64,000 bases of DNA from an uncultured Gammaproteobacteria bacterium. GTDB taxonomy: Bacteria; Patescibacteriota; Microgenomatia; Curtissbacterales; GWA2-41-24. The first letter of the stretch is position 1. Each line of letters opens with the position of its first letter. The stretch covers positions 9,096 through 73,095 of the forward strand of contig CAYGDE010000001.1 in the NCBI GenBank assembly GCA_964348615.1, read 5' to 3'. A model generated the notes under the pieces. The model was not told the DNA's origin. It saw only the letters and a list, made by a program, of their open reading frames with translations, and made no database searches. A program made the translations under genes and the position numbers. This document shows positions 1 to 64,000 of the stretch, one piece after another.

Positions 1-1
1 C

Positions 2-2305
2 AAATTTAAATACATTTTGGTAGACGAATACCAAGATACCAACTTTGCCCAAAACGAACTGGTAAACCTACTTGCCCAAAAAAGCCAAAACATTTGTATT
101 GTCGGTGATGACGACCAAAGTATCTATAAATTCCGCGGTGCGGCAATTTCCAATATCATGGAGTTTAAAAAAACTTATCCAAAGGCAAAACAAGTGGTGC
201 TGACTCAAAATTACCGCTCAACCCAAGCAATTTTAGATAGTGCCTACAAACTTATAAAACACAACGACCCAGACCGGTTAGAAGTCCAAAACCAAATCGA
301 CAAAAAATTAATCACCCATGACGGTCAAGGAATTACACCAAAGGAAATCCTTGCGGACACTATTTCCGAAGAAGCCGACCTGGTTGCCCAAGAGATCGAA
401 AAACTAATGTCCAAAAACAATGTTAAAGGTTATCAATATCGCGACTTTGCAATCCTTGTTCGTGCCAATTCCCAGGCAGATCCTTTTCTGAGGGCATTAA
501 ACATGAGAGGAATCCCTCACAAATTTGTCGGTTCCACAGGGCTTTACCAACAAGAAGAAGTGGGTGTTTTGATTTCTTTTTTAAATGTGATTAGTAATTT
601 AGAGGACAGCCTCAATCTCTATAATTTGGTAACGTCCGAAATTTACAGTCTTTCACCAATCGACGGCATAAAACTTACATCCTTCGCCAAAAGAAAGAAT
701 AGGCCACTGTTTTTTATTTTGAAAAACCTTGATGATTTTGCAAAAGACACCAATATTGAACAATCAGAAGACATTAGCTCCGCAGGAAAATATCAAGATA
801 AAATCGAAATAACAACAGAATCAAAAGCAATAGTTGAAAAAATAATTCAAGATATGGAAGCGGCGATTAATCTGTCCAGGAAAGAAAGTGCCGGAAAAGT
901 TGCTTTTGCTTTTCTCAAACGTACTGGCTATTTACAAAAACTCGAAAGCATTCCGCCAGCTGGCGGAGGCATAGAAGGCCAATTAAAAGTTCAAAACATT
1001 GCTAAGTTTTTCGACAAGATAAAAGAATTTGAAAACATTGCCCAGGCCGATACTGTTTCTCAATTTGTCGATTATCTCAATTCTTCAAGAGAAGCGGGGG
1101 ATGATCCGGCAACCGTGGAATTTGACCCGGATTTGGATGCTGTAAATGTCATGACCGTCCACAGCGCCAAAGGTTTAGAGTTTCCAGTTGTCTTTTTAGT
1201 AGGTTTAGTTTCCGATAGGTTTCCAACCCGTGCTAGAAAAGAACCAATAGAAATGCCGCAAGAATTAATTAAAGAAACTTTACCAGCAGGAGACTGGCAT
1301 ATCCAAGAGGAAAGAAGACTTTTTTATGTTGGTATGACGCGAGCCAAAGACTTACTTTGGTTAACATGGTCAAGGGATGTTGGGGGAGCAAGGATAAAAA
1401 AGATTTCACCATTTGTGCAAGAGGCATTAGGAAAAGTTAATAATAGCCCTGCAAGTACAAAGCTTTCACCGTTGGAAAAAATTAAAAAATTTGCACCCGT
1501 CCCGCCCAAGAATACTCAAACAATGCTTTTGGATGTGGATGTTTTAAAGCTTACTCAAGGATCCATAGACGATTATCTTACATGCGCTTATAAATACAGA
1601 TATGTTCATATTCTAAAAATTCCCATCCTCAAACACCACGCAATAGTTTATGGTTCTGCCTTACATGGAGCTGTGGCACAATTTTGGAAAAGCAAAAAAA
1701 GGGGCCAAATGTTGACTCTCCCACAAGTTCTAGAAGTTTTTGAAAGTCTTTGGGATTCTGAAGGTTTTTTAAGTCTGGAACATGAGCATAAAAGAAAAAA
1801 TCAAGGAAAACTCGTCTTGGAAAATTTCTATAAGCGCGAAGCAAAAAGCCCAGAAGTCCCAAGCCTTATTGAGACCGGTTTCAAGTTTTCCCTGACAGAT
1901 ATTACAGTTGTAGGAAGGTACGACAGGGTAGACGTAAAGGAGGGCCAAAAAGTACGGATTATCGATTACAAATCTTCCGAAAATATAGACCAAAAAAGAG
2001 CCAATGCCCAAGCTAAAGAATCAATCCAGCTGGCAATTTATGCCCTTTCCTACTACAAAGCTTACAAAATAATTCCCGAATATGTCGGCCTGCACTTTTT
2101 GGAAAATGGACAAGAAGGCGGTTACGCGCCGACCATGGAAGATATCAAAAAAGCCGAAGAGTTGATACTTTCAACTGCTCAAAAAATTGCCCGCGATGCA
2201 AAAAACAATACTTTTGCCCCAAACCCTAAATATTTTGGCAACGTTCCTGCTTGTAACTACTGTGCATACAACACCATCTGTCCATTTTCTTTAGCTAAAG
2301 TTTAG
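2..2305 (+). CDS. UvrD-family helicase C-terminal half fused to a RecB/Cas4-like PD-(D/E)XK nuclease with a Cys4 cluster; 5'-partial at the window edge
   Basis: The frame is open from nt 2 (KFKYILVDEYQDTN = UvrD motif III). Helicase motifs present: VHSAKGLEFPVVF and RRLFYVGMTRAK. The C-terminal nuclease has GRYDRVD...IIDYKSS...QLAIYA plus Cys in DYLTCAY and CNYCAYNTIC. Confidence 0.8.
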   Translation, partial: KFKYILVDEYQDTNFAQNELVNLLAQKSQNICIVGDDDQSIYKFRGAAISNIMEFKKTYPKAKQVVLTQNYRSTQAILDSAYKLIKHNDPDRLEVQNQIDKKLITHDGQGITPKEILADTISEEADLVAQEIEKLMSKNNVKGYQYRDFAILVRANSQADPFLRALNMRGIPHKFVGSTGLYQQEEVGVLISFLNVISNLEDSLNLYNLVTSEIYSLSPIDGIKLTSFAKRKNRPLFFILKNLDDFAKDTNIEQSEDISSAGKYQDKIEITTESKAIVEKIIQDMEAAINLSRKESAGKVAFAFLKRTGYLQKLESIPPAGGGIEGQLKVQNIAKFFDKIKEFENIAQADTVSQFVDYLNSSREAGDDPATVEFDPDLDAVNVMTVHSAKGLEFPVVFLVGLVSDRFPTRARKEPIEMPQELIKETLPAGDWHIQEERRLFYVGMTRAKDLLWLTWSRDVGGARIKKISPFVQEALGKVNNSPASTKLSPLEKIKKFAPVPPKNTQTMLLDVDVLKLTQGSIDDYLTCAYKYRYVHILKIPILKHHAIVYGSALHGAVAQFWKSKKRGQMLTLPQVLEVFESLWDSEGFLSLEHEHKRKNQGKLVLENFYKREAKSPEVPSLIETGFKFSLTDITVVGRYDRVDVKEGQKVRIIDYKSSENIDQKRANAQAKESIQLAIYALSYYKAYKIIPEYVGLHFLENGQEGGYAPTMEDIKKAEELILSTAQKIARDAKNNTFAPNPKYFGNVPACNYCAYNTICPFSLAKV

Positions 2306-2948
2306 CATTTCTTCTTTTATAAAAATCAAAAACTAAAGAAGAAATCTCCAAGGCTGCAAAAGCAAATATATAAACACTCCAAACACTTATTTGCTGCAAG
2401 CCCGTGTGCAAAACCAAAAGCCATAAAACCACATAAACAATCCTATGAAGTTTTTTCCATAACCTGCCAAGTTTTTTAACACTCCAGTTATTGGAAGTTA
2501 AAAACATAAAAAGCAGCAAAATAAAAGCAAGAAATCCAAAGTACTCAAAAGTTGGCCATGGTAGCGAAATCGGGGAAAGCCCAGTCAGACGCCCAAGTCC
2601 TCTTACTAAATGGTAATGCGAAAAGGATAAGATAAAAACCAGTATTCCAAGCTGTCTTCTAAAAATAGTAATAATTCTTGTTATTCTAATCTCAATTCCA
2701 AACCTGCCTAAAATACCCGGTAATACTACAAACCCTAAAAGCAAAATTGCCGCTCGCCCAAAATTCTTGCCTATTTCGTAAAAGAACTGGAAATATGGCC
2801 CTTGGGTCAGTTCAAAATAGCTTCCAAATCCTAAAGAAACAATCAGTATTGCCAAATATAAGAATTTAAAGTAGGGAATAATCAGGCTACTTCTTTTTGC
2901 GACCTCGAAGTAGATTTTTTCTTGAAAGTTTTGGGAATCCGTCTCCAT
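2295..2948 (-). CDS. polytopic membrane protein (about 6 TM; conserved His in TM helices; possibly a ferric-reductase/MsrQ-like transmembrane domain)
   Basis: The reverse complement of 2946-2948 is ATG (METDSQNF...) and the stop TAG is the reverse complement of 2295-2297. The ORF track labels it '+', but there is no ATG on the + strand there. The protein is strongly hydrophobic, with HYHLVRG and HRIVYVVLWLLVLH. Confidence 0.55.
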   Translation of the reverse strand: METDSQNFQEKIYFEVAKRSSLIIPYFKFLYLAILIVSLGFGSYFELTQGPYFQFFYEIGKNFGRAAILLLGFVVLPGILGRFGIEIRITRIITIFRRQLGILVFILSFSHYHLVRGLGRLTGLSPISLPWPTFEYFGFLAFILLLFMFLTSNNWSVKKLGRLWKKLHRIVYVVLWLLVLHTGLQQISVWSVYIFAFAALEISSLVFDFYKRRNAKL

Positions 2949-3016
2949 TAAAAGTTATTCTTAATTTTAACATTCCAACATATTGCTGCTTCATCTGTTG
3001 TACAATATTAAAATAA

Positions 3017-3877
3017 ATGAAGCTAAAATTTGTTACGGTTTTAACTTTTGTGGTAATCTCCCAGATTTTTGCCAAACAAGCAAACTCACACCTCGAGGAC
3101 ACACAGCCATTTTTAAAAATCAACGGTCAAAACACAAGCACCTATTCCAGCCCACTCACCTCGAGTTTTTTTGATATCCCCGAAGACCAGGCACCACAAA
3201 ATTACGAAATAAACCAAAAGTTGGAGTTTGAAATAGACACGGAAGCTTTGCAGATTCCACATGAGATTGTTGCAAAAAGTACTTTTGACTGGGATTTTGG
3301 CGACGGCCAAAAAGGCCAGGGCACCAAAAGCACTCATACCTACACAAAAGCTGGTCCATATATTTTAAAAATCAATGTCACATATAACGACATCGATGCA
3401 CCTACTCTTTTGGAAACGACACTTATAAATGTACTTCCAGATGCCAGTTATCAGCTGCCTCAAGTTGAAATCTTAGTTAATGGCAAAGTTATAAAAGACG
3501 TTACCACCGATATTTTTAAAATCCCACACAACCAATCCATCGATTTTCAAGCCCAGGTTAAAAATTCACCATCTACCCAAATAGTCCAGTACACCTGGGA
3601 CTTTGGAGACAGCCAAAAAGCAAGTGGTCCTCATACCACACACGTATATAAAAAGAACCCAGACAGAACTCAATTTTTCCCAATAGTTCATGCAGTAGAC
3701 GAAAATGGGTTTTTTGCAGATGCCTATGTACAAATTACTGCTCAAAACGGCGCAGAAGAAAACACCAGCAGTTCAAGCACAAAAATAAAAGCCCCCATTT
3801 TAATAGTTGGTTTAATAATTGTCATAGTTTTAGCGTTTGCAGCCTTTACGGCTCTTTCCAAATTCAAAAAACGCTAA
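3017..3877 (+). CDS. secreted protein with two PKD-like repeats and a C-terminal TM anchor
   Basis: Signal peptide MKLKFVTVLTFVVISQIFA. Repeats WDFGDGQKGQGTKSTHTYTKAGPY and WDFGDSQKASGPHTTHVYKK. C-terminal hydrophobic stretch followed by KFKKR. Confidence 0.7.
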   Translation: MKLKFVTVLTFVVISQIFAKQANSHLEDTQPFLKINGQNTSTYSSPLTSSFFDIPEDQAPQNYEINQKLEFEIDTEALQIPHEIVAKSTFDWDFGDGQKGQGTKSTHTYTKAGPYILKINVTYNDIDAPTLLETTLINVLPDASYQLPQVEILVNGKVIKDVTTDIFKIPHNQSIDFQAQVKNSPSTQIVQYTWDFGDSQKASGPHTTHVYKKNPDRTQFFPIVHAVDENGFFADAYVQITAQNGAEENTSSSSTKIKAPILIVGLIIVIVLAFAAFTALSKFKKR

Positions 3878-4395
3878 TGGTTTTTTTACTCATTCTACTT
3901 TTTGTATTTATACTACTTTTACTTGCATTTATAGTAGGCTGTCTAACCATACTATTTTCCGATCTTTTTTTAGACCTTCCGTACGTTGGGGCAAATAATA
4001 AAAGGATAGAAACAATTTTAAAGTTTGCAAACCCCAAAAAAGGCAAAATAGTAATGGATTTAGGGTCCGGTGATGGCCGCCTTCTTATCTCTTGCGCCAA
4101 AAAAGGCGCAGTGGCAATAGGCTACGAGCTAAATCCTCTAATGTACTGGTTTTCCAAATTTAAAACACGTAAATTTTCAAAAAATATCAAAATCATTCGT
4201 CAAAATTTTTGGCAGGCAAATCTGAAAGAAACAAATGTTATTTTTGTCTATAGCTTAAAAAAATACATGCAAAAATTTGAAGATTTAATTTACAAAAACG
4301 CCAAAAAAGGGACACGCGTCATAGTTAACACCAACCCTTTCCCCAACAGAAAACCCATTAAAAAAGAAGATGGAGTTTTCCTCTATAAGGTTTAA
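3877..4395 (+). CDS. class I SAM-dependent methyltransferase with an N-terminal TM helix
   Basis: Motif I VMDLGSGDGRLL; 4-nt overlap with the upstream stop (TAATG). Confidence 0.65.
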   Translation: MVFLLILLFVFILLLLAFIVGCLTILFSDLFLDLPYVGANNKRIETILKFANPKKGKIVMDLGSGDGRLLISCAKKGAVAIGYELNPLMYWFSKFKTRKFSKNIKIIRQNFWQANLKETNVIFVYSLKKYMQKFEDLIYKNAKKGTRVIVNTNPFPNRKPIKKEDGVFLYKV

Positions 4396-4396
4396 A

Positions 4397-5410
4397 TTAA
4401 CCTCTAGTTGCCCTCAATAAGGCCCATCTGGCGCGGTCTGCAACACTCAATGCTTTATATAAAAGTGGGTTCAATACCAAATCATAGGTTCCAACATATT
4501 CAACATGTGAAGGATTATATCCAGCTTTGAATCTATGAAACCCAAACCACGGGTCGGAAGTATCTGGTTCTTTTCCTAAAGCTCCCCACATATCGAAAGT
4601 GAAAAAACCCATTTTTTGCCCTAACATTATCGCTTCCCAGCAAACTAAATTAGAAGCCATAACCTCTCTGTGTTCTATCGAGGATCCACCATATGGGTAG
4701 TAAAGTGTATCGCCAAATGAAAAAAGCATCCATGCAACAAGTGGAGTATTTTGATATTTGGCAATTAGCACTCTTGCCATCTTGGCACCTTTTAAAGTTT
4801 CCCAAGCGTGTTTGTGATAATTTGGCGTATGGCCAAAATATTTTTGCCGTTTTGTAGTTTCAAAATAAAGCTTTAGGTAAATTTCAAAATCTTCGTCTTT
4901 TGTACTTTCGTAAACTACGACACCTTTTTTCTTGGCAACGCCAATGTTGTATCTAGTTTTAGGATGCAGGTTTGCAAATAATTCCTGCTCACTTTTTTTT
5001 AGGTCTAATAAAAAATTATATTTGGTAAACAAAGACTTTTTAGCCTCGACAAATCCTAATTTTTCTAACTGGTCTCTGGCTACTGGTCTCTCGTTATTAA
5101 CAACTACATTTGGCTCAATCTTCACAAACGCAGCATTTTTAGCCCTCCCTAAATCTCTGAGTGTTTTTACCATTGCAGTATCTGGAAGTGGACCTTTTGG
5201 TAAATACCCTACCGTCTGTTTAAAATATGGAACAGAGTGAAATGTTAATTGATACGCGCGGACCATTTTAGCTCCGTCAAAATGCCCTAGTCTTACCAAA
5301 TCCACCCCAGTTTTTTTTCTAAATTCACCCCATTCCCACGACTGAATGACATGAGAAACGAGCTTGTTGTAGGTATTTTTCTCTTTTTCCAAAACTTCGC
5401 GAACAATCAT
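4397..5410 (-). CDS. FemAB-family peptidoglycan interpeptide-bridge aminoacyltransferase (FemX/MurM-like)
   Basis: 337 aa with whole-length resemblance to the FemABX fold (HFDGAKMVRAYQLTF, YPYGGSS, GYNPSHVEY). Start is the reverse complement of 5408-5410. Confidence 0.6.
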   Translation of the reverse strand: MIVREVLEKEKNTYNKLVSHVIQSWEWGEFRKKTGVDLVRLGHFDGAKMVRAYQLTFHSVPYFKQTVGYLPKGPLPDTAMVKTLRDLGRAKNAAFVKIEPNVVVNNERPVARDQLEKLGFVEAKKSLFTKYNFLLDLKKSEQELFANLHPKTRYNIGVAKKKGVVVYESTKDEDFEIYLKLYFETTKRQKYFGHTPNYHKHAWETLKGAKMARVLIAKYQNTPLVAWMLFSFGDTLYYPYGGSSIEHREVMASNLVCWEAIMLGQKMGFFTFDMWGALGKEPDTSDPWFGFHRFKAGYNPSHVEYVGTYDLVLNPLLYKALSVADRARWALLRATRG

Positions 5411-5985
5411 AAAAGTTTAAAAATTTTCAACATCAAATATGGTTCACAAAAACCTACAATAGTTCCCAAAATTACCTCAACACGTGTATGTGCTTTCAAA
5501 TTTAATCTAGCAAAAGCAACAATAGGAACAATCAAAAATAGCCACAGTAATTGCCAGTCGTAAAGATAATTTAGAATAAAGACAAAAAAAGTATTTATGA
5601 ACATGTGGGCGCTAATTTTGAAAAACATGGTAATTGCAGTCATCGTTAACATAAAAATAAAGACAATTAGATGAAGTTGAAAAAATAAAAGGCTACCCAA
5701 AAAGTAAGAAATAACAGTTGCGAAAAAAACTAAAGAGGTAGTAATTGCAAAAAGTTGGGGTCTGTCCTCGCGTTTAATTAAATTTGCATCTTTTATTCTC
5801 CCGCCATTTAAAAGAAATATGTAAACCAGAATTGGTGCCAAAACATCAACCAAATGTAAAATTATAATCGTTGTTTTATTGTGTTCCGTTCGTAGACCAG
5901 CTTGTGATACAGCAGCAATTATAAAAATTGGCACCCAGGTGTAATATTGAAAAACATTGGTAACTATTTTAGAAAATTGCCTCAT
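5407..5985 (-). CDS. PAP2-family (phosphatidic-acid/undecaprenyl-PP phosphatase-like) integral membrane protein
   Basis: Polytopic. PSGH-like KISAHMF and SRx5Hx3(D/E)-like FARLNLKAHTRVEV motifs. Stop overlaps the FemAB start. Confidence 0.45.
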   Translation of the reverse strand: MRQFSKIVTNVFQYYTWVPIFIIAAVSQAGLRTEHNKTTIIILHLVDVLAPILVYIFLLNGGRIKDANLIKREDRPQLFAITTSLVFFATVISYFLGSLLFFQLHLIVFIFMLTMTAITMFFKISAHMFINTFFVFILNYLYDWQLLWLFLIVPIVAFARLNLKAHTRVEVILGTIVGFCEPYLMLKIFKLL

Positions 5986-6016
5986 CTTACTATGATTGCG
6001 AAGTATTGCTTTTATG

Positions 6017-7828
6017 TCAAACTGGTGTCACCAACTCTTCCGGTATATCAACCACAAACCTCGAAACCATGTTTGTAGAAGTTGTACCAAAATATAATCT
6101 TTGCGAAGCATACGAAAGATAAAGTTTTTCTTTTGCGCGCGTCATACCTACATAGGCCAGTCGCCGTTCTTCCTCAATTTGTGACGCATCTAACATTGAA
6201 CGGGAATGTGGGAACAAACCTTCTTCCATTCCAACAATAAAAACATTGTCAAATTCCAAACCTTTTGCGGCATGAATTGTCATTAATGTCACAAATTCAG
6301 ATTCATTAGATTCAAACGATTTGTCCGGCGAAACCTTGCCCTCCATTAGAGTAATGTTTTCCAAAAAATCCGAAAGATTATTAAATTCCGCCGCCACCGA
6401 TTTTAATTCCTTAACATTTTCAACCCGCATCAAGCCTTGTTCAGTGCCATCATCAATTACAAGCAAGTAATCAGTTGCTTCCAACACCTTATCAATCAAC
6501 TCCACAGGCTTCAAATTACTTTGATTATTTGACTCTCTATCTCTTTGACCCTCTAACTTCTCCCGCATTTCCAAAAACTTTTGAAATCTTCGCTTACCTA
6601 ATTTTTCCGCGCGCTTTTGGGCAACTGCATCCTTGGAGTTGGCAATCAAGCGCAAATAACAAACAACGTCTTTAATTTCTTTGCGTTCATAAAACCTTAC
6701 TCCACCATAAATTCGGTAAGCAATATTGGCATGCAAAAATGCTTCTTCAACGGTTCTCGATTGGGCATTGGTCCGGTATAAAATCGCAAAAGAAGACAGG
6801 GTTTTTCTGGAAGTTAAAATTTTGTTAACAATAAAATTCGCCTCATCCACTTCGTTGATTGCCCCATAAATACTTATTTTTTCACCCAAACCATTTTCGG
6901 TCCAAAGCTTTAAAACTGGATGCGAATTATTGTGGGAAATTATTTTGTTTGCCGCCGAAAGAATATTTTGGGTGCTTCTATAATTTTGTTCCAAATTAAA
7001 AACCACAGCGTTTGGGAAATCGTGTTCAAAATTTAAAATATTGCGAAAGTCTGCACCTCGAAAAGAATAAATTGCTTGTGAAGCATCACCAACGACTGTT
7101 AAATTACCATGCACACTGGAAAGCATTTTCGTTAAAATATACTGAGCCGTATTTACATCCTGGTATTCATCCACCAAAACATATTCAAATCTTCCGGCCC
7201 ATTTAGCCAAAACATTTGGGTTTTCTTGCAGAAGCTTAACTGTCATAAACAGCAAGTCATCAAAATCCAATGCATCCATTTGGGCAAGTGCTCTTTGGTA
7301 AATGTCATAAACCCTGGCAACAGTTTCTGCAAAATACCCATGCGCGAATTGTTGATAGTCGGAAGGCGATACAAGTTCGCTTTTAGCGGAAGAAATAGCA
7401 TTTAAAATTGAACTGGGTTTAAAGTTTTTGGTAGATATATCCGAATCTGTCATTATTTTTTTAACCAAAGAAACACTGTCGTCGTTGTCGTAAATTAGAA
7501 AGTTCTGGGCAATTCCAGAAAATTTACCGTCAATTCTTAAAAGCTTGGAACAAAAAGCATGAAATGTGCCAACATAAGGCGCTACTTTGCCCATCTTTTC
7601 TCCAACAAGCTTATGCACTCGTTCTTTCATTTCATTAGCTGCTTTGTTGGTAAAAGTAATAAGAAGGATATTTTCTGGCCTTACACCTTTTTCTATTAAG
7701 TGGGCTGCTTTATATGTTAAAACCCGCGTTTTACCGCTGCCGGCTCCAGCCAATATTAAAACCGGCCCATCGGTTTGCAAAGCCGCCTTTTTTTGTTGAG
7801 GATCCAAGTCGGAAAGTAATTTCATCAT
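6017..7828 (-). CDS. UvrD/PcrA/Rep-family ATP-dependent DNA helicase
   Basis: Walker A GAGSGKTRVL, VDEYQDVN, TIHAAKGLEFDNVF, RRLAYVGMTRAKEKL. Confidence 0.9.
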   Translation of the reverse strand: MMKLLSDLDPQQKKAALQTDGPVLILAGAGSGKTRVLTYKAAHLIEKGVRPENILLITFTNKAANEMKERVHKLVGEKMGKVAPYVGTFHAFCSKLLRIDGKFSGIAQNFLIYDNDDSVSLVKKIMTDSDISTKNFKPSSILNAISSAKSELVSPSDYQQFAHGYFAETVARVYDIYQRALAQMDALDFDDLLFMTVKLLQENPNVLAKWAGRFEYVLVDEYQDVNTAQYILTKMLSSVHGNLTVVGDASQAIYSFRGADFRNILNFEHDFPNAVVFNLEQNYRSTQNILSAANKIISHNNSHPVLKLWTENGLGEKISIYGAINEVDEANFIVNKILTSRKTLSSFAILYRTNAQSRTVEEAFLHANIAYRIYGGVRFYERKEIKDVVCYLRLIANSKDAVAQKRAEKLGKRRFQKFLEMREKLEGQRDRESNNQSNLKPVELIDKVLEATDYLLVIDDGTEQGLMRVENVKELKSVAAEFNNLSDFLENITLMEGKVSPDKSFESNESEFVTLMTIHAAKGLEFDNVFIVGMEEGLFPHSRSMLDASQIEEERRLAYVGMTRAKEKLYLSYASQRLYFGTTSTNMVSRFVVDIPEELVTPV

Positions 7829-7935
7829 TCTATATTCTACAACCTCTGGCTTCTTCCGCTCTCAAGAGCAGAGTCCCGCCCAAAAAGGGCGGTTGGCTCT
7901 TTTGTCCCCTTTGTAACTTCTGTATAATACTTCAT

Positions 7936-8199
7936 ATGGTTAAATTCTTAGACTTCTGGGCAGAGTGGTGTGGTCCTTGCAAGTTCATGGAGCCGGTACT
8001 AGAAGAATTGGAAAAAGAACTTAAAGGCAAAGTCGAGATAGAAAAGATTAATGTGGACGAAAATCAGGAATCCGCAGCCAAATACGGCGTTATGTCCATA
8101 CCCACATATATTGTTTTAAAAGACGACAAAGAGGTGGAAAGAGTAATCGGTGCTACATCCAAGGAAAATCTTGAAAAAGCGATCGCCAAAGCACTATGA
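7936..8199 (+). CDS. trxA: thioredoxin
   Basis: MVKFLDFWAEWCGPCK. The longer 7714 start in the ORF track runs through the divergent promoter region and a hairpin. Confidence 0.9.
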   Translation: MVKFLDFWAEWCGPCKFMEPVLEELEKELKGKVEIEKINVDENQESAAKYGVMSIPTYIVLKDDKEVERVIGATSKENLEKAIAKAL

Positions 8200-8861
8200 C
8201 AGATGCCCCACCGTTTGTTATTGCCAACTTCAAGGCGAACAAAACCCTTGAGGAGTTAATATCCTGGCTTGAACAAGTTGAAAAAAATACCCAAAATTTT
8301 CCAGGAACCGTCGCAGTTGCACCATCCCATCCATTCCTTGCAGTCTTACATCAAAAAATTAAATCGTCCGGTTGGCGGATTAAACTTGCCGCACAAGATA
8401 TTTCCAAATTCGAACAAGGGGCATATACCGGCGAATTTGCAGCAAGCCAAATAAAAAACATTTGCACCTATTCTATAATTGGCCATTCAGAAAGACGCCA
8501 AAATTTCAAAGAAGACAACGAAGCGCTTTCCCAAAAAGTTAAAAATGCCAAAAGCGTACAAATCGAGCCCATTTTTTGTGTTCAAGACGAAAACACCGAT
8601 ATTCCAGAAGGCGTAGCAGTAGTAGCTTATGAGCCAGTGTTTGCAATTGGTACTGGCAACCCAGACACCCCCGAAAATGCCAAAAGCGTCGCTCAAAATA
8701 TAAAATCCCGAGGCCAATACACAGTAATTTATGGCGGTTCGGTAAATAGCCAAAATGCAAAAACATTTTTAGAAAAAGACTTACTAGATGGTTTATTGGT
8801 AGGCAAAGCGAGTCTAGATGCTGGCGAATTTATAAAAATTTTAGAATCTACAGATTATTAA
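8196..8861 (+). CDS. tpiA: triosephosphate isomerase
   Basis: IANFKAN, GHSERR, AYEPVFAIGTG, YGGSV, LLVGKASL. Confidence 0.85.
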   Translation: MTDAPPFVIANFKANKTLEELISWLEQVEKNTQNFPGTVAVAPSHPFLAVLHQKIKSSGWRIKLAAQDISKFEQGAYTGEFAASQIKNICTYSIIGHSERRQNFKEDNEALSQKVKNAKSVQIEPIFCVQDENTDIPEGVAVVAYEPVFAIGTGNPDTPENAKSVAQNIKSRGQYTVIYGGSVNSQNAKTFLEKDLLDGLLVGKASLDAGEFIKILESTDY

Positions 8862-8867
8862 TTTTCT

Positions 8868-10010
8868 ATGCGACAATTGCAAAAAGAAGAAAAAAGTTCA
8901 CTAGCTCCAGCCAAAATTCTAATAATTTCGATACTAATTACAATTGCAGCCGCAAGCACTATCTATTTTCTAAACATTGGAAAATATGTTTTAAAAGGTC
9001 CGCAAACGGCCTTTGAGCTAATTACAAATTCCGGTATTAAAAGTGACAACGGGCGAACAAACATTTTGCTTTTAGGAACAGGCGGGGAAGGGCACGATGG
9101 TCCTAATCTCACAGATACTATAATTTTGGCCTCGATCGACAAAGACGGTAAAGATCCGGCTTTAGTTTCGATACCTCGAGATCTTTGGGCGCCCTCAGTT
9201 AAAGCAAAAATCAACGCAGCTTACGCCTTCGGTCAAGAAAAAAACGGCAAGGGCAAAGAACTTGCAGCAAAAACAATTAGTGAACTTTTTGGTATTCCGA
9301 TCCACTATACAGTTAGAGTTGATTTTAATGGTTTTACCGAGGCTGTAGATTTAATTGATGGTCTTGATATAAACGTAGATAAATCTTTTCAAGACCCAAT
9401 GTATCCCATACCAGGCAAAGAAAACGACCTTTGCAAACTTACAATCGAAATGCAGGAAATAAACGGACAAAAACTCCAAGTTGTAAAAACTGCTACTGGT
9501 TCGGCAATACCACTTTTTGAAATAAACGACCGCAATACGCCGTTTGTATGCCGTTATGAAACCCTTGATTTTGAAAAAGGCCCAAAACACATGGATGGTG
9601 AAACCGCACTAAAATTTGTAAGATCCAGACATGGAACAAACGATGAGGGTACCGATTTTGCCCGCTCTGCCAGGCAGCAAAAAGTGATTCTTGCGTTTCG
9701 TGATAAAGTTTTTTCAACTCAAACTTTTACAAGCCCAAAAACAATAATCGATCTAATAACCACTTTTGATAAGTCAATAGACACAGATATTCAAAACGAC
9801 GACATTGCGCTTTTTCTAAAACTAGTCAAAAAAATAGATACTACAAAAATAAGGACAATAGTTTTAGATTCCGAAAGGGAAGAAAGCCAGTTAATAGAAG
9901 GAGACCCTGTAAATTACGGAGGCCAGTTTGTTTTAGAACCCAAAGACGGCACCTGGCAAGACTTCGCCGAATACGTCCAAGGCGAAATTTTCAAACTTCA
10001 GGAAAAATAA
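8868..10010 (+). CDS. LytR-CpsA-Psr (LCP) family cell-envelope phosphotransferase
   Basis: N-terminal TM, then NILLLGTGGEGHDGPNLTDTIILASIDKDGKDPALVSIPRDLW. Confidence 0.8.
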   Translation: MRQLQKEEKSSLAPAKILIISILITIAAASTIYFLNIGKYVLKGPQTAFELITNSGIKSDNGRTNILLLGTGGEGHDGPNLTDTIILASIDKDGKDPALVSIPRDLWAPSVKAKINAAYAFGQEKNGKGKELAAKTISELFGIPIHYTVRVDFNGFTEAVDLIDGLDINVDKSFQDPMYPIPGKENDLCKLTIEMQEINGQKLQVVKTATGSAIPLFEINDRNTPFVCRYETLDFEKGPKHMDGETALKFVRSRHGTNDEGTDFARSARQQKVILAFRDKVFSTQTFTSPKTIIDLITTFDKSIDTDIQNDDIALFLKLVKKIDTTKIRTIVLDSEREESQLIEGDPVNYGGQFVLEPKDGTWQDFAEYVQGEIFKLQEK

Positions 10011-10086
10011 TTGCACTAGGTGTGATGGAAATTTCCAGAGAGTGGAAGATAGCAAACAAGTTGGAAATCAAATATCCAAACTTAGT

Positions 10087-10320
10087 TTAATTCTCGCGGA
10101 AAGAAGCAACCAGCTTTAGCGTTCCAAAGACAAACAAAACTACACCTGCCATGAAAAGCAGATAGGTAATTTCAGTTGTTCCTGCAGAAGGCAGAGAACT
10201 ACTTGTTCCACCCTTGCTGGCAGAACTTGTCGCACTTTGGGCGAAAGTGTTAGTAGCTAAAATTAAATATGAAAAAAGCGAAGAACCAACTCCTATGACT
10301 CTTGGCAGCTTTTTAGTCAT
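10087..10320 (-). CDS. small secreted Ser/Thr-rich protein with an LPSAG motif and a C-terminal TM plus charged tail (possible sorting signal)
   Basis: MTKKLPRVIGVGSSLFSYLILATNTFAQSA signal peptide; SSLPSAGTTEITY followed by a hydrophobic stretch and KLVASFREN. Confidence 0.5.
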   Translation of the reverse strand: MTKKLPRVIGVGSSLFSYLILATNTFAQSATSSASKGGTSSSLPSAGTTEITYLLFMAGVVLFVFGTLKLVASFREN

Positions 10321-10459
10321 CTTATATCCACTATAGCAAAAAACAACTATGCTTTGTCAACCTTTGGTGTTTTTGCAGCTTTGAGAGCGGGTTTTGAAGA
10401 AGACTTTACCATCTTGCTCAGCCTCGATTTCAATCTACTTGCCTTTAGCTAGTGGAACA

Positions 10460-10483
10460 CTACAGAAACAACGATTTCTGTAG
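10460..10483 (-). terminator. hairpin downstream of rpsT (10-bp stem ACTACAGAAA/TTTCTGTAGT; weak U tract)
   Basis: Perfect 10-bp inverted repeat 20 nt after the rpsT stop, flanked by GCTAG/CTAGC. Confidence 0.35.
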
Positions 10484-10504
10484 TAGTGTAGCTAGCGCAA
10501 AGCT

Positions 10505-10771
10505 TCACGCTTTTGGTTTTGTAGATGGAGTTTTCTTGGAAGTTACTAATTTTGACAATCTTGATTTAAGTCGTGAAGCTTTATTCTTATGAATTACATT
10601 AATCTTGGCCGCCTTATCTAAAGCCTTAAAAGCCGTAGTTAGTAAAGCCGCAGTCGGGTTCTTCCTAAATTCGGAAACTGCTTTCTTGTAAGCTGTTTTC
10701 CGAACTAAGTTAATGGCAGTTTTTCGCTCATCTTGCCTTACTTTTTTGATTGCTTGTTTTATAACTGGCAT
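10505..10771 (-). CDS. rpsT: 30S ribosomal protein S20
   Basis: MPVIKQAIKKVRQDERKTAINL... basic 88-aa protein. Confidence 0.85.
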   Translation of the reverse strand: MPVIKQAIKKVRQDERKTAINLVRKTAYKKAVSEFRKNPTAALLTTAFKALDKAAKINVIHKNKASRLKSRLSKLVTSKKTPSTKPKA

Positions 10772-10829
10772 ATCTATAGAATTTCTAATTACTAATTGTA
10801 AATTTTGTAATTAGGGAATTCTACCATCA

Positions 10830-12494
10830 ATGCTCTCCTTTTTCAAAAACAGTGCCACACTTTTTAAAAAACGACAGCAGGATATTCTTTCGGCAGCCTT
10901 TGTAATTGCCACATCTGTAGCAATATCCAGAGTTCTCGGGCTTGTCAGAAACAGGCTCCTTGCTGCAGAATTTGGCGATAATATTCAACTACTGGACAGT
11001 TTTTTTGCGGCATCAGCAATTCCGGATGCTATTTTTGAAGTATTAATCTTTGGCACAATTGCCCTTGCGTTTATCCCGATCTTCTCTCAATACCTGGAAA
11101 AAGACAAACTAGAAAAAGCCTGGGAATTATCTTCCAATATGATTTCTTTGGGGATCATAACTTTCACGGCGTTTATGGTTTTAGTTCTCATATTTGCAAA
11201 CCAAATTGCAGCAATTGTCGCCCCAGGAATCATCGAAAGAGATCCAACAACTCAAGCCACAATTGCAAAACTACTACGTATCATGATTTTCTCGCAATTT
11301 TTCTTTGTAATCTCCATATTCATAACCGGCGTTTTGCAATCCTTCCAGCGCTTTTTAATACCAGCCCTGGCTTCTGTTTTTTATAACGTCGGCATAATTA
11401 TTTCTATTATTTTCCTTTCTCCTTCTGTGGGAATTTATGCGCCGGCATTCGGAATGATATTAGGCGCCCTTTTGCATTTAGTGGTTCAGATGCCACTGGC
11501 GCTTTCACTAGGATTTAAATTTAAGCCTATTTTAGATTTTAAAAATACCGATGTGCGTGAAATGTTCACACTCATGTGGCCCCGCTCTATTTCTCTGGCT
11601 CTAATTAGAACTTCAGACATCATAAATATCGCTTTAGCCTCGACAGCAGCAGTTGGTTCAATTGTTGTTTTAAACTTTGCACAAACCCTTCATCTTGTTC
11701 CCATATCAATGTTTGCAGGGTCTCTTGCGCAAGCAGCGCTGCCTTCACTTTCGATTGAATTCAACGCTCAAAGATACGACCAGTTCAAAAAAATATTCGT
11801 ACAGTCTCTTCATCAAATATTGTTTCTAATACTCCCAGCAGCGGCTATTTTAGCAATTCTCAGAATTCCGGTAGTCAGGTTGGTCTTTGGAGCAGCTGAA
11901 TTCCCTTGGGAATTAACAGTTTTAACAGGTAGAACTTTAATTGCCTTTTGCGTCGGAATTACAGCAGGTTCAGTAAGCCTACTTCTTTTGCGGGGTTTTC
12001 ACGCGCTAAGAGACAGCACAACTCCCGTTAAAGTAAATGTGGCATCAGCAATTTTAAATATTACCCTAAGTTTTACATTTATTGTTGCTCTTAAACTTTC
12101 CGTTGTATATCTTGCCCTAGCTTACTCAATAAGCAGTATTGTAAATGCTTTCCTACTTCTTTACTTTCTCAACAAAAAAGTTAATTTCGACAAAAAAGAA
12201 TTACTTCTCCCTATTGCCAAAATGTTCACGATCACCATTATTATGGCAATTTCTCTGTACATTCCTATGAAACTTTTAGACCAGCTTGTTTTCGACACCA
12301 CAAGAACAGTCGGATTACTTCTTTTAACCTCCATTGCAACATTAGTAGGGCTTGTGGTCTATACATTTCTTTCCTGGATTTTAAAAGTTAACGAGGTGGA
12401 AATTTTTTACAATTTAGCTAAAAAAGTGATCGCCTTCCCAACTAAACTCGCAAGACCCGCCCCCACATCAATCGAAGCGCAAGAAAATCAGTAA
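10830..12494 (+). CDS. murJ: lipid II flippase MurJ/MviN
   Basis: 554-aa polytopic protein; N-terminal LGLVRNRLLAAEFGDN...AIPDAIFEVLIFGTIALAFIPIFS. Confidence 0.85.
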   Translation: MLSFFKNSATLFKKRQQDILSAAFVIATSVAISRVLGLVRNRLLAAEFGDNIQLLDSFFAASAIPDAIFEVLIFGTIALAFIPIFSQYLEKDKLEKAWELSSNMISLGIITFTAFMVLVLIFANQIAAIVAPGIIERDPTTQATIAKLLRIMIFSQFFFVISIFITGVLQSFQRFLIPALASVFYNVGIIISIIFLSPSVGIYAPAFGMILGALLHLVVQMPLALSLGFKFKPILDFKNTDVREMFTLMWPRSISLALIRTSDIINIALASTAAVGSIVVLNFAQTLHLVPISMFAGSLAQAALPSLSIEFNAQRYDQFKKIFVQSLHQILFLILPAAAILAILRIPVVRLVFGAAEFPWELTVLTGRTLIAFCVGITAGSVSLLLLRGFHALRDSTTPVKVNVASAILNITLSFTFIVALKLSVVYLALAYSISSIVNAFLLLYFLNKKVNFDKKELLLPIAKMFTITIIMAISLYIPMKLLDQLVFDTTRTVGLLLLTSIATLVGLVVYTFLSWILKVNEVEIFYNLAKKVIAFPTKLARPAPTSIEAQENQ

Positions 12495-12525
12495 GAAAAG
12501 AAAAGCATAATCTGGTTCGCAAAAG

Positions 12526-14295
12526 GTGACAGCTGATATACTTACGCCTATGCACATTCGCAACTTTGCAATCATTGCCCACATAGACCACGGCAAATCA
12601 ACACTTGCCGACCGTATTATGGAAATTTGTGGTGCCGTAGGCGATAAGCACGACGCCCAACTTCTAGACAGTCTAGAGCTTGAACGTGAACATGGCATCA
12701 CAATCAAACTCAAAGCCATCCGTCTTAACTACCAACTACAAACTTCCAACTATATACTCAACCTCCTAGACACCCCTGGCCATGTAGATTTTTCTTATGA
12801 AGTCTCGCGTTCATTAGCGTCAGTTGAAGGTGCTGTTTTGATAGTTGATGCAACTCAAGGGGTACAGGCCCAGACGCTATCCAATTTTAATTTAGCGCTA
12901 GAGGCCGGTCTCACCATGATTCCGGTTGTCAACAAAATAGATTCCCCGCAAGCAGAACTGGCCAAAACGATTGATGAAATTAAAAACCTCGGTTTTAAAG
13001 ATGACGAGATCATAAAAGTCTCTGCAAAAACTGGAGAAAATGTTAGAAGCCTAATTGACGCCATCATCGAAAAAATTCCTCCCCCCAAATCTACAGGTAA
13101 TATACCCCAAGCGCTTATTTTTGATTCCTCCCTCGATCCGTATAAAGGGGTTATTGCAACTGTTCGTCTTTTTGGAGGTGAAATAAAAGTCTCAGACAAA
13201 ATATTTTTCCTAGCAACTGGTGCACAAGCCGAAGTCCTTCAGGTTGGCTATTTATCCCCCAAACCCACATACATAAAAAGCCTAACATCAGGGGAGCTTG
13301 GATTTATTGTTACAAATGTCAAAGACCTGCAAAAAGTCAAAGTAGGGGACACAATATCGCAACCAAAAGACCCTGCAAACCCTCTTCCAGGTTATCAAGA
13401 AGCAAAACCAGTAGTTTTCTTATCTCTTTTCCCGTCAGACACAGCAGATCTTGCAAAGCTAAAAGATGGGATCGAAAAGTTAAAATTAAACGACTCTTCC
13501 CTAAGCTTTTCTCCGGAATCGTCAACCAGCCTTGGTCAAGGATTTCGTGTTGGCTTCCTTGGCCTTTTGCATGCCCAAATCACGCAAGAGAGACTGGAAA
13601 GAGAATACAATTTAGATCTAATTGCAACATCCCCGTCTGTTAACTTCATTCAAGATGGACAAGTCATAAATAAGTCTTCAGAATTCGACCCCACTGCAAA
13701 AAATTTAGAAGAGCCTTATGCAAATGTGACAATTTTTGCACCTGAAAGGTTTTACGGAATAATTTCTAACTTAGTCCACGAAAGAAGGGGAGAAATCGGC
13801 AATATTGAAAATCTAGGGTCCTTGCAAAAAATCGAGGCAGAAATTCCGCTTTTAGAACTTTTAATTGGTTTTTACGACCAGCTTAAAAGTCTAACCTCGG
13901 GTTATGCATCCCTAGACTTCGAACTTTCAAACTATAAAAAAGCCGATCTTGTAAAGCTGGATATTTTGGTAAACCACGAACCCATAGAAGGCCTTTCGCA
14001 AGTTGTTCCCCGCGAAAAAGCCGAAGAAATTGGCAGCAAATTCACCCAAAAGTTAAAAGACGCAATCCCCAAGCAACAAATTCCAATCCCAATTCAAGCA
14101 GCAATTGGTGGCAAAATCATCGCACGCGAAACGATCGCTGGTTTTAGAAAAGACGTAACGGCAAAACTTTATGGCGGAGATGTCACCCGTAAAAATAAGT
14201 TACTGGAGAAACAGAAAAAAGGCAAAAAAAGAATGAGAAGGTTTGGAAGCGTCGATATTCCGCAAGAAGCCTTTTTAGCCGTACTAAAGATTTAA
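12526..14295 (+). CDS. lepA: elongation factor 4 (LepA); GTG at 12526 or ATG at 12550
   Basis: [33 protein letters not shown], and the C-terminal LYGGDVTRKNKLLEKQKKGKKRMRRFGSVDIPQEAFLAVL. Confidence 0.95.
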   Translation: MTADILTPMHIRNFAIIAHIDHGKSTLADRIMEICGAVGDKHDAQLLDSLELEREHGITIKLKAIRLNYQLQTSNYILNLLDTPGHVDFSYEVSRSLASVEGAVLIVDATQGVQAQTLSNFNLALEAGLTMIPVVNKIDSPQAELAKTIDEIKNLGFKDDEIIKVSAKTGENVRSLIDAIIEKIPPPKSTGNIPQALIFDSSLDPYKGVIATVRLFGGEIKVSDKIFFLATGAQAEVLQVGYLSPKPTYIKSLTSGELGFIVTNVKDLQKVKVGDTISQPKDPANPLPGYQEAKPVVFLSLFPSDTADLAKLKDGIEKLKLNDSSLSFSPESSTSLGQGFRVGFLGLLHAQITQERLEREYNLDLIATSPSVNFIQDGQVINKSSEFDPTAKNLEEPYANVTIFAPERFYGIISNLVHERRGEIGNIENLGSLQKIEAEIPLLELLIGFYDQLKSLTSGYASLDFELSNYKKADLVKLDILVNHEPIEGLSQVVPREKAEEIGSKFTQKLKDAIPKQQIPIPIQAAIGGKIIARETIAGFRKDVTAKLYGGDVTRKNKLLEKQKKGKKRMRRFGSVDIPQEAFLAVLKI

Positions 14296-14338
14296 GGTGC
14301 GCCGCGAAGTTTATCCCGAGCGAAGGCGAGGGAGATCT

Positions 14339-14383
14339 GTCGATATACCTCAGGAGGCCTTTCTTGCAGTCCTGAAAATTTAG
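14339..14383 (+). repeat. diverged second copy of the last 15 codons plus stop of lepA (VDIPQEAFLAVLKI*), following a 43-nt GC-rich spacer
   Basis: 14251-14295 and 14339-14383 encode an identical peptide but differ at 13 codons, all synonymous. Confidence 0.8.
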
Positions 14384-14409
14384 AATTACAATGCGTTTTT
14401 GGTTTTGCC

Positions 14410-15228
14410 TTGTTTTTGAAAACCGCTTATACTAGTTTTATGGCAACCAAAACAGAAAGCTTTAAATCTCAATTAGATAAATTAGAGGTTTACCCAAAAC
14501 TTAAAATCGACTACCCCAAAAACCCCAACCGTATGTGGGCGTTTCCAATTCTGGGTGGACTTTTTAAAATTATTATTCTCCTGCCCATATTTATAGAATT
14601 AGGACTTCTCGTCGTCTTCGATTTTGCAGTAATTATCATAAATTCGTTTTTTGTTCTCGCAACCGGTAAATACTGGCAGTTTTGTTTTGACTTTAACCTG
14701 GGTCTTACAAGACTTTTTGCAAAAGTAATGTTTTTCTTTGCAGGTCTTACCGACAAATATCCGGGGTTTGATTTTAAACTAGATGGTTTTGAACTAGATC
14801 TGGAAATGCCCAAAAATCCAAATAGACTTTTTGCTATTCCCATAGTTGGTATTCTTGCAAGGATAATTCTTTTAATCCCTTTTGGTATTTTTTCATCAAT
14901 CATTGGCAATGCTTCAAGACTAGGGATGGTCATTTCTTCAATCCCGGTATTTTTCTCAGGCAAGTATCCAGAGGCTACATATGAACTAACAAGAGACGCC
15001 ATGCGCTTGAGCGTAGCCCAAACGGCATATATTATTGGTATTCACGACAATTACCCAAGTTTCCAAATCGACTGGAAGCACAAAACATTTAAATTAGTCT
15101 TAATTGCAATCGCAATTGTATTTAGCATTTTCCAAGCCACTGTAAGTTCAGAAAAACAAACTACTCCCGAAAATAACCTTCGACCGTATCAAGATAATTT
15201 TACCCCCAACCAAAATCAATACCGCTAA
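14410..15228 (+). CDS. membrane protein with two tandem DUF4389-like repeats
   Basis: Internal duplication: YPKNPNRMWAFPILGG...GKYW...DKYPGFDF and MPKNPNRLFAIPIVGI...GKYPEA...DNYPSFQI. Confidence 0.6.
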   Translation: MFLKTAYTSFMATKTESFKSQLDKLEVYPKLKIDYPKNPNRMWAFPILGGLFKIIILLPIFIELGLLVVFDFAVIIINSFFVLATGKYWQFCFDFNLGLTRLFAKVMFFFAGLTDKYPGFDFKLDGFELDLEMPKNPNRLFAIPIVGILARIILLIPFGIFSSIIGNASRLGMVISSIPVFFSGKYPEATYELTRDAMRLSVAQTAYIIGIHDNYPSFQIDWKHKTFKLVLIAIAIVFSIFQATVSSEKQTTPENNLRPYQDNFTPNQNQYR

Positions 15229-15292
15229 AAAGGGTCTTGATCCCCGATTCGTTTCACACGTTCAGGATCAAACCTTGAATAAAATTGAAGGG

Positions 15293-15321
15293 TTGACAAC
15301 ACTTAGCACTCGTTGTATATT
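15293..15321 (+). promoter_or_regulatory. sigma-70-like promoter of the hrcA operon (TTGACA-17-TATATT)
   Basis: TTGACA at 15293-15298 and TATATT at 15316-15321, overlapping CIRCE. Confidence 0.7.
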
Positions 15322-15330
15322 AAGTGCTAA
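15303..15330 (+). promoter_or_regulatory. CIRCE operator (HrcA binding site)
   Basis: TTAGCACTC-N10-AAGTGCTAA, one mismatch from the consensus TTAGCACTC-N9-GAGTGCTAA, directly upstream of hrcA-grpE-dnaK. Confidence 0.85.
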
Positions 15331-15441
15331 TCCAGCTCTTAAATCCAAAATTTTATCAAGCTTAGCTTGGAAAATTTTGTCCATTTAGGGAAAGGGAATA
15401 TTAAGGGAAAACCGTATTAGGTTGTCCCTTAAAGTGAATAT

Positions 15442-16167
15442 ATGGATCTCACAGATAGACAAAAATCATTGCTTCGGGCAGTCATCGAAAAATATATCGA
15501 AAATGCAGAACCTATTGGTTCTGAAACAGTTGAAAAAGAAGCCCGGCTTGGCGTTTCGCCAGCAACTATCAGAAATGAAATGGTTCGTTTAACCAGTCTT
15601 GGTTATTTAAAACAGCCACACACCTCGGCCGGACGTATTCCCACTTCCATGGGAATGAAATTTTATGTCGATCAGTTAATGGAAGAAAAATCACTCTCGC
15701 TAAAAGACGAAGTAGCCATAAAAGAAGAATTAAAAGAAGATGAAAACACTCGCTTCGACAAACTTCTAAGGCACACAGCCAGAACTTTGGCAGACCAAAC
15801 AGGTTCTCTGGCAGTTGTAACCGATGAAGACAACGACATTTACTCAGCAGGCATGGCAAATATTTTAGATATGCCCGAATTTTTTGATATCGACATCACA
15901 AAAACTGTCCTTTCCATGTTAGACAAAATTGAACTGTTAAACCAGGTAACAGACCAACTTTTGCCAGAAGACCAGATAAAAATTCTCTTTGGTGAAGAAT
16001 TAGGTGTACCTTTTCTTGAACCATGCGGTTTTATAGTTACTAGATATCAAACACCAAACCATAGAGGCGTTTTGGGGTTAATTGGCCCAAACAGGCTCAA
16101 TTTTTCAGTCGCTATTCCGACAATGAGATATTTTTCGCAGATTCTTTCCGAAATGCGGATGATATAA
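15442..16167 (+). CDS. hrcA: heat-inducible transcription repressor HrcA (short form, 241 aa)
   Basis: MDLTDRQKSLLRAVIEKYIENAEPIGSETV...SPATIRNEM; operon context with CIRCE. Confidence 0.85.
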   Translation: MDLTDRQKSLLRAVIEKYIENAEPIGSETVEKEARLGVSPATIRNEMVRLTSLGYLKQPHTSAGRIPTSMGMKFYVDQLMEEKSLSLKDEVAIKEELKEDENTRFDKLLRHTARTLADQTGSLAVVTDEDNDIYSAGMANILDMPEFFDIDITKTVLSMLDKIELLNQVTDQLLPEDQIKILFGEELGVPFLEPCGFIVTRYQTPNHRGVLGLIGPNRLNFSVAIPTMRYFSQILSEMRMI

Positions 16168-16174
16168 AACTAAA

Positions 16175-16678
16175 ATGCCAAAAAGCAAAAAAACCGTCAG
16201 CAAACCAGAGGAATCAAACAAGCAAGACCAAAAAGCGCAAGAGCTAGAAAGTCAGCTCAAAAGAGCACTTGCAGATTACCACAATCTGGAAAGAAGAGTC
16301 GAAGAAGAAAGAAGACTTTTGTCCTCACTGTCATCTGCTCTTCTTATCGAAAAATTCTTGCCGGTTTTAGACAATTTAGAAAATGCTAATACACACTTAA
16401 ACGACCAGGGTTTAGAAATTGTAATAAAGCAGTTTAAAAACCTTTTGCAATCCGAGGGTGTAGAAGAAATTGATTCAAAAGGGCAGCAATTCGATCCAAA
16501 CTTGCACGAAGCGATTGAGACGCAAGAAGGGGAAAACAACAATATGATTGTAAGAATAACAAGAAAAGGTTATAAAATGAATGATAAGGTACTGCGACCA
16601 GCACAAGTAATAGTTGAAAGAAAAACAATTCAAAACGAACAGAAAGGAGAAGATCAAGTAGCGGACACCGCAAATTAA
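16175..16678 (+). CDS. grpE: nucleotide exchange factor GrpE
   Basis: ADYHNLERRVEEERR, coiled coil, C-terminal beta domain. Confidence 0.85.
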   Translation: MPKSKKTVSKPEESNKQDQKAQELESQLKRALADYHNLERRVEEERRLLSSLSSALLIEKFLPVLDNLENANTHLNDQGLEIVIKQFKNLLQSEGVEEIDSKGQQFDPNLHEAIETQEGENNNMIVRITRKGYKMNDKVLRPAQVIVERKTIQNEQKGEDQVADTAN

Positions 16679-16699
16679 CTGGTCCCAATCAAACTAACC

Positions 16700-18601
16700 A
16701 TGTCAAAAGTCGTCGGAATAGATTTAGGAACAACAAATTCATGTGTTGCGGTTGTCGAAGGTGGAAAGCCCAAGGTAATCCACTCCGCAGAAGGCAGAAA
16801 TACGATTCCTTCTGTTGTCGACCCACAAAAGCACATCGTCGGTGACGTCGCAAAACGTCAAATGGTTGTAAACCCCAAAACCACAATCTTTTCAGTAAAA
16901 AGGTTGATGGGTAGAAAGTACAAAGACCCAGAAGTTCAAAAAGACATTAAATGGTTGCCTTACGAAATCAAAGAGGGCCGGGATGGTATGGCTATTGTTT
17001 CTGTAGATGGTCACGACTATACTCCACAAGAAATTTCAGCAATGGTTCTGCAAAAGATCAAAGCCGATGCAGAAGCGTACTTAGGCGAAAAAGTTGAAAG
17101 TGCAGTAATTACTGTTCCTGCATATTTTGATGATTCTCAAAGGCAAGCCACAAAACAGGCTGGAGAAATTGCTGGCCTCAAAGTTGAAAGAATAATTAAC
17201 GAACCAACAGCAGCAGCACTAGCCTACGGTCTTGATAAAACTCACGCACACACAATTGTTGTTTACGATCTAGGTGGTGGGACTTTCGACATTTCCGTTT
17301 TGGAGCTTGGAGAAGGTGTTTTTGAAGTCAAAGCAACCAATGGTGACACGCACCTTGGCGGCGACGATTTCGACCAAAAAATTCAAGAATATTTGGCAGA
17401 AGAATTCAAAAAAGAATCCGGGGTCGATATTTCCAAAGATAGACAAGCACTTCAAAGGCTTAGAGATGCTGCCGAAAAAGCCAAGATAGAACTTTCTTCC
17501 ACCATGGAAACAGAAGTATCTATTCCTTATTTGACTGCCGACCAGTCTGGCCCAAAACATTTGCAGCTTAAACTTTCCCGTGCCAAATTGGAAGCCATTG
17601 TTGGTGATCTTGTCGAAAAATCACTTGGTCCGGTAAAGGCCTGTCTCAAAGACGCAAAAGTAGATCCAAAGAGCATTGACGAGATTGTTTTAGTTGGTGG
17701 AATGACCAGGATGCCTTTGGTTTTTCAAAAGGTTAAAGAATATTTTGGCAAAGAACCAAACAAAAGCATTAACCCAGACGAAGTAGTGGCAGTCGGTGCA
17801 GCAGTCCAAGGCGGAGTGTTAACTGGCGAAATGAAAGAAATGGTGCTTCTGGATGTTACGCCGCTAACTTTAGGTATCGAAACGTTAGGCAGCGTCTCAA
17901 CGCCGCTGATTCCAAGAAACACAACCGTCCCAACTTCCAAATCAGAAGTTTTTTCTACAGCTGCCGACAATCAAACATCGGTCGAAATTAACGTTTTACA
18001 AGGAGAACGTCCAATGGCGGCAGACAACAAATCACTTGGAAAATTTATTTTAGACGGTATTCCGCCAAGTCCTCGAGGTGTTCCACAAGTAGAAGTTGCT
18101 TTCGACATAGACGCGTCAGGAATATTAAGCGTTAAGGCAAAAGACAAAGCCACAGGCAAAGAACAATCTATAAAAATAACCGGCTCAACAGGCTTAACCG
18201 ACGAAGAGATCAAGAGAATGACCCAAGAGGCAGAAGAACATGCCAAGGAAGATGAAGCCAAAAAAGAGGAAATCGAAACCAAAAACAAAGCAGACTCACT
18301 AGTCTATCAAGCAGAAAAGTCTCTAAAAGACGCTGGTGACAAAGTACCCGCAGAAGTTAAAAGTGAAGTCGAAGAAAAAGTAAAAGCCCTAAAAGATGTT
18401 CAATCTTCAGGTTCTACCGAAGAAATTAAAACGAAAACAGAAGAACTTTCTGCAGTTCTTTCCAAAATAGGCGAGTCAATGTATAAACAAGAGGGCCAAA
18501 AAAGCCCCAAAGGGCCAGACGACCAAACACAAGAAGAGCCTCAAGGTGATCAAAAGGCAGACACAGGTGACGTCCAAGAAGGCGAAGTCGTAAAGGAATA
18601 A
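16700..18601 (+). CDS. dnaK: chaperone DnaK (Hsp70)
   Basis: [32 protein letters not shown]. Confidence 0.97.
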
Positions 18602-18603
18602 AA

Positions 18604-19128
18604 GTGTTGGATTCTAAATCCGAAGTAACAGCAACTGCCCAACAAGAAGGTAACCCAAATAAAAATTTGGTACTTTCACTTGAAGGCTGGCGCCCAATAT
18701 TTCATTTTGCTTTTAGGAATTGGCTTAACAAACAAACTGGCATGAGTATCCTTTCAAGAAAACAATTAGTTAGAATTTTGAGTGATCCTAATGAGCCAGA
18801 AGAAAGACAGGCATTGGCAAATGACCTTTATTTTGCAAGGGGGGCACAGAACATAACCAAAGATCCGGATGAAAAAATGTTTCCTAGAACTGAAACAATA
18901 AGTGCACAATCTTTTGACGATAATACTGTTCTTTTTCTTGCCGAAAATCTAGATCCTGATTATGTCTATCAACCATTCTTTGAAAGACAAGTGCATGATA
19001 GAAGACTTGATGATTTTAAAAAACCTGTTCAAGCTGGCCTTCCAGGTTTTGGTAAAGAAACAGCAGAACAAAAACCCAGAGAATTACCAAGACCGCAATT
19101 TATCGCAAAACTGGTAAGTAAATTTTAA
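18604..19128 (+). CDS. hypothetical protein (GTG start 3 nt after the dnaK stop), embedded in the dnaK operon
   Basis: 174-aa ORF tightly coupled to dnaK; I recognise no family. Confidence 0.5.
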   Translation: MLDSKSEVTATAQQEGNPNKNLVLSLEGWRPIFHFAFRNWLNKQTGMSILSRKQLVRILSDPNEPEERQALANDLYFARGAQNITKDPDEKMFPRTETISAQSFDDNTVLFLAENLDPDYVYQPFFERQVHDRRLDDFKKPVQAGLPGFGKETAEQKPRELPRPQFIAKLVSKF

Positions 19129-19129
19129 A

Positions 19130-19576
19130 ATGGCCAATCTTAAAACCGACATTTTTACCCTCTGTGATTACGCAACTGTTTCAAGAGAACAGAAACTTTC
19201 TGTAATTGGCATTTTCGACCAGTTTTTCATTGCCGATGTGCCAACCACTTGGCCTAAAATGTTTTTAGTCGCAGTCCTTTCTGGCCAAGCAAATCAAGAA
19301 TACGATATCACCTTAAAAATAATCCCGCCCGCCAAAACAGGCCAAAACTTTCCAGACAAAGAATTAAAAGTCACACTTGGTAACAATGGCCGGGCAAATT
19401 TAATTACAGAACTTGTCAATTTCCCACTACCCTTAGTCGGAACATACAAAATTGAAATTCTAGAAGGTAATCCGCCCGCAGGTGAAAAAGTCGGCCATTT
19501 CGAATTTAAGGTTAACAAAACAACTGCAACCTACACCGGAGGACAAGATCTCAAAGGTAACAAAATTGTTAACTAA
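19130..19576 (+). CDS. hypothetical protein, embedded in the dnaK operon
   Basis: 148-aa ORF starting 2 nt after the previous stop; I recognise no family. Confidence 0.5.
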   Translation: MANLKTDIFTLCDYATVSREQKLSVIGIFDQFFIADVPTTWPKMFLVAVLSGQANQEYDITLKIIPPAKTGQNFPDKELKVTLGNNGRANLITELVNFPLPLVGTYKIEILEGNPPAGEKVGHFEFKVNKTTATYTGGQDLKGNKIVN

Positions 19577-19603
19577 AAATCCTCTCTTTTATATAATACC
19601 CAT

Positions 19604-20455
19604 ATGGCTACCAAAAAAGACTACTACGAAGTTCTAGGTGTTCCAAAAACAGCATCTGCCGACGAGTTGAAAAAGGCCTACCGGCAACAAGCGCGAAAAT
19701 TCCACCCAGACGTAAACAAAGAAACGGGCGCCGAAGACAAATTCAAAGAAATAAACGAAGCCTACCAAGTACTTTCAGACCCACAAAAAAAAGGCGCCTA
19801 CGACCAATACGGCCATAGCGCATTCGAACCAGGAGCTGGTGGTTTTGGCGGAGCAGGAGCAAGGCCAGGCGGAAATTACCAAACTTACTCATGGTCTTCA
19901 GGCGACGCAGGCGGATTCGACTTTGGAGGTTTTCAAGATCCATTTGATATTTTCGAAGCAGTGTTTGGCGGCAATTCGCCCTTTTCCAGGCAGCAAAGAG
20001 TACCTAGATATGCTATCGAAATTCCCTTTATAGAAGCTATAAATGGTGTTACCAAAGAGGTCGAAATAGAAGGTAAAAAACAAAAAATAAAAATCCCGGC
20101 TGGAGTTGATAGTGGTTCCGAAATCCGTTTTGGCAGCTTCATAATTGTTTGCCAAGTTCAACCAAGCCAAAAATTTAAAAGGCAGGGGTACGATATTGTT
20201 TCAGAAAAAGAAATCACTTTTTCCCAAGCAGCACTTGGAACAGAGGAAGACATAGAAACAGTTTATGGAAATGTGAGAATAAAAATTCCAGCCGGCACCC
20301 AACCTGGAACGCAAGTACGACTTCGGGGAAAAGGAGTCAAAAGGGTTTCCGGCCATGGTCAAGGCGACCACTACGTAATAATCAGGTTAAAAGTCCCCAC
20401 CAAACTTTCCAAACAACAAAAAGAACTACTAGAAGACCTGGAAGAAACTTTTTAA
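19604..20455 (+). CDS. dnaJ: DnaJ-family co-chaperone lacking the Cys-rich zinc-finger domain (CbpA-like)
   Basis: J domain DYYEVLGV...[16 protein letters not shown]; G/F-rich linker; no CxxCxGxG repeats. Confidence 0.85.
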
Positions 20456-20485
20456 GGTGCCAATTCAATACCCCTGTTGATTTTG

Positions 20486-20514
20486 TTGACTCTGTGTACA
20501 TATTCTGCTAGAAT
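20486..20514 (+). promoter_or_regulatory. sigma-70-like promoter TTGACT-17-TAGAAT upstream of nusA
   Basis: TTGACT at 20486-20491 and TAGAAT at 20509-20514. Confidence 0.55.
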
Positions 20515-20527
20515 CCCAAGTAGATTA

Positions 20528-20550
20528 AGGCGCTCGTGCGCCTTTTTTAA
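20528..20550 (+). terminator. intrinsic terminator hairpin AGGCGC-TCGT-GCGCCT + T6, placed between the dnaJ stop / nusA promoter and the nusA ATG
   Basis: Perfect 6-bp GC stem followed by TTTTTT; ends 7 nt before the nusA start. Confidence 0.65.
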
Positions 20551-20556
20551 TAAACA

Positions 20557-21930
20557 ATGGCAATACAAGCAAGAACCGAATTTGCATCAGCCCTCAACCA
20601 AGTTTGCTCCGAACGCGGAGTAGAGCCTGCTGTGGTTATTGATTCTATAAAACAAGCCATTTTAGCAGCCTATCGCAAAGACTACGGGGAACCGGAAGGA
20701 ATGGAAGTAGAGTTAGACGAAAACACAGGCGAAGTTAAAATTATTCAGGGCAAAAAAGACATAACCCCAGCCGGTTTTGGCAGAATTGCCGCCCAAACCG
20801 CAAAACAAGTTATTTTGCAGAGAATCCGTGAAGCAGAAAAAGAAGCCATCATGAGTGAGTATTCTGGCAAAGTAGGAACACTTGTTTCTGGAATCATTCA
20901 ACGAATTTCCGGACCAATTGTTACAGTTAATCTAGGCAAGGCCGAAGGCATTATGCCTCCCCAAGAGCAAGCATCCAACGAAAGGTATTCTGTCAACCAA
21001 AGATTAAAGTTTTATGTTGTAGGCATCAAAGAAGGACCAAGAGGCGAAGAAATTATTGTTTCCCGTTCTGCACCGGGTCTTTTGGAACAACTTTTCAAGC
21101 AAGAAGTTCCAGAGCTTGCATCTGGTAGTGTAGAGGTTAAAGCAATTGCCAGGGAAGGCGGTTCCAGAAGTAAAATTGCAGTCGCTTCTGGCCAGCTTGG
21201 TGTAGACCCAGTAGGTTCATGTGTCGGCCAAAAAGGTGTACGAGTCCAAGCAGTTATGAACGAACTTGGAGATGAAAAAATCGACATTATTGCCTTTCAG
21301 GAAGACCCTGCAGAATTTATAAAAGCTGCTCTTTCTCCGGCCAAAGAAATTTCCGTAAAAATCGAAGAAGAAGAAAAAAGTGCAGAAGCCACAGTTCCAG
21401 ACGATCAACTTTCATTGGCAATTGGAAAAGAAGGCCAAAATGTACGCTTGGCTGCCAAATTAACAGGCTATCGAATCGATATTCGAGGCAAAAGTGGAAC
21501 TCCAAGAGAAGTAGAACAAAAAGAGAAAAAGGCTCAAGAAGAAGCCAAGAAAGCTCTTGGTGTCACAGATGAAGAAACAGAGGAGCAAAGCGAACCAGAA
21601 GAAAAAGGGACTACAGAAACATCTTCGGCAACAGGCGATCAAAAAGCGACATCACAAGATGACCAGACCACAAAAGAGCCCAAAGAACTAGAAGCGCCAG
21701 AAGAAGAAAAGGAGATAGAAGCACCCGAAGAACCAAAAGAATTGGAAGCAGCACCTCCCGTAAATATGGAAACCAACCTAGAACAAGAACAAGACCCCCA
21801 AAACGCAGATGCTCTAGAAAAATCCGACGAGCAAGCTCTAGATGCTTCCAAACCAGAAGATGCTAAAGTAATTGAAGAAGCCTCAGGTGATAATGATGAT
21901 ACGCCAAAAGATGGCGACGAGACTGTATAA
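20557..21930 (+). CDS. nusA: transcription termination/antitermination factor NusA with an acidic low-complexity C-terminal tail
   Basis: N-terminal domain; S1 domain (GKVGTLVSGIIQRISGPIVTVNLGKAEGIMP); KH domains (GSCVGQKGVRVQAV, LAIGKEGQNVRLAAKLTG); E/K/P-rich repeats. Confidence 0.9.
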   Translation: MAIQARTEFASALNQVCSERGVEPAVVIDSIKQAILAAYRKDYGEPEGMEVELDENTGEVKIIQGKKDITPAGFGRIAAQTAKQVILQRIREAEKEAIMSEYSGKVGTLVSGIIQRISGPIVTVNLGKAEGIMPPQEQASNERYSVNQRLKFYVVGIKEGPRGEEIIVSRSAPGLLEQLFKQEVPELASGSVEVKAIAREGGSRSKIAVASGQLGVDPVGSCVGQKGVRVQAVMNELGDEKIDIIAFQEDPAEFIKAALSPAKEISVKIEEEEKSAEATVPDDQLSLAIGKEGQNVRLAAKLTGYRIDIRGKSGTPREVEQKEKKAQEEAKKALGVTDEETEEQSEPEEKGTTETSSATGDQKATSQDDQTTKEPKELEAPEEEKEIEAPEEPKELEAAPPVNMETNLEQEQDPQNADALEKSDEQALDASKPEDAKVIEEASGDNDDTPKDGDETV

Positions 21931-21961
21931 ATGAAAGCCTTTTCGTCACAAGTCATAAACG

Positions 21962-23398
21962 ATGAACAACGCACAAAAAACGCCGAATCGACCTCCTATC
22001 GTGACCATTATGGGTCATGTCGACCACGGTAAGACTACTCTTCTTGACGCTATTAGAAAAACAAATGTACAAGCCGCAGAACATGGCGGTATAACCCAAC
22101 ATATTGGTGCCTATCAAATCACTTCCAACTCGCAACTTATAACTTTTATTGACACACCAGGCCACGCCGCTTTTGAAAAAATGCGCTCCCGTGGCGCTGA
22201 AGTTTCCGATATTGTAATTTTAGTAGTTGCCGCAAACGATAGTGTCAAACCCCAAACTGTCGAGGCGATTAAACACATCAAAAAGGCCCAAAAACCAATT
22301 ATTGTGGCAATTACCAAAGTCGACCTCCCCAATTTGAACATAGAAAAAGTCAAAGGAGAATTACAAAGGGAAGGTGTCACAGTCGAAAGCTATGGCGGAG
22401 ATGTACCTGTAGTTGAAGTTGCCGCAACAAAAGGCCAAGGCATAAAAGAACTTTTGGAAGTTGTAAACTTGGTTTGGGATTTAAACCCGCAACCATCTTT
22501 CCCAACAAATCCTCTTCAGGCAGTTGTTGTTGAATCATTCTTGGACAAAAATCGCGGCCCAATCGCAACCGTTATTGTTAAAGAAGGAACGCTTTCAGTT
22601 GGCCAAAAGATAATTGTCGATTCTGAGACAATAACAGTAAGGGCACTAATAGACGACAATGGTAATCAAGTAAAAAATGCACTTCCTGCAAAACCGGTAG
22701 AAATTCTTGGCTTCAAAAAAATCTTAGAAGTGGGTATTATTGTTGCTGACCAAAATAAAACTGCCTCAATTGTCCAAAAAGCCCCTGCGAGCTTTGCCGA
22801 GATAATTGCAAAAAGTGAAACCTTAAAAAATAAGTTTAAAGTTGTTATAAAAGCCGATGTTGCCGGAAGTCTTGAGGCCATTCTGGAAAATTTACCGCCA
22901 AACGTTTTAGTTATTTCCTCGTCCTGCGGAGAAATCACAGATACTGACATTGCTTTTGCCAAGACTGCAAACGCTCCAATTATTGCCTTTGGCATAAAAG
23001 TTCCAAATTCCACAAAAGCTCAAGCAGAAAGAGACGGCATCTTCATAAAAAGTTACGATGTAATTTACAAACTTTTGGAAGACATAAATGATGTTGTCGC
23101 TGGCTTTGAGCAAGCCAAAATGCAGGCAAAAATTGTAGGCAAGGCAAAAATTATTGCAAGTTTTGCAATCGAAGGTAAAAAAATCGCAGGAGTCAAAGTC
23201 ATTAGCGGCAAAATAACAGTCGGCGACCAAATTATAATAGTAAGAGGCGATAGCGAAATAGGGGATGCAAAAATTACCTCTATAAAGAAGTTTAAAAAAG
23301 AAGTTTCTTCTGTGCCCACAGGTCAAGAGTGCGGAATTGCACAAGAACCTCAGTTAGAATTTCAAGAAGGAGACATAATCGAATCTTACGGCCACTAG
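21962..23398 (+). CDS. infB: translation initiation factor IF-2, short form (478 aa, begins at the G domain)
   Basis: [34 protein letters not shown]. Confidence 0.9.
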
Positions 23399-23441
23399 GC
23401 CCGCAGCTTCGCAACGCCCGTTATTTTTTCACCTATAGTAT

Positions 23442-23471
23442 TTGCAATCTTGCCACACTCAGTAGTATAAT
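23442..23471 (+). promoter_or_regulatory. sigma-70-like promoter TTGCAA-18-TATAAT
   Basis: TTGCAA at 23442-23447 and TATAAT at 23466-23471, upstream of the 23495 ORF. Confidence 0.6.
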
Positions 23472-23494
23472 CTCCCGGCCTGCCTCAACAAATC

Positions 23495-24526
23495 ATGGAT
23501 CCAAAGCTAAAAGACACAGTTCTTGACCAAATAGCCAAAGCAGAAAATATTGCAATTGTTATTTCGAATTCCTTAGGCTTCGACGGCCTTGCTGCGGGTC
23601 TTTCACTCTACCTCTCGCTAATAAAGCTCGACAAAAACGTTTCCGTAGTCGCAAATGCGCCAACGGTTGGGGATGCGCAAAGCCTTTATGGTGTAGACAG
23701 AATAGGCAACGAAGGAGTAAACAAAAATCCAGTCATTGTTGTTGAAAACGCCATCGAAACAGTCGACAAAGTTACCCATTTTTTGGACAAAGACAAGCTA
23801 AGGCTCATTATTCATCCCTTGCCTGGAACTCCCCCAATTTCCGAAAACCAAATAAAAATTGAATACTCATCAACACCTGCAAGCTTAATTTTTGCAATTG
23901 GTATAGATAATTTACCCGATCTGCGCAGTCAACTTACAAATGGACAAGAAATTACCCCAGAGGCGCTTATTGTTAACCTAAGCAATAGTCAGCCAAGCCA
24001 AAAATTTGCACAAATCGATATTGTTAACACTCAAGCAGCATCAGTCTCCGAAGTAACAGCCAAAATGATCCAAGATTTTGCCCTGCCGCTAGACGAAGAT
24101 ATCGCCTTTAATCTCTATTCTGGGGTAAGAGCAACAACAAACAATTTTTCACCAAGCATAGTGAGCCAAATCACCCTAGAAATCGCCTCCTGGCTTTTAA
24201 AATTCGGAGCCGGAAAAGCAAGTCTTGCCAGGCAAACAGTAAAGTCACCCCAAATGTATCCGCAGCAACCAAATATGCCTCGTCCAATTGCAAAACAACC
24301 CTTTCCGTTTCCATTCCCGCAAATGAATCCAACTCCAAGGCAGACACAGCAGCCGCCAACAGTCGATGAAGACCTAGACGACGACTTCTTTGAAAAAATG
24401 ACAAGACTGGAAGATGTTGAAGCGGCAGCCCAAGGCCAAGAAGCACCAAAGTCCAGTGAATGGCTCAAACCACCAAAGATATACAAAGGTTCAAAATCAC
24501 CAGGAGGAGAAGGCGGCAAAGGCTAA
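23495..24526 (+). CDS. DHH/DHHA1-fold (NrnA-like) protein with degenerate catalytic motifs and a Pro/Gln-rich C-terminal tail
   Basis: Colinear with NrnA: IAIVISNSLGFDGLAAG (DxD lost), PVIVVENAIETVDKV, LIIHPLPG in place of DHH, DIVNTQAASVSEVTAKMI, FNLYSGVRATTNNFS; then PQMYPQQPNMPRP...FPFPFPQMNP. Confidence 0.55.
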   Translation: MDPKLKDTVLDQIAKAENIAIVISNSLGFDGLAAGLSLYLSLIKLDKNVSVVANAPTVGDAQSLYGVDRIGNEGVNKNPVIVVENAIETVDKVTHFLDKDKLRLIIHPLPGTPPISENQIKIEYSSTPASLIFAIGIDNLPDLRSQLTNGQEITPEALIVNLSNSQPSQKFAQIDIVNTQAASVSEVTAKMIQDFALPLDEDIAFNLYSGVRATTNNFSPSIVSQITLEIASWLLKFGAGKASLARQTVKSPQMYPQQPNMPRPIAKQPFPFPFPQMNPTPRQTQQPPTVDEDLDDDFFEKMTRLEDVEAAAQGQEAPKSSEWLKPPKIYKGSKSPGGEGGKG

Positions 24527-24539
24527 TCGCAGGATACTC

Positions 24540-24569
24540 TTGATACTCTTGGTACCCTTATTGTATACT
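24540..24569 (+). promoter_or_regulatory. sigma-70-like promoter TTGATA-18-TATACT for rpsO
   Basis: TTGATA at 24540-24545 and TATACT at 24564-24569; tandem GATACTCTT x2. Confidence 0.6.
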
Positions 24570-24582
24570 TACAATTCATTAT

Positions 24583-24849
24583 ATGGCTCAAGCAACAGCA
24601 AAAAAATCAGTAATAGACAAGTTTGCAACTCACGCAGGTGACACTGGCTCACCAGAGGTTCAAGTTGCGCTGCTTTCCCAAAGGATTCAAACGGTCTCCG
24701 ACCATTTAAAAGGTCACGGGCACGATGACCATTCAAGACGTGGTCTTCTTTCCATGATCAACAAGAGAAGAAGACTTCTCCACTACCTTACAAGAAAAGC
24801 ACCCGACCGCTACAAGGACATAATTGGAAAACTCGGATTGTCGAAATAA
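24583..24849 (+). CDS. rpsO: 30S ribosomal protein S15
   Basis: 88 aa; GDTGSPEVQVALLSQRIQTVSDHLKGHGHDDHSRRGLL. Confidence 0.9.
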   Translation: MAQATAKKSVIDKFATHAGDTGSPEVQVALLSQRIQTVSDHLKGHGHDDHSRRGLLSMINKRRRLLHYLTRKAPDRYKDIIGKLGLSK

Positions 24850-24937
24850 CATCTTGCTATTTAGAACCTTATATTCGCTCGCGAATACATACTTCCTAAA
24901 CCATAAATATTTGCTCGCTTATGTAAACTCCTAGTTC

Positions 24938-24966
24938 TTGCAAAATGGAAGTTTATAGGGTATAAT
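24938..24966 (+). promoter_or_regulatory. sigma-70-like promoter TTGCAA-17-TATAAT in the rpsO-pnp intergenic region
   Basis: TTGCAA at 24938-24943 and TATAAT at 24961-24966. Confidence 0.65.
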
Positions 24967-25010
24967 ACAGTTTAGAGTTAAGAGATTTGGGTAGTTGGAA
25001 GTTGATTAGT

Positions 25011-25036
25011 ATGAAGCATAGAGATACATGCTTCAT
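25011..25036 (+). promoter_or_regulatory. pnp leader hairpin (perfect 9-bp stem ATGAAGCAT/ATGCTTCAT, 8-nt loop)
   Basis: Perfect inverted repeat in the 5' UTR of pnp; a second hairpin CCCGAAA-ATA-TTTCGGG lies at 25098-25114. Confidence 0.5.
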
Positions 25037-25141
25037 AGTATCCGATTTCTAACCGCTCTTCCTCTTTTCTCAAAATATTTCACTTGTTACTCTAAATCCC
25101 GAAAATATTTCGGGACAACAATGTTGGAATCTTAAAAAATC

Positions 25142-27349
25142 ATGACTCAAAAATTAGTCAAAAAAGAACTAGAACTTGCAGGCAAAAAGCTTGTTTTGGA
25201 AACAGGCGAGTTAGCAGGCCATGCAAACGCGGCAGTTTTGGCAACCTATGGTGAAACCGTAGTTTTGGCAACAGCAGTTTCTCAAGAAGCCCCAGAAAAC
25301 ATGGGGTTTTTCCCGTTGGCTGTAGATTTTGAAGAAAGACTTTACGCCGGCGGCAAAATATCTACATCCAGATTCATAAAAAGAGAAGGCAGACCTTCTG
25401 AAAGGTCTGTACTTACCGGAAGACTTGTTGACAGATCTATTCGTCCGCTGTTCCCAAAAGATTACATGGCTCAAGTCCAGGTAATTGTTACTGTTCTTTC
25501 GGTCGACGGTGAAAACGAACCAGACGTTGTTTCCTTAATTGCAGCATCAGCTGCACTTACAATTTCTGACATTCCATGGAATGGTCCTCTTGCCGGAATT
25601 AAAGTAGCCAAGAAAAATGGCGATTACTTTGCCAACCCTACAGAAGAAGAAAAGAAATTTTCCGACCTTGAGCTTTTAGTTGCATCAACCAAAGACGAAA
25701 TCGTCATGATCGAAGCAGCAGCCCAAGAAGTTGACGAAAAATATATGGCTGGTGCCTTAGAATTTGCAGTTAAACAAGGCAACGAAGTAATCAAATTAAT
25801 CGAGGATTTACAAAAAGAAGCGGGCAAAGAAAAACAGAAATACACCCCCAACAAATTACAAGGCGACAAAGAAAAAGCAGTTTTAGATTTTATCGAATCC
25901 GACATCATCAAAGACTTAGAAAAACCTGGCAAAGCTCAGGACGAATCTTGGTTTGGAGAATCTGTCGATCGGCTAAAAGAAGTTTTTGGACAAGGAGACG
26001 AAGCAATCGACGGTAAAATACTTGGAGATTTGCTAGACGATGCCGTTGCCGATTTTATGCGCAAACATGTGCTTACCAAAAAAATCAGAATAGACGGCAG
26101 AAACCCTGAAGAAATTAGGCCAATTTTTATAAAAGCCCCAATCCTTCCAAGAACACACGGTTCCGCTATTTTCCAAAGAGGCGAAACTCAGGTTTTATCC
26201 ATAGTCACCCTAGGTTCTCCTTCACTCGAGCAGCTAATTGAAGGTATGAGCGGTGAAGAAAAAAGAAGATACATGCATCACTACAACTTCCCGCCCTTTT
26301 GTTCCGGTGAAGTTAAAAGGATGGGTTCACCAGGAAGAAGAGAAATCGGGCATGGCGCACTAGCTGAAAAAGCTCTAATTCCGGTAATTCCCGCTCAAGA
26401 GCAATTCCCTTACACCATACGAGTTGTCTCAGAGGTACTTTCCTCTGCAGGTTCAACATCGCAAGCTTCAGTCTGCGGTTCAACGCTTGCCCTTATGGAT
26501 GCCGGTGTCCCAATTAAGGCACCCGTTGCCGGAATATCCATTGGGTTAATCACCGACATGAAAGACAAATCAAAATACGTTCTTTTAACCGACATTGCCT
26601 ATCAAGAAGATTCTCAAGGGGACATGGATTTTAAAGTTGCAGGGACAAGTGCTGGTATTACTGCAATTCAAATGGACATTAAGCTTTCGGGAATTTCCAC
26701 ACAAGTAGCCAAGGAAGCTTTAGAAAAAGCCAGAGTAGCAAGGCTTTCAATTCTAGATCTGATGAAAAAAGCCCTGCCAACGTCCAGAGAAAAAATCTCA
26801 CCACATGCGCCAACCGTTATTTTGGTCAGAATCGACCCTTCCAAAATTGGCGAAGTTATTGGTTCAGGTGGCAGAGTAATCAACAAGATAATCGAAACCA
26901 CAGGTGCCGCCGTTGATATCGAAGACGATGGATCTGTTATGATTTCTGCCAAATCGCCAGAAGCAGCCCAAAAAGCAGCAGAATGGGTCGAAGGTATTGT
27001 CAAAGAACCGCAGCCAGGAGAAGTTTACGAAGGTCCGGTTAAAAGAATTATGCCATTTGGCGCTTTTGTTGAAATACTTCCAGGCAAAGAAGGCCTGGTA
27101 CATATTTCTAAAATGGCACCATATCACGTCGAAAGAGTCGAAGATGTGGTTAAATTAGACCAGATAGTTAAAGTAAACGTTTCCGAAATAGACGACATGG
27201 GAAGACTAAATCTTTCTATGCTTTTTGGGGAAGATGCAAAGAAAAAACAAGAAGAAACACGAGGGGAAAGAGGAGGAGATTTCCAAAGAAGACCAGCCGG
27301 TAGATTCGACCGCAGGCCTAGTTCCCGTCCCCCAAGAAAACGCTTTTAA
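25142..27349 (+). CDS. pnp: polynucleotide phosphorylase (PNPase)
   Basis: Two RNase PH domains, KH (IGEVIGSGGRVINKI), S1, and an Arg-rich tail. Confidence 0.95.
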   Translation: MTQKLVKKELELAGKKLVLETGELAGHANAAVLATYGETVVLATAVSQEAPENMGFFPLAVDFEERLYAGGKISTSRFIKREGRPSERSVLTGRLVDRSIRPLFPKDYMAQVQVIVTVLSVDGENEPDVVSLIAASAALTISDIPWNGPLAGIKVAKKNGDYFANPTEEEKKFSDLELLVASTKDEIVMIEAAAQEVDEKYMAGALEFAVKQGNEVIKLIEDLQKEAGKEKQKYTPNKLQGDKEKAVLDFIESDIIKDLEKPGKAQDESWFGESVDRLKEVFGQGDEAIDGKILGDLLDDAVADFMRKHVLTKKIRIDGRNPEEIRPIFIKAPILPRTHGSAIFQRGETQVLSIVTLGSPSLEQLIEGMSGEEKRRYMHHYNFPPFCSGEVKRMGSPGRREIGHGALAEKALIPVIPAQEQFPYTIRVVSEVLSSAGSTSQASVCGSTLALMDAGVPIKAPVAGISIGLITDMKDKSKYVLLTDIAYQEDSQGDMDFKVAGTSAGITAIQMDIKLSGISTQVAKEALEKARVARLSILDLMKKALPTSREKISPHAPTVILVRIDPSKIGEVIGSGGRVINKIIETTGAAVDIEDDGSVMISAKSPEAAQKAAEWVEGIVKEPQPGEVYEGPVKRIMPFGAFVEILPGKEGLVHISKMAPYHVERVEDVVKLDQIVKVNVSEIDDMGRLNLSMLFGEDAKKKQEETRGERGGDFQRRPAGRFDRRPSSRPPRKRF

Positions 27350-28316
27350 AAAACTCGCAAAACCCAAATTAATTTTGGTAGGTATTTTAATACTTGCCGC
27401 CCTCGCCGTTTTTTTCGTCTTTCCCAAACCAACTATAAAACAAAGCCAAGCGGAAATTGTTACCGCCGAAAATAGTTTCAAGATAAATTTCAATCTCGAA
27501 AGCCCAGACAAAGAAAACATTTCTCAGCTTTTTGAAAAACTCCAAATTTCTCAAAATGTTTTAAAAGGGGTCACATTTGAATTAGACAGCACATCTTCAG
27601 CAAAGCTTGCATTTGCAAACCCGATTTCGGCAAATATTCAATCACAACAAGGAAAAATTTCCTTTTCTGGCACCGCCCAAACACCACCAATGCAGTCGCA
27701 ATTTACGCCGCCTTCAAATTACAAAATGCCCCAAAGTGCCCTTTTTGTCCTTTTTGCTCCCAACTTTTTGCCCCAGGTGCAAAAACTAGTTGGTACACCC
27801 ACTCAACTCGCAAATTGGATAGACCAGAATCTAGATTCCCAAAACGGTCAACTCTTACAACTTTTTCCAGAAGGCGACTTTGTTTTGGCATTTAATTCAA
27901 AAAAAGAGCCAGATTTTACCAGTCTTGCCCAGCTAGAGTTCCAAGACCAAATAGAATCCCCCTACATTCAACAGATAGAAAGCGATGTTAATATCCATAT
28001 TGTAAAAATCACCAAGCAAGAAGGGGAGACAACAGTCACGTTTTTTAAAATTGGAGACGAAATATATATAGCCTCTTCAACAGATGCTGCAAAGCAAATA
28101 ATAGCTGTGCAAAAGGAAAATGCGCCCTCAGTTGATTTTCCCAAAACAGACGATAAAGTATCAGCAGTAGTATTTTTGAAAAACCCCGAAAACAAAGACA
28201 TCAACCTTACGATCTTTGGCTCAGGTGCAAAAAAATTGGAAAAATATTTAAAGAATTTAAAAGAAGGCCAAGTGATTTTGAAAGGTACTAAAATTTCCGG
28301 CTACGTCACCTACTAA
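27225..28316 (+). CDS. hypothetical membrane-anchored extracytoplasmic protein; true start uncertain (probably TTG near 27375, since the listed start overlaps pnp by 125 nt)
   Basis: TM segment LILVGILILAALAVFFVF followed by a soluble domain; no recognisable family. Confidence 0.45.
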   Translation: MGKMQRKNKKKHEGKEEEISKEDQPVDSTAGLVPVPQENAFKKLAKPKLILVGILILAALAVFFVFPKPTIKQSQAEIVTAENSFKINFNLESPDKENISQLFEKLQISQNVLKGVTFELDSTSSAKLAFANPISANIQSQQGKISFSGTAQTPPMQSQFTPPSNYKMPQSALFVLFAPNFLPQVQKLVGTPTQLANWIDQNLDSQNGQLLQLFPEGDFVLAFNSKKEPDFTSLAQLEFQDQIESPYIQQIESDVNIHIVKITKQEGETTVTFFKIGDEIYIASSTDAAKQIIAVQKENAPSVDFPKTDDKVSAVVFLKNPENKDINLTIFGSGAKKLEKYLKNLKEGQVILKGTKISGYVTY

Positions 28317-28375
28317 CTACCGACTAATCATCTACCCTCTACCCACTACCTACTACGCACTAATATAATGGATCT

Positions 28376-29425
28376 ATGGACAACTCCGCCCAATTTGAAG
28401 ATATTGTACTTCTGGAAAATAAGCTAACAGCAGCCAGTGCCCAAATTCCCAAAGATTTATTGGAAAAAGCCAAAGCAATGTGTCAGCGTTTAGTAAGGAT
28501 GGCTCAAGCCCAAGGTTATTCGCAAGAATACGATTCCGTATCTCGCTATTTAGACTGGATTGTCTCTCTGCCTTGGACAAAAAAAAGCCAGGACAATCTT
28601 TCCTTAGAAAATGCTAAAAAAATTCTAGACCAAAACCATTATGGCTTGGAAAACATCAAAGAGAGAATTTTGGAATATATTTCGGTTGCCAACTTAACAG
28701 CATCAACCAAAAAAACAAAAGCGCCCGCACTCTTGCTTCTAGGTCTTGTGGGAACAGGAAAAACTACAATGGCTTATTCTATTGCCCAAGCGCTAGGCAG
28801 AAGCTTCGGCAGAATACCGCTTGGAGGTATGGGAGACGCACTTCAGCTTAGAGGCAAAGCAAGATCCTCGACCGATGCCGAACCAGGCCAAATAATTAAA
28901 ACCTTAAGAAGAGTGGAAAGTAAAAACCCTGTCATTCTGTTGGACGAGTTGGACAGGGTTACCAACGAAGCAAAAGCAGACATCATGGGAGTACTTGTTG
29001 AACTTTTAGACCCAGAGCAAAACAGCAGTTTTTTGGACCATTTCTTAGATTACCCATTCGACCTCTCCGAAGTTTTGTTTATTGCAACTGCCAACAATAC
29101 AGGCGGCATTGCAACCGCCGTCTTAGACCGTTTGGAAGTAATGGAAATGCCAAGTTACACAGATGAGCAAAAGATAGTAATCGGCAAAAACTATCTTCTT
29201 CCAAGAGCGATTGGGGCATGTGGACTAAAAAGTACAGAACTGGTTTTTGATGAAACCGTATGGCAGCAGATTGTAAGGCCTTTGGGTTTTGATGCGGGTA
29301 TGAGAACTTTGGACCGAACTATAAATGGCATTTGCAGAAAAGTTGCAAAGCTTAAATTAGAAGGCAAGGCAACAAGTGTTAAATTAACAGCAGAAAATGT
29401 AAAAGAATACCTGCCCACTTGGTAA
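28376..29425 (+). CDS. Lon-derived AAA+ ATPase module without the N-terminal substrate domain and without the protease domain
   Basis: Colinear with the Lon AAA+ region: YLDWIVSLPW, HYGLENIKERILEYISV, Walker A GLVGTGKTT, Walker B VILLDELDR, LVELLDPEQNSSFLDHFLDYPFDLSEVLFIATAN, VLDRLEVMEMPSYTDEQK. Ends at the point where the Lon peptidase domain would begin. Confidence 0.75.
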   Translation: MDNSAQFEDIVLLENKLTAASAQIPKDLLEKAKAMCQRLVRMAQAQGYSQEYDSVSRYLDWIVSLPWTKKSQDNLSLENAKKILDQNHYGLENIKERILEYISVANLTASTKKTKAPALLLLGLVGTGKTTMAYSIAQALGRSFGRIPLGGMGDALQLRGKARSSTDAEPGQIIKTLRRVESKNPVILLDELDRVTNEAKADIMGVLVELLDPEQNSSFLDHFLDYPFDLSEVLFIATANNTGGIATAVLDRLEVMEMPSYTDEQKIVIGKNYLLPRAIGACGLKSTELVFDETVWQQIVRPLGFDAGMRTLDRTINGICRKVAKLKLEGKATSVKLTAENVKEYLPTW

Positions 29426-29432
29426 TAAGCTT

Positions 29433-29501
29433 ATCTTTAACCTTAGCAACATAATCCATACAATGGACTAGTTGCGCAGGTTAAAGACTTTGTCTTTAAC
29501 C
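29433..29501 (+). promoter_or_regulatory. X-X'-X alternative-hairpin element (TCTTTAACCT ... AGGTTAAAGA-CTTTG-TCTTTAACCT) between the lon-like gene and ftsK
   Basis: One 10-mer occurs twice with its exact reverse complement in between, allowing two mutually exclusive stems; a TATAAT follows immediately. Confidence 0.45.
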
Positions 29502-29555
29502 TATAATAGTTGTAATTTTACTCAAAATAGTGTAAACTAGAAAGACGCTGCCATA

Positions 29556-31664
29556 ATGAGAAGATATAAAAGATCCAGAGTTTCACCCCTCGCCCTAGAA
29601 AAAAAAACTATAACTAACATCATCGGTTTTTCGGCGATTGGGTTTGCGATCCTACTTCTAATTTCTCTTTTTACAAAAGCCGGCGCACTTCTTTCTCTTA
29701 AAAGCTATTTTTACAATCTGTTTGGCGTTGGAATAATTATTATTCCGCTTATCATCGCAACTGCAAGCTTGCCCCTTGTTTCTGTTAAAAACAAATTTAC
29801 TCAGAACAATGTGACAATAGGCGCAGTAGGGTTTTTACTTTCACTAATTGGTCTTATTGGGCTCGGTTCAGAAACTTTTGCTGGTCTTATTGGTGTTTCT
29901 CTTTGGTCCGCAACCAAATCCGCATTAACCACACCAGGCGCATTTTTCTTCCTTTTGGTCTGTCTTCTAATCTCAACAGTAATCACCTTCAACACAAGCG
30001 TCGACCAAGTGGTTGCCGTATTTGGAGCAATTTTTACAAAAATATCAAGTGTTTTAAAAGTAATAAAATCAAAAATATTTTCCGCCAAAAAACACCAACT
30101 GACAACTTCGGGAGTAAACGACAGCGGCTACAGGTCCAGAATGCAAAAAGTAAAATCAGCAGCCACAGACGATGACGGCCTTGGACAAAGCATCGTCATA
30201 AACACTCCCGGCCAAACTCAAATTTGGCAGTACCCACCACTTTCTCTTCTAAACGACACGATAGGTTCGGTTGCTAATCGTGGCAATGTTAAGCAAAATG
30301 CCCAAACTATAGAAAAAACTCTAGAAGCATTTGGTATTCATGCCGAAGTTGCAGAAGTCAACCCAGGGCCCACCGTTACACAGTATGCACTTAAAATTCC
30401 AGTTGGAACCAAACTTTCTAAAATTCTTACCCTCCAAAACGATCTAGCACTAAATTTAGCAACATCAACAGGTAATGTCAGGATCGAAGCACCAATTCCT
30501 GGCAAGTCACTTGTTGGTATAGAAATACCTAACATATCTCCTGAAATTGTTTCTTTAAGAAACGCCCTGTCTTCAGACCAAATGAGAACCAGCAAAAGTA
30601 AAACCGTAGTCGGTCTGGGTCTCGATGTTTCTGGAAACACCATAATTGCCGACATAGCCAAGATGCCCCACTTGTTAATCGCCGGTACTACAGGTTCTGG
30701 AAAATCCGTACTCATGAACGCACTCATTGCGACATTTCTTTTTAGGGCAAGTCCGCAGGAAGTGAAGCTTATTTTGGTAGATCCCAAAAGAGTGGAACTT
30801 TCAGAATATAACGATATTCCCCACCTATTAACACCAGTAATTGTCGAACCAGACAAAATACTTTCCGCCCTTAAATGGGCAATGCAGGAAATGGACAGAC
30901 GCTACAGATCTTTCAAAGAAGCAGGAGTAAGAAATATTGCTGGATACAATGAACTTTCAGGTTTTCAGGCACTTCCGTATATAATCATCATCATAGACGA
31001 ACTGCATTCGCTAATGGAATTTGCGCCGGTTGAAGTAGAAGATGCTGTCGTGCGTCTTGCATCTCTTGCACGGGCGACAGGAATTCATTTAGTAGTTGCA
31101 ACCCAAAGGCCATCTGTCGATGTGATAACTGGTTTAATTAAGGCCAATATTCCAGCAAGGATCGCTTTCAATGTTTCATCTATGATCGACTCAAGAGTCA
31201 TAATCGACCAGCCTGGTGCCGAAAAGTTGCTCGGAAAAGGTGACATGCTTTATGTGCCACCAGATGCTTCAAAACCTATGAGGATTCAAGGCGTTTACGT
31301 TTCAGACAACGAAATTAGAAATCTTATAGATTTCCTCAAAAAATCTGGCTTTTCTCCGGAATATACAGAAGAAGTTACTCAAATGCCTCTTGGAAAAGTT
31401 GGAGGAGCCAAAGGGGGCTCAGATGGTGAAAAAGATGAACTTTTCGAAGAAGCACTCAGAACAGTTTGCCAATACGATCGGGCATCAGCTTCACTTCTTC
31501 AAAGAAGACTGAGAATAGGTTATGCTAGGGCAGCAAGAGTAATTGACGAATTAGAAACAGCTGGTATCATAGGTCCTGGAGAAGGATCTAAACCAAGAGA
31601 TGTTTTGGTAAAAAACGCTGAAGAATATTTACAATCAAATACCCAAAACACTTCACAAGAATAA
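29556..31664 (+). CDS. ftsK: DNA translocase FtsK/SpoIIIE
   Basis: N-terminal TM region; Walker A LLIAGTTGSGKSV; motor domain; C-terminal gamma wHTH (LQRRLRIGYARAARVIDELE). Confidence 0.9.
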   Translation: MRRYKRSRVSPLALEKKTITNIIGFSAIGFAILLLISLFTKAGALLSLKSYFYNLFGVGIIIIPLIIATASLPLVSVKNKFTQNNVTIGAVGFLLSLIGLIGLGSETFAGLIGVSLWSATKSALTTPGAFFFLLVCLLISTVITFNTSVDQVVAVFGAIFTKISSVLKVIKSKIFSAKKHQLTTSGVNDSGYRSRMQKVKSAATDDDGLGQSIVINTPGQTQIWQYPPLSLLNDTIGSVANRGNVKQNAQTIEKTLEAFGIHAEVAEVNPGPTVTQYALKIPVGTKLSKILTLQNDLALNLATSTGNVRIEAPIPGKSLVGIEIPNISPEIVSLRNALSSDQMRTSKSKTVVGLGLDVSGNTIIADIAKMPHLLIAGTTGSGKSVLMNALIATFLFRASPQEVKLILVDPKRVELSEYNDIPHLLTPVIVEPDKILSALKWAMQEMDRRYRSFKEAGVRNIAGYNELSGFQALPYIIIIIDELHSLMEFAPVEVEDAVVRLASLARATGIHLVVATQRPSVDVITGLIKANIPARIAFNVSSMIDSRVIIDQPGAEKLLGKGDMLYVPPDASKPMRIQGVYVSDNEIRNLIDFLKKSGFSPEYTEEVTQMPLGKVGGAKGGSDGEKDELFEEALRTVCQYDRASASLLQRRLRIGYARAARVIDELETAGIIGPGEGSKPRDVLVKNAEEYLQSNTQNTSQE

Positions 31665-31676
31665 ATCACAAAAGTT

Positions 31677-32297
31677 ATGAAAAAATTAGGCGAAATTCTC
31701 AAAGATACGAGAATCTCGAAAAAAATTACACAAGAGGATGTCACAAAAGAACTGCGCATCAAAGCTGATGTCATTCAAGCCTTAGAAGAAGGGGATTGGG
31801 GATCTCTGCCAGAAGCAGCATACGTCAAGGGTTTCATCAAAAATTATTCAGATTTTCTAGGGCTTGATTCCAACAGGCTTCTTGCACTCCACCGAGCAGA
31901 ATACGACGAAAGAAAATACATCCAGCCTCGAAGCAAGCAAAAAAAACGCCTCATGTTTACTCCCAACTTAATTGCACCGCTTACCTTTTCTCTGGCAATT
32001 TTATTGTTTGTTGGCTATTTAGCCATTCAATATACCTCAGTGCTCTCGGCACCAAAGCTAGAAGTCTACTCTCCACAGGATGATATAACAACAACAGCTG
32101 CAGTCATCGAAGTTTCAGGTAAATCCGAAAAAGAAACAACTATTTCCATAGACGGTGAGTTAGTTCCTTTGGACGAATCTGGGGATTTCAACTACCAACT
32201 GAAACTTGCAGATGGTCAAAACATAATCGAAATTGTGGCCTCAAAAAGATTGTCTCCCAAAACCAAAATTAAAAGGCTCGTGCGACTTACAAGATAA
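31677..32297 (+). CDS. RodZ-like cytoskeleton protein (N-terminal HTH, single TM, C-terminal domain)
   Basis: LGEILKDTRISKKITQEDVTKELRIKADVIQALEEGDW...YVKGFIKNYSDFLGLD. Confidence 0.65.
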   Translation: MKKLGEILKDTRISKKITQEDVTKELRIKADVIQALEEGDWGSLPEAAYVKGFIKNYSDFLGLDSNRLLALHRAEYDERKYIQPRSKQKKRLMFTPNLIAPLTFSLAILLFVGYLAIQYTSVLSAPKLEVYSPQDDITTTAAVIEVSGKSEKETTISIDGELVPLDESGDFNYQLKLADGQNIIEIVASKRLSPKTKIKRLVRLTR

Positions 32298-32396
32298 TCC
32301 CAATTGACAAACTCCTCCCAATCGGGTAACTTGGTGAAAGTCAAAAGTCGCAAAAAACTTTACACTTTTTTACTCTGACTTTGACAAAAGCTGTCC

Positions 32397-32672
32397 ATGG
32401 ATACTACGCAAGTTATTCTAATTGCCATCGTAATTGTTCTTGCAATACTTCTTGTTGCAATTGGTGTCCAAGCGTTTTTTGTACTTCGAGATCTTAGGAA
32501 AAGCCTAGTTCGAGCAAATATGGTTTTCGATGAAGTTGAAGATATCGTTGAGCGCATTAAATCTCCAATTGAGACACTAGGATCTGTTGCAACCGGTCTC
32601 ACAACAGGGGTAGGGATTGCCCATTTTTTAAAAAAAATTCACGAAAAAAGCAAGGAGAAGGATGAAAAATAA
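32397..32672 (+). CDS. small membrane-anchored coiled-coil protein (DUF948-like)
   Basis: N-terminal TM followed by a charged helix. Confidence 0.4.
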   Translation: MDTTQVILIAIVIVLAILLVAIGVQAFFVLRDLRKSLVRANMVFDEVEDIVERIKSPIETLGSVATGLTTGVGIAHFLKKIHEKSKEKDEK

Positions 32673-33018
32673 TCACCACAGCGAAAATTGCCAAAAACAC
32701 ACAAATTCACAATCTGGCATATCAAACTTAATCGTCGGAATGGCCATTGGTGCTGCGGTTGTTTACCTTACCAACTCAAAGGACGGCAAAAAGCTTCTTG
32801 AAACCATAAAAGAAGAAGGCGCAAAGCTTCTGGATGAACTTTCCGAAAAGACTGAAGAAGTTAAAGAAGAAATTAAAGTCAAACTTGAAGATCCCCTAAT
32901 TAAAGAAGAAGTCTCTCAAATAGGAAATATGATAGAAAATGTGCCCCCGCAGATCGAAAAACTTCAAAAAAAAGGCCGTCATTTCTTCTTTCACAAACAA
33001 CACTCTCCAGAATCGTAA
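32662..33018 (+). CDS. YtxH-like small protein
   Basis: LIVGMAIGAAVVYLTNSKDGKKLLETIKEEG, a Gly-zipper helix followed by a coiled coil. Confidence 0.4.
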   Translation: MKNNHHSENCQKHTNSQSGISNLIVGMAIGAAVVYLTNSKDGKKLLETIKEEGAKLLDELSEKTEEVKEEIKVKLEDPLIKEEVSQIGNMIENVPPQIEKLQKKGRHFFFHKQHSPES

Positions 33019-33019
33019 T

Positions 33020-33940
33020 CTACTGGCCCAAAAAATAACTATTGGAAACTTCAACAAAATTGTTTTTCATTGTTTGTAAAACGCTTTTTGGTGCACAAAA
33101 GGCAAAAACAGCAGCCGTATCCTCTGCGGAGGCAACAATAGAATCAGAAGAATAAGGGTACATAATAGATTTTGGGTTTTGGTCCAAATGCAAAAGCCCA
33201 AGCGCATGTCCCAATTCATGAGCAAGCGTATGTTCTAGTTCATTTTGGCTTGGGACAAAATATATATAAATAGTTTGAGTACTTGGATCAAAGAGCCCTT
33301 CTTCTGGCCTTCTGGCCAAATCAGCGTTAAACTGTGAAATCTGCGAGTTTAATTTTTCGACATTTAAATTAAACTCAAAAGCCGACAAATTTAATTCTCT
33401 GCCGGCTTGGTTTAACAGCTGCGCCTCGTCCCTTAATGATTTTTGTCTGTCTTGGAGTTTTTGAAATTCGTCTGGCGGCGCCCCACCCTGGGTATTCCAT
33501 TTTGCAATTTCTAAGTTCAACTCATCTACTTTTTTGTTAAATTCAAAAACCTGATTTTCATAAGCTGCCTTTTTTGCTTCCAAATCACCGCTTTTTGTGT
33601 TTAGTTGTCCTTCAAGTTGGTTAATCTGGCTATTTAGCGCTTGTTTTCGGTCGTAGACAAAATCAACTTTTAATTTTGCATCGGGACTATATTCAAAAAG
33701 ATTTTTCCCAGTAGGTTTTTCCCAAATAGTTTCAGCAGCAGATAAATCTTTCCTAACTTGTTCTGCCGACAATTCAAAACGTTTATCAATATCGCCAATA
33801 GAATAAAAAAGCGGCTTATCACAAACCGACTTCTTCCAAAAATTACCATCCGTCAAAAAACCCTCGGAACTTGCACTGGTAAAAAAAAACAAGATAGATC
33901 CCAAAATTAGAGCCAAATAAATAATTTTTCTCATCAACAA
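33020..33940 (-). CDS. secreted metzincin-type zinc metalloprotease (matrixin/M10-like) with a central coiled coil; the ATG at 33934 is the likelier start
   Basis: Signal peptide; HELGHALGLLH (HExxHxxGxxH) and Met-turn SIMYP. Confidence 0.7.
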   Translation of the reverse strand: MLMRKIIYLALILGSILFFFTSASSEGFLTDGNFWKKSVCDKPLFYSIGDIDKRFELSAEQVRKDLSAAETIWEKPTGKNLFEYSPDAKLKVDFVYDRKQALNSQINQLEGQLNTKSGDLEAKKAAYENQVFEFNKKVDELNLEIAKWNTQGGAPPDEFQKLQDRQKSLRDEAQLLNQAGRELNLSAFEFNLNVEKLNSQISQFNADLARRPEEGLFDPSTQTIYIYFVPSQNELEHTLAHELGHALGLLHLDQNPKSIMYPYSSDSIVASAEDTAAVFAFCAPKSVLQTMKNNFVEVSNSYFLGQ

Positions 33941-34017
33941 AAATTATACAATTTTTCCTTATCTTTCCCGAAAAAACAGGAATCTAGAACTAAGCTCAAA
34001 TCTGGATTCTTAACAAG

Positions 34018-35826
34018 TTGAGAATGACAGAAAAAGGAACGATCGATATAATATCAACTATGACATCGAAAGAACTTCGACAAAAGTATTTAAAGTTTTT
34101 TCAAGGCCAAGGACACAAAATAATTCCTTCAGCTTCGCTTGTGCCAAAAGAAGATATAGAGCTTTCGGGAACTCAGAGGGTTTTGTTTACAACCGCGGGT
34201 ATGCATCCACTCGTTCCATACCTTTTAGGCAAAATCCATCCGGAAGGAAAAAGATTGGTAAATGTCCAAAAATGCTTGCGTACAGACGATATCGACGAAG
34301 TAGGCGATAGTGTCCACAACACATTTTTTGAAATGCTTGGTAATTGGTCACTTGGCGACTACTGGAAAGAAGAAGCTATTTCATGGTCTTACGATTTCAT
34401 CATCAACGTTTTAAAACTCGATGCAAAAAGGCTCTATGTTTCTGTCTTTGCTGGTGATGCCGATGCGCCTTTTGATGAAGAATCTGCAGGTATCTGGAAA
34501 AAATTAGGAATGCCCGAAGACCATATCTTCAAGTATGGCAAAGGTGACAACTGGTGGGGACCCGTTGGACCAACCGGTCCATGCGGTCCGGATACAGAAA
34601 TGTTTTACGATCTGGACCCAAAGGGGGAAGGACCAACAGATCCTTCAAAAAACCCAAGGTTTGTAGAATTTTGGAACGATGTTTTTATGCAATACGACAA
34701 GCAAAAAGACGGATCATTTAAAGAACTCAAACAAAGAAATGTCGATACAGGAATGGGGCTTGAAAGAATGTTGTGCATTCTAAACAATGCGAATTCTTCG
34801 TACGAAACAGACGTTTTCCTGCCACTTATGAAAAAAATCGAAGATATTTCATCTGCATACAACGAAAAATCCGCACGTATTGTCGCAGACCATATCCGGG
34901 CATCAGTTTTTTTAATTTCAGACGGAGTCACCCCTTCCAATGTCGAGCGTGGTTATATTCTCAGGCGTCTAATTCGCCGCCTAATTCGCCATGCTGCGCT
35001 GTTAAAAATCGAACAAGACTTTCTAGAAGATCTCACAAAGATTGTTATCAGTACATATGGAGATTTCTATCCGGGTTTGGTTGAGTTCCAAAAATCAATT
35101 TCAAAAGAGTTGAAAAAGGAAGAAGAAAAGTTCAAAAAAGCATTAGTATCAGGAATCCGTCAATTCGAAAAAATCGAAGGTGATATTTCAGGTAAGGCTG
35201 CTTTTGACCTTTATCAAAATTATGGTTTCCCAATCGAACTGACAATTGAGCTTGCAAAAGAAACCGGGAAAGAAGTCGACGTTATCAAGTTTGAACATGA
35301 ATTAAAAGCACACCAAGAACTTTCCCGAAAAGCTGGTGAAAAAACCAAAGGGGGACTAGCAGTCCAAAGTGACAAAGCCGCAAAACTGCACACAGCAACC
35401 CACCTTTTGCACCAAGCACTAAGGGACGTTTTAGGCAACCATGCTCACCAAACAGGTTCGCACATTACAGACGAAAGATTAAGATTCGATTTCACCCACA
35501 GCGAAAAAATGACAGAAGAACAAGTAAGAAAAGTTGAGGAAATTGTTAATCAAAAAATCCAAGACAGCCTGCCAGTTGCAAAAGAAGTGATGCCAAAAGC
35601 GGCAGCAGACGAACTAGGAGCAATTGGTCTATTTGACGAAAAATATGGCGATATGGTTAATATTTATTACATAGGAACATCCCAAAAAGCCCAAGATGCA
35701 TATTCCAAGGAGTTTTGCGGCGGTCCTCATGCCAAAAATACCAAAGATTTACAATCTTTCAAGATAAAAAAAGAAGAATCAGCTGGTTCCGGTATTCGCA
35801 GAATTTATGCTCAAATTGGCGACTAG
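34018..35826 (+). CDS. alaS: alanine--tRNA ligase, short form (catalytic + tRNA-binding + editing domains; no C-Ala domain)
   Basis: FTTAGMHPL, WNDVFMQYD, GMGLERM; editing-site motifs HTATHLLHQALR and CGGPH. Confidence 0.85.
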   Translation: MRMTEKGTIDIISTMTSKELRQKYLKFFQGQGHKIIPSASLVPKEDIELSGTQRVLFTTAGMHPLVPYLLGKIHPEGKRLVNVQKCLRTDDIDEVGDSVHNTFFEMLGNWSLGDYWKEEAISWSYDFIINVLKLDAKRLYVSVFAGDADAPFDEESAGIWKKLGMPEDHIFKYGKGDNWWGPVGPTGPCGPDTEMFYDLDPKGEGPTDPSKNPRFVEFWNDVFMQYDKQKDGSFKELKQRNVDTGMGLERMLCILNNANSSYETDVFLPLMKKIEDISSAYNEKSARIVADHIRASVFLISDGVTPSNVERGYILRRLIRRLIRHAALLKIEQDFLEDLTKIVISTYGDFYPGLVEFQKSISKELKKEEEKFKKALVSGIRQFEKIEGDISGKAAFDLYQNYGFPIELTIELAKETGKEVDVIKFEHELKAHQELSRKAGEKTKGGLAVQSDKAAKLHTATHLLHQALRDVLGNHAHQTGSHITDERLRFDFTHSEKMTEEQVRKVEEIVNQKIQDSLPVAKEVMPKAAADELGAIGLFDEKYGDMVNIYYIGTSQKAQDAYSKEFCGGPHAKNTKDLQSFKIKKEESAGSGIRRIYAQIGD

Positions 35827-35896
35827 ATTGCCTTTATCTTGTAATTCTATTAGAATTAAATTTAAATCTAGCTTAGCTAGTTTAAAGTAAAAAAAT

Positions 35897-36472
35897 ATGG
35901 CTGCCCAAGATCCAAACAACCCACCAGATCCAAATTCCGCAAGCCCAATTGAGCCAGGGCAATTTGTCACAACTGGCGACGGGGGGGTTTTCAAAGAGCC
36001 GCCGCCACCGCAAGTGCCAAATTCTCCAGCACCTCAAACTAATCAGCCAGCACCAAGCCCTCTTCCGCCACCTATGTCCGCACCTTCTGCTCCACAACCC
36101 GGCTTACAATTTGCACAAAGCATTCCTCCTGGCACAACTCCCCAACCCGAAACCCAACCAACCCCTACTCCTTACGTTCCTCCTCAAGCAGCCAATCAAG
36201 AACCTTCAGCTCCGTCATCAACAATCTCGAAGTTAAAAAAATTATTAATAATCCTAGGCTTCCTACTGCTTATTGTCTTAATTGGTGCTCTTGCCTGGTT
36301 TTTTGTTCTTGGCAAGGGTAAATTACCCATAGGTGATAATAAAACCACGCAAGAACCTTCAATTGCCCCGGCGACTCAAACATTTACGCCACCTCCGGTA
36401 AGAACAACTGGCGGTTTCTCAGAGCTTCCTCCTGCAACAGGAGAAGCAGAAGCCACACCTTCTGGTCAGTAG
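35897..36472 (+). CDS. proline-rich membrane protein (single central TM)
   Basis: PxxP-rich low complexity; LLIILGFLLLIVLIGALAWFFVL. Confidence 0.5.
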   Translation: MAAQDPNNPPDPNSASPIEPGQFVTTGDGGVFKEPPPPQVPNSPAPQTNQPAPSPLPPPMSAPSAPQPGLQFAQSIPPGTTPQPETQPTPTPYVPPQAANQEPSAPSSTISKLKKLLIILGFLLLIVLIGALAWFFVLGKGKLPIGDNKTTQEPSIAPATQTFTPPPVRTTGGFSELPPATGEAEATPSGQ

Positions 36473-36527
36473 ATTACCTTTGATAATATGTGCTATGTAT
36501 ATAGTAAAAATTTCCATATAAAACCCT

Positions 36528-38780
36528 ATGAACATGCTCTCTGGCCTATTTAAAAAAGAAAAAGAGCAAAACCAAAATTACCTTGCAATAGTTATTGCCC
36601 CAGACAGGGTTCTGGCAACCATTTGGACATTTGAAGAAGACCGTATTAAAACATTAGGGTTTGGCCATAAAAACTTCAAGGATGAAGATGTTCTGATCCA
36701 CCAAGCAGCAATAGCAATAGACAGTGCCGGTGAACAGGCAAAAGTAGACATTACCAAAACCGTCTATGGACTTTCGGAATATTATTTGGAAGATGGGTCC
36801 CTTTCGAGGCAAAGTTCAAAAATCTTAAAAAAACTATCATCCGATCTGGACCTCGACCCTCAAGCTTTTGTACCATTGGCGGCAAGCATAAACCATCTTT
36901 TAAAAGTTGAAGAATCCCAAACACCTCACACCGTCCTAATGGGTATTTTTGAAAACTTTTGCGAAGTCCATTTGTTAGAATCGGGCAAAGTTTCAAAAAC
37001 CCACGTCTCAAAAGGTCCAACAAATATTGAAAAGCTTAAAAACCTAGCCAATACCTTAAAAGAAGAAGGCAGGACTTTACCCGCAAGGATTGTAGTTTAC
37101 GGTATAAGCGAATCTTCCCAGCTTGCCGAAAAAATTGCCAATGATCCTTGGGAACAGCTATTCATGCATGAACCAAAAGTAGATTTTCTAGACGATGCAG
37201 AACTGTCTCGGTCAATCGCCTACGCTCAAGCAGCAGACGTTTTGGGTTACGACCCACAAATCCGCAAAGGTCCAAAAGAAGACGGAAACATTAATCCTTC
37301 AGGGTTAGCCGCCGGAAACGAACTTCCCTTACAAGGCGAACAGGAAAAAGAAGCAGCCGCGCAAAAAGAGGAGGAAACAAAATCTGAAGACGCTGCCCAA
37401 GAATATAAGACCAACGAATTAGGTTTTGTTGAAGGGGAGGATATTCTACTTTTGGAAAATAAACTAGAAGCAAAAGAGGCAGAGCCAACCAAAGCCCAAA
37501 TTTCACCCAAAGAAGAATATGCAGTAAACGTTGAACAGGCCGCAAATATTGCTCCGGTTTCGCAGCAACCAACACCGCAACCAAAAAACAAAACCCCCTT
37601 GCTTCCAAGTCTCCATTTTCCCCAATTACCTAATCCTTTAAGTCTTATAAAAGGCCCAAAGTCTGCTCAAAAATTTATGATTGCAGCGGGTATTTTACTG
37701 TTTGTTGCGCTTGGCGGTACTTTTGCTTTTGGCCAAACAATGGCAAATGCTACCATCCAAATTAAGGTAAACGGTAAAGAATTTGACAAAGATTTCCAAA
37801 TAAGCGCCAAAGTTGGTGAAAGTTACAACAAAGACGATGCTCAAATAGGAGCAGCTCTTATAAGTGCGAAGACTTCTGCAAGTCAAAAAGCAGTAGCAAC
37901 AGGTTCCAAAAAAATCGGCCAAGGAGCCAAAGGCCCAATCACTATTTCAAACTGGACAACCGCAGAAAAAAGCTTTTCTCCCCAAACAGGTATTATTTCC
38001 AAAGATGGTATTAAATTCTCACTCGACTCAGATGTTACAGTTGCCTCAAGAAGTGCAGGGCCAGGACAAGCAAACGTGAACGTAACTGCTGTCGATTTAG
38101 GTACTGTTGGCAATCTAGGGGCAGGTAATTACTTTACTTTTCAAGAGTATGACCAACTTTCCTATGACGCCACAAACCCAAGTGCTTTTTCAGGGGGAGA
38201 CGAGAGGCAAGCAACAGTTGTTACAAAAGACGATATCGATAGGCTAGAAAAATCTGTTTTGGACACAGCAACCGAGAAAGCTAAATCAGACATACAAAAT
38301 CAGTCTGGAGGGCAAAAAATCGATTCCTCTCAGATCGAGGTGAAGGTATTAAAACGCACTCAAGACAAAAAAGCCGATGAAGAAGCCTCGCTTGTAAATC
38401 TAGACCTAGAAGTAGAAGCCACGGCGGTAGTTTATCTCGAAGATGAGCTCAAAGCACTTCTTGTAGACATTTACCAAAGCGAAGCCCCACAAAATCTGGA
38501 AATCCTACCGGAAAATATAAAAATTGAAGATTTAAAAATAACAAGAAACGAAGAGAATTTAGAAATAAGCGGCAAACTTAAAGCAAGCCTAGTGCCGAAG
38601 TTTAACCAAGAAGATCTTAAAAACATGATTGCCGGCAAAAGCACAAAAGATACCAGGGCTCAAATAATGTCACTTGGAGATATTGCAGATGTTAATGTTA
38701 CCTTTGTGCCAAATATTCCCATATTTTCTACAATCCCCAGAAACAAAAACAAGATCAGCTTTAAAGTAGAAACGAATTAA
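36528..38780 (+). CDS. large bitopic membrane protein: cytoplasmic N-terminal domain (possibly actin/PilM/FtsA-like), acidic linker, TM, about 360-aa extracytoplasmic domain
   Basis: TM FMIAAGILLFVALGGTFAFG at about residue 390; 1-nt overlap with the downstream sortase. Confidence 0.5.
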   Translation: MNMLSGLFKKEKEQNQNYLAIVIAPDRVLATIWTFEEDRIKTLGFGHKNFKDEDVLIHQAAIAIDSAGEQAKVDITKTVYGLSEYYLEDGSLSRQSSKILKKLSSDLDLDPQAFVPLAASINHLLKVEESQTPHTVLMGIFENFCEVHLLESGKVSKTHVSKGPTNIEKLKNLANTLKEEGRTLPARIVVYGISESSQLAEKIANDPWEQLFMHEPKVDFLDDAELSRSIAYAQAADVLGYDPQIRKGPKEDGNINPSGLAAGNELPLQGEQEKEAAAQKEEETKSEDAAQEYKTNELGFVEGEDILLLENKLEAKEAEPTKAQISPKEEYAVNVEQAANIAPVSQQPTPQPKNKTPLLPSLHFPQLPNPLSLIKGPKSAQKFMIAAGILLFVALGGTFAFGQTMANATIQIKVNGKEFDKDFQISAKVGESYNKDDAQIGAALISAKTSASQKAVATGSKKIGQGAKGPITISNWTTAEKSFSPQTGIISKDGIKFSLDSDVTVASRSAGPGQANVNVTAVDLGTVGNLGAGNYFTFQEYDQLSYDATNPSAFSGGDERQATVVTKDDIDRLEKSVLDTATEKAKSDIQNQSGGQKIDSSQIEVKVLKRTQDKKADEEASLVNLDLEVEATAVVYLEDELKALLVDIYQSEAPQNLEILPENIKIEDLKITRNEENLEISGKLKASLVPKFNQEDLKNMIAGKSTKDTRAQIMSLGDIADVNVTFVPNIPIFSTIPRNKNKISFKVETN

Positions 38781-39493
38781 TGCCACTCGCAGTTTACACA
38801 AAAGAAGACACTGCCCAAAAAATTAAACAGAAGAAAAGAAAAACCCGAACTTTCTTTGGCGCAATCTGTGCAGTTGGTATTATCGCAGTTGTATTTGCCG
38901 CCGGGCCTTTTATAATTTGGCAAACAAGAACACTCCCCAAACTAACCGCAAAAATTGACCAAGCACCAATTCCACAAAATTCTGTCCTGTCTGAAAAAAC
39001 GATTCAGTCAAATGTCGAAGTGGTTCAAGATTCCGACGGTTTTTCTTACTTCACAACAAACCTCAAACCCCAAGAGTCCAGACCTAAAGAATTCAAACTC
39101 TCAATCCCAAAGCTTGAAATAAAAGACGCAAAAGTTAGAGTCGATAGTCTGACTTTCAACGAAAATCTGGCTCTTTTTCCGGGGACAGCACTGCCGGGGG
39201 AAGTTGGTAACGCTTTTATTACTGGCCATTCAGTCCTGCCGCAATTTGCAGACCCCAAAAACTATCGTGCGATTTTTACCGAGCTTTCCGAGTTAGAAAT
39301 AGGCGATGATGTTTTTGTCCAGCGAGAAAACCAAACATTTCATTATGTGGTGCAGTATTCCAAGGTAGTGGACCCTAAAGATCTTTCTGTTCTTGCCCCT
39401 ATTTCTCAAAATGGCCAAAATCTCACCCTCATGACTTGCGTTCCTCCAGGCTCTGCCACAAAACGCCTAGTCGTCATCACTAGCCTGATCTAG
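38780..39493 (+). CDS. sortase-family transpeptidase
   Basis: N-terminal TM; FITGHSVL (catalytic His); LTLMTCVPPG (TLxTC catalytic Cys); R in RLVVITS. Confidence 0.75.
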   Translation: MPLAVYTKEDTAQKIKQKKRKTRTFFGAICAVGIIAVVFAAGPFIIWQTRTLPKLTAKIDQAPIPQNSVLSEKTIQSNVEVVQDSDGFSYFTTNLKPQESRPKEFKLSIPKLEIKDAKVRVDSLTFNENLALFPGTALPGEVGNAFITGHSVLPQFADPKNYRAIFTELSELEIGDDVFVQRENQTFHYVVQYSKVVDPKDLSVLAPISQNGQNLTLMTCVPPGSATKRLVVITSLI

Positions 39494-39525
39494 AATTGTC
39501 ACCTGTCACAATTGTAATTACCATC

Positions 39526-39554
39526 TTGATTTGATATTGAGGAATTTTTATAAT
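39526..39554 (+). promoter_or_regulatory. sigma-70-like promoter TTGATT-17-TATAAT at the head of a 350-nt intergenic region
   Basis: TTGATT at 39526-39531 and TATAAT at 39549-39554; next annotated ATG (ruvX) is about 290 nt downstream. Confidence 0.55.
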
Positions 39555-39843
39555 TTTTGTGTGGAAAGACTAAGGAATTATAAAGACATTCATGAGGCGA
39601 TGGGCCAAAGAGTTCAAGACCGAAGAGATCTAAAATTTCTTCTTTATGTAGGGCAAGTTCGATTAACCGTTAGTTTACAAAGTCTAAGCAGAAAAACAAA
39701 TCTAACGCCGCTTGCTTCCTTGAGTACAGGGACAACTGAGCCGCCCTTGTTAGGACGGGTACCTAGATAAAGCAAATTACCTTCATCATTGTAGGTCTTT
39801 CATTTGACAATTCCCGATTTACGATGAACAATCAACCATTAAC

Positions 39844-40230
39844 ATGCTCTTAGGAGTCGATCTAGGTAAAAAAACCACAGGTCTCGCAATTTCTGAAAGT
39901 ACGCTTGCAACGCCCTACAAAACCATAACCCACAAAACCGAAAAAGAAGCCTTAACAAAAATTATCGCCCAAATCGATGAGCTTAATATTGACACAGTTA
40001 TCTTAGGTTTTGTTGAAGGCAAAATAAAACCATTTTTTGTAAATTTTGCCAAGAAGCTGCAAGTCCAAAAACCTAAGATAAAAGTAATTTTGGTTGACGA
40101 AACATTAACCTCTGGACAGGCACGTCAAAGTATGGTTAAACTTGGAACCACAAGGCAAAAGCGGGCGCAAAAAGAACACGAAGTAGCCGCGGCCCTAATT
40201 TTGCAGATTTATCTGGATGCTAATGAATAA
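39844..40230 (+). CDS. ruvX: Holliday-junction resolvase-like RuvX/YqgF
   Basis: LLGVDLGKKTTGLAIS, VDETLTS, AAALILQIYLD. Confidence 0.8.
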   Translation: MLLGVDLGKKTTGLAISESTLATPYKTITHKTEKEALTKIIAQIDELNIDTVILGFVEGKIKPFFVNFAKKLQVQKPKIKVILVDETLTSGQARQSMVKLGTTRQKRAQKEHEVAAALILQIYLDANE

Positions 40231-40270
40231 GCTAAATGACTTTATTTAAATTGTTACAAAAAGTAATCAC

Positions 40271-40471
40271 ATGATAAGAAGTATCATCGCTCCAGTTCAG
40301 GCTTGGGTTCTTCTACAAGGAAAATGTGTGGGTTGTGGAAAATCTCTTACTCTTGGGCATAAATTCAAAAGGCAAGACAATACGCTGAAAGTTATTTGCC
40401 AGTGTGGCCGTATTTTTATTTTCGACAAACGAAAAGGCAGGTATAGGAGAGCAAACCCGGATGAAGCCTGA
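40271..40471 (+). CDS. small zinc-ribbon protein
   Basis: CVGCG ... CQCG pairs in a 66-aa basic protein. Confidence 0.4.
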   Translation: MIRSIIAPVQAWVLLQGKCVGCGKSLTLGHKFKRQDNTLKVICQCGRIFIFDKRKGRYRRANPDEA

Positions 40472-40523
40472 ATTAACTTTTGCTACTTTTGCTGTATTCG
40501 AAACTTGTGATACCTTAATATAG

Positions 40524-41516
40524 ATGAAACTCAGAAAGCTTCCTCTTTTCGCCATTCTTTTTGTCATCTTAATAGTTACGCCTATTGCCCTAAACCAGTT
40601 TTACAATTATCAACTCCAAGCCCCTAGCCAGGAAACTTCGCCAAAAAGATTTGTTATAAAACCTGGTCAACCCATCGTTCAGATCGCTCAAAACCTAGAA
40701 GAAGCTGGCCTTGTCAAAAACGCCTTTGCGTTTCGGCTTTTAGTTGGCCAAATGGGAATAGGCAAAAATATCCAGGCAGGGGATTTCAGTCTTTCTCCCA
40801 ATCTTCCTGCTCGCGAGCTGGCAAGTCAGCTCACTCATGGGGCCATTGATATTTGGATAACTTTTCCAGAAGGATTAAGAAAAGAAGAAATGGCCGAAAT
40901 CATAGAGGCCAGTCTAAAAACCAGCCAAAACGAAAAATATGCATTCGACAAAAGAGAATTTATAAAAATTGCCAAAGAAGGTTTTATGTTTCCGGATACC
41001 TATCTAATCGCCAAAGATGCAACAGCTCAAGATGTTGTAGATCAGCTCCAAGCCACTTTTAACCAGAAGGTAGACGAAAAACTTTTACAAAAAGGTGCAA
41101 ACAATAATCTTACCCAGCAGGATGTAGTAACTCTGGCATCAATAATAGAAAGGGAAGCCAAGACAAACGAGGAAAGGCCAATCATTGCCGGCATTTTGTT
41201 AAACAGGATCAATGCGGGTATTGCTCTGCAAGTTGATGCCACAGTCCAATATGCAAAAGGTTACGACAGTGCCAAAGACGGCTGGTGGCCACAAGTTACA
41301 ACAGGCGATTACAAATCGCAAGATTCACTCTACAACACCTACCTGCACACAGGTCTTCCCCCAACGCCGATTTCGAACCCCGGCATCGAATCTATAAGAG
41401 CAGCAGCCCAACCTCAAGAAACCGACTACATCTACTACCTGCACGACACAGAAGGCAAAATCCATTACGCAACAACAATTGAACAGCACAACGAAAATAT
41501 AGAAAAGTACCTATAG
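40524..41516 (+). CDS. mltG: endolytic murein transglycosylase MltG (YceG-like)
   Basis: N-terminal TM; FMFPDTYL; ASIIEREAKTNEERPIIAGILLNRI; LQVDATVQYA; YNTYLHTGLPPTPISNPG. Confidence 0.85.
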   Translation: MKLRKLPLFAILFVILIVTPIALNQFYNYQLQAPSQETSPKRFVIKPGQPIVQIAQNLEEAGLVKNAFAFRLLVGQMGIGKNIQAGDFSLSPNLPARELASQLTHGAIDIWITFPEGLRKEEMAEIIEASLKTSQNEKYAFDKREFIKIAKEGFMFPDTYLIAKDATAQDVVDQLQATFNQKVDEKLLQKGANNNLTQQDVVTLASIIEREAKTNEERPIIAGILLNRINAGIALQVDATVQYAKGYDSAKDGWWPQVTTGDYKSQDSLYNTYLHTGLPPTPISNPGIESIRAAAQPQETDYIYYLHDTEGKIHYATTIEQHNENIEKYL

Positions 41517-41525
41517 ACATTGCTC

Positions 41526-41554
41526 TTGACAACAGTAGTACCAAATGATATAAA
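41526..41554 (+). promoter_or_regulatory. sigma-70-like promoter TTGACA-17-TATAAA for rpoB
   Basis: TTGACA at 41526-41531 and TATAAA at 41549-41554; 180-nt structured leader follows. Confidence 0.65.
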
Positions 41555-41733
41555 TTACATCAGTAAACCTGATCAAGGGGAGAATTCACGTACCTCTTGA
41601 TCGTTTTGTGTTAGTTTGCGGATCATCCTCAACTTGATTCCGGGATGGACTTCCTGGTGATCCCCCAAAAAAATACACAACGTGCATGTTTTTTTTGGGC
41701 CAATTTCGAAATTATCTAAATTTTTAAAACCAA

Positions 41734-44700
41734 GTGGCGAAACGTATTTCCTGGGGACAACCTACATCTGCTAATTTACCGGCTCTTGATCTTATCCAAG
41801 TTCAAAGAGAATCTTTTAACAGCTTTTTGGAAAATGGCATCCCCGAAATTATTGCAGAAGTTTCCCCAATTAGTGATTTTACTGGTAAAAATTTCACACT
41901 AACATTTGGTAAGTTTTCTTTTGGTAAGTCTAAGCACACACCGGAAGAAGCAATAGAAAAAGGCGTAACCTACGATATTCCCTTAAAAGTTGAAGCTACA
42001 GTTTTAAATAAACAAACCGGTACCAAAAATACCCAGGAAGTATTTTTATGCGATCTTCCAGTCATGTTGGAAAAAGGGTCGTTTATCATAAACGGTATAG
42101 AACGTGCAGTTGTTAACCAGCTTGTTAGAGCACCCGGTGCTTACTACAGCGCAGAGATCGATCCAACAACTGGTAAAATGCTCTATAGCTGTGAAATCAG
42201 ACCGCTTCTTGGATCTTGGCTAGAATTTGCAATTACCAAAAACGATCTAATAACAGTCAAAATCGACAGAAGAAGAAAATTCCCCATAACCACATTCCTG
42301 CGTGCAATTGGTTTTTCTACAGACGAGCAAATAAGGAAACTTTTTGAATTTGTCAAAGACGAAAACCATCAAAAATTAATCGAAAACACCTTCGCCAAAG
42401 ACCCAACCGAAAATCAAGATGAAGCGCTTTTAGAAATCTACCGCAGAATGAGACCAGGAGATCACGTGGTTTTAGACAACGCCAAAACATTAATTGAAAA
42501 CATGTTTTTAAACCCAAGAAGGTATTCACTTGGCAAAGTTGGCAGATATAAAGTGCAAAAGAGGCTAAAAGCCATCAAAGACAAACTTCCGAAAGAAGAA
42601 ATAAAAGAAGGCGAAGAATTTATTCTTTCAACCAACGACTTCATCGCAACAATCGCATATCTATTTGAACTGCTTTCTGGAAACGGTAGGGTAGACGATA
42701 TCGATCATTTGGGCAACAGAAGAGTAAGAAGAGTTGGAGAACTAGTTGGCCAAAATGCTTTCAGGGTGGGTGTTTTGAGGCTAGAAAGGGTCATTCGGGA
42801 AAGAATGAGTCTTACTCCAACCGATACCACTCCTACCCCGTCAACTCTTATAAATGCCAGGCCAGTAATTTCTGCGGTCAATGAATTCTTTCGCTCTTCG
42901 CAGCTTTCAACCATACTAGACCAGACAAATCCACTTTCGGAATTGGACAATTTAAGAAGACTTACAGTTATGGGAATCGGTGGAATAGCCAGAGAACGAG
43001 CAGCTTTTTCTATCAGAGACATAAACCACTCTCAATATTCTAGGGTTTGTCCGATCAGATCTCCAGAAGGTCCAAACATTGGTCTTGTTACCTATATGTC
43101 GCTTTACACCAAAATCAACGAACATGGGTTTTTAGAAGCGCCATACAGGAAAGTCGAAAAAGACAAAAATGGCAAACCAAAAATATCAGATGAAATTATA
43201 TATTTAGCAGCAGACGACGAAGAAGAACATTACATAACCCACGCTCAGGTAAAAGTAGATGACAATGGTTATTTTCTAGAAGATCGTCTACCAGTTCGCT
43301 ACAAAGGTGAATTTACAACAGCTCCTCAAACTGCTGTCGAATATATAGATGTTGTTCCAAGACAAATAGTTGGAACTTCAGCGGCTCTAATTCCATTTTT
43401 GGCGCACGACGAAGCAAACCGTGCACTTATGGGTACGCACATGCAATGCCAAGCCGTACCCCTTATTAATCCCAACTCCCCAGCAGTTGGAACAGGTATG
43501 GAGGAAGTAGTGGGTATAAACATGGGAAGAGTGGTACTTGCACCGGCAGACGGAGAAGTAATATATGCCGATAGTAGAAAGATTACAATTAAAGTAAGTG
43601 GAAACCAAGAACATACATATACGATTCAAAAGTTTTTAAGATCGCCTCAAAGTACCTGCTATTCCCAAAAGGCAGTCGTAAATACTGGTGACAAAATCAA
43701 AAAAGGAGATGTCCTAATAGACGGTCCAGCAACTCAAGGCGGCGAGCTCGCCTTAGGACAAAACTTAACCATTGCCTATATGAGCTTTGAAGGATTAGGG
43801 TATGAAGATTCAATAGTAATTTCAGACAGACTTTACAAAGAAGATGTTTTAACCTCTGTCCACATAGAAGAATACGAAACATCTGTTGTCGAAACTAAAC
43901 TTGGGCCAGAAGAAACAACCAGAGATATCCCCAATGTTTCAGAAGAAGATCTTGCAAACCTAGACGAAAGTGGAATTATCGTAGTTGGTGCAGAAGTTGG
44001 CCCCAACGACATTATCGTGGGCAAAATCGCACCCAAAGGTGAAACAGAATTAACAGCAGAAGAAAGACTTCTGCGCGCAATTTTTGGTGAAAAAGCAAGG
44101 GAAGTAAGGGATACATCACTGCGTATGCCACACGGAGAAAAAGGTACAGTTATCGATGTTAAGATTTTGTCACGCGAAGCAGGTGACGAGCTGGAACACG
44201 GTGCACTCACCAAAATTTATGTCAAGGTTGCCCAAATGCGTAAAGTAGTAGTAGGCGACAAGCTTGCGGGTCGTCATGGTAACAAAGGTGTAATTTCCAA
44301 GATCATTCCAGCTTTTGACATGCCCTACTTGGAAGATGGAACCCCAATAGACATTATTATTAGTCCTCTTTCTGTTCTTTCCAGAATGAATCTAGGACAG
44401 CTTCTTGAAACCCATCTTGGATTTGCCGTCGACAAACTAAACTACAAAGTAGCACTTCCAGTTTTTGAGCATATCTCAGAGGATCGAATTACCAAAGAGT
44501 TAGAAAAAGCAAATCTTCCTTTAGATGGTCGAATGAGTCTTTACAACAGTAAAACGGGCGAACCTTTCGACAGACCAATTGTTGTCGGCAAAAACTATAT
44601 CATGAAGCTTATTCACATGGTCGAAGACAAGACCCATGCAAGAAGCACTGGTCCATACTCATTAATTACTCAGCAGCCATTAGGTGGAAAAGCTCAAATG

Positions 44701-45075
44701 GGGGGCCAAAGACTTGGAGAAATGGAAGTCTGGGCATTGGAAGCATATGGCGCAGCTTACACATTGCAGGAAATGTTAACTATAAAATCAGACGATGTTG
44801 TCGGAAGGGCAAAAGCATTCGAAGCCATCATCAAAGGAACCGAAATCCCACAAGCACTTATTCCAGAATCCTTCAAGGTTTTGGTCAAGGAGCTTAACAG
44901 TTTGTGTCTAAACGTACAGACAATCGGCGCCAAAACAGTAGAAGAAGAAGTTAAGCCAAAAACAGACGAAGACGTCAAAAAAGCTGAAGAATTTGCCCAG
45001 GCAGTTGGAGTAGAAATTATTGCAACCGAGGCAGAAATTGAGGCAAAAAGTAGCCCGATGGAGGTCACAGAATGA
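41734..45075 (+). CDS. rpoB: DNA-directed RNA polymerase subunit beta
   Basis: 1113 aa; canonical beta motifs. Confidence 0.97.
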   Translation: MAKRISWGQPTSANLPALDLIQVQRESFNSFLENGIPEIIAEVSPISDFTGKNFTLTFGKFSFGKSKHTPEEAIEKGVTYDIPLKVEATVLNKQTGTKNTQEVFLCDLPVMLEKGSFIINGIERAVVNQLVRAPGAYYSAEIDPTTGKMLYSCEIRPLLGSWLEFAITKNDLITVKIDRRRKFPITTFLRAIGFSTDEQIRKLFEFVKDENHQKLIENTFAKDPTENQDEALLEIYRRMRPGDHVVLDNAKTLIENMFLNPRRYSLGKVGRYKVQKRLKAIKDKLPKEEIKEGEEFILSTNDFIATIAYLFELLSGNGRVDDIDHLGNRRVRRVGELVGQNAFRVGVLRLERVIRERMSLTPTDTTPTPSTLINARPVISAVNEFFRSSQLSTILDQTNPLSELDNLRRLTVMGIGGIARERAAFSIRDINHSQYSRVCPIRSPEGPNIGLVTYMSLYTKINEHGFLEAPYRKVEKDKNGKPKISDEIIYLAADDEEEHYITHAQVKVDDNGYFLEDRLPVRYKGEFTTAPQTAVEYIDVVPRQIVGTSAALIPFLAHDEANRALMGTHMQCQAVPLINPNSPAVGTGMEEVVGINMGRVVLAPADGEVIYADSRKITIKVSGNQEHTYTIQKFLRSPQSTCYSQKAVVNTGDKIKKGDVLIDGPATQGGELALGQNLTIAYMSFEGLGYEDSIVISDRLYKEDVLTSVHIEEYETSVVETKLGPEETTRDIPNVSEEDLANLDESGIIVVGAEVGPNDIIVGKIAPKGETELTAEERLLRAIFGEKAREVRDTSLRMPHGEKGTVIDVKILSREAGDELEHGALTKIYVKVAQMRKVVVGDKLAGRHGNKGVISKIIPAFDMPYLEDGTPIDIIISPLSVLSRMNLGQLLETHLGFAVDKLNYKVALPVFEHISEDRITKELEKANLPLDGRMSLYNSKTGEPFDRPIVVGKNYIMKLIHMVEDKTHARSTGPYSLITQQPLGGKAQMGGQRLGEMEVWALEAYGAAYTLQEMLTIKSDDVVGRAKAFEAIIKGTEIPQALIPESFKVLVKELNSLCLNVQTIGAKTVEEEVKPKTDEDVKKAEEFAQAVGVEIIATEAEIEAKSSPMEVTE

Positions 45076-48000
45076 ACGAACTAATTGATTTTGAATCATT
45101 AAAACTAACATTAGCGTCCTCCGATGAGATGAAAGCATGGTCATACGGAGAGATTACTAAGCCCGAAACCATTAATTATCGAACTTTAAAACCAGAAAAA
45201 GATGGTTTATTTGACGAACGAATTTTTGGACCAACAAAAGACTGGGAATGTTACTGTGGAAAATATAAAAGAATAAGATACCGCGGTATTATTTGCGACA
45301 AATGTGGCGTAGAAGTAACACAATCCAGAGTCAGAAGAGAGCGTATGGGTCATATTACCTTAGCAGCTCCTGTTATTCACAACTGGTTTTTCAAAGGCAG
45401 TCCGTCAAAGTTAGGACTTCTTTTGGAAGTTTCTCCAAGAAGTTTAGATGCCGTTGTTTACTTTGCTTCTTATCTAGTAATAGACGTAGACGAAGATAAA
45501 CGAAAAGCTATTGTTAAATCGTTAGAAGAAGATTTAGAAGCAAAAAGGAAAGACCAACAAAATATTCTTAAGGGTCAGTTAGAAGAACAAGAGAAAATGG
45601 GCAAAAAGGAAATTGCCCCCTTAAAAGGTAAAAAGATGGGCGAACAGTCAGAGCTGAAAATAGAAGAAATGCAGCTTACTATTCGCCAAAGACAGGCAAT
45701 GCTCAGAGACGAACATGTCAAAGAAGTTTCAAGACTTGAAGAAATCTACAAAAGCATAACCAACATTGTAAATAGCATCAAAAGCCAAGACCTTCTTTCA
45801 GAGGACGAATATCAAAAACTTTCAGATTATGGCGCAGAAGATTTTATGAGAATCGGCATGGGCGCAGAAGCCGTTCTTGCTGCTTTGGAAAAAATTGACC
45901 TTTCCAACTTATCCGCCAGATTAAGGCAAGAACTTACCAAATCCTCTGGCCAAAAGTATATAAAAGCAGCCAAAAGACTGCGTGTAGTAGAAGGGTTAAG
46001 AAAAGCCGGAATTTCTCCAAGTTGGTTTGTTATTAAGATTTTACCTGTTCTCCCTCCGGATCTTCGGCCGATGGTTCAGCTTTCTGGTGGTAGATTTGCA
46101 ACTTCCGACCTTAACGATCTTTATAGAAGAGTTATAAACAGAAACAATCGGCTTAGAAAGTTAATCGATCTTGGGGCTCCAGAAATTATTTTAAGAAACG
46201 AAAAGAGAATGCTTCAAGAAGCAGTAGACGCATTAATTGATTCCCAAAAAGTTAAAACAACAAGAGCTGCAAAAGAACTCAGAAGTCTCTCAGACATGTT
46301 GAGGGGGAAACAAGGAAGATTCAGACAAAACTTACTTGGGAAAAGAGTTGATTATTCTGGTAGGTCTGTAATTGTCGTAGGGCCAGAACTTGGTCTTCAT
46401 CAAGCCGGTATTCCAAAAGAAATGGCACTCGAAATGTTCAAACCGTTTGTCCTTAGGGAAGTTATCGGTAGAGGATTTGCTCCAAACGTCAAAAGCGCGA
46501 AGCATTTCGTTGAAAGAAGAAGTCCAGAAGTTTGGGATATTTTGGAAGAAATTACCCAAAATCATCCGATTTTACTAAACCGTGCACCAACTCTTCATAG
46601 GCTTGGTATTCAGGCATTTTACCCAATTTTAATAGAAGGAGATGCGCTTAGAATCCATCCCTGTATTTGTGCTGGATTTAATGCGGATTTCGACGGAGAC
46701 CAAATGGCTGTCCATGTTCCTTTGTCCGAAAAATCTCAAGAAGAAGCAGTAAATCTTATGTTTGCCGCCAAAAACTTATTAAGGCCAGCAGACGGTTCAC
46801 CAGTCACTTTGCCAAACAAAGAAATGGCTTTGGGAATCTATTACTTAACATCTATAAACACAACCATACCGCCATACGAAACACCATTTTTGGACGATGA
46901 AAGCGTTTTAGTTGCTTTTGCAAACCAAAAAATAAAGGCCAGACAACAAATCAAACTCGTCAAAAACGGCCAAATAATAGACACAACTCCAGGAAGGGTT
47001 GTTTTTAATCTTAAATTGCCGGAACAACTCAGGTTTATAAATGAAGCAGTTTCGGCAGCAGCAATCAAAGGAATTATCAACAGGTCCATCGACTTTTTGC
47101 CTGAAGATGAAGTTATAGAGTTAATTGACAGGCTCAAATCTCTTGGATTTGAAGGGGCTACGGTTTCTGGACTTTCAGTTTCGGTTTTTGACTGTATGAT
47201 TGTTCCCAACAAAGCAGCAATTATAGAAAATGCAGACAAGCAGGTTGAAGCAATCGAGAAAAACTTCAAGATGGGTTTAATAACAAGAGAAGAAGAAAGA
47301 AGACTATCTCAAGAAATTTGGCTATCAACAACAAACGAACTTGCAGACCTAACATGGAAAAGCTTACCAACAACCAATTCAATCAAGATTATTTCAGATT
47401 CAGGTGGTTCTCGTGCAACAGCTGAACAAATTAAGCAGCTTGCAGCAATTCGAGGACTTGTAACCGATCCTTCTGGAAATATCGTTCCATTGCCTGTAAA
47501 ATCAAACTTCCGTGAAGGTCTTTCAGTTTTTGAATACTTCACCTCTGCCCGTGGTGCAAGAAAAGGTCTTGCAGATAGAGCTATTAAAACTGCCGAATCT
47601 GGTTATCTAACTCGCCGTTTGGTTGACGTTGCCCACGATGCCATAATCAGAATTGCCGATTGCGGTACCACAGAGGGGATTACAGTGTCCAAACAAGACA
47701 AACGTCACACCCCACTTTCCCAAAGAGTACTCGGCAGAATTGCAGCTGCAGATGTATTTGTTCCAAAGACTAAAAAAGTTATTGTAAAAGCAGGTGAAGA
47801 AATAACAGATTCAATTGCAAAAGAGATTGAAAATGCTCAGGTAGAGCAAATGCAAATTCGTTCTGTTATTAACTGCCAAGCAAAACATGGTCTTTGTGCA
47901 GCATGTTACGGTAGAGATTTGGTCACACGTAAATTAGTAGAGTTAGGTACACCTGTGGGTGTAATTGCGGCGCAAAGTATCGGTGAACCAGGAACACAGC

Positions 48001-48758
48001 TTACCATGAGAACCTTCCACACCGGCGGTATCGTAGGTTTGGACATTACCCAAGGTCTTCCACGTGTCGAAGAGCTTTTTGAAGCCAGAACTCCAAAATT
48101 TGCTGCACAAATCTCAGAAATTGCCGGTAAAGTTGAGATTGAAGAAACCGAGGAAGGTTATGTTGTTAAAGTAAGAAGCACAAACATTAAGCCTCCGCAA
48201 GAAAAAGAATATTTTGTTCCGCCAACGTCCGAACTTACTGTTGCAACAGGTGACATAATTTCTGCTGGTACACCACTTTCATCAGGCTACCTAGACGTTA
48301 AAGAGTTATTGGCAATTTCTGGTCTCAGAATTGCTCAAAAATACATAATTGATGGTGCCCAAGAGGTTTATGAAAGCCAGGGTGTGCCAATTAACGATAA
48401 GCACTTCGAGGTTATTACTAGAAAAATGAGTGAAAAAGTCAGAATCGAATCATCCGGAGACACCGTTTTGCTTCCAGGTGAGTTAATAGACAAAAACAGA
48501 TTTGAAGGGGAAAATGCAAAAGTATTGGCAGAAGGCGGAGAGCCAGCAACTGCTCAAATCGTAATTTTAGGAATAACAAGAGCCGCTCTTTATACAGAAA
48601 GTTTCCTCTCGTCTGCCTCCTTCCAAGAAACAACCCGTGTTTTAACAGATGCGGCCTCCGAAGGCAAAAACGATCCGCTTTTGGGTCTCAAGGAAAACGT
48701 TATTATCGGAAGGCTTATTCCAACTAACGAAGAAAGAGCAACAATCAAAGAATCATAA
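45072..48758 (+). CDS. rpoC: DNA-directed RNA polymerase subunit beta'
   Basis: Zn finger CYCGKYKRIRYRGIICDKCG; NADFDGDQMAVH; ATGA overlap with rpoB. Confidence 0.97.
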   Translation: MNELIDFESLKLTLASSDEMKAWSYGEITKPETINYRTLKPEKDGLFDERIFGPTKDWECYCGKYKRIRYRGIICDKCGVEVTQSRVRRERMGHITLAAPVIHNWFFKGSPSKLGLLLEVSPRSLDAVVYFASYLVIDVDEDKRKAIVKSLEEDLEAKRKDQQNILKGQLEEQEKMGKKEIAPLKGKKMGEQSELKIEEMQLTIRQRQAMLRDEHVKEVSRLEEIYKSITNIVNSIKSQDLLSEDEYQKLSDYGAEDFMRIGMGAEAVLAALEKIDLSNLSARLRQELTKSSGQKYIKAAKRLRVVEGLRKAGISPSWFVIKILPVLPPDLRPMVQLSGGRFATSDLNDLYRRVINRNNRLRKLIDLGAPEIILRNEKRMLQEAVDALIDSQKVKTTRAAKELRSLSDMLRGKQGRFRQNLLGKRVDYSGRSVIVVGPELGLHQAGIPKEMALEMFKPFVLREVIGRGFAPNVKSAKHFVERRSPEVWDILEEITQNHPILLNRAPTLHRLGIQAFYPILIEGDALRIHPCICAGFNADFDGDQMAVHVPLSEKSQEEAVNLMFAAKNLLRPADGSPVTLPNKEMALGIYYLTSINTTIPPYETPFLDDESVLVAFANQKIKARQQIKLVKNGQIIDTTPGRVVFNLKLPEQLRFINEAVSAAAIKGIINRSIDFLPEDEVIELIDRLKSLGFEGATVSGLSVSVFDCMIVPNKAAIIENADKQVEAIEKNFKMGLITREEERRLSQEIWLSTTNELADLTWKSLPTTNSIKIISDSGGSRATAEQIKQLAAIRGLVTDPSGNIVPLPVKSNFREGLSVFEYFTSARGARKGLADRAIKTAESGYLTRRLVDVAHDAIIRIADCGTTEGITVSKQDKRHTPLSQRVLGRIAAADVFVPKTKKVIVKAGEEITDSIAKEIENAQVEQMQIRSVINCQAKHGLCAACYGRDLVTRKLVELGTPVGVIAAQSIGEPGTQLTMRTFHTGGIVGLDITQGLPRVEELFEARTPKFAAQISEIAGKVEIEETEEGYVVKVRSTNIKPPQEKEYFVPPTSELTVATGDIISAGTPLSSGYLDVKELLAISGLRIAQKYIIDGAQEVYESQGVPINDKHFEVITRKMSEKVRIESSGDTVLLPGELIDKNRFEGENAKVLAEGGEPATAQIVILGITRAALYTESFLSSASFQETTRVLTDAASEGKNDPLLGLKENVIIGRLIPTNEERATIKES

Positions 48759-48759
48759 C

Positions 48760-48789
48760 TTGTTAGTGCCGATGCCTTCCTGTTATAAT
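48760..48789 (+). promoter_or_regulatory. sigma-70-like promoter TTGTTA-18-TATAAT upstream of rpsL
   Basis: TTGTTA at 48760-48765 and TATAAT at 48784-48789. Confidence 0.55.
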
Positions 48790-48800
48790 CCTTATCTTAT

Positions 48801-49286
48801 ATGCCAACAGTAAACCAATTAATTAGGCACGGACGAAAGTCTAAGCCAAAAAAAACTAGAGCAACAGCCCTTCATCGTGCTTTTAATACGCGCGAAAACC
48901 GCTACGTTTTTTACCCATCAGGGCAAAAACGTGGAGTTTGTACAATCGTCAAAACCATGACACCCAAAAAACCAAACTCAGCTTTAAGAAAAGTTGCCAG
49001 GGTTAGGCTTTCCAACAAGCAGGAAATTACTGCCTACATTCCTGGAATTGGCCACGAACTGGCAGAACATTCAGTTGTAATGGTAAGGGGTGGTCGTGTC
49101 CAAGATCTGCCAGGCGTAAAATATCACATCATAAGAGGAAAATACGATACCACAGGTGTAAATAACCGGAAACAAAGCAGGTCTCTTTACGGAACCAAAA
49201 AATCTGGTGCTACATCAGGCACTCAAGCAGCCGCAGCAGCAGGCAGCGCCAAAGCCGCAGCCCAGCCAGCAGGAGGTGCAGCCTAA
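48801..49286 (+). CDS. rpsL: 30S ribosomal protein S12, with a C-terminal Ala/Gly-rich extension
   Basis: [11 protein letters not shown]...[14 protein letters not shown]; the tail [27 protein letters not shown] is atypical. Confidence 0.95.
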
Positions 49287-49780
49287 TGCCGCGAACTGGT
49301 AAAATCCCAAAGCGTAGAATCGAAGCAGACCCAATCTACAATAACCCTGTTTTGGCCAAGTTTATCAATAAATTAATGCTAGATGGCAAAAAGTCTGTTG
49401 CCCAAAAAGCAGTTTATGGAGCGCTTGAAGCACTCAAAGAAAAAGGTCATGATCCAATTGCGACTTTCGAAAAAGCGCTAGACAATGTTATGCCCAAAAT
49501 GGAAGTACGTCCCCGCCGTGTGGGTGGTGCTTCCTATATGGTTCCCATGGAAGTTCGTGGGCCCAGGCGTCAATCTCTTGCAATCACCTGGTTAATATTA
49601 GGCGCCCGCAAAAAAAGCGCAAAAGAAGTACAAAGAATCAAAAACCTTCCACTAATTGCTGCAAAAGTTGCAGCCGAAATTGAGGCAGCAGCACAAGGTG
49701 AAGGCGCAGCAGTTGGAAAACGTCAAGAAATGATGCGCGCCGCCGAAGCAAACAAGGCCTTCGCACATTTTAGATGGTAA
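49286..49780 (+). CDS. rpsG: 30S ribosomal protein S7
   Basis: Whole-length S7 similarity. Confidence 0.95.
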   Translation: MPRTGKIPKRRIEADPIYNNPVLAKFINKLMLDGKKSVAQKAVYGALEALKEKGHDPIATFEKALDNVMPKMEVRPRRVGGASYMVPMEVRGPRRQSLAITWLILGARKKSAKEVQRIKNLPLIAAKVAAEIEAAAQGEGAAVGKRQEMMRAAEANKAFAHFRW

Positions 49781-49797
49781 ACTTTCCCCATCTGGCA

Positions 49798-49826
49798 TTG
49801 ATAAGTAAGGCCAATCCTGCTATAAT
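49798..49826 (+). promoter_or_regulatory. sigma-70-like promoter TTGATA-17-TATAAT between rpsG and the small ORF/fusA
   Basis: TTGATA at 49798-49803 and TATAAT at 49821-49826. Confidence 0.65.
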
Positions 49827-49984
49827 CCCCGCTTACATCCTAATAGCCACGCACAAAATTCAGCCCATTGAAGCTAAATTAGGATATATTAGTTAGCTGT
49901 CAACCGTAAGCTATCAACAGAACCTAGGCACTTGTGTTAAGGCTTTGTTTTCTGCTTAAATGAGATTTATTGTAAAAAAGTGAT

Positions 49985-50251
49985 ATGAGTATTACAAAAG
50001 CCGCTAAACTAAAAGATCTTAAAAATAGGCTTCACGAGCTTGAAGAAGTTAAGCTTAAAGAAGCCCTTTCAAAATATGGTGATGCATTTCAAGAATCTTC
50101 AGCAGCCTGGAATGAAAATGCAGCCTGGGAATTGGCAGACGAAGAAGTTTCTGTTCTGCGTGCTATGGTTATGGAAATCAAAGGAGAAATTTACAGGCTT
50201 GAACATCCGATTCCACCAATAGCCTTGCACACAGATAAAAAATCCAAATAA
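49985..50251 (+). CDS. small coiled-coil protein resembling the N-terminal domain of GreA/GreB only (no FKBP-like C-terminal domain)
   Basis: KLKDLKNRLHELEEVKLKEALSKYGDAFQESSAAWNENAAWELADEEVSVLRAMVMEIKGEI follows the GreA-N pattern (..GDL.ENAEY.AA.E.Q....I..LE). Confidence 0.5.
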   Translation: MSITKAAKLKDLKNRLHELEEVKLKEALSKYGDAFQESSAAWNENAAWELADEEVSVLRAMVMEIKGEIYRLEHPIPPIALHTDKKSK

Positions 50252-50257
50252 TATAAA

Positions 50258-52399
50258 ATGGCCCAGCAAGATATTAAAGACAGACGTTATCCACTAGACC
50301 GTATTCGAAACATCGGTATAATTGCGCACATCGACGCGGGGAAAACTACAACTACAGAGCGAATTTTGTACTACACCGGCAAGACCTACAAAATAGGTGA
50401 TATCGACGAAGGCACAACAGTTACAGACTGGATGGAACAGGAAAGAGAACGTGGAATAACCATCGTCTCAGCAGCAGTAACTGCTTTTTGGACTCCAAAA
50501 ACCGGGCCTTTTGCCAATATAGAATCTAGAATTAACATAATCGACACTCCTGGCCATGTAGACTTCACAGCAGAAGTAGAAAGATCTCTGCGTGTTCTAG
50601 ACGGGGGGATAACAGTTCTAGACGCCGAAGAAGGTGTGCAAAGCCAATCAGAAACCGTCTGGCGCCAAGCCGACAAGTATAAAGTACCAAGAATTTGTTT
50701 TGTAAACAAAATGGACAAAATGGGTGCCGATTACTATGCCACACTAAAATCCATTATCGACAAACTGGGCGCGCCGGCAACTCCATACAACATCCCGCTC
50801 GGTAAAGAAAACGATTTTTCTGGTGTTATCGATCTTTTAACTCAAAAAGCCTACGTTTGGGACGAAACTGACAAAACCGGTATGAAGTTTGAAGAAGTTC
50901 CAATCCCAGATTCAGAAGCGAAAAATGTTGAAAAATATCGCCATGAATTAATCGAGAAAATTGCAGAATGCGATGATGCTCTTTTAGAAAAATACCTTGG
51001 CGGGCAAGAGCTGCAGGTTGATGAATTGAAAAAAGTCCTAAGACAAGCTGTTATCCAATACAAAATCGTGCCTGTTCTTGCAGGATCCAGTCTTAGGAAC
51101 AAAGGTGTTCAGCCGCTTTTGGACGCAGTCGTAGAGTACCTTCCTTCACCAACAGACATATCTGAAGTAAAAGGAACAAATCCAAAAACCCAAGAAGAAG
51201 AAGTCAGGAAACAAATACCAGAAGCACCATTTTGCGGTCTTGCTTTCAAGATTCAAGTAGACCCACACGTTGGAAAATTAACTTACGTTCGTGTGTATTC
51301 CGGAGTTTTAAAATCCGGTTCTGGGGTTATGAACTCCACAAAAAGAGACAGCGAGCGCATTGGCCGTATTCTTTTAATGCACGCCGACAAACGAGAAGAA
51401 ATCCAAGAAGCATATGCTGGGGAAATCGTTGCTGTTGTTGGTCTTAAAAGTACAGGCACAGGAGACACTCTTTGCGATCCAACAAACCCAATAGTTTTGG
51501 AATCGATTTCATTCCCAGACCCTGTTATTTCTTTAGCAATCGAACCTCAAACCAAAGCAGACCAAGAAAAACTTGGTTATGCCCTTGGCAGGCTTTCCGA
51601 AGAAGACCCAACCTTCAGAATTAAAGGTGATGCGGAAACAGGCCAGACAATTATTTCTGGAATGGGCGAGTTGCACTTGGAAATTCTAGTTGACCGTATG
51701 AAGCGTGAATTTAATGTTGCCGCCAATGTTGGCAGCCCTCAGGTTGCTTACCGCGAAACCATAAAACTTACTGCTCAAGCCGAAGGGAAATACATTAAGC
51801 AGTCGGGTGGTAGAGGCCAATATGGCCATTGTTTCCTGCGGGTTGAACCGAGAGGCAGAGGAGAAGGATACGAATTCAAATCGGAAATTAAAGGTGGAGC
51901 AATCCCCCAAGAATTTATTGGTTCAATTGAAAAAGGTATAAAGGAAAAAATGGAAATGGGTGTTATGGCCGGATATCCAATGGTCGACATGAAGGTCGCA
52001 GTTTACGACGGTTCTTACCACGACGTAGACTCTTCCGATATCGCTTTCAAAATCGCAGCATCAATGGCGCTGGAAGCTGCTGCCAAAAAGGCAACTCTTG
52101 TACTTCTTGAGCCAATTATGAAGGTTGAAGTAACTGTGCCAGAAGAATTTATGGGCGATGTTATTGGTGACCTTTCTGCCAAACGGGCTCAAATTTTAGG
52201 TTCAGACCATAGAGGTAATGCCACAATAATCAACGCTCTTGTCCCTCTTGCTGAAATGTCCGGTTATGTAACCACTTTAAGGTCGATGTCTCAAGGCCGT
52301 GGCTCTGCCTACATGGAACCTTCCCACTACGACGAAGTTCCAGGCAACATAGCAGATAAAATCGTTGCCAAAGTCAAAGGTCCTGCAAAAGAAAGCTAG
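50258..52399 (+). CDS. fusA: elongation factor G
   Basis: [34 protein letters not shown]. Confidence 0.97.
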
Positions 52400-52475
52400 T
52401 CATTCATTTTCCCTCTTGCATTTGTCCTTATTTTTGTATAAACTTACCCATACTATCAGTCTAATCGACTGATTT

Positions 52476-53672
52476 TTGTTACCAAAAATGGCTGAAGGAA
52501 AATTTACAAGAAATAAACCGCACGTAAACATTGGGACAATTGGTCACGTCGACCACGGCAAAACCACGCTTACTGCGGCAATTACCAAAGTTTTGGCCTC
52601 AAAAGGTATGGCCCAAGAAAAGGCCTACGACCAAATCGACAACGCTCCCGAAGAAAGACAACGCGGAATTACAATCAACATTACCCATGTTGAATACGAA
52701 ACCGAAAAAAGACATTACGCTCATATAGACGCTCCAGGACACGCAGACTACATTAAAAACATGATCACCGGCGCCGCACAAATGGACGGTGCAATTTTGG
52801 TAGTTTCAGCACCAGACGGTCCAATGCCTCAAACTAGAGAACACGTTCTTCTTGCTCGCCAAGTAAACGTCCCCGCAATTGTAGTATTTTTGAACAAATG
52901 CGACATGGTTCAAGATGCCGAACTTCTAGACCTAGTTGAACTTGAAGTTCGCGAACTTCTAGACAAATACGAATACGACGGCAAAAACGCCACCATTATA
53001 AGGGGTTCTGCTAAAAAAGCTCTTGAAGGAGATGCAGATTCTGTTAAAGCCATTGAAGATTTAATGGCCGCAGTAGACGAAAAAATCCCAACTCCAACAC
53101 GAGACCTCGACAAGCCATTCATTATGCCTGTTGAAGATGTCTTCTCTATAAAAGGTAGAGGAACAGTTGTTACAGGCAGAATTGAAAGAGGCGTTGTTAA
53201 AGTAAACGACGAAATCGAAATTGTTGGTATCAAACCTACTAAAAAAACCGTTGTCACTGGTGTTGAAATGTTTAGAAAAGAACTCGACCAAGGTCAAGCC
53301 GGAGACAATGTTGGGGTTTTACTTCGCGGTGTCGAAAAAGACGATGTAGAAAGAGGACAAGTTTTGGCAAAGACAGGATCAGCAACTCCGCACACCGAAT
53401 TTGAAGCCGAAGTCTATATTCTTACCAAAGAAGAAGGCGGCCGCCACACACCTTTTTTTACAGGCTACCGACCACAGTTTTATGTTAGAACAACAGACGT
53501 TACCGGAGAAGCCACTCTGCCAGAAGGTGTAGAAATGGTAATGCCTGGAGACAATGTCAAAATGAAGATTAAACTTATTGCACCTGTTGCCATGGAAGAA
53601 GGGCTCAGGTTTGCAATTCGAGAAGGCGGCCACACAGTGGGCGCTGGAGTAGTTTCCAAGATTATTGCCTAA
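52476..53672 (+). CDS. tuf: elongation factor Tu (likely start at MAEGKF, 52488)
   Basis: [25 protein letters not shown]. Confidence 0.97.
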
Positions 53673-53685
53673 AAGCAACAATCTT

Positions 53686-53718
53686 GGCCCCTAGGCTTGC
53701 CTAAGGGGCCTTTTTTTT
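53686..53718 (+). terminator. intrinsic terminator after tuf
   Basis: GGCCCCT-loop-AGGGGCC followed by T8. Confidence 0.85.
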
Positions 53719-53882
53719 GCTAAAATTGCAAAGACAGAGTATTGTTCAGGAGAAGCGAGAATTATTAATATGACATTTGTTAGAAATCACTTCAAACGTC
53801 ACTGCCAGTAGAAAGTAACTTCTCGACTCGTTCCCACAAACTTTAGTCGTTAGTCTGTTAAAAGAAAGCACTTTAAAACAAA

Positions 53883-54191
53883 ATGCCAAAAGGTAGAATT
53901 CGAGTTAAATTAAAAGCATACGACGGCAGGGTCATCGACCAAGCGTGTCGTGACATTATAAACACTGGTCTTTCTACCGGGGCGAAAATCTCTGGTCCAA
54001 TTCCACTGCCAACCAAAATTTCAAAGCTCACTGTTTTAACCAGTCCGCATACCGACAAAGATGCCAGAGAACAATTTGAAATGCGAGTGCACAAAAGGTT
54101 AATCGACATAATCGAACCGACAAATAAAACAATCGATTCGCTTACTCATCTCGAACTACCGGCAGGAGTAGATATAGAGCTCAAAATGTAA
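53883..54191 (+). CDS. rpsJ: 30S ribosomal protein S10
   Basis: IRVKLKAYD...LPTK...[18 protein letters not shown]. Confidence 0.95.
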
Positions 54192-54341
54192 TTGTTATAT
54201 TGCTGTATTGTTATTTTGCTCAAAAAACAATTTAACAATAGAACAATTTAACAATATATTTTGGTGGGATTCCTGAAAACCTGACTAACCTCAGCGCAAT
54301 CTAAGGAAGCCTACTTTTTTGTTACTTTAAAGGAAATTATT

Positions 54342-55100
54342 ATGCCGACCATACTTGGAATAAAAGGAAACATGACAAACCGCTACAGTTCGCGGGGTCT
54401 TAGGGTACCTGTAACCATTGTACAAGCGAGTCCAAATACAGTCGTTGAAGTCAAAAAAGATAAAATTTTGGTTGGTCTTGGTGTTACAAAAAAGATCAAA
54501 AAACCTCAAAATGGCATTGTTACCAAAATTGGTCTTATGCCAAGATATTTAAAAGAAATTAAAAAAGACTCCGCCGCAGGCGGAGAAATTAAAGTCGGCG
54601 ACAAAATAACAGTTGCCGCGTTTGCGCTTGGAGATGCAGTTTCTGTAACAGGTACCACCAAAGGTCATGGTTTTGCAGGTGGTGTAAAAAGATGGGGTTT
54701 CCATGGAGGTCCAAAAACTCACGGGCAATCCGACAGACACAGAGCACCAGGGTCAATAGGTCAAGGAACCACACCAGGAAGAGTTTACAAAGGAAAACAC
54801 ATGGCAGGCCATTTTGGCAATGTACAAATTACAACAACCGGTTTGGAAGTAATTGCAATAGACGCGGCTAATAATTTGCTTCTAATAAAAGGTGCAGTGC
54901 CCGGTGCAAAAAATGGGTTTTTAATAGTAGAAAAAACAGGCAAAGTTAAAAAATACGTAGCCCCGCCAGAAGAAAAACCAAAGGAAGATGAAAAAGAGTC
55001 AAATGAGTCAAAGGGAGAAGAAAAAGAGAACAAAAAAGAGGAAAAACAAGAAGTAAAAGAAGAGAAGATTGAAGAAAAAAAGGAAGAGGTTAAGGAGTAA
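54342..55100 (+). CDS. rplC: 50S ribosomal protein L3, with a K/E-rich C-terminal extension
   Basis: GHGFAGGVKRWGFHGGPKTHGQSDRHRAPGSIG; about 50-aa KE-rich tail. Confidence 0.95.
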   Translation: MPTILGIKGNMTNRYSSRGLRVPVTIVQASPNTVVEVKKDKILVGLGVTKKIKKPQNGIVTKIGLMPRYLKEIKKDSAAGGEIKVGDKITVAAFALGDAVSVTGTTKGHGFAGGVKRWGFHGGPKTHGQSDRHRAPGSIGQGTTPGRVYKGKHMAGHFGNVQITTTGLEVIAIDAANNLLLIKGAVPGAKNGFLIVEKTGKVKKYVAPPEEKPKEDEKESNESKGEEKENKKEEKQEVKEEKIEEKKEEVKE

Positions 55101-55102
55101 AA

Positions 55103-55876
55103 ATGGCAGAAAAAAGAGCAGTTAAAACTAAAACAATATCAAGTCCAAAATCGACAGAACCAGCGGTTACAAAAAAGTCCTCTCTGTCATTGCGAGCGAA
55201 GAGAAGCAATCTATCCCCTGCTGTCATTCCCGCAAAAGCGGGAATCCAGAAAGCTAGCGGTCTCACCGTTCCGGTTTTCGACATAAATGGCAAAAGCGCA
55301 GGAACTATTACTTTGCCAAAAGAAATCTTTGGACAAAAAGTGGGGAAAAATCTTCTTGCCCAAGCAATTCGCGTCTACCAGGCAAATAGTATTGCCCACA
55401 CTGCTCATACCAAAACCCGAGGCGAAGTAAGAGGCGGAGGAAAAAAACCTTGGCGCCAAAAAGGCACTGGTAGGGCAAGAGCAGGGTCAAGCAGGTCCCC
55501 TCTTTGGGTTGGTGGCGGTACAACTTTTGGTCCGAGGAAAAATGAAAAAGAACTAAAACTACCCCAAAAAATGCGCAAAAAAGCTCTCATCTACGCTCTT
55601 TCCGAAAAAACACAATCAAATCAAATAAAAATCATTTCTGGCATCGAAAAAATCGAACCAAAGACAAAAATCATTTCTAATCTACTTAGTAAGTTAGAAA
55701 CAAAAGGGCGATCTTTATTGGTAACCTCGCAAAATCCGCCAGCTGGCGGAATTAAATTAGCATCAAGGAACATACCAAATCTTAAATTAACTGCCCCTCA
55801 AAACCTTAACGCTTACGAAGTTTTAAAAAATAACCAAATATTAATATCAAAAGAAGCAGTTGCACTTTTTAAATAA
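55103..55876 (+). CDS. rplD: 50S ribosomal protein L4, with an N-terminal extension containing an in-frame GC-rich palindromic insertion
   Basis: L4 core: [31 protein letters not shown]. The N-terminal about 53 aa include [26 protein letters not shown]. Confidence 0.95.
55186..55246 (+). repeat. two tandem GTCATT-[hairpin]-AATC palindromic units inside rplD; the second is ATTCCCGC-AAAA-GCGGGAAT (ATTCCC-N8-GGGAAT)
   Basis: Unit 1 at 55186-55211 (ATTGC/GCAAT stem, loop GAGCGAAGAGAA); unit 2 at 55223-55246 (perfect 8-bp stem). Locally GC-rich in an AT-rich gene; reading frame preserved. Confidence 0.8.
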
Positions 55877-56242
55877 ATGAAAATCATAAACTTTATCAAA
55901 AGCCCAATACTTTCCGAAAAAGCCTACAAACAAATGGAAAAAGGTGCTTACACGTTTCTCGTTGAAAAAGGTGCAAATAAAGCAAATATCAAAAAGGCAA
56001 TTGCAAGCCATTTTTCCGTAAAGGTAAAAAAAGTTAATATCACGATGATGCAGCCAAAAACCAAAAAAATCGCCAGAACAAGAAAAACAACAACTGTTGG
56101 AGGGGGTAAAAAAGCAACTGTTTGGCTTGAAAAAGGCCAGACAATTACCAACCTTTTACCAAAGTCAGAAAGCAAAAAGCCAACTAAAAAAAGCGGTGAA
56201 AAGGAAATAGAAAAATCATCGGTGGAAGGAAGGGAAGGATAA
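55877..56242 (+). CDS. rplW: 50S ribosomal protein L23
   Basis: Position and similarity. Confidence 0.9.
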   Translation: MKIINFIKSPILSEKAYKQMEKGAYTFLVEKGANKANIKKAIASHFSVKVKKVNITMMQPKTKKIARTRKTTTVGGGKKATVWLEKGQTITNLLPKSESKKPTKKSGEKEIEKSSVEGREG

Positions 56243-57067
56243 ATGCCTGTTAAAACTTATCGGGGCGGAACCCCAAGCCAAAGATTTAAATCGACGTTGG
56301 TGTTTGGAGACATCACCAAAACCGTACCAGAAAAATCATTAATTGGCCGAATTTTAAGAACTGGTGGCAGGACCAACGGAAAACTTACTGTTCGAGGAAT
56401 TAGCGGTGGCGCAAAAAGAAATTTTAGATATATCGATTTCAAACGTGACAAAAGAGGAATAATTGCAAAAGTAGCTGCAATTGAATACGACCCAAACCGC
56501 ACAGCCAATATTGCACTTTTGCACTACAAAGACGGCGAAAAAAGGTATATACTTGCGCCTCTGGGCTTAAAAGTTGGAACAGAGATTCAATCTTCTGACT
56601 CAGTTGCAGTTAAACCAGGCAATTCTATGCCTCTTGGCAAAATGCCAGTCGGAACAGTAGTTCACAACGTAGAGCTTACTCCGGGTAAAGGCGGCCAAAT
56701 AGTGAGAAGTGCCGGCGCAGGAGCCATTGTTGCAGCCAAAGAAGGCAACTGGGTACACTTGAAGCTTCCTTCCAAAGAAGTAAGGAAAATACACGACACC
56801 TGCTTTGCCACAATTGGCCAAGTTGGGAACATCGATTGGAAAAACGTAGTTTTAGGTAAAGCTGGAACGTCAAGGCATATGGGTAGGAAAGGTAAAGTTC
56901 GAGGTGTTGCACAGGATCCACGGTCTCACCCACACGGTGGAGGAGAAGCAAAGTCTGGTACTGGTATGCATCCAAAAACTAAGTGGGGCAAACCAGCCAT
57001 GGGTAACAGAACTAGAAACAAAAACAAACCGTCAAGCCGATTCATTTTGGTAAGGAGAAAGAAATAA
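56243..57067 (+). CDS. rplB: 50S ribosomal protein L2
   Basis: GRNxx[11 protein letters not shown]. Confidence 0.97.
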
Positions 57068-57351
57068 TGGCAAGATCTAGTAAAAAAGGTCCATACGTGG
57101 ACGAAAAATTAACAAAAAAAGTTATGGCGCAGAAAACGTCTGGTCAAAAGGCGGCCATAAAAACTTGGGCCAGAAACAGCCAAATTTCACCGGACTTTGT
57201 GAACCATACTTTTTCTGTGCACAATGGCAGAATTTTTATAAACGTTTTCGTTTCCGAACCGATGGTTGGCCACCGTCTTGGAGAATTTGCACCAACTAGA
57301 ACTTTTAGGGGTCACGGAAAGATAACCGAAAAGGCAACAGCTAAAAAATAA
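57067..57351 (+). CDS. rpsS: 30S ribosomal protein S19
   Basis: [10 protein letters not shown]...HNGR. Confidence 0.95.
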
Positions 57352-57354
57352 TAT

Positions 57355-57756
57355 ATGACAACAGCAACTTCAACAGCTAAAAACTTAAGAATATCTCAAA
57401 AAAAGATGGGTTTTCTAGTCGACCAAATTAAAAAAATGTCGCCGCAGCAAGCCATCGACATTTTGGCATTTACCAATAAAGCTTCAAGCCAGCCTTTAAA
57501 AAAGGTCATCGGCTCAGCAATTGCCAATGCCAAAAATAATTTAGGCTTAGACCAAAACAGTCTAAAATTTAAAGCCATTTTAATAGAAAGAGGGCCAGCG
57601 TTTAAAAGATTTCGGCCGGTTTCCCGGGGAAGAGCCCACTCTATATTAAAGCGGACAACGCACTTAACAGTAACATTAGAAGGAGAACAAACAAAGAAAG
57701 TTACACCAGTAACAAATGAGTCAAATGTTGCAAGGGAGTCAAAGGAGAAGAAGTAA
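57355..57756 (+). CDS. rplV: 50S ribosomal protein L22
   Basis: Position and similarity. Confidence 0.9.
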   Translation: MTTATSTAKNLRISQKKMGFLVDQIKKMSPQQAIDILAFTNKASSQPLKKVIGSAIANAKNNLGLDQNSLKFKAILIERGPAFKRFRPVSRGRAHSILKRTTHLTVTLEGEQTKKVTPVTNESNVARESKEKK

Positions 57757-57758
57757 AT

Positions 57759-57795
57759 GAAAAACTACAAACTACAAACTATAAACTATAAACTT
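57759..57795 (+). repeat. heptamer microsatellite (AACTACA/AACTATA)x4.5 in the rplV-rpsC spacer
   Basis: aactacaaactacaaactataaactataaact. Confidence 0.8.
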
Positions 57796-57814
57796 GCGAC
57801 TGAAAGGAGCACTT

Positions 57815-58456
57815 GTGGGACAAAAAGTTAATCCAACCGGTTTTAGGCTTGGTACAGTTTACACTTGGAGTTCGCGCTGGTTTGCTCAAAACCCTCACGT
57901 ATACGCCAAGCAGCTTTTAGAAGATCAGCAAATGCGCAAGTTCTTAATGGAAAACTTAAAAGCAGCTGGTATTTGCAAGGTTGAAATTGAAAGGTCTTTT
58001 GACAAAAGAACAATTTTTTTGCACGTATCAAGGCCTGGAGTAGCAATAGGCAGAGGTGGGACCGGGATAGAACAATTAAAAGCGAATCTTTTGAAAAAGT
58101 TCAAAATTAAAGACGCAGGCAAAATGGAAATTAAGTTCGAAGAAGTAAAAGCGCCAGACTTGAATGCTTATTTAGTTGCAGTTAACATTGCAGATCAGCT
58201 TGCAAGACGTATTCCTTTTAGAAGGATTATGAACCAGTCTTTGGAAAGGGTCAAAAGGTCGGGCGCAAAAGGAGTAAGAATTTCTCTTGCCGGAAGACTC
58301 GGTGGTTCAGAAATTGCCAGGCGCGAAACCTTAAAAGACGGTTCAATTCCGCTGCACACAATAAGAGCAATTATTGATTATGGACAAGTAGACGCCAAAG
58401 TCCCAAAAGCTGGAATTGTTGGCATAAAAGTCTGGATAAATAAGGGTGAGAGCTAA
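57815..58456 (+). CDS. rpsC: 30S ribosomal protein S3 (GTG start after the AAAGGAG RBS)
   Basis: VGQKVNPTGFRLG matches the canonical S3 N-terminus; KH domain. Confidence 0.93.
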   Translation: MGQKVNPTGFRLGTVYTWSSRWFAQNPHVYAKQLLEDQQMRKFLMENLKAAGICKVEIERSFDKRTIFLHVSRPGVAIGRGGTGIEQLKANLLKKFKIKDAGKMEIKFEEVKAPDLNAYLVAVNIADQLARRIPFRRIMNQSLERVKRSGAKGVRISLAGRLGGSEIARRETLKDGSIPLHTIRAIIDYGQVDAKVPKAGIVGIKVWINKGES

Positions 58457-58517
58457 AGATCTCCCCCTTGCGAGAACTTACAGTTCTCTAAAAGGTGAAA
58501 GTTAAGAAAGGAAATTT

Positions 58518-58922
58518 ATGTTAGCGCCGAAAAGAGCAAAGTATAGAAAGCAATTTAGAAATAAAAGAGGAGGCGTGGCAACACGCGGTACATCTCTTGC
58601 CTTTGGCTCATATGGTCTAAAAAGCGAAGAAGCTGCTTGGATTACTGCAAGGCAAATCGAAGCAGCCAGGCGTGCAATGACTCATTACACCAAAAGAGGT
58701 GGCCGTATTTGGATTAGGATTTTTCCAGACAAACCTATTACCAAAAAACCAGCAGAAACCCGTATGGGTTCTGGAAAAGGAGAAGTAGACCAATATGTAG
58801 CAGTTGTAAAACCGGGAGTTATACTTTTTGAAATGGGAGCAATTGAAGGGACAATCGCAACTGAAGCACTAAGGCTCGCTGCATATAAATTGCCAATAAA
58901 AACAAGAATAATATCAAAATGA
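58518..58922 (+). CDS. rplP: 50S ribosomal protein L16
   Basis: [19 protein letters not shown]. Confidence 0.95.
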
Positions 58923-59152
58923 AAAAGAAAGATTTACAAGATTTAAAGACAGGCAGCACACAAAAGCTAAAAAAAGTAATTGTAGACACAGAAGCTGAAA
59001 TTGCAAAGCTTAACCTAGATAGCCAAAAAGAAAAGTCTAAAAACGTACACATAGTTCGCCAAAAGCGAAAAGACATAGCAAAGGCAATGACAATACTTGC
59101 TCAAAAATTATTTGAAGAAAAATCTAAGGAGGCAACAAATGTCGCAAAGTAA
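58919..59152 (+). CDS. rpmC: 50S ribosomal protein L29
   Basis: Position and helical pattern. Confidence 0.85.
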
Positions 59153-59369
59153 AACCGGTACAGTCGATTCAGCAAAAATGCAAAAGACTATCGTTGTGAA
59201 AGTTGTGCAAAAAGTAAAGCATCCTTTTTACAAAAAATTGATAACTAAAACATCAACTTATAAAGCACATGATGAAATTGGAGTATCTGTTGGGCAAAAG
59301 GTAAAGATAGTAGAAACCAAACCAATATCAAAATCAGTCCATTTTAAAGTTGAGAAGGTCATAAAATAA
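59139..59369 (+). CDS. rpsQ: 30S ribosomal protein S17 (ATG after the AAGGAGG RBS)
   Basis: [22 protein letters not shown]. Confidence 0.9.
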   Translation: MSQSKTGTVDSAKMQKTIVVKVVQKVKHPFYKKLITKTSTYKAHDEIGVSVGQKVKIVETKPISKSVHFKVEKVIK

Positions 59370-59370
59370 C

Positions 59371-59739
59371 ATGTTACAAAGACGCACAGTATTAAAAGTA
59401 GCAGATAACACCGGAGCAAAAAGCCTTTATATAATTGGCCTTGCAAAGGGTAGCGGTAAAAGGTTCGGCAAGTTAGGAGAGGTTGTTACTTGTGTTGTTC
59501 GGGGTGCAAACCCACTTGGTGCTGTAAAAGATCACGAAAAAGTAAAAGCTGTAATTGTCAGAACCAAAAAAGAGACCGGTAGAAAAGACGGCTCATACAT
59601 TCGTTTTTCAGACAATGCAGCAGTAATTATTGACGCAGCTAATGTACCAAGAGGAACGCGTGTGTTTGGCCCAATTGCTCAGGAAATAAAACAAAGAGGA
59701 TTTGCCAAAATTGCATCACTTGCCAAGGAGGTCATCTAA
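59371..59739 (+). CDS. rplN: 50S ribosomal protein L14
   Basis: MLQRRTVLKVADNTGAK. Confidence 0.97.
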   Translation: MLQRRTVLKVADNTGAKSLYIIGLAKGSGKRFGKLGEVVTCVVRGANPLGAVKDHEKVKAVIVRTKKETGRKDGSYIRFSDNAAVIIDAANVPRGTRVFGPIAQEIKQRGFAKIASLAKEVI

Positions 59740-60051
59740 ATGTATAAGTACAAAGTTGGTGATCAAGTACAAGTAACAACAGGCAAAGACAAAGGCAAAA
59801 AAGGCAAGGTAGAAAAAGTTTTAGAGACTGAGAATAAACTTATTGTTTCGGGTGTTAATGTTTACAAAAGACACAGGAAAGTTTCAGCCAGACAAGCTGC
59901 TGGAATTTATGAAATAACCAGGCCAATATTGGCCTCAAAAGTTGCAATAATATGTCCAAAGTGTGGCAAATTAACAAGGGTTGGATTTCAAATGGATGGG
60001 AAAATTAAAATAAGAACTTGCAAAAAATGCAAAGGGACAATAACTGTCTAA
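59740..60051 (+). CDS. rplX: 50S ribosomal protein L24, Cys4 zinc-ribbon variant
   Basis: KOW motif KVGDQVQVTTGKDKGKKGKV; C-terminal CPKCG...CKKCKG. Confidence 0.93.
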   Translation: MYKYKVGDQVQVTTGKDKGKKGKVEKVLETENKLIVSGVNVYKRHRKVSARQAAGIYEITRPILASKVAIICPKCGKLTRVGFQMDGKIKIRTCKKCKGTITV

Positions 60052-60058
60052 AAATAAT

Positions 60059-60604
60059 ATGGATACCTATATACAAAAAAAATACAAGGAAGAAGTGCTG
60101 CCAAAACTAAAAGAAGAATTTGGTCTTAAAAATGATTTAGGGGCCCCCTATATCGAGAAAGTCGTTCTAAATATGGGTCTTGCTGAAGCTTCCGGCAACA
60201 AAGAAGTTATGGAAAAGGCAAGAGAGCAGTTAGCGCAAATAGCAGGCCAAAAGCCAAAAAATACAAAGGCAAAAAAAGCTATTTCAAATTTCAAACTAAG
60301 ACAAGGAGACCAAATAGGGCTAATGGTAACCTTAAGGAAAAAAAAGGCTTGGGATTTTTTGGAAAAATTTATAAAGATAGTAATGCCAAGAATGAGAGAT
60401 TTTAGAGGTCTTAGCAAAACAAATTTTGATGCAAATGGTAATTATAGTCTTGGGATAACTGAACAAATACTTTTTCCCGAAATTGACTATTCTAAAATCG
60501 ATAAGATAAGAGGACTCGTTTTGTCACTGGTAATTAAAAACAGCGATAAGGAAAAATCAGCAAGATTAATGGAACTATTAGGAGTTCCTTTTAAAAAGAA
60601 TTAA
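60059..60604 (+). CDS. rplE: 50S ribosomal protein L5
   Basis: Whole-length L5 similarity. Confidence 0.95.
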   Translation: MDTYIQKKYKEEVLPKLKEEFGLKNDLGAPYIEKVVLNMGLAEASGNKEVMEKAREQLAQIAGQKPKNTKAKKAISNFKLRQGDQIGLMVTLRKKKAWDFLEKFIKIVMPRMRDFRGLSKTNFDANGNYSLGITEQILFPEIDYSKIDKIRGLVLSLVIKNSDKEKSARLMELLGVPFKKN

Positions 60605-60628
60605 AAATGAAAACAATTAAGTGAATTT

Positions 60629-60814
60629 ATGGCAAAAACATCTAAAATTGTAAAAAATAATAAAGTTCAAAAATTCGAAGTACGGCATCGGAATAGATGT
60701 CACTTATGCGGAAGACCAAGAGCGTACCTAAGATTATTTGGTATATGTCGTATTTGTTTCAGAAAACTTGCCCACAAAGGAGAGATACCAGGGGTAACTA
60801 AATCATCTTGGTAA
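60629..60814 (+). CDS. rpsN: 30S ribosomal protein S14, type Z (zinc-binding)
   Basis: 61 aa; [10 protein letters not shown]...CRICFR. Confidence 0.95.
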
Positions 60815-60821
60815 AAATTAT

Positions 60822-61196
60822 ATGGATCCAATAGCAGATATGTTAATTGCAATTAAAAACGGTTACATGGCCAAAAAGCCAAAAATTGCCATGCCTTATT
60901 CAAAATTTAAGTTAGCGGTGGCAAAAGTGTTGGAAAAAGAAAAATTTGTCCAAAAAGTTGAAATGCAGGACAAGGTTATTGAAATCGAATTAATTTATGA
61001 AAATAAAAAACCAAAAATTGAAAATATTAAAAAAATGTCTAAATTAGGACTGCGCGTTTACGTTAAAAGTAAAAACATTAAATCGATAAGAGGGGGGAGA
61101 GGTTTGACAATTATTTCAACCCCTCAAGGTGTAATGAGTGGCAAAGAAGCAAGGGCCAAAAATTTAGGAGGAGAGTTAATCTGCCAAATTTGGTAG
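60822..61196 (+). CDS. rpsH: 30S ribosomal protein S8
   Basis: DPIADMLIAIKNG. Confidence 0.95.
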   Translation: MDPIADMLIAIKNGYMAKKPKIAMPYSKFKLAVAKVLEKEKFVQKVEMQDKVIEIELIYENKKPKIENIKKMSKLGLRVYVKSKNIKSIRGGRGLTIISTPQGVMSGKEARAKNLGGELICQIW

Positions 61197-61207
61197 ATTA
61201 AAAAACG

Positions 61208-61750
61208 ATGTCAAAAATAGGTAAACAACCAGTACAAGTTCCACAAGGGGTAAACGTTGCAGTGGAAAATATGCATGTTGCAGTTAGTGGGCCGAAAGGC
61301 AATCTTGTTTTCATGCTAAGGCCAGAAGTAAATGTTGAATTAAAAGATACAAATGTTGTAGTTACTCGAAAAAACGAGACCAAACTAGCCAAATCGTTGC
61401 ATGGTTTAACAAGAAGTGTTATTGCAAATATGGTAAAAGGAGTACAAGATGGTCATCAGAAAGTTTTAGAATTGGTAGGTGTCGGTTATCGCGCAACCAA
61501 ACAAGGAGAGAATTTAGTCCTTAATGTTGGCTATTCTCACCCTGTAATTATCGACCAAATACCCGGTATTCAAATAGAAACAAAAGAAAATAAAATAATT
61601 GTTTCTGGTGCAGATAAAGTTCTAGTCGGAGAAACAGCCGCAAAAATCCGAAGAGTCCGCCCACCTGAACCTTATAAAGGAAAAGGGATTAAATACTCAG
61701 GCGAACACATAAGACGAAAAGCAGGTAAAGCTCAGAAAGCGGCAGCATAA
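61208..61750 (+). CDS. rplF: 50S ribosomal protein L6
   Basis: MSKIGKQPVQVPQGV. Confidence 0.95.
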   Translation: MSKIGKQPVQVPQGVNVAVENMHVAVSGPKGNLVFMLRPEVNVELKDTNVVVTRKNETKLAKSLHGLTRSVIANMVKGVQDGHQKVLELVGVGYRATKQGENLVLNVGYSHPVIIDQIPGIQIETKENKIIVSGADKVLVGETAAKIRRVRPPEPYKGKGIKYSGEHIRRKAGKAQKAAA

Positions 61751-61754
61751 AAAC

Positions 61755-62102
61755 ATGACAAACCAAAGAAATCAAAGAGTTTTAAGACATAAGCGGGTCG
61801 CCAAAAAACTTCGAAAAGTTACAGGTGTGCCAAGGCTGGTTGTATTCAAATCAAATAAATATATATATGCCCAAGTGATAGACGATAACGAATCTAAAAC
61901 TTTAGCCTATGCTTCGGATCTGAAATCAAAGCCGGAAAAAGGCAACAAATTAATAAGATCCAAAAAGGTAGGGGAAGATCTTGCTAAAGAAGCGATCAAA
62001 AAAAACATAAAAAAAGTTATGTTTGATAGGGCAGGATATAAATATCATGGCCGAGTTAAAGCCTTAGCAGAAGGTGCAAGAGAAGGAGGATTAAATTTTT
62101 AA
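61755..62102 (+). CDS. rplR: 50S ribosomal protein L18
   Basis: Position and similarity. Confidence 0.9.
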   Translation: MTNQRNQRVLRHKRVAKKLRKVTGVPRLVVFKSNKYIYAQVIDDNESKTLAYASDLKSKPEKGNKLIRSKKVGEDLAKEAIKKNIKKVMFDRAGYKYHGRVKALAEGAREGGLNF

Positions 62103-62103
62103 T

Positions 62104-62571
62104 ATGCAGCCAAATCGAAGAATGCAATATCAAGACAATACGCCAAAAGAATTTGAAGAAAAAGTAATTCAAGTAAACCGTGTTTCTAAAAAAACTCAAG
62201 GGGGAAATAGAATAGCTTTTTCAGTGTTGATGGTAATTGGGGACAAAAAAGGCCGTGTTGGTGTTGGGCTAGGAAAAGCACGCGACGTTTCTTCGGCAAT
62301 TAGAAAAGCTGTTGCTTATGCAAAAAAACATCTAATAGAAGTTCCTATTAAAGATGGAACGATTCCTCACGATATTTTTCTAAAATTGGGCGCAGCCAAA
62401 GTTCTTTTGAAGCCGGCGCCAGAAGGTTCTGGAGTAATTGCAGGTGGAGCTGTGAGAAACGTTGTAGAGGCAGCCGGCATTAGAAATATTTCAAGTAAAG
62501 TGTTAGGCACCAAAAACCAGGCATCCAATGTATATGCGACACTCGAAGCGCTTTCAAGACTTTCAAAATGA
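62104..62571 (+). CDS. rpsE: 30S ribosomal protein S5
   Basis: VIQVNRVSKKTQGGNRIAFSVLMVIGDKKGRVGVGLGKARDV. Confidence 0.95.
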   Translation: MQPNRRMQYQDNTPKEFEEKVIQVNRVSKKTQGGNRIAFSVLMVIGDKKGRVGVGLGKARDVSSAIRKAVAYAKKHLIEVPIKDGTIPHDIFLKLGAAKVLLKPAPEGSGVIAGGAVRNVVEAAGIRNISSKVLGTKNQASNVYATLEALSRLSK

Positions 62572-63020
62572 AATTAAACGAGATAAAAAAAATTAAAACA
62601 AAAAACGCAAAAAGGATAGGTAGAGGCCCCGGTTCCGGTAAAGGTAAGACCAGCGGAAAAGGGACAAAAGGTCAAAACGCAAGAGGAAAACTTTCTTTAG
62701 GGCATTCTCATTTCGAAGGTGGACAAAGACCACTTTTTAAAAGACTTCCATACAGAAGAGGAAAAGGTAATAAATCTCTTTCTAAAAAACCTCTAGTTAT
62801 TAATTTGGAAGTTCTTAATAAATTACCAAAAGATTCTGTTGTTAACTTAGATATTTTAATTAAACACCAATTAATCAACAGCACCGACGCGAAAAAGTTT
62901 GGAGTCAAGATTTTAGGCAATGGAGATTTACAAAACAGTCTGACAATTAGTCTTCCAATTTCAAAAAGTGCCATCCAAAAAGTCGAAAAAGCGGGTGGCA
63001 AAATCATAGCCGCAAAATGA
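62568..63020 (+). CDS. rplO: 50S ribosomal protein L15 (directly follows rpsE; there is no rpmD/L30 gene)
   Basis: [25 protein letters not shown]. Confidence 0.93.
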
Positions 63021-63024
63021 TAAT

Positions 63025-64000
63025 ATGAACTATTTGCAGACTGTCCTAAACGTTTTTAAAGTCAAAGAACTGCGGAAAAAAATTCTCTTCACCGCTTTTA
63101 TTCTTTTAGTATTTAGAATGTTTGTTTATGTTCCAGTGCCCGGAGTAGATATTGCTTCGCTAAAACAACTTTTTTCCCAAAGCCAACTACTTTCACTTTT
63201 AGACATCTTTTCCGGAGGCACACTCGCAAACTTTTCTGTTATGTCTTTGGGGCTAAACCCATACATTAATGCCAGCATTATAATGCAGCTTTTGCAAATG
63301 GTAATTCCAAAGTTGGAAGAGATGGCAAAAGAGGGAGAAGCCGAAAGAGAAAAAATTAATCAGTACACTCGCTACATTACCGTTCCGCTTGCAGCCGTAC
63401 AATCATTTGGAATGTATATACTTTTAAAAAATTCTCAAATTATTTCAGACGTAACTCCGATTACACTGCTTACTTTAGTTGTCACAATGACGGCAGGAAC
63501 TATTCTTTTAATGTGGCTTGGAGAATTATTAACAGAAAAAGGAATAGGCAATGGGATCTCGATGATTATTTTTGCCGGTATTGCTGGCAGGCTTCCAATC
63601 GAAATTTTTCAAACAGCATCGGTTTTCGACCCAAGCCAACTTAGAAACATTATCATCTTTGCGATAATGGCAATATTGGTAGTTATTTCCATTGTTGTAG
63701 TAACAGAAGCAAGACGACCAATTAAGGTAAACTATTCTAGAAGATCGACAGGACCAACTGAAACTGGAGTCTCCAGTTTTATTCCTCTCAGGTTAAACCA
63801 AGCAGGAGTTATTCCAATTATTTTTGCTGTTTCACTAATTCTCCTTCCCACTACATTTGCTACTTTCTTCGAAAGGTCTCCCAATGTTTTTATAGCTAAC
63901 CTTGCGCAAGACATGCAGAGATTGTTTAATCCAAATGATATTCCTTACAATGTCACCTATTTTGCACTAGTTGTTGTTTTTACTTACTTTTACACAACAG
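63025..64000 (+). CDS. secY: preprotein translocase SecY, 3'-partial (runs off the window end)
   Basis: ATG at 63025 ([23 protein letters not shown]...). It has an open frame to the end of the window, so it is absent from the ORF track. Confidence 0.9.

Follow-up and report, generated by a model that had tools for sequence, protein, structure and literature searches.

Accounts of the bacterial Hsp70 system usually present it as a fixed trio (DnaK, DnaJ and GrpE), and to our knowledge extra subunits specific to a lineage have been described only rarely, with DafA of Thermus and CbpM of gamma-proteobacteria as examples. The former is a protein of about 8 kDa encoded after dnaJ, while the latter is of the MerR type. 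Small heat-shock proteins of the HSP20/alpha-crystallin group (e.g. IbpA and IbpB) are heat-induced beta-sandwich proteins of about 16 kDa that carry a functional C-terminal extension and hold clients for the DnaK system. The DnaJ of Thermus has no zinc finger and requires the operon-encoded DafA to form the DnaK3-DnaJ3-DafA3 complex, of which DafA is a stoichiometric subunit that is displaced by substrate (PMC3727329). The E. coli protein CbpA, likewise without a zinc finger, is under the control of CbpM, a small protein encoded alongside it that shows a relationship to transcriptional regulators. CbpM binds to the J domain and shuts down co-chaperone activity, and a structure of CbpA-CbpM has been reported (PMC4063869).

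Here we describe a heat-shock locus of Candidatus Curtissbacteria (Patescibacteria/CPR), located in a window of 64 kb (the whole stretch of DNA that was analyzed), in which two additional genes follow dnaK. On the forward strand the elements are ordered as CIRCE-like operator, hrcA, grpE, dnaK, ORF1, ORF2 and dnaJ (Table 1). An earlier note on this DNA had proposed the same order, with a 174-aa and a 148-aa ORF placed between dnaK and dnaJ, and both the list of open reading frames and the Pfam assignments agree with it. The note had also described the two ORFs as tightly coupled to dnaK and indeed the GTG of ORF1 follows the dnaK stop after only 2 nt, and between the ORF1 stop and the ORF2 ATG there is a single nucleotide. 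A Shine-Dalgarno sequence for ORF1 (AAGGA) is found within the final dnaK codons, 6 nt upstream of the GTG. We looked for a terminator-like site on the forward strand between dnaK and dnaJ and saw none, which supports read-through. No paralogues of ORF1 or ORF2 were found elsewhere in the window. Overall, the 3' end of the hrcA-grpE-dnaK unit carries two genuine protein-coding genes, ORF1 and ORF2, which are not of one kind: the latter is a fixed part, whereas the former occurs in only about six lineages.

Table 1. Features of the Curtissbacteria heat-shock locus, given as positions in the 64-kb window.
Feature	Position	Strand	Basis
Sigma-70-type promoter of the heat-shock unit, TTGACA-17-TATATT	15293..15321	+	11/12 consensus matches
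CIRCE-like HrcA operator, TTAGCACTC-N10-AAGTGCTAA	15303..15330	+	overlaps promoter spacer and -10 box
hrcA	15442..16167	+	Pfam HrcA and HrcA_DNA-bdg
grpE	16175..16678	+	Pfam GrpE, E = 7.7e-38
dnaK, 633 aa	16700..18601	+	ORF and translation; HSP70 Pfam annotation on orthologues in related loci
ORF1, GTG start, 174 aa	18604..19128	+	small uncatalogued protein family, predicted helical
ORF2, ATG start, 148 aa	19130..19576	+	Pfam DUF6941 (PF22091); predicted Ig-like beta-sandwich and C-terminal tail
Promoter-like TTAACT-17-TATAAT, ending 6 nt 5' of dnaJ ATG	19569..19597	+	10/12 consensus matches
dnaJ, 283 aa	19604..20455	+	Pfam DnaJ and DnaJ_C; class B / type II
Intrinsic-terminator-like hairpin AAGGCGC-TCGT-GCGCCTT followed by a T run, 3' of dnaJ	20527..20554	+	

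The upstream region upholds the proposal that the unit is under CIRCE/HrcA control. The CIRCE-like repeat overlaps the TTGACA-17-TATATT promoter, its arms form a perfect 8-bp repeat (TTAGCACT/AGTGCTAA, 12 nt between), and it is the sole match in the 64-kb window, with 0 expected by chance. We tested the canonical pattern TTAGCACTC-N9-GAGTGCTAA at the promoter of an HrcA-encoding operon; in its strict 9-N9-9 form, with up to 3 mismatches, it returned no match, owing to 1 additional nt in the spacer. Of 24 related loci examined, most have the module TTGACA-N5-TTAGCACTC-N9/10-xxxTGCTAA 5' of hrcA. Judged by the overlap of operator and promoter, this is a CIRCE/HrcA-controlled heat-shock operon, at which HrcA presumably binds the repeat. 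The canonical Firmicutes CIRCE operon, hrcA-grpE-dnaK-dnaJ, has the same gene order, the same repressor and an inverted-repeat operator that overlaps the promoter. In contrast to it, the Curtissbacteria unit carries 1 or 2 extra genes 3' of dnaK, its CIRCE spacer is longer by 1 nt with a right arm that is degenerate in most relatives, and its dnaJ encodes no zinc finger and seemingly has its own leaderless promoter.

Neither ORF had been thought recognizable in the earlier note, a view that does not hold for ORF2, which matches the Pfam family DUF6941 (PF22091) with 60.5 bits against a cut-off of 27 over residues 8-111 (model positions 2-111 of 125). The gathering threshold of this family is passed by all 32 aligned homologues of ORF2 (best E = 1.2e-20). 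Searches against NCBIfam, PHROGs, PADLOC and PDB sequences gave no match, as did tblastn against plasmids and phages. DUF6941 is already catalogued in Pfam without an assigned function, and its fixed position in the dnaK unit is not described in the literature searched: our queries for DUF6941 or PF22091 returned no mention, and those combining Curtissbacteria with DnaK or Patescibacteria with HrcA returned nothing relevant. Among 183 homologues the mean column identity is 76%, and the family is conserved to the same degree as DnaJ or GrpE. Values of dN/dS between 0.04 and 0.07 in five genome pairs point to strong purifying selection, and the sole cysteine, C12, is kept in at least 90% of homologues.

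The position of ORF2 is equally stable. Locus searches by pattern returned Curtissbacteria-like DUF6941 genes only, and among the loci so covered (about 44 distinct lineages; several of the loci are on contigs of 0.5-1.15 Mb) we found dnaK directly 5' of DUF6941 in 84 of the 85 with enough sequence and dnaJ 3' of it in 80 of the 81 with room. The single locus that departs from the dnaK-DUF6941 arrangement is probably chimeric and still carries a 3' fragment of dnaK. The gap between the two genes is at most 14 nt in more than half of the loci and typically ranges from -1 to 2 nt; the DUF6941 start codon usually stands 0-2 nt away from the end of dnaK or overlaps its stop. The Curtissbacteria dnaK unit includes ORF2 in essentially every locus examined, as a fixed gene whose product is probably made together with DnaK. 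Whether both ORFs always lie between dnaK and dnaJ, a question raised by the earlier note, is therefore answered differently for each, since this is true of ORF2 in essentially every locus but of ORF1 in about six lineages only.

ORF2 had been predicted to be beta-rich with a single cysteine, and its structural model (seven predicted strands; C12) is in line with both. The prediction for the protein is a cytosolic Ig-like beta-sandwich that spans about 130 residues and leads into an unstructured tail; the model is of moderate quality (mean pLDDT 69) and does not resolve residues 15-37, the best-conserved segment. The C-terminal tail is also strongly conserved (VNKTTATY...K[VIL]xN-COOH). Matches to solved folds were generic Ig/FnIII sandwiches (E of at least 3e-3, TM about 0.45), and no chaperones were present among the top 50. 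We compared profiles of ORF1 and ORF2 by hhalign with alignments of GrpE, DnaJ, DnaJ-CTD and DnaK-SBD built from the related loci. Probabilities of at most 0.7% speak against ORF2 having diverged from a copy of either the C-terminal domain of DnaJ or the substrate-binding domain of DnaK, and equally low values (at most 0.7% against GrpE and DnaJ) speak against a GrpE-like or J-like ORF1. Similarly, a small heat-shock protein was rejected on sequence as a candidate for ORF2, as there was no HSP20 Pfam match at E up to 5 in 32 members and hhalign comparison with two such proteins, Mj HSP16.5 and E. coli IbpA, gave 0.1-0.2%; no such protein was seen among the top 50 fold matches of the moderate model. 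A CbpM-like identity, considered for both ORFs, is not supported, with no such Pfam match, no sequence match to a PDB chain and nothing significant in fold comparison against solved structures, which should include CbpA-CbpM.

ORF1, by its sequence, belongs to a tiny, uncatalogued and fast-evolving protein family. Searches against Pfam, NCBIfam, PHROG, PADLOC and PDB sequences gave no match, its 13 relatives had none in Pfam, and an exhaustive search of 1.84 billion representative proteins recovered 9 cluster representatives. A homologue with 77% identity, itself located in the same slot between dnaK and DUF6941, yielded a dN/dS of 0.26, and ORF1 evolves 2-8 times faster than ORF2. The N-termini of the family align across 14 members. 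Pairwise comparison of ORF1 with the slot ORFs of two related loci (L010 and L011) by BLAST or Smith-Waterman was marginal, and the link was settled by a family profile built without these two ORFs, which detects both (56.7 and 27.8 bits). The AlphaFold2 model is all-helical with a mean pLDDT of 81, exceeding 90 in the core (residues 20-139) on an alignment of only 14 sequences. A fold search with this model found no match in PDB or BFVD (best Foldseek PDB E = 2.9), and ORF1 contains no HPD motif. Of the hydrophilic protein with a basic N-terminal region that had been reported, the hydrophilicity stands (GRAVY -0.72), but residues 1-30 carry a net charge of -1 and the basic patch is found at residues 31-60 (net +5).

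The gene that follows, dnaJ, does lack the zinc finger, as had been claimed. Only the Pfam domains DnaJ (residues 6-67) and DnaJ_C (135-265) were detected; the protein has a single cysteine and no Pfam match to the CXXCXGXG zinc finger. Residues 75-125 are Gly/Phe-rich, the sequence matches the 291-aa PRK14299 model end to end, and orthologues in related loci are all 279-290 aa long with the same two domains. With a J domain, a G/F region, C-terminal domains and no zinc finger, the protein is assigned on sequence to class B (type II). The 27-nt spacer 5' of dnaJ contains no Shine-Dalgarno sequence. A TATAAT box is located 4-9 nt 5' of the dnaJ ATG in 22 of 53 distinct related upstream regions, as against 0 in the same test for dnaK, ORF2, grpE and hrcA. 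Because this -10 box recurs just before the start codon, dnaJ probably has its own promoter and a predicted leaderless mRNA. A separate dnaJ promoter would in turn place ORF1 and ORF2 at the end of the CIRCE unit and not in its middle. The description of both ORFs as lying inside the operon thus holds as far as their coupling to dnaK is concerned, but is doubtful on the other side, where the TATAAT box stands 6 nt before the dnaJ ATG.

Taking position and conservation together, we tentatively favor, at somewhat short of even confidence, a reading in which ORF2 is a fixed accessory of the Curtissbacteria Hsp70 machine and ORF1 an optional modulator, both roles being putative. Coupled translation from the dnaK mRNA would yield ORF2 at levels like those of DnaK, and ORF2 would be induced together with DnaK once HrcA releases CIRCE. 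Most likely it would hold clients or bridge DnaK to the class-B DnaJ, the conserved tail being the peptide through which it docks, and would be akin in role, not in sequence, to Thermus DafA or to a small heat-shock protein. ORF1 could be a lineage-specific, optional protein that modulates DnaK or DUF6941 or serves as an adaptor for either. A more ambitious form of this proposal, which we regard as rather unlikely, makes DUF6941 a new class of Hsp70 co-chaperone, an obligate beta-sandwich subunit in 1:1 ratio with DnaK, accompanied by interchangeable regulators encoded in the slot. DUF6941 would then supply the client-holding or DnaK-DnaJ bridging that a zinc-finger-less DnaJ lacks, with the ORF1 family and the remaining slot proteins as interchangeable, rapidly evolving regulatory subunits. 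The helical fold of ORF1 would be one previously unseen, and minimal CPR cells would possess a modular, lineage-tuned Hsp70 machine.

It is also conceivable, if unlikely, that the two proteins are co-regulated stress effectors that work alone, with DUF6941 as an independent protector (an ATP-independent holdase or a beta-sandwich protease inhibitor) and ORF1 likewise, sharing the HrcA/CIRCE promoter for the same conditions without binding Hsp70. Operon position proves co-expression only, and the generic Ig-like fold of ORF2 has weak matches (TM 0.38-0.46) to the B. subtilis intracellular proteinase inhibitor 3isy and the Ig-like protein PA1606 (3n6y). Mirror-tree and partial-Mantel analysis of ORF2 against its operon partners gave no specific link to DnaK, in a test where DnaJ's own two domains did not covary either and the top pair was hrcA-grpE. 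However, a DUF6941 start that abuts or overlaps the dnaK stop across about 44 lineages suggests production matched to DnaK, beyond mere induction under the same conditions. By sequence ORF2 showed no relation to small heat-shock proteins, and no holdase or inhibitor matched its fold with significance.

The slot between dnaK and DUF6941 has a history of its own. It is empty in most lineages, and others carry small conserved ORFs of 59-81 aa with no detectable relation to ORF1. The C-terminal helices of these short ORFs are loosely similar, too weakly to be of use. The slot carries at least four mutually unrecognizable ORF families, scattered across the DnaK+DUF6941 tree. The ORF1 family is absent from other near relatives of our locus such as L026 and L027 (ORF2 identity 85% and 81%) and dispensable in most lineages; in addition to its faster evolution, ORF1 has an atypical GC3 (0.21 versus 0.33-0.36 for the neighbor genes). 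These features favor a reading of passenger genes, improbable in our judgment, in which the dnaK 3' junction is a permissive, well-expressed site for the insertion, birth or exchange of small genes, and ORF1, the other slot ORFs and perhaps DUF6941 itself are unrelated to proteostasis and kept by operon inertia. On the other hand, DUF6941 is universal, never displaced and conserved like DnaJ or GrpE. Every member of the ORF1 family with known context is found in this slot and nowhere else, which is unexpected for a generic mobile passenger, and the slot families tested, including two of short ORFs (L005/L069 and L022/L023), are under purifying selection (dN/dS 0.14-0.27). Finally, the decayed or spurious ORFs that the earlier note had allowed for, whether frames open by chance or remnants of pseudogenes within a long spacer from dnaK to dnaJ, are extremely improbable: ORF1 does have very few homologues and a GTG start, but dN/dS is well below 1 for both genes, ORF1 has a confident predicted fold and N-termini aligned in 14 members, and ORF2 shows conservation across 183 proteins, falls in a curated Pfam family and lies between dnaK and dnaJ in essentially every Curtissbacteria locus examined.

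A whole CPR class carries a strongly conserved extra gene abutting dnaK, beside a slot with fast turnover of small proteins. If the proteins act on DnaK, as in the accessory reading that we favor, they would illustrate the rebuilding of proteostasis in organisms whose genomes are tiny and whose chaperone set is reduced, provide a first functional handle on Pfam DUF6941, and add a helical fold without a match in PDB or BFVD. If they are unrelated to Hsp70, they are two hypothetical proteins in a conserved neighborhood. The predicted leaderless and separately promoted dnaJ bears on how the DnaK:DnaJ stoichiometry is set in Curtissbacteria.

Among the described systems, small heat-shock proteins differ from ORF2 in the C-terminal motif, which is I-x-I in the former and K-[VIL]-x-N in the latter. 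The arrangement resembles that of Thermus thermophilus DafA, in that small lineage-specific genes are coupled to dnaK and the DnaJ is without a zinc finger. The likeness is one of putative role and of context only. In contrast to DafA, ORF2 is a predicted 16-kDa beta-sandwich and ORF1 a predicted 20-kDa helical protein, and both are encoded before dnaJ. CbpM, which is co-encoded with a zinc-finger-less DnaJ homologue, provides a precedent for operon-encoded regulators specific to a class-B DnaJ.

The gene order proposed in the earlier note is borne out by the ORF calls and by the sequence itself: hrcA, grpE, dnaK, two small ORFs (ORF1, directly after dnaK, and ORF2) and dnaJ. The GTG of ORF1 follows the dnaK stop after 2 nt, with a Shine-Dalgarno sequence, AAGGA, within the final dnaK codons, and the ATG of ORF2 follows the ORF1 stop after a single base. 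A strict CIRCE pattern had no match in the window because the operator has one base more in its spacer than the canonical element; the CIRCE-like operator is the single such site in these 64 kb. The same promoter-operator module lies upstream of hrcA in most of 24 related loci examined (L handles denote loci fetched for comparison), and the Curtissbacteria variant consists of 9-mers 10 nt apart (window; L001-L031, 5' of hrcA). Most lineages have a degenerate right arm (GTCTGCTAA or ATTGCTAA, not GAGTGCTAA); perfect 8-bp arms are kept only in the window's own clade (L009-L011). Separately, a predicted DUF4389-repeat membrane protein is encoded just 5' of the hrcA promoter, as it is upstream of hrcA in L005, L009, L018 and L022-L024; it is missing from some related loci.

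Features of the heat-shock locus and of related loci (window positions, or positions within the locus named)
Feature	Coordinates	Strand	Remarks
DUF4389-repeat membrane protein	14410-15228		272 aa, two repeats
DUF4389-repeat membrane protein	L005:1702-2445		
Operator TTAGCACTC-N10-AAGTGCTAA	15303-15330	+	overlaps promoter TTGACA-17-TATATT
hrcA	15442-16167	+	ORF list; Pfam HrcA
grpE	16175-16678	+	ORF list; Pfam GrpE
dnaK	16700-18601	+	ORF list
ORF1	18604-19128	+	GTG start, 174 aa
ORF2	19130-19576	+	ATG start, 148 aa; Pfam DUF6941
Promoter-like TTAACT-17-TATAAT	19569 to 6 nt before dnaJ ATG	+	consensus matching
dnaJ	19604-20455	+	283 aa; Pfam DnaJ plus DnaJ_C
Intrinsic terminator	20527-20544	+	rated good; 3' of dnaJ
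59-60-aa slot family	L005:5819-6001, L069:2822-3001		
Another 60-aa slot ORF	L021:4817-4999		
62-81-aa slot group	L022:4761-5000, L023:4759-5004, L046:2779-2991, L073:2813-3001		
Broken synteny, exceptions	L087:372-1460, L088:1465-1875		metagenome contigs
Spacer palindromes	L028:1052-1130, L031:4990-5060		DUF6941-to-dnaJ spacers
~90-nt dnaJ element	L010:5436-5545, L016:5526-5635, L024:4927-5036, L028:1142-1240, L034:3987-4100, L062:3555-3665		outside window

ORF2 matched Pfam DUF6941 with 60.5 bits (cut-off 27), as did all 32 of its aligned homologues (mean column identity 76%). A word-indexed search returned 183 homologues, and those bearing a name are almost all from Candidatus Curtissbacteria. 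Using exact-protein look-up and scanning GTDB representative genomes and JGI metagenomes, we assembled 91 related loci. Relatives with dnaK and dnaJ side by side would have counted against the earlier note; the two are not adjacent there, as DUF6941 intervenes. Immediately 5' of it lies dnaK in 84 of the 85 loci long enough to show this, and dnaJ follows in 80 of 81. Both exceptions are probably assembly chimeras: in L087, DUF6941 residues 1 to 97 are joined to unrelated sequence, and in L088 DUF6941 is preceded by the final DnaK residues only, behind an alcohol-dehydrogenase gene. Over half of the loci have a gap to dnaK of at most 14 nt (typical values, -1 to 2 nt). ORF2 is under strong constraint (dN/dS 0.04-0.07 in five genome pairs) and diverges across lineages about as much as GrpE and the DnaJ C-terminal domain. 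The family itself is already catalogued; its lineage-wide link to dnaK is previously undescribed, and a literature search found no mention of DUF6941 or PF22091.

AlphaFold2 predicted ORF2 as a seven-strand beta-sandwich (32-sequence alignment; mean pLDDT 69, pTM 0.62). The model leaves without resolved structure residues 15-37, the protein's most conserved segment (..S..Q.LS..G.FDQF..), and likewise the C-terminal tail (129-148), in which K130, T131, T132, T134, Y135, K145 and N148 are invariant. Foldseek against PDB returned generic Ig/FnIII-type sandwiches only (E>=3e-3, TM ~0.4-0.46), namely the GH3 glucosidase C-terminal domain, GH2 Ig-like domains, complement MG domains, B. subtilis IPI and PA1606. 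Profile comparison linked ORF2 neither to GrpE, the DnaK substrate-binding domain and the DnaJ C-terminal domains of the same genomes nor to the two small heat-shock proteins compared.

ORF1 is far more restricted. An indexed search gave two homologues (99% and 77% identity), and HMMER, run exhaustively over 1.84 billion representatives, gave nine cluster representatives of 157-175 aa (E 1e-82 to 1e-4). Pairwise comparison with the ORFs between dnaK and DUF6941 (hereafter the slot) in L010 and L011 was marginal; a profile of ten family sequences, with these two test cases left out, scored 56.7 bits over the full length of the former and 27.8 bits on the latter. All members with readable context (window, L030, L010/L033/L037/L038, L011, L031/L032 and L034) occupy the slot: they abut dnaK on one side and abut or overlap DUF6941 on the other. 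Their lineages fall in two separate clades on the DnaK+DUF6941 tree, and other near relatives of the window, for example L026 and L027 (ORF2 identity 85% and 81%), lack the gene, a pattern that reflects repeated loss or exchange. ORF1 has a dN/dS of 0.26 against its 77% homologue, and within a given genome pair its dN exceeds that of ORF2 by a factor of 2-8. AlphaFold2 (14 sequences; mean pLDDT 81) models it with confidence as an all-helical core (residues 20-139 >90) and a further, also confident, helix at the C-terminus, residues 1-18 and 140-158 being disordered. Foldseek found no match in PDB (best E 2.9) or BFVD (best E 0.1; TM <0.3), and no family member matched Pfam; ORF1 founds a very small new family whose modelled helical fold is unmatched in PDB or BFVD. 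Its GC3 is 0.21, against 0.33-0.36 for hrcA, grpE, dnaK, ORF2 and dnaJ, for which recent acquisition, weak codon selection or rapid evolution may account.

The slot is empty in most lineages. Some lineages without the ORF1 family have a different small ORF there (59-81 aa); these ORFs fall into at least three groups, scattered over the tree and not detectably related to ORF1. Two groups are under purifying selection (dN/dS 0.27 for the 59-60-aa family; 0.14 for L022/L023 of the 62-81-aa group). Such varied, selected ORFs mark the dnaK/DUF6941 junction as a site of small-gene turnover at which DUF6941 is never displaced.

The window's DnaJ was correctly described as lacking the zinc finger: Pfam detects only DnaJ and DnaJ_C, there is one Cys, and the protein aligns over its full length with the 291-aa PRK14299 type, so that by sequence it is class B / type II. 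No Shine-Dalgarno sequence was found in the 27-nt ORF2-dnaJ spacer. Of 53 distinct upstream regions from related loci, 22 have a -10 box 4-9 nt (mostly 6) 5' of the dnaJ start; applied to the other genes, this test gave 0/44 for dnaK, 0/52 for ORF2, 0/17 for grpE and 0/24 for hrcA. TATAAT before dnaJ without a Shine-Dalgarno sequence is found in the window (19569-19606), L001, L008, L009, L014, L017-L019, L022, L043, L046, L047, L071, L081, L086 and others. Judged solely by consensus matching, Curtissbacteria dnaJ probably has its own promoter; we infer a leaderless mRNA, and dnaJ would then possibly lie outside CIRCE control. The placement of ORF1 and ORF2 inside the operon therefore needs amending: they do lie 3' of dnaK in the CIRCE unit (hrcA-grpE-dnaK), but probably at its end and not in its middle.

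The DUF6941-to-dnaJ spacer varies from 5 to 290 nt and is often strongly structured. In some lineages it holds long palindromes (GTCATTCTGAGTGAAACGAAGAATC...GATTCTTCG... type), whose folding energies reach -64 kcal/mol; they may be REP-like repeats or terminators dividing the dnaK unit from dnaJ. Within dnaJ itself, about six lineages carry a conserved ~90-nt element after codon 6, reading TATAAT-N6-ATG GCT ACC AAA CGT GAC, then TTAGCCCCGCAG-hairpin-ACGAGGAGCGCAGGCTTTTTGAATTTAT, then ATG AAA AAA GAC TAC TAC.... The L010 copy is bounded by a perfect 12-nt direct repeat, ATGAAAAAAGAC, and 4 of the 28 base pairs of the hairpin show compensatory changes. The element had no match in Rfam, and neither the window nor viral contigs gave a copy of it; it may be a small mobile insertion that brings its own start codon, or else a regulatory structure at the 5' end (attenuator/thermometer).

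Overall, ORF1 and ORF2 are real, conserved genes coupled to dnaK, 3' of a CIRCE-like operator. They would be made together with DnaK at similar levels, DUF6941 perhaps serving as a fixed accessory of the lineage's Hsp70 system (a client holder, or a DnaK-DnaJ bridge via the conserved tail) and ORF1 as an optional modulator. The earlier suggestion of lineage-specific Hsp70 partners is thus partly supported: the genomic evidence is strong, the role in the Hsp70 system putative, and a covariation test of ORF2 with operon partners did not tell these partners apart. Less probably, the two could be independent stress effectors. Slightly less likely again is that they are passengers in a permissive site, a reading especially plausible for ORF1. 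As Hsp70 partners, ORF1 and ORF2 would belong with the lineage-specific accessory genes of Hsp70 operons. Precedents for an accessory role are CbpM, which acts with CbpA (PMC4063869), and Thermus DafA, which acts with a DnaJ (PMC3727329) that, like the window's, has no zinc finger.

Follow-up and report, generated by a model that had tools for sequence, protein, structure and literature searches.

The gene at positions 28,376 to 29,425 raises the question of what a Lon protein is for when it has no part that cuts. The initial annotation of the 64-kb window, by which we mean the whole stretch of DNA that was analysed, described its product as a stand-alone Lon AAA+ module lacking both the N-terminal and the protease domain, and proposed that it is an unfoldase or chaperone-like ATPase rather than a protease. 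Is this the remnant of a broken lon gene, or a functional protein of its own, and in the latter case, what could it do? The features discussed below are collected in the following table.

Features of the ATPase gene and its surroundings (window coordinates; residue numbers of the 349-aa product in brackets)
Feature	Position	Strand	Basis or distribution
pnp (PNPase), conserved upstream neighbour	25142..27349	+	31/45 family loci
Gene of an N-terminally membrane-anchored protein, no Pfam match	27225..28316	+	
Perfect TATAAT hexamer, 6 nt 5' of the ATG	28364..28369	+	
Stand-alone AAA+ ATPase gene of LonA type; the 349 aa form a three-helix bundle, an α/β domain and a Lon lid	28376..29425	+	
Three N-terminal helices (1-64), counterpart of the three-helix bundle at the C-terminal end of the LonA HI(CC)/N-terminal region	28376..28567	+	AF2 helices, alignment to Lon 254-320 region, PMC6722904
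Walker A GLVGTGKTT (123-131); Lys129 kept; canonical Lon has GPPG[VT]GKTS	28742..28768	+	
Pore-loop-1 equivalent RGKARSSTDAEPG (159-171); Ser165 in place of the Lon pore Tyr; DAEPG is a family signature	28850..28888	+	
Walker B LLDELD (188-193); Asp190 and Glu191 invariant	28937..28954	+	
Pore-loop-2 equivalent RVTNEAKADIM (194-204); Ala199 in place of the Lon Trp/Phe; RGDP gone	28955..28987	+	
Conserved LDPEQN loop (211-216), base of the pre-sensor-1 hairpin	29006..29023	+	Alignments, PMC8503904
Sensor-1 region TANN (238-241); Asn240 invariant	29087..29098	+	
Arg252, equivalent of the Arg finger (Mta Lon R484), invariant; in DR[LM]E	29129..29131	+	Alignments, PMC8503904
Arg310, equivalent of sensor II (Mta Lon R541), invariant; in G[MVI]RxL[DE]R	29303..29305	+	Alignments, PMC8503904
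Double stop TAA TAA, where canonical Lons start the protease-domain linker	29423..29428	+	
ftsK, conserved downstream landmark	29556..31664	+	

The open reading frame starts with ATG and ends with TGG TAA TAA, and its translation contains all the motifs that had been quoted for it, namely YLDWIVSLPW (58-67), GLVGTGKTT (123-131), RGKARSSTD (159-167), LLDELD (188-193), LDPEQN (211-216) and DLSEVLFIATAN (229-240). In a Pfam search of the 349-aa protein the sole matches were AAA (119-255, E 9e-18) and Lon_lid (282-332, E 5e-10), that is, an AAA+ module with a Lon-type lid (PF00004 and PF22667); LON_substr_bdg (PF02190) and the Lon_C S16 peptidase (PF05362) were not found in it even at E 0.1. The protein aligns to positions 258-570 of the 795 in the NCBIfam model for endopeptidase La (TIGR00763), with 336.3 bits against a cut-off of 608.05, and scores 265.6 bits against a cut-off of 891 with NF008053; the curated equivalog cut-off for the LonA protease (MEROPS S16, subfamily A) is not reached. 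The closest solved structures are all LonA proteases, headed by B. subtilis 3M6A (E 1e-77), with query residues 13-346 aligned. The protein does not qualify as a LonB or LonC either, having no TM insertion, no S16 domain and intact Walker motifs. The product is thus the Lon motor only, without a cutting domain and without a substrate-recognition domain, as the initial annotation had it.

It has to be considered that the gene could be a pseudogene, a frameshifted lon or an assembly artefact. Its truncated appearance is all that speaks for this. When slices of the N-domain, the AAA region and the peptidase of 11 canonical Lons were searched by tblastn against the six frames of the 64-kb window, a match was obtained for the AAA slices alone, the strongest unrelated match having an E value of 0.017. 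The 130-nt spacer before ftsK has stops in all frames, and no lon is present among the window ORFs that were scanned, which included every ORF of at least 450 aa. Since the gene ends with TAA, UGA recoding is of no concern. Neither a frameshift or contig error that would reconnect a peptidase nor an S16 match was thus found, and the same boundaries recur in hundreds of independent assemblies and in the 42 GTDB species genomes listed below. Together with the strong amino-acid conservation, the double stop followed by unrelated genes, and the coexistence with an intact lon (see below), this refutes the artefact explanation and leaves it practically no probability.

We now consider how widespread such proteins are. 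AAA-only Lon proteins are a conserved family of the ultra-small Patescibacteria and not a truncation. Members occur in hundreds of these organisms, among them Curtiss-, Shapiro-, Levy-, Ames-, Davies-, Roizman-, Woese-, Dojka- and Nomurabacteria as well as Saccharibacteria. The databases have more than 100 clusters with 70-82% identity to the window protein, 345-364 aa long and with the same two Pfam domains, and more than 200 clusters of about 348 aa with 64-82% identity, which fall into two sub-clades. At NCBI they are named 'AAA family ATPase' and come mostly from Candidatus Curtissbacteria, while the JGI name is 'ATP-dependent Lon protease', a misnomer by which the apparent Lon counts in CPR genomes are inflated. 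When 1.8 billion representatives were scanned exhaustively with HMMER, a more distant group of short proteins, at 42-55% identity, was added, some with Q/P-rich N-terminal extensions or low-complexity C-terminal tails; two of these are named Dojkabacteria. In the joint alignment all short proteins end 0-5 residues past the position of Trp349 of the window protein, where the canonical Lons continue with 190-230 residues of peptidase. The stop does indeed lie at the point where the peptidase domain would begin, for all members of the family.

A profile scan with one genome per GTDB species gave at least 80 loci. Among those listed, 42 are AAA-only, with ORFs of 332-482 aa that stop at the lid (one of them at a contig end), and their informative titles include Shapiro-, Ames-, Levy-, Davies-, Roizman- and Nomurabacteria, Saccharibacteria and 'Patescibacteria group', whereas the titles of many TPA bins, such as 'uncultured Gammaproteobacteria', are placeholders. 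The other 38 are full-length Lons of about 700-950 aa, all non-CPR, and no intermediates between the two kinds are present among the listed loci. The family can be defined by a core of about 345-400 aa ending 0-5 aa past the Lon lid and by the signatures G[LVI]xGxGKT, RGxS[RK]xx[DE][AS]EPG and VWxxI[VI]RPLG[FY][DE], all of which the window protein has. The replacement of GPPGVGKT by GLVGTGKT and of RGHRRTYIG by RGKARSSTD, which the initial annotation had pointed out, is real, and these are family traits besides.

In a neighbour-joining tree with 500 bootstraps, the AAA-only proteins are split from the canonical Lons with 100% support. With regard to origin, the family is 41% identical to CPR Lons and 40% to other Lons, compared to 56% between CPR Lons and other Lons. 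A duplication within the CPR was considered and rejected, as the grouping of AAA-only proteins with CPR Lons has a bootstrap value of 5.6% and the family is equidistant from all Lons. The family thus represents a long branch of uncertain age that has diverged rapidly.

The Patescibacteria also possess canonical LonA. One example (P0204) is a protein of 778 aa with LON_substr_bdg, AAA, Lon_lid and Lon_C, whose close relatives in Roizmanbacteria, Microgenomates, Parcubacteria, Pacebacteria and Falkowbacteria are annotated as endopeptidase La. A closed Roizmanbacteria chromosome (CP066689.1, 1,103,789 bp) encodes both a LonA (P0328) and an AAA-only protein (P0523), with the two genes about 150 kb apart, which identifies the latter as a paralogue and not a replacement. 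This coexistence was seen in one genome, outside the window's own lineage. With the AAA-only family standing beside a normal Lon in at least one genome, the motor is probably doing a job other than protein degradation.

The same observation opens another option, namely that AAA-only subunits form mixed assemblies with the canonical LonA present in the cell, or stack on it, and adjust its activity or its choice of substrates. Apart from the presence of both proteins in one closed genome, this would agree with the Lon-like and conserved inter-subunit elements of the ATP site, and tandem-AAA Lons found elsewhere demonstrate that extra AAA modules can work with one peptidase ring. However, the extra modules of the tandem-AAA Lons do not have the family signatures, which indicates independent duplications, and these proteins can therefore not be taken as Rosetta-stone fusions. 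An identity of about 41% to CPR Lons, with equal distance to all Lons, argues against a maintained co-assembly, the two genes are far from each other on the chromosome, and a canonical Lon in a carrier is known from that single genome. We therefore judge a role as Lon modulator to be quite improbable.

Turning to the catalytic machinery, the residues of the ATP site are kept throughout. In alignments A1, A2 and A4, which span 40-100% identity, K129, D190/E191, D212/P213, N240, R252 and R310 are invariant, and E214 of the LDPEQN loop is conserved in most family members without being invariant. The classical residues of the AAA+ clade of HslU/ClpX/Lon/RuvB type (Walker A Lys, Walker B Asp-Glu, sensor-1 Asn and sensor-II Arg) are thus all present, and so are the trans-acting Arg finger (R252) and the pre-sensor-1 β-hairpin (D212/P213, with a modelled hairpin at 219-228). 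The roles of these residues, including those at the trans-ATP site formed between adjacent subunits, are known from LonA (PMC8503904). Alongside them the family has motifs of its own, G[LVI]xGxGKT, DAEPG and VWxxIVRPLG[FY]D, the last of which reads VWxxIVRPLGFD (295-306) in the window protein and precedes Arg310.

An AlphaFold2 model of the monomer, built from 38 family members, has a pLDDT of 90.9 and a pTM of 0.84. It contains helices at 2-19, 26-45 and 49-64 in addition to the β-hairpin, and with Foldseek it superposes over its full length on the AAA+ modules of LonA and LONP1 (TMq 0.80-0.88). The model is nearly coextensive with an engineered fragment of E. coli Lon, residues 235-584 (PDB 6N2I; TMq 0.86, TMt 0.88), which in the crystal is arranged as an open helical hexamer (PMC6722904). 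A Lon ring without the protease is thus structurally plausible. The main argument for an oligomeric, ATP-hydrolysing assembly is the conservation of ATP-site residues that act only across a subunit interface. The canonical Lon hexamer owes much of its stability to the peptidase ring and the N-domain, which makes a stable ring without them an assumption.

The picture is different for the pore. In Lon, Tyr397 of pore-loop 1 and Trp431 of pore-loop 2 contact the substrate and are needed for degradation (PMC8503904). Pore-loop 1 is the place of the altered RGHRRTY motif. We compared these positions in 200 canonical Lons, about 120 of them from the CPR, with those in 266 AAA-only proteins. The canonical Lons have Tyr in pore-loop 1 in 199 of 200 cases, followed by V, I or L (Y-[VIL]) in 197, and more than 90% have [F/Y/W/L/H/M]RGDP in pore-loop 2. 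In the AAA-only proteins, on the other hand, pore-loop 1 has Tyr in 42% (the Curtissbacteria clade, with Pro next), Ser/Thr in 43% and F, N, E, A, H, Q or R in the remainder, and the aromatic residue of pore-loop 2 is essentially missing. The substrate-translocating pore loops of LonA are thus not present in the window protein, which has Ser165 and Ala199 at positions that are unconstrained across the 266 members. The claim of an unfoldase rather than a protease therefore stands in its second half, since the protein is not a protease, but the unfoldase half becomes doubtful with the loss of both pore aromatics. In the Curtissbacteria sub-clade the pore Tyr is kept in most members, and some threading ability may be left there.

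The pore loops also bear on whether the protein could be the ATPase half of a two-component protease, in which the ring would dock on a separate peptidase (a stand-alone S16, a ClpP-like or some other one) in the manner of ClpX-ClpP. The family does end exactly at the linker, and many members have a conserved aromatic C-terminal end (…LPTW, …PTY or …QAW) that could be a docking tail. But none of 45 loci has a peptidase gene as a conserved neighbour, the window has no S16 fragment, and the loss of the pore-loop Tyr and Trp is the opposite of what a translocating partner would need. Such an arrangement is very improbable.

Further information can be obtained from the genomic surroundings. When the window is compared with contig L001, of 1.08 Mb, the identities are 81% for RpsO, 73% for the AAA-only ATPase, 67% for FtsK, 66% for PNPase, 50% for the RodZ-like protein and 26% for the adjacent membrane protein. 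Such conservation in genomes of about 1 Mb indicates an important function. The membrane-anchored protein was mentioned as a neighbour in the initial annotation; it is indeed adjacent and has an N-terminal anchor, but it is no general partner. Its gene, the true start of which is probably near 27351-27375, past the pnp stop, is found in Curtissbacteria-type loci only and adjoins the ATPase gene in 1 of 45 other loci; in locus L003 a DUF4012 gene occupies the same position. It represents an insertion, specific to this lineage, that separates pnp from the ATPase gene and is not a partner throughout the family, and a general functional link was rejected on this distribution and on the 26% identity compared to 73% for the ATPase.

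Membership in a defence system was also considered. For anti-phage AAA ATPases (IetA/IteA, DolB and similar), the best PADLOC match of the 349-aa protein is a generic P-loop at 27 bits, and the IteA profile gives 19 bits against a cut-off of 510. The context in the window consists of housekeeping genes, with no defence island, and this option was discarded. Rfam has no match within the 64-kb window.

Across the family a recurrent order on one strand is observed: rpsO, pnp, the AAA-only gene, a variable small gene, sometimes a UDG-family glycosylase, RNase J, ftsK and a RodZ-like gene. RNase J, alone or together with the UDG gene, separates the ATPase gene from ftsK in most other lineages; no rnj is present in the 64-kb window. 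In the Roizman/Woesebacteria-type sub-clade, the AAA-only gene is instead divergent from groES-groEL, and the spacers between groES and the AAA-only gene share TTGTCAAG-N13-15-CTGCTAA, ending 3-8 nt ahead of the start codon. HrcA is encoded in the window, but a search that allowed 3-4 mismatches found no CIRCE operator there or at any of the family loci, and heat-shock co-regulation via CIRCE/HrcA was thus rejected.

The recurrent order suggests an accessory role in RNA decay, in which the ring would be an ATPase of degradosome type that acts on RNA or RNP alongside PNPase and RNase J, with a nucleic-acid-compatible pore in place of the peptide-gripping residues. In 31 of 45 loci rpsO-pnp precedes the gene in the same orientation, and the distance from the pnp stop to the AAA-only start is at most 161 nt in 22 of 30 measured loci (13-161 nt in 21, the remaining one having an ambiguous start). 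RNase J, verified by Pfam, is located within 6 kb downstream in 28 of 45 loci, often at 2-100 nt. The loss of the aromatic pore residues would fit, LonA binds nucleic acids, and RuvB, of the same AAA+ clade, translocates DNA. However, the pnp...rnj...ftsK backbone occurs also in Firmicutes and Actinobacteria, where the AAA-only gene is not known to be part of it, so that the neighbours may be inherited synteny. In addition, the gene has moved beside groESL in the Roizman/Woesebacteria clade, rnj is wholly absent from the window, and a nucleic-acid-binding motif was not identified. Furthermore, a -10-like hexamer is present 5-7 nt ahead of the start codon in about 16 of 45 family loci, the window included, and the perfect TATAAT found here suggests an own promoter giving a leaderless transcript, which tempers any inference based on an operon. 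Taking this together, we consider a part in RNA decay unlikely, and the more specific proposal, in which a Lon-derived ring would be the ATPase of a minimal Patescibacteria RNA-degradation machine and remodel RNA or RNP for PNPase and RNase J, is in our estimate rather unlikely as well. If true, it would be the first Lon-lineage motor to have switched from protein to nucleic-acid substrates. The sole Patescibacteria Tn-seq dataset comes from a strain without the AAA-only gene; this Southlakia strain has a different gene, of 296 aa, in the pnp-rnj slot, and 'endopeptidase La' is absent from its annotation.

The reading that we prefer, and to which we give about an even chance, is that the protein is a non-proteolytic, ATP-hydrolysing oligomer derived from Lon which has given up canonical threading and works in remodelling or regulation, protein quality control being the most likely field. 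In this reading the gene is a functional, strongly constrained LonA paralogue reduced to the ATPase module. The invariant trans-acting residues of the ATP site suggest that the protein would assemble as a Lon-like hexameric ring or spiral and hydrolyse ATP. With the peptidase and the conserved aromatic pore residues missing, the ring would not degrade its substrates and probably would not thread polypeptides processively. Instead, it would most likely be a non-degradative, ATP-driven device for holding, remodelling or assembly, a function that may have separated from the chaperone-like role of Lon. The adjacency to groES-groEL in the Roizman/Woesebacteria-type clade provides a link to proteostasis. 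Against the preferred reading stand the facts that in most lineages the AAA-only gene is located between two ribonuclease genes and not near chaperone genes, and that no CIRCE/HrcA operator adjoins it.

No description of a protease-less Lon paralogue was found in full-text literature searches, Pfam and NCBIfam have no model specific to the family, and PADLOC gives generic matches only. A recent classification describes all Lons as holding both an ATPase and a protease domain, joined in a single chain (PMC9569914). Here, the Lon motor occurs on its own as a natural protein, found widely and strongly conserved, in organisms whose genomes of about 1 Mb retain few dispensable genes. That it is kept in such small genomes, in at least one case beside a complete Lon, argues for an autonomous function of the Lon AAA+ module, and with this family the protease-independent, chaperone-like activity of Lon, long under debate, could be studied in a natural setting. 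The recurrent flanking by PNPase and RNase J, for its part, raises a testable link to RNA turnover.

Finally, it is instructive to compare the protein with known systems. The closest are the LonA proteins (E. coli Lon, B. subtilis LonA, M. taiwanensis LonA and human LONP1), with about 40-45% identity over the 349 aa. They share with it the three-helix bundle, the α/β domain and the lid, as well as the Walker A Lys, the Walker B DE, sensor 1, the Arg finger, sensor II and LDPEQN. However, LonA has a globular N-domain, a long helix and an S16 Ser-Lys peptidase, none of which is present here. The Walker A motif is GPPGVGKT in LonA and GLVGTGKT in the AAA-only protein, in which the Y-[VI]-G of pore-loop 1 and the [F/W]RGDP of pore-loop 2 are replaced, and DAEPG and VWxxIVRPLG are added.

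ClpX, HslU, the D2 module of ClpB and RuvB are likewise free-standing AAA+ proteins with a pre-sensor-1 β-hairpin and no covalent peptidase. Unlike the AAA-only protein, ClpX, HslU and ClpB have retained an aromatic residue in the pore loop, and the first two of them dock on a peptidase. The substrate of RuvB is DNA, on which it acts with RuvA. The tandem-AAA Lons (P0121, P0123, P0124, P0134 etc.) have extra copies of the Lon AAA+ module and lid, often with a degenerate pore-loop 1, but these are fused in cis ahead of the peptidase, keep GPPGxGKT and are devoid of the AAA-only signatures. LonC resembles the AAA-only family in being a member of the Lon family that has given up one of the two activities, and is a Lon-like protease without ATP-powered unfolding (PMC3391209, PMC13069640). 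It represents the reciprocal case, since it has kept the peptidase and has a dead ATPase, whereas the AAA-only family has a seemingly live ATPase and no peptidase. The E. coli fragment 235-584 (6N2I) has nearly identical boundaries and the same fold. That fragment is a laboratory truncation with canonical pore loops, whereas the AAA-only protein is a natural, independently evolving product in which the pore loops have been rewritten.

We consider first how the stand-alone Lon-AAA gene may be expressed. In about 16 of the 45 family loci, among the matches listed, a −10-like hexamer (TATAAT, TATACT, TATTAT and similar) lies 5–7 nt upstream of the start codon, and at these loci no Shine-Dalgarno sequence was found upstream of the Lon-AAA start. 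This spacing, without a Shine-Dalgarno sequence, suggests that the gene has its own promoter and is transcribed as a leaderless mRNA, even where it begins less than 50 nt after pnp. When the AAA-only gene diverges from groES-groEL, as it does in one clade, the intergenic spacer carries a conserved motif, TTGTCAAG-N13-15-CTGCTAA, ending 3–8 nt ahead of the AAA-only start codon. This motif resembles a promoter and is not palindromic.

On the other side of the gene, the spacer to ftsK folds with a minimum free energy of −33.3 kcal/mol (z = −3.1), more stable than shuffled sequences. It can form two mutually exclusive hairpins, CUUUAACCU...AGGUUAAAG and GGUUAAAGAC...GUCUUUAACC; the spacer contains no T-tract and has no match in Rfam.

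Turning to the membrane-anchored (TM) protein encoded between pnp and the Lon-AAA gene, its ORF as listed starts at a TTG within pnp. Since the homologue at L001, the family locus on a 1.08 Mb contig, aligns only from about residue 50, the true start is probably a TTG or ATT close to 27351-27375, just after the pnp stop codon.

Features of the window and of the family (L, genomic loci; P, database proteins)
Feature	Window position	Family loci or proteins
−10-like hexamer of Lon-AAA gene	28364-28369	
TTGTCAAG-N13-15-CTGCTAA motif		L005, L019, L021, L032, L037, L039, L089
AAA-ftsK spacer	29426-29555	
Region of listed and probable TM-protein starts	27225-27375	
pnp stop codon	27347-27349	
Probable TM-protein start	near 27351-27375	
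rpsO to rodZ-like cluster	24583-31664 (counterpart)	L006-L046, L079 (e.g. L017:3600-8800)
hrcA-grpE-dnaK-(174-aa unknown)-dnaJ cluster	15442-20455	
750-aa ORF and sortase gene	36528-39493	L001, 18628-21050
Tandem-AAA Lons		P0121, P0123, P0124, P0127, P0133, P0134, P0135
Low-complexity extension, N-terminal		P0143, P0136, P0141, P0147
Low-complexity extension, C-terminal		P0166, P0158
Records with non-Patescibacteria titles		L007, L009, L012 etc.; L033; P0508

Some family members carry a Q/P/S-rich low-complexity stretch of 100–300 aa fused to the conserved core. Tandem-AAA Lons, none of which occurs in the window, have two or three AAA+/Lon_lid modules before a single S16 domain; in the upstream modules the pore loops are often degenerate, and some of the proteins bear ankyrin repeats or a signal peptide. 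Near-identical repeats occur within P0126 and P0130, which may therefore have arisen from errors of assembly or of the gene model. Many records that contain the gene, although it is specific to Patescibacteria, bear the titles 'uncultured Gammaproteobacteria/Pseudomonadales bacterium', 'Candidatus Methanoperedens sp.' or 'Weeksellaceae', probably reflecting placeholder taxonomy or mis-binning.

No CIRCE operator (≤3 mismatches) was found anywhere in the window despite the hrcA-grpE-dnaK-dnaJ cluster; in this lineage HrcA may recognise an operator that departs from the consensus. Directly upstream of the sortase gene lies an ORF of 750 aa that matches no Pfam family, and because the pair recurs in L001, the ORF may encode a sortase substrate that is conserved.

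In many lineages of Patescibacteria, the co-directional order rpsO-pnp-[Lon-AAA]-(small variable gene)-(UDG)-RNase J-ftsK-rodZ-like is kept. The window holds a derived version, with the TM protein inserted downstream of pnp, and no RNase J gene (rnj) anywhere in its 64 kb. In the Saccharibacterium Southlakia epibionticum ML1, whose annotation contains no 'endopeptidase La', the order is pnp (SEML1_0093), a 296-aa hypothetical protein (0094), rnj (0095) and ftsK (0096), of which 0094 is non-essential and rnj and ftsK are essential (PMC10633639, supplementary table 1). The slot between pnp and rnj is thus variable, being occupied in this organism by the hypothetical protein.

Follow-up and report, generated by a model that had tools for sequence, protein, structure and literature searches.

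In-frame REP-type hairpin units in the N-terminal tail of ribosomal protein L4 from a Curtissbacteria-like genome

Evaluating a 64-kb stretch of DNA (hereafter the window), we found an in-frame block in the 5' part of rplD that is probably made up of two dispersed REP-type hairpin repeats, here U1 and U2, that inserted into the gene and most likely ride along as neutral passengers. U2 is, by its sequence, a CGTC-1 REP of the same family as dRS3, the NTS and SRM hairpins and Rickettsia RPE-6, and U1 belongs to a hairpin family that we keep apart from it. Each unit occurs just once in the window, so their status as repeats rests on copies in other genomes.

The block and its place in L4

An initial annotation had reported a GC-rich palindromic mini-element at positions 55181-55260, in frame in an N-terminal extension of rplD and built of two tandem units, the second a perfect hairpin with the architecture ATTCCC-N8-GGGAAT. 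Read directly, the stretch is as first described: the block sits in frame within the 257-aa rplD ORF, and both units read as reported. Its description as GC-rich holds only in relative terms, in that the block is richer than its surroundings (52.5% GC vs 39% in the remaining rplD) but not extreme, with no 30-nt window inside it as high as 67%. The features of this locus are as follows:

55103..55876, + strand: rplD, encoding ribosomal protein uL4 (257 aa); an ORF whose homologues carry Pfam PF00573 and L4 names, with solved uL4 chains matched at E = 3e-40
55092..55097, + strand: Shine-Dalgarno-like AAGGAG that overlaps the rplC 3' end and precedes the rplD ATG by 5 nt; read from the sequence
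55103..55261, + strand: Lys-rich, lineage-specific N-terminal extension of L4, residues 1-53; delimited by homology, AlphaFold2 and orthologues
55185..55214, + strand: U1, a TGTC-tagged REP-like unit, TGTC-ATTGC-GAGCGAAGAGAA-GCAAT-CTAT, encoding residues 28-38 (SLRAKRSNL)
55222..55249, + strand: U2, a canonical CGTC-1 REP / dRS3 / NTS-type SRM, TGTC-ATTCCCGC-AAAA-GCGGGAAT-CCAG, encoding residues 40-49 (VIPAKAGIQ)
55090..55293, - strand: spurious antisense ORF of 67 aa, opened by U1 and U2; from the ORF list and frames free of stop codons

The closest L4 homologues come from Candidatus Curtissbacteria and other Patescibacteria, in line with the CPR-like genome supposed at the outset, and we take the host to be Curtissbacteria-like as judged by these homologues. 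An identical insert-bearing L4 protein was found in two further independent assemblies, and the insert is therefore not an assembly artefact. As the initial annotation had it, the 67-aa ORF on the opposite strand is spurious; it contains WIPAFAGMT and also LLLFARND. For both U2 and U1, 5 of the 6 reading frames are free of stop codons, which makes in-frame survival of such units common. For annotators, peptides such as LLRFARND mark repeat DNA and not protein homology.

Homology to solved bacterial uL4 begins at about query residue 55, aligned with about chain residue 3, and an AlphaFold2 model built with 51 orthologues gives residues 1-53 as coil (pLDDT 50-56) and a confident fold from residue 54. 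U1 and U2 together encode residues 28-49 of this extension of about 53 residues, such that both units sit outside the conserved L4 fold, in a tail predicted to be coil. Across orthologues, L4 tails are Lys-rich and range in length from absent to about 100 residues, with nearly all at 20-100.

Other identities considered for the block and rejected were a CRISPR repeat, an integron attC site, a dif site, an intein or intron, and a terminator (there is no T-run); neither the sequence nor the searches spoke for any of them.

Two hairpin families and the Ssn nuclease

The core of U2 (GTCATTCCCGCAAAAGCGGGAATC, 55223-55246) and that of U1 (GTCATTGCGAGCGAAGAGAAGCAATC, 55186-55211) each occur once in the window even at <=3 mismatches, with neither appearing in any of 100 dinucleotide-preserving shuffles and 0 copies of either expected by chance. 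Folding of the unit had been proposed initially, and for U1 and U2 it gave a divided outcome. U2 forms a perfect 8-bp stem with a 4-nt loop that, as single-stranded DNA, folds at -10.2 kcal/mol (z = -6.2; 0/200 shuffles as good), and U1, whose 5-bp stem encloses a 12-nt loop, has a fold no better than that of shuffled sequence (-2.2 kcal/mol, z = 0.14).

In the scheme of Di Nocera, De Gregorio & Rocco 2013 (PMC3733652), CGTC REPs possess a CGTC or TGTC tag, 8-9-bp stems starting with AT, 4-5-nt loops and a CCA tail, and CGTC-1 is equated with neisserial dRS3 and Rickettsia conorii RPE-6. U2 displays every part of the CGTC-1 unit, namely the tag (CGTC, or the variants TGTC/CCTC; here TGTC, 55222-55225), an 8-bp stem that opens with an A-T and then a T-A pair, a 4-nt AAAA loop, and a short, unpaired 3' tail, CCA(G), at 55246-55249. 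It also follows the dRS3 formula ATTCCC-N8-GGGAAT (55226-55245) and is the single window match (55222-55249) to the SRM pattern HGTCWY N0-2 YYVSBRH N0-5 WNVSBRG N0-2 RNCYNB, which averaged 0.18 matches in the shuffled window. What had been offered as an analogy to Rickettsia RPEs or neisserial dRS3-type repeats is for U2 an identity, by dRS3 formula, CGTC-1 definition and SRM pattern alike.

A scan of one genome per species with the query GTCATTCCCGC-N3-6-GCGGGAATC recovered the exact U2 core, a 24-mer, at no fewer than 120 loci (>=120) from unrelated phyla. Among the matches listed were Proteobacteria, Bacteroidota, Chloroflexota, Planctomycetota, Nitrospirota, Verrucomicrobiota, several CPR lineages and a Nanoarchaeota MAG (DPANN), with cultured isolates among them including Neisseria lactamica, Povalibacter, Pedobacter, Azospirillum, Massilia, Sphingomonas and Devosia; many of the listed matches formed +/- pairs 30-100 nt apart. 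Further in-frame U2-type copies lie in a P-type ATPase of a Magasanikiibacteriota MAG (L106), in a methyltransferase of a Nanoarchaeota MAG (L089), and on a Sphingopyxis plasmid in a stretch annotated as ileS.

Chenal et al. 2025 (PMC11893778) described the NTS, CGTCATTCCCGCGMAVGCGGGAATCYRG, as a longer dRS3, and found the NTS and related SRM hairpins flanking the gene of a small GIY-YIG nuclease, Ssn, with an IS-like arrangement of repeat, ssn gene and repeat. In that study's in vitro assays, Ssn recognised the hairpin in single-stranded DNA alone and cleaved a few nucleotides upstream of it; binding depended critically on the C that follows the palindrome, and cleavage on the three bases that precede the palindrome (PMC11893778). 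U2 keeps both the GTC and the post-palindrome C that these two steps depend on.

Neither a motif search nor tblastn with an NTS-flanked Methylotenera Ssn (L041) found an Ssn or other GIY-YIG gene in the 64-kb window, and the 120 U2-selected loci listed held two GIY-YIG/Ssn genes (L041 and L096). A protein search with the Methylotenera Ssn returned Methylophilaceae only, which is uninformative on CPR. CPR Ssn sequences were retrieved with a self-designed, consensus-style probe sequence, which brought in Ssn-family proteins from Candidatus Taylorbacteria, Paceibacterota and others. The Taylorbacteria protein is 61% identical to the NTS-flanked Methylotenera Ssn, and the Taylorbacteria and Paceibacterota genes have at their flanks TGTCATTCCCGCGAAAGCGGGAATCCA-type units that, like U2, carry a TGTC tag and a CCA tail; 26 further Ssn loci showed a fixed geometry of repeat, ssn and inverted repeat. 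These loci show that other CPR genomes encode Ssn flanked by U2-type units. The rplD block extends the range of CGTC-REP / NTS-type repeats to Patescibacteria and, by association, that of the Ssn system as well. That an Ssn encoded elsewhere in the source genome, or formerly present in it, drove dispersal of the units is a reading we hold open at somewhat below an even chance. The strict SRM count is one in 64 kb, and copy number in the genome may be low.

U1 represents the family GTCATTGCGAG-CGAAGCGA-AGCAATC in slightly decayed form, with one change in its loop core (AGCGA -> AGAGA), and its significance comes from the recurrence of that family and not from thermodynamics. Taking every distinct U1-family element in loci not selected for U1, we obtained the formula GTCAT-NNN-GAGCGAAGCGA(A)-N'N'N'-ATC, in which tag and loop core are conserved and the 3-bp inner stems are always complementary, in four kinds (TGC/GCA, TCT/AGA, CCT/AGG and TCC/GGA). 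This covariation argues that the U1 family is a real hairpin family despite its weak nearest-neighbour energies. The canonical form, GTCATTGCGAGCGAAGNGAAGCAATC, occurs in 109 viral contigs, and also in Alphaproteobacteria, Zixibacteria, Bacteroidales and cyanobacterial plasmids.

U1 falls outside the definitions of CGTC-1 to CGTC-4 (stem 8-9 bp, loop 4-5 nt) and does not match the SRM pattern; what it has in common with CGTC REPs is limited to the TGTC tag, a stem that starts with AT and a C directly behind that stem. It differs too from CGTC-4/RPE-4, whose peptides are of the WIPWSNHGMT type (PMC3733652). We have filed U1 as a related but separate TGTC-tagged family. Literature searches with the U1 DNA or the peptides encoded by the block returned only unrelated primer matches, and no published name or paper for the family. 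In about 1 Mb of sequence beside U1-type units there was no Ssn and no other recurrent small gene, the genes recurring nearby in viral contigs being phage structural genes; U1-type pairs in viral contigs formed only repeat arrays without a gene between them, and Ssn loci carried only 8-9-bp-stem units and none of U1 type.

Searching the window for more copies, direct or inverted repeats and GC islands, we found nothing related save a block after lepA:

14296..14338, + strand: GC-rich block with a decayed U1-family unit, TTTATCCC-GAGCGAAGGCGA-GGGAGATCT, directly after the lepA stop; loop core shared, GTC tag absent
14339..14383, + strand: out-of-frame second copy of the last 14 codons and stop of lepA (original at 14251-14295; 34/45 nt identical)

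The initial annotation had noted that a loop motif recurs there. The 8-mer GAGCGAAG does recur, at 14318, in a REP-like context (ATCCC-GAGCGAAGGCGA-GGGAGATC); two copies were reached in 38/100 shuffles, and the recurrence is not significant by itself. The post-lepA block is present, with 1 nt different, in an independent assembly.

As a separate observation on this site, all 11 differences between the two copies of the lepA 3' end are synonymous, both encoding VDIPQEAFLAVLKI*.

Recurrent occupancy of the L4 tail and competing readings

An alignment of rplD orthologues, also proposed initially, revealed presence and absence of units at different sites among relatives. Across the 120 closest L4 orthologues, REP-signature peptides (those scored in tails include SLR... 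and SSSE.K) occurred in the tails of 14, at positions 7-44 and in both orientations, and in none of the other 106. Tails with such peptides had a median length of 51 residues vs 37 without. At the DNA level, tagged hairpins were confirmed in the rplD 5' region of six loci (L121, L122, L123, L134, L212 and L213), and that of L214 had none. The pattern used to recognise RPEs, a frame kept in a protein of known function and a unit absent from orthologues, is what we see here, with orthologues both bearing and lacking units.

Among the closer relatives, L121 and L122 have U1 just where the window has it, ahead of a CCG(C/T)TGTG..CAAAAAC shared by all three, and U1 therefore predates their divergence. 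A U2-type unit, with an unusual AAAA loop in both cases, is on the 3' side of U1 in the window but on its 5' side in L122; being on opposite sides of U1, the two are separate insertions of one lineage-specific subtype. The inferred gain of U2 relative to L121 is 21 nt, a figure that depends on the alignment. Elsewhere, the number of units rises stepwise across three orthologues, from none in P0012 to one in P0032 and two in P0045, one gain being 36 nt. The nearest L4 orthologue is only 75% identical, too distant to give a clean empty site, and insert boundaries are therefore approximate. The L4 loci recovered by a metagenome scan were for the most part distant and high in GC (36-48% identity) and of little use, though one of them (L134) has a U1-type unit in its tail; same-strain contigs from other assemblies added ribosomal-operon genes only, without tagged hairpins.

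Collectively, the orthologues indicate that REP occupancy of the L4 tail arose by recurrent, independent insertion. Repeated occupancy of one short, alignable region provides natural before/after pairs that could aid work on how such repeats are copied. We consider it unlikely, if worth stating, that the CPR L4 tail is a preferred landing pad and REP insertion a main route by which the extension grows and diversifies; were this so, REP-encoded peptides would be built into ribosomes. Held jointly with that reading, and just as speculative, is the idea that the U1 family may be mobilised by a partner enzyme distinct from Ssn.

Under our preferred explanation, U1 and U2 would be non-autonomous selfish or recombinogenic DNA, not L4 sequence, that landed in rplD probably at different times. 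By analogy with the published nuclease, U2 may serve as the recognition hairpin of an Ssn-type enzyme, bound through the hairpin and the following C and cleaved upstream through the GTC tag. Three things would let the units persist: the length each contributes is divisible by three, the frame used is free of stops, and the site is a disordered, length-variable, lineage-specific tail outside the L4 fold. They are most likely neutral at rplD and, most likely again, translated as a decoration of about 22 residues.

Whether the units are translated at all depends on the start codon, and the rival here is that L4 starts downstream and the repeats stand as non-coding sequence in its 5' leader. Many N-terminal REPs may indeed be extragenic, with wrongly called start codons (PMC3733652), and the same paper cites an N-terminal RPE-1 case reported as expressed in vivo. 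In rplD, codon 1 is an ATG with AAGGAG 5 nt upstream and the rplC stop 2 nt before it, nearly all orthologues carry a Lys-rich tail of 20-100 residues, and the next in-frame starts after U2, codons 71 and 80, both lie inside the core that begins at residue 54-55 and would cost conserved structure. Of the in-frame starts, just two, codon 1 and codon 30 (a TTG within U1), leave the conserved first strand intact, so U2 would be translated under either. From the sequence we thus strongly expect translation of U2 and, almost certainly, of U1, and a leader placement is highly improbable. As for the block being chance-palindromic, lineage-specific coding sequence or an assembly chimera, the one point in its favour is the lack of a second copy of either unit in the window; against it stand shuffles that yield neither unit (0/100), the exact U2 core in >=120 loci of unrelated phyla, an identical gene in two other assemblies, and related units in orthologues from independent samples, and this reading is effectively refuted.

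A more substantial rival treats the block as a selected cis-acting element, either an mRNA hairpin tuning translation or stability of the S10 operon or an Ssn cut site kept to limit recombination or transformation of that operon. The U2 hairpin is strong on the coding strand and hence also in the mRNA, REPs have often been proposed as RNA elements (PMC3733652), NTS/Ssn modulates transformation in Neisseria (PMC11893778), and the L4 5' region is repeatedly occupied among relatives. Yet position, orientation and family of the units vary among orthologues and 106/120 have none, an Rfam scan of 54000-56500 gave no match, no T-run follows the U2 hairpin, U1 is decayed with a fold no better than shuffles, and the 64-kb window holds no Ssn gene. 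We regard selection for such a role as improbable, and retain repeat insertion, most likely neutral, as the explanation.

Relation to known repeat systems

Several established systems resemble the rplD units in part. GTAG REPs and REPINs are, like the CGTC class, small tagged hairpins, often arranged as inverted dimers and flanking a single-copy gene, with the single-stranded hairpin recognised by a dedicated enzyme. They differ from CGTC/TGTC REPs in the tag and in that enzyme, which is the HUH tyrosine transposase RAYT (IS200/IS605-like) for GTAG REPs and a GIY-YIG nuclease for the others; to our knowledge, no transposition activity has been shown for Ssn.

Rickettsia palindromic elements (RPE) are reportedly inserted in frame in protein genes, as Ogata et al. 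are said to have described in 2000 and 2002. Like U1 and U2, they are short palindromes that genes for proteins of known function accommodate in frame, often in surface or terminal regions. RPE-1 is much longer, at about 100-150 bp, and the equivalence of RPEs to CGTC-1 and CGTC-4 is the one drawn in PMC3733652.

Compared with the NTS/SRM system, U2 agrees in matching the SRM pattern, in keeping the GTC and the post-palindrome C, and in the U2-type units that flank CPR Ssn genes. It differs in having no Ssn gene in the window and in departing from the strict NTS consensus at 2 positions (T replaces C at position 1, and A replaces G as the first loop base), whereas PMC11893778 allowed 1 mismatch. 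That paper is without discussion of copies inside coding sequences or of CPR hosts.

The closest match remains CGTC-1, with which U2 shares the TGTC tag variant, the 8-bp AT-first stem, the 4-nt loop, the CCA tail and in-frame copies encoding VIPAKAGI. CGTC-1 copies are mostly head-to-head dimers with many per host genome (PMC3733652), whereas U2 is a singleton: the 64-kb window contains it once and nowhere shows an inverted partner for it. Its host is likewise unlike, in that Patescibacteria/CPR lie outside the five phyla listed in PMC3733652, and no ribosomal protein gene appears among the intragenic REPs in the available portion of that paper's supplementary tables. The phenomenon itself is a known one: the supplement already tabulates intragenic CGTC-1 copies with the same in-frame peptide, VIPAKAGI, in R. 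conorii RC0809 and Chlorobium chlorochromatii Cag_0178, and SIPAKAGIQ...DSRLRGNA in Micavibrio DNA polymerase I (PMC3733652). Relative to these cases, the novelty lies in a patescibacterial host, in an essential ribosomal protein gene as the site, in the repeated occupation of the L4 tail and in the U1 family that accompanies U2.

U2-type units within genes and around Ssn

In-frame units of the U2 type (U2 being the canonical CGTC-1 REP, or dRS3 or NTS-type SRM, hairpin of the window's rplD) occur midway through real genes in two cases:

L106 5713-7998, P-type ATPase of a Magasanikiibacteriota MAG (U2-type element 7687-7710)
L089 965-2716, ORF resembling a DNA methyltransferase, Nanoarchaeota MAG (U2-type element 1511-1534)

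The ATPase carries DSRLRGNDN inserted after ...QKSAVDYL, and the methyltransferase-like ORF carries SCFRRNDA...VIPAQAGIQ, which is a pair of U2-type units. Repeats also flank genes of the Ssn family (small GIY-YIG single-stranded-DNA nucleases):

L330 1265-1555, Ssn-family gene with flanking repeats, Paceibacterota contig
L324 3001-3285, Ssn-family gene with flanking repeats, Taylorbacteria

The Paceibacterota gene has ruvB and ruvC on either side, and in Taylorbacteria contigs the gene lies within a type IV secretion-like cluster (PrgI, TraC-like, TraG-like) alongside 6 more U2-type units and, by some gene calls only, a second, truncated GIY-YIG fragment.

Ribosomal operon and lepA

A related ribosomal operon holds a head-to-head pair of TGTC-tagged hairpins (stems ATCCT and ATTCT) in its S19-L22 spacer (L123 3661-3740), which shows that these repeats also enter intergenic portions of the operon. 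Within the window, two further ribosomal proteins have C-terminal tails of low complexity that are rich in Lys and Glu, such as ...PPEEKPKEDEKESNESKGEEKENKKEEKQEVKEEKIEEKKEEVKE:

54950-55100, L3 tail (rplC C-terminus)
56180-56242, L23 tail (rplW C-terminus)

Added to the L4 tail, these suggest that charged terminal extensions are general among ribosomal proteins of this lineage. Two further assemblies of this strain have contig breaks in rplW or just past it, directly downstream of rplD (L333 ends 241 nt after rplD, L334 is a 1.9-kb contig, and L210 starts in rplW); these breaks may stem from strain variation or from a repeat located there.

The 3' end of lepA is duplicated in the window:

14251-14295, last 14 codons and stop, original copy
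14339-14383, second copy, out of frame

Both copies encode VDIPQEAFLAVLKI* and differ at 11 of 45 nt, and because every difference is synonymous, one copy may derive from a diverged relative, perhaps brought in along with the hairpin repeat. The 43-nt GC-rich block between them contains a decayed hairpin of the U1 family (named for U1, the weaker TGTC-tagged unit in rplD), and an independent assembly (L332) has the same arrangement with 1 nt different.

The U1-type hairpin family

U1-type units are tagged hairpins, GTCAT-NNN-GAGCGAAGCGA(A)-N'N'N'-ATC, with covarying 3-bp inner stems, in some cases forming head-to-head dimers, and they are widespread:

L011 2927-3005; L123 1116-1141; L134 9964-9997
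L012; L043; L078; L093; viral loci L215-L322

The family is present in phage genomes too, since IMG/VR contigs whose remaining genes are phage structural carry units in frame close to the N-termini of conserved phage proteins, which read …HVIARSAATKQSQ… and …HVIARSEATKQSQ…:

L215 7011-7439, and about 10 related contigs, also viral
L301 1121-1657, and about 10 related contigs, also viral

Across the loci examined (about 1 Mb for Ssn genes) we found no gene associated with the family, and a literature search found its sequence in no paper. Compared with known systems, U1-type units are not captured by the published SRM pattern (Chenal et al. 2025) and fall outside all of the CGTC-1 to CGTC-4 REP definitions (Di Nocera et al. 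2013).
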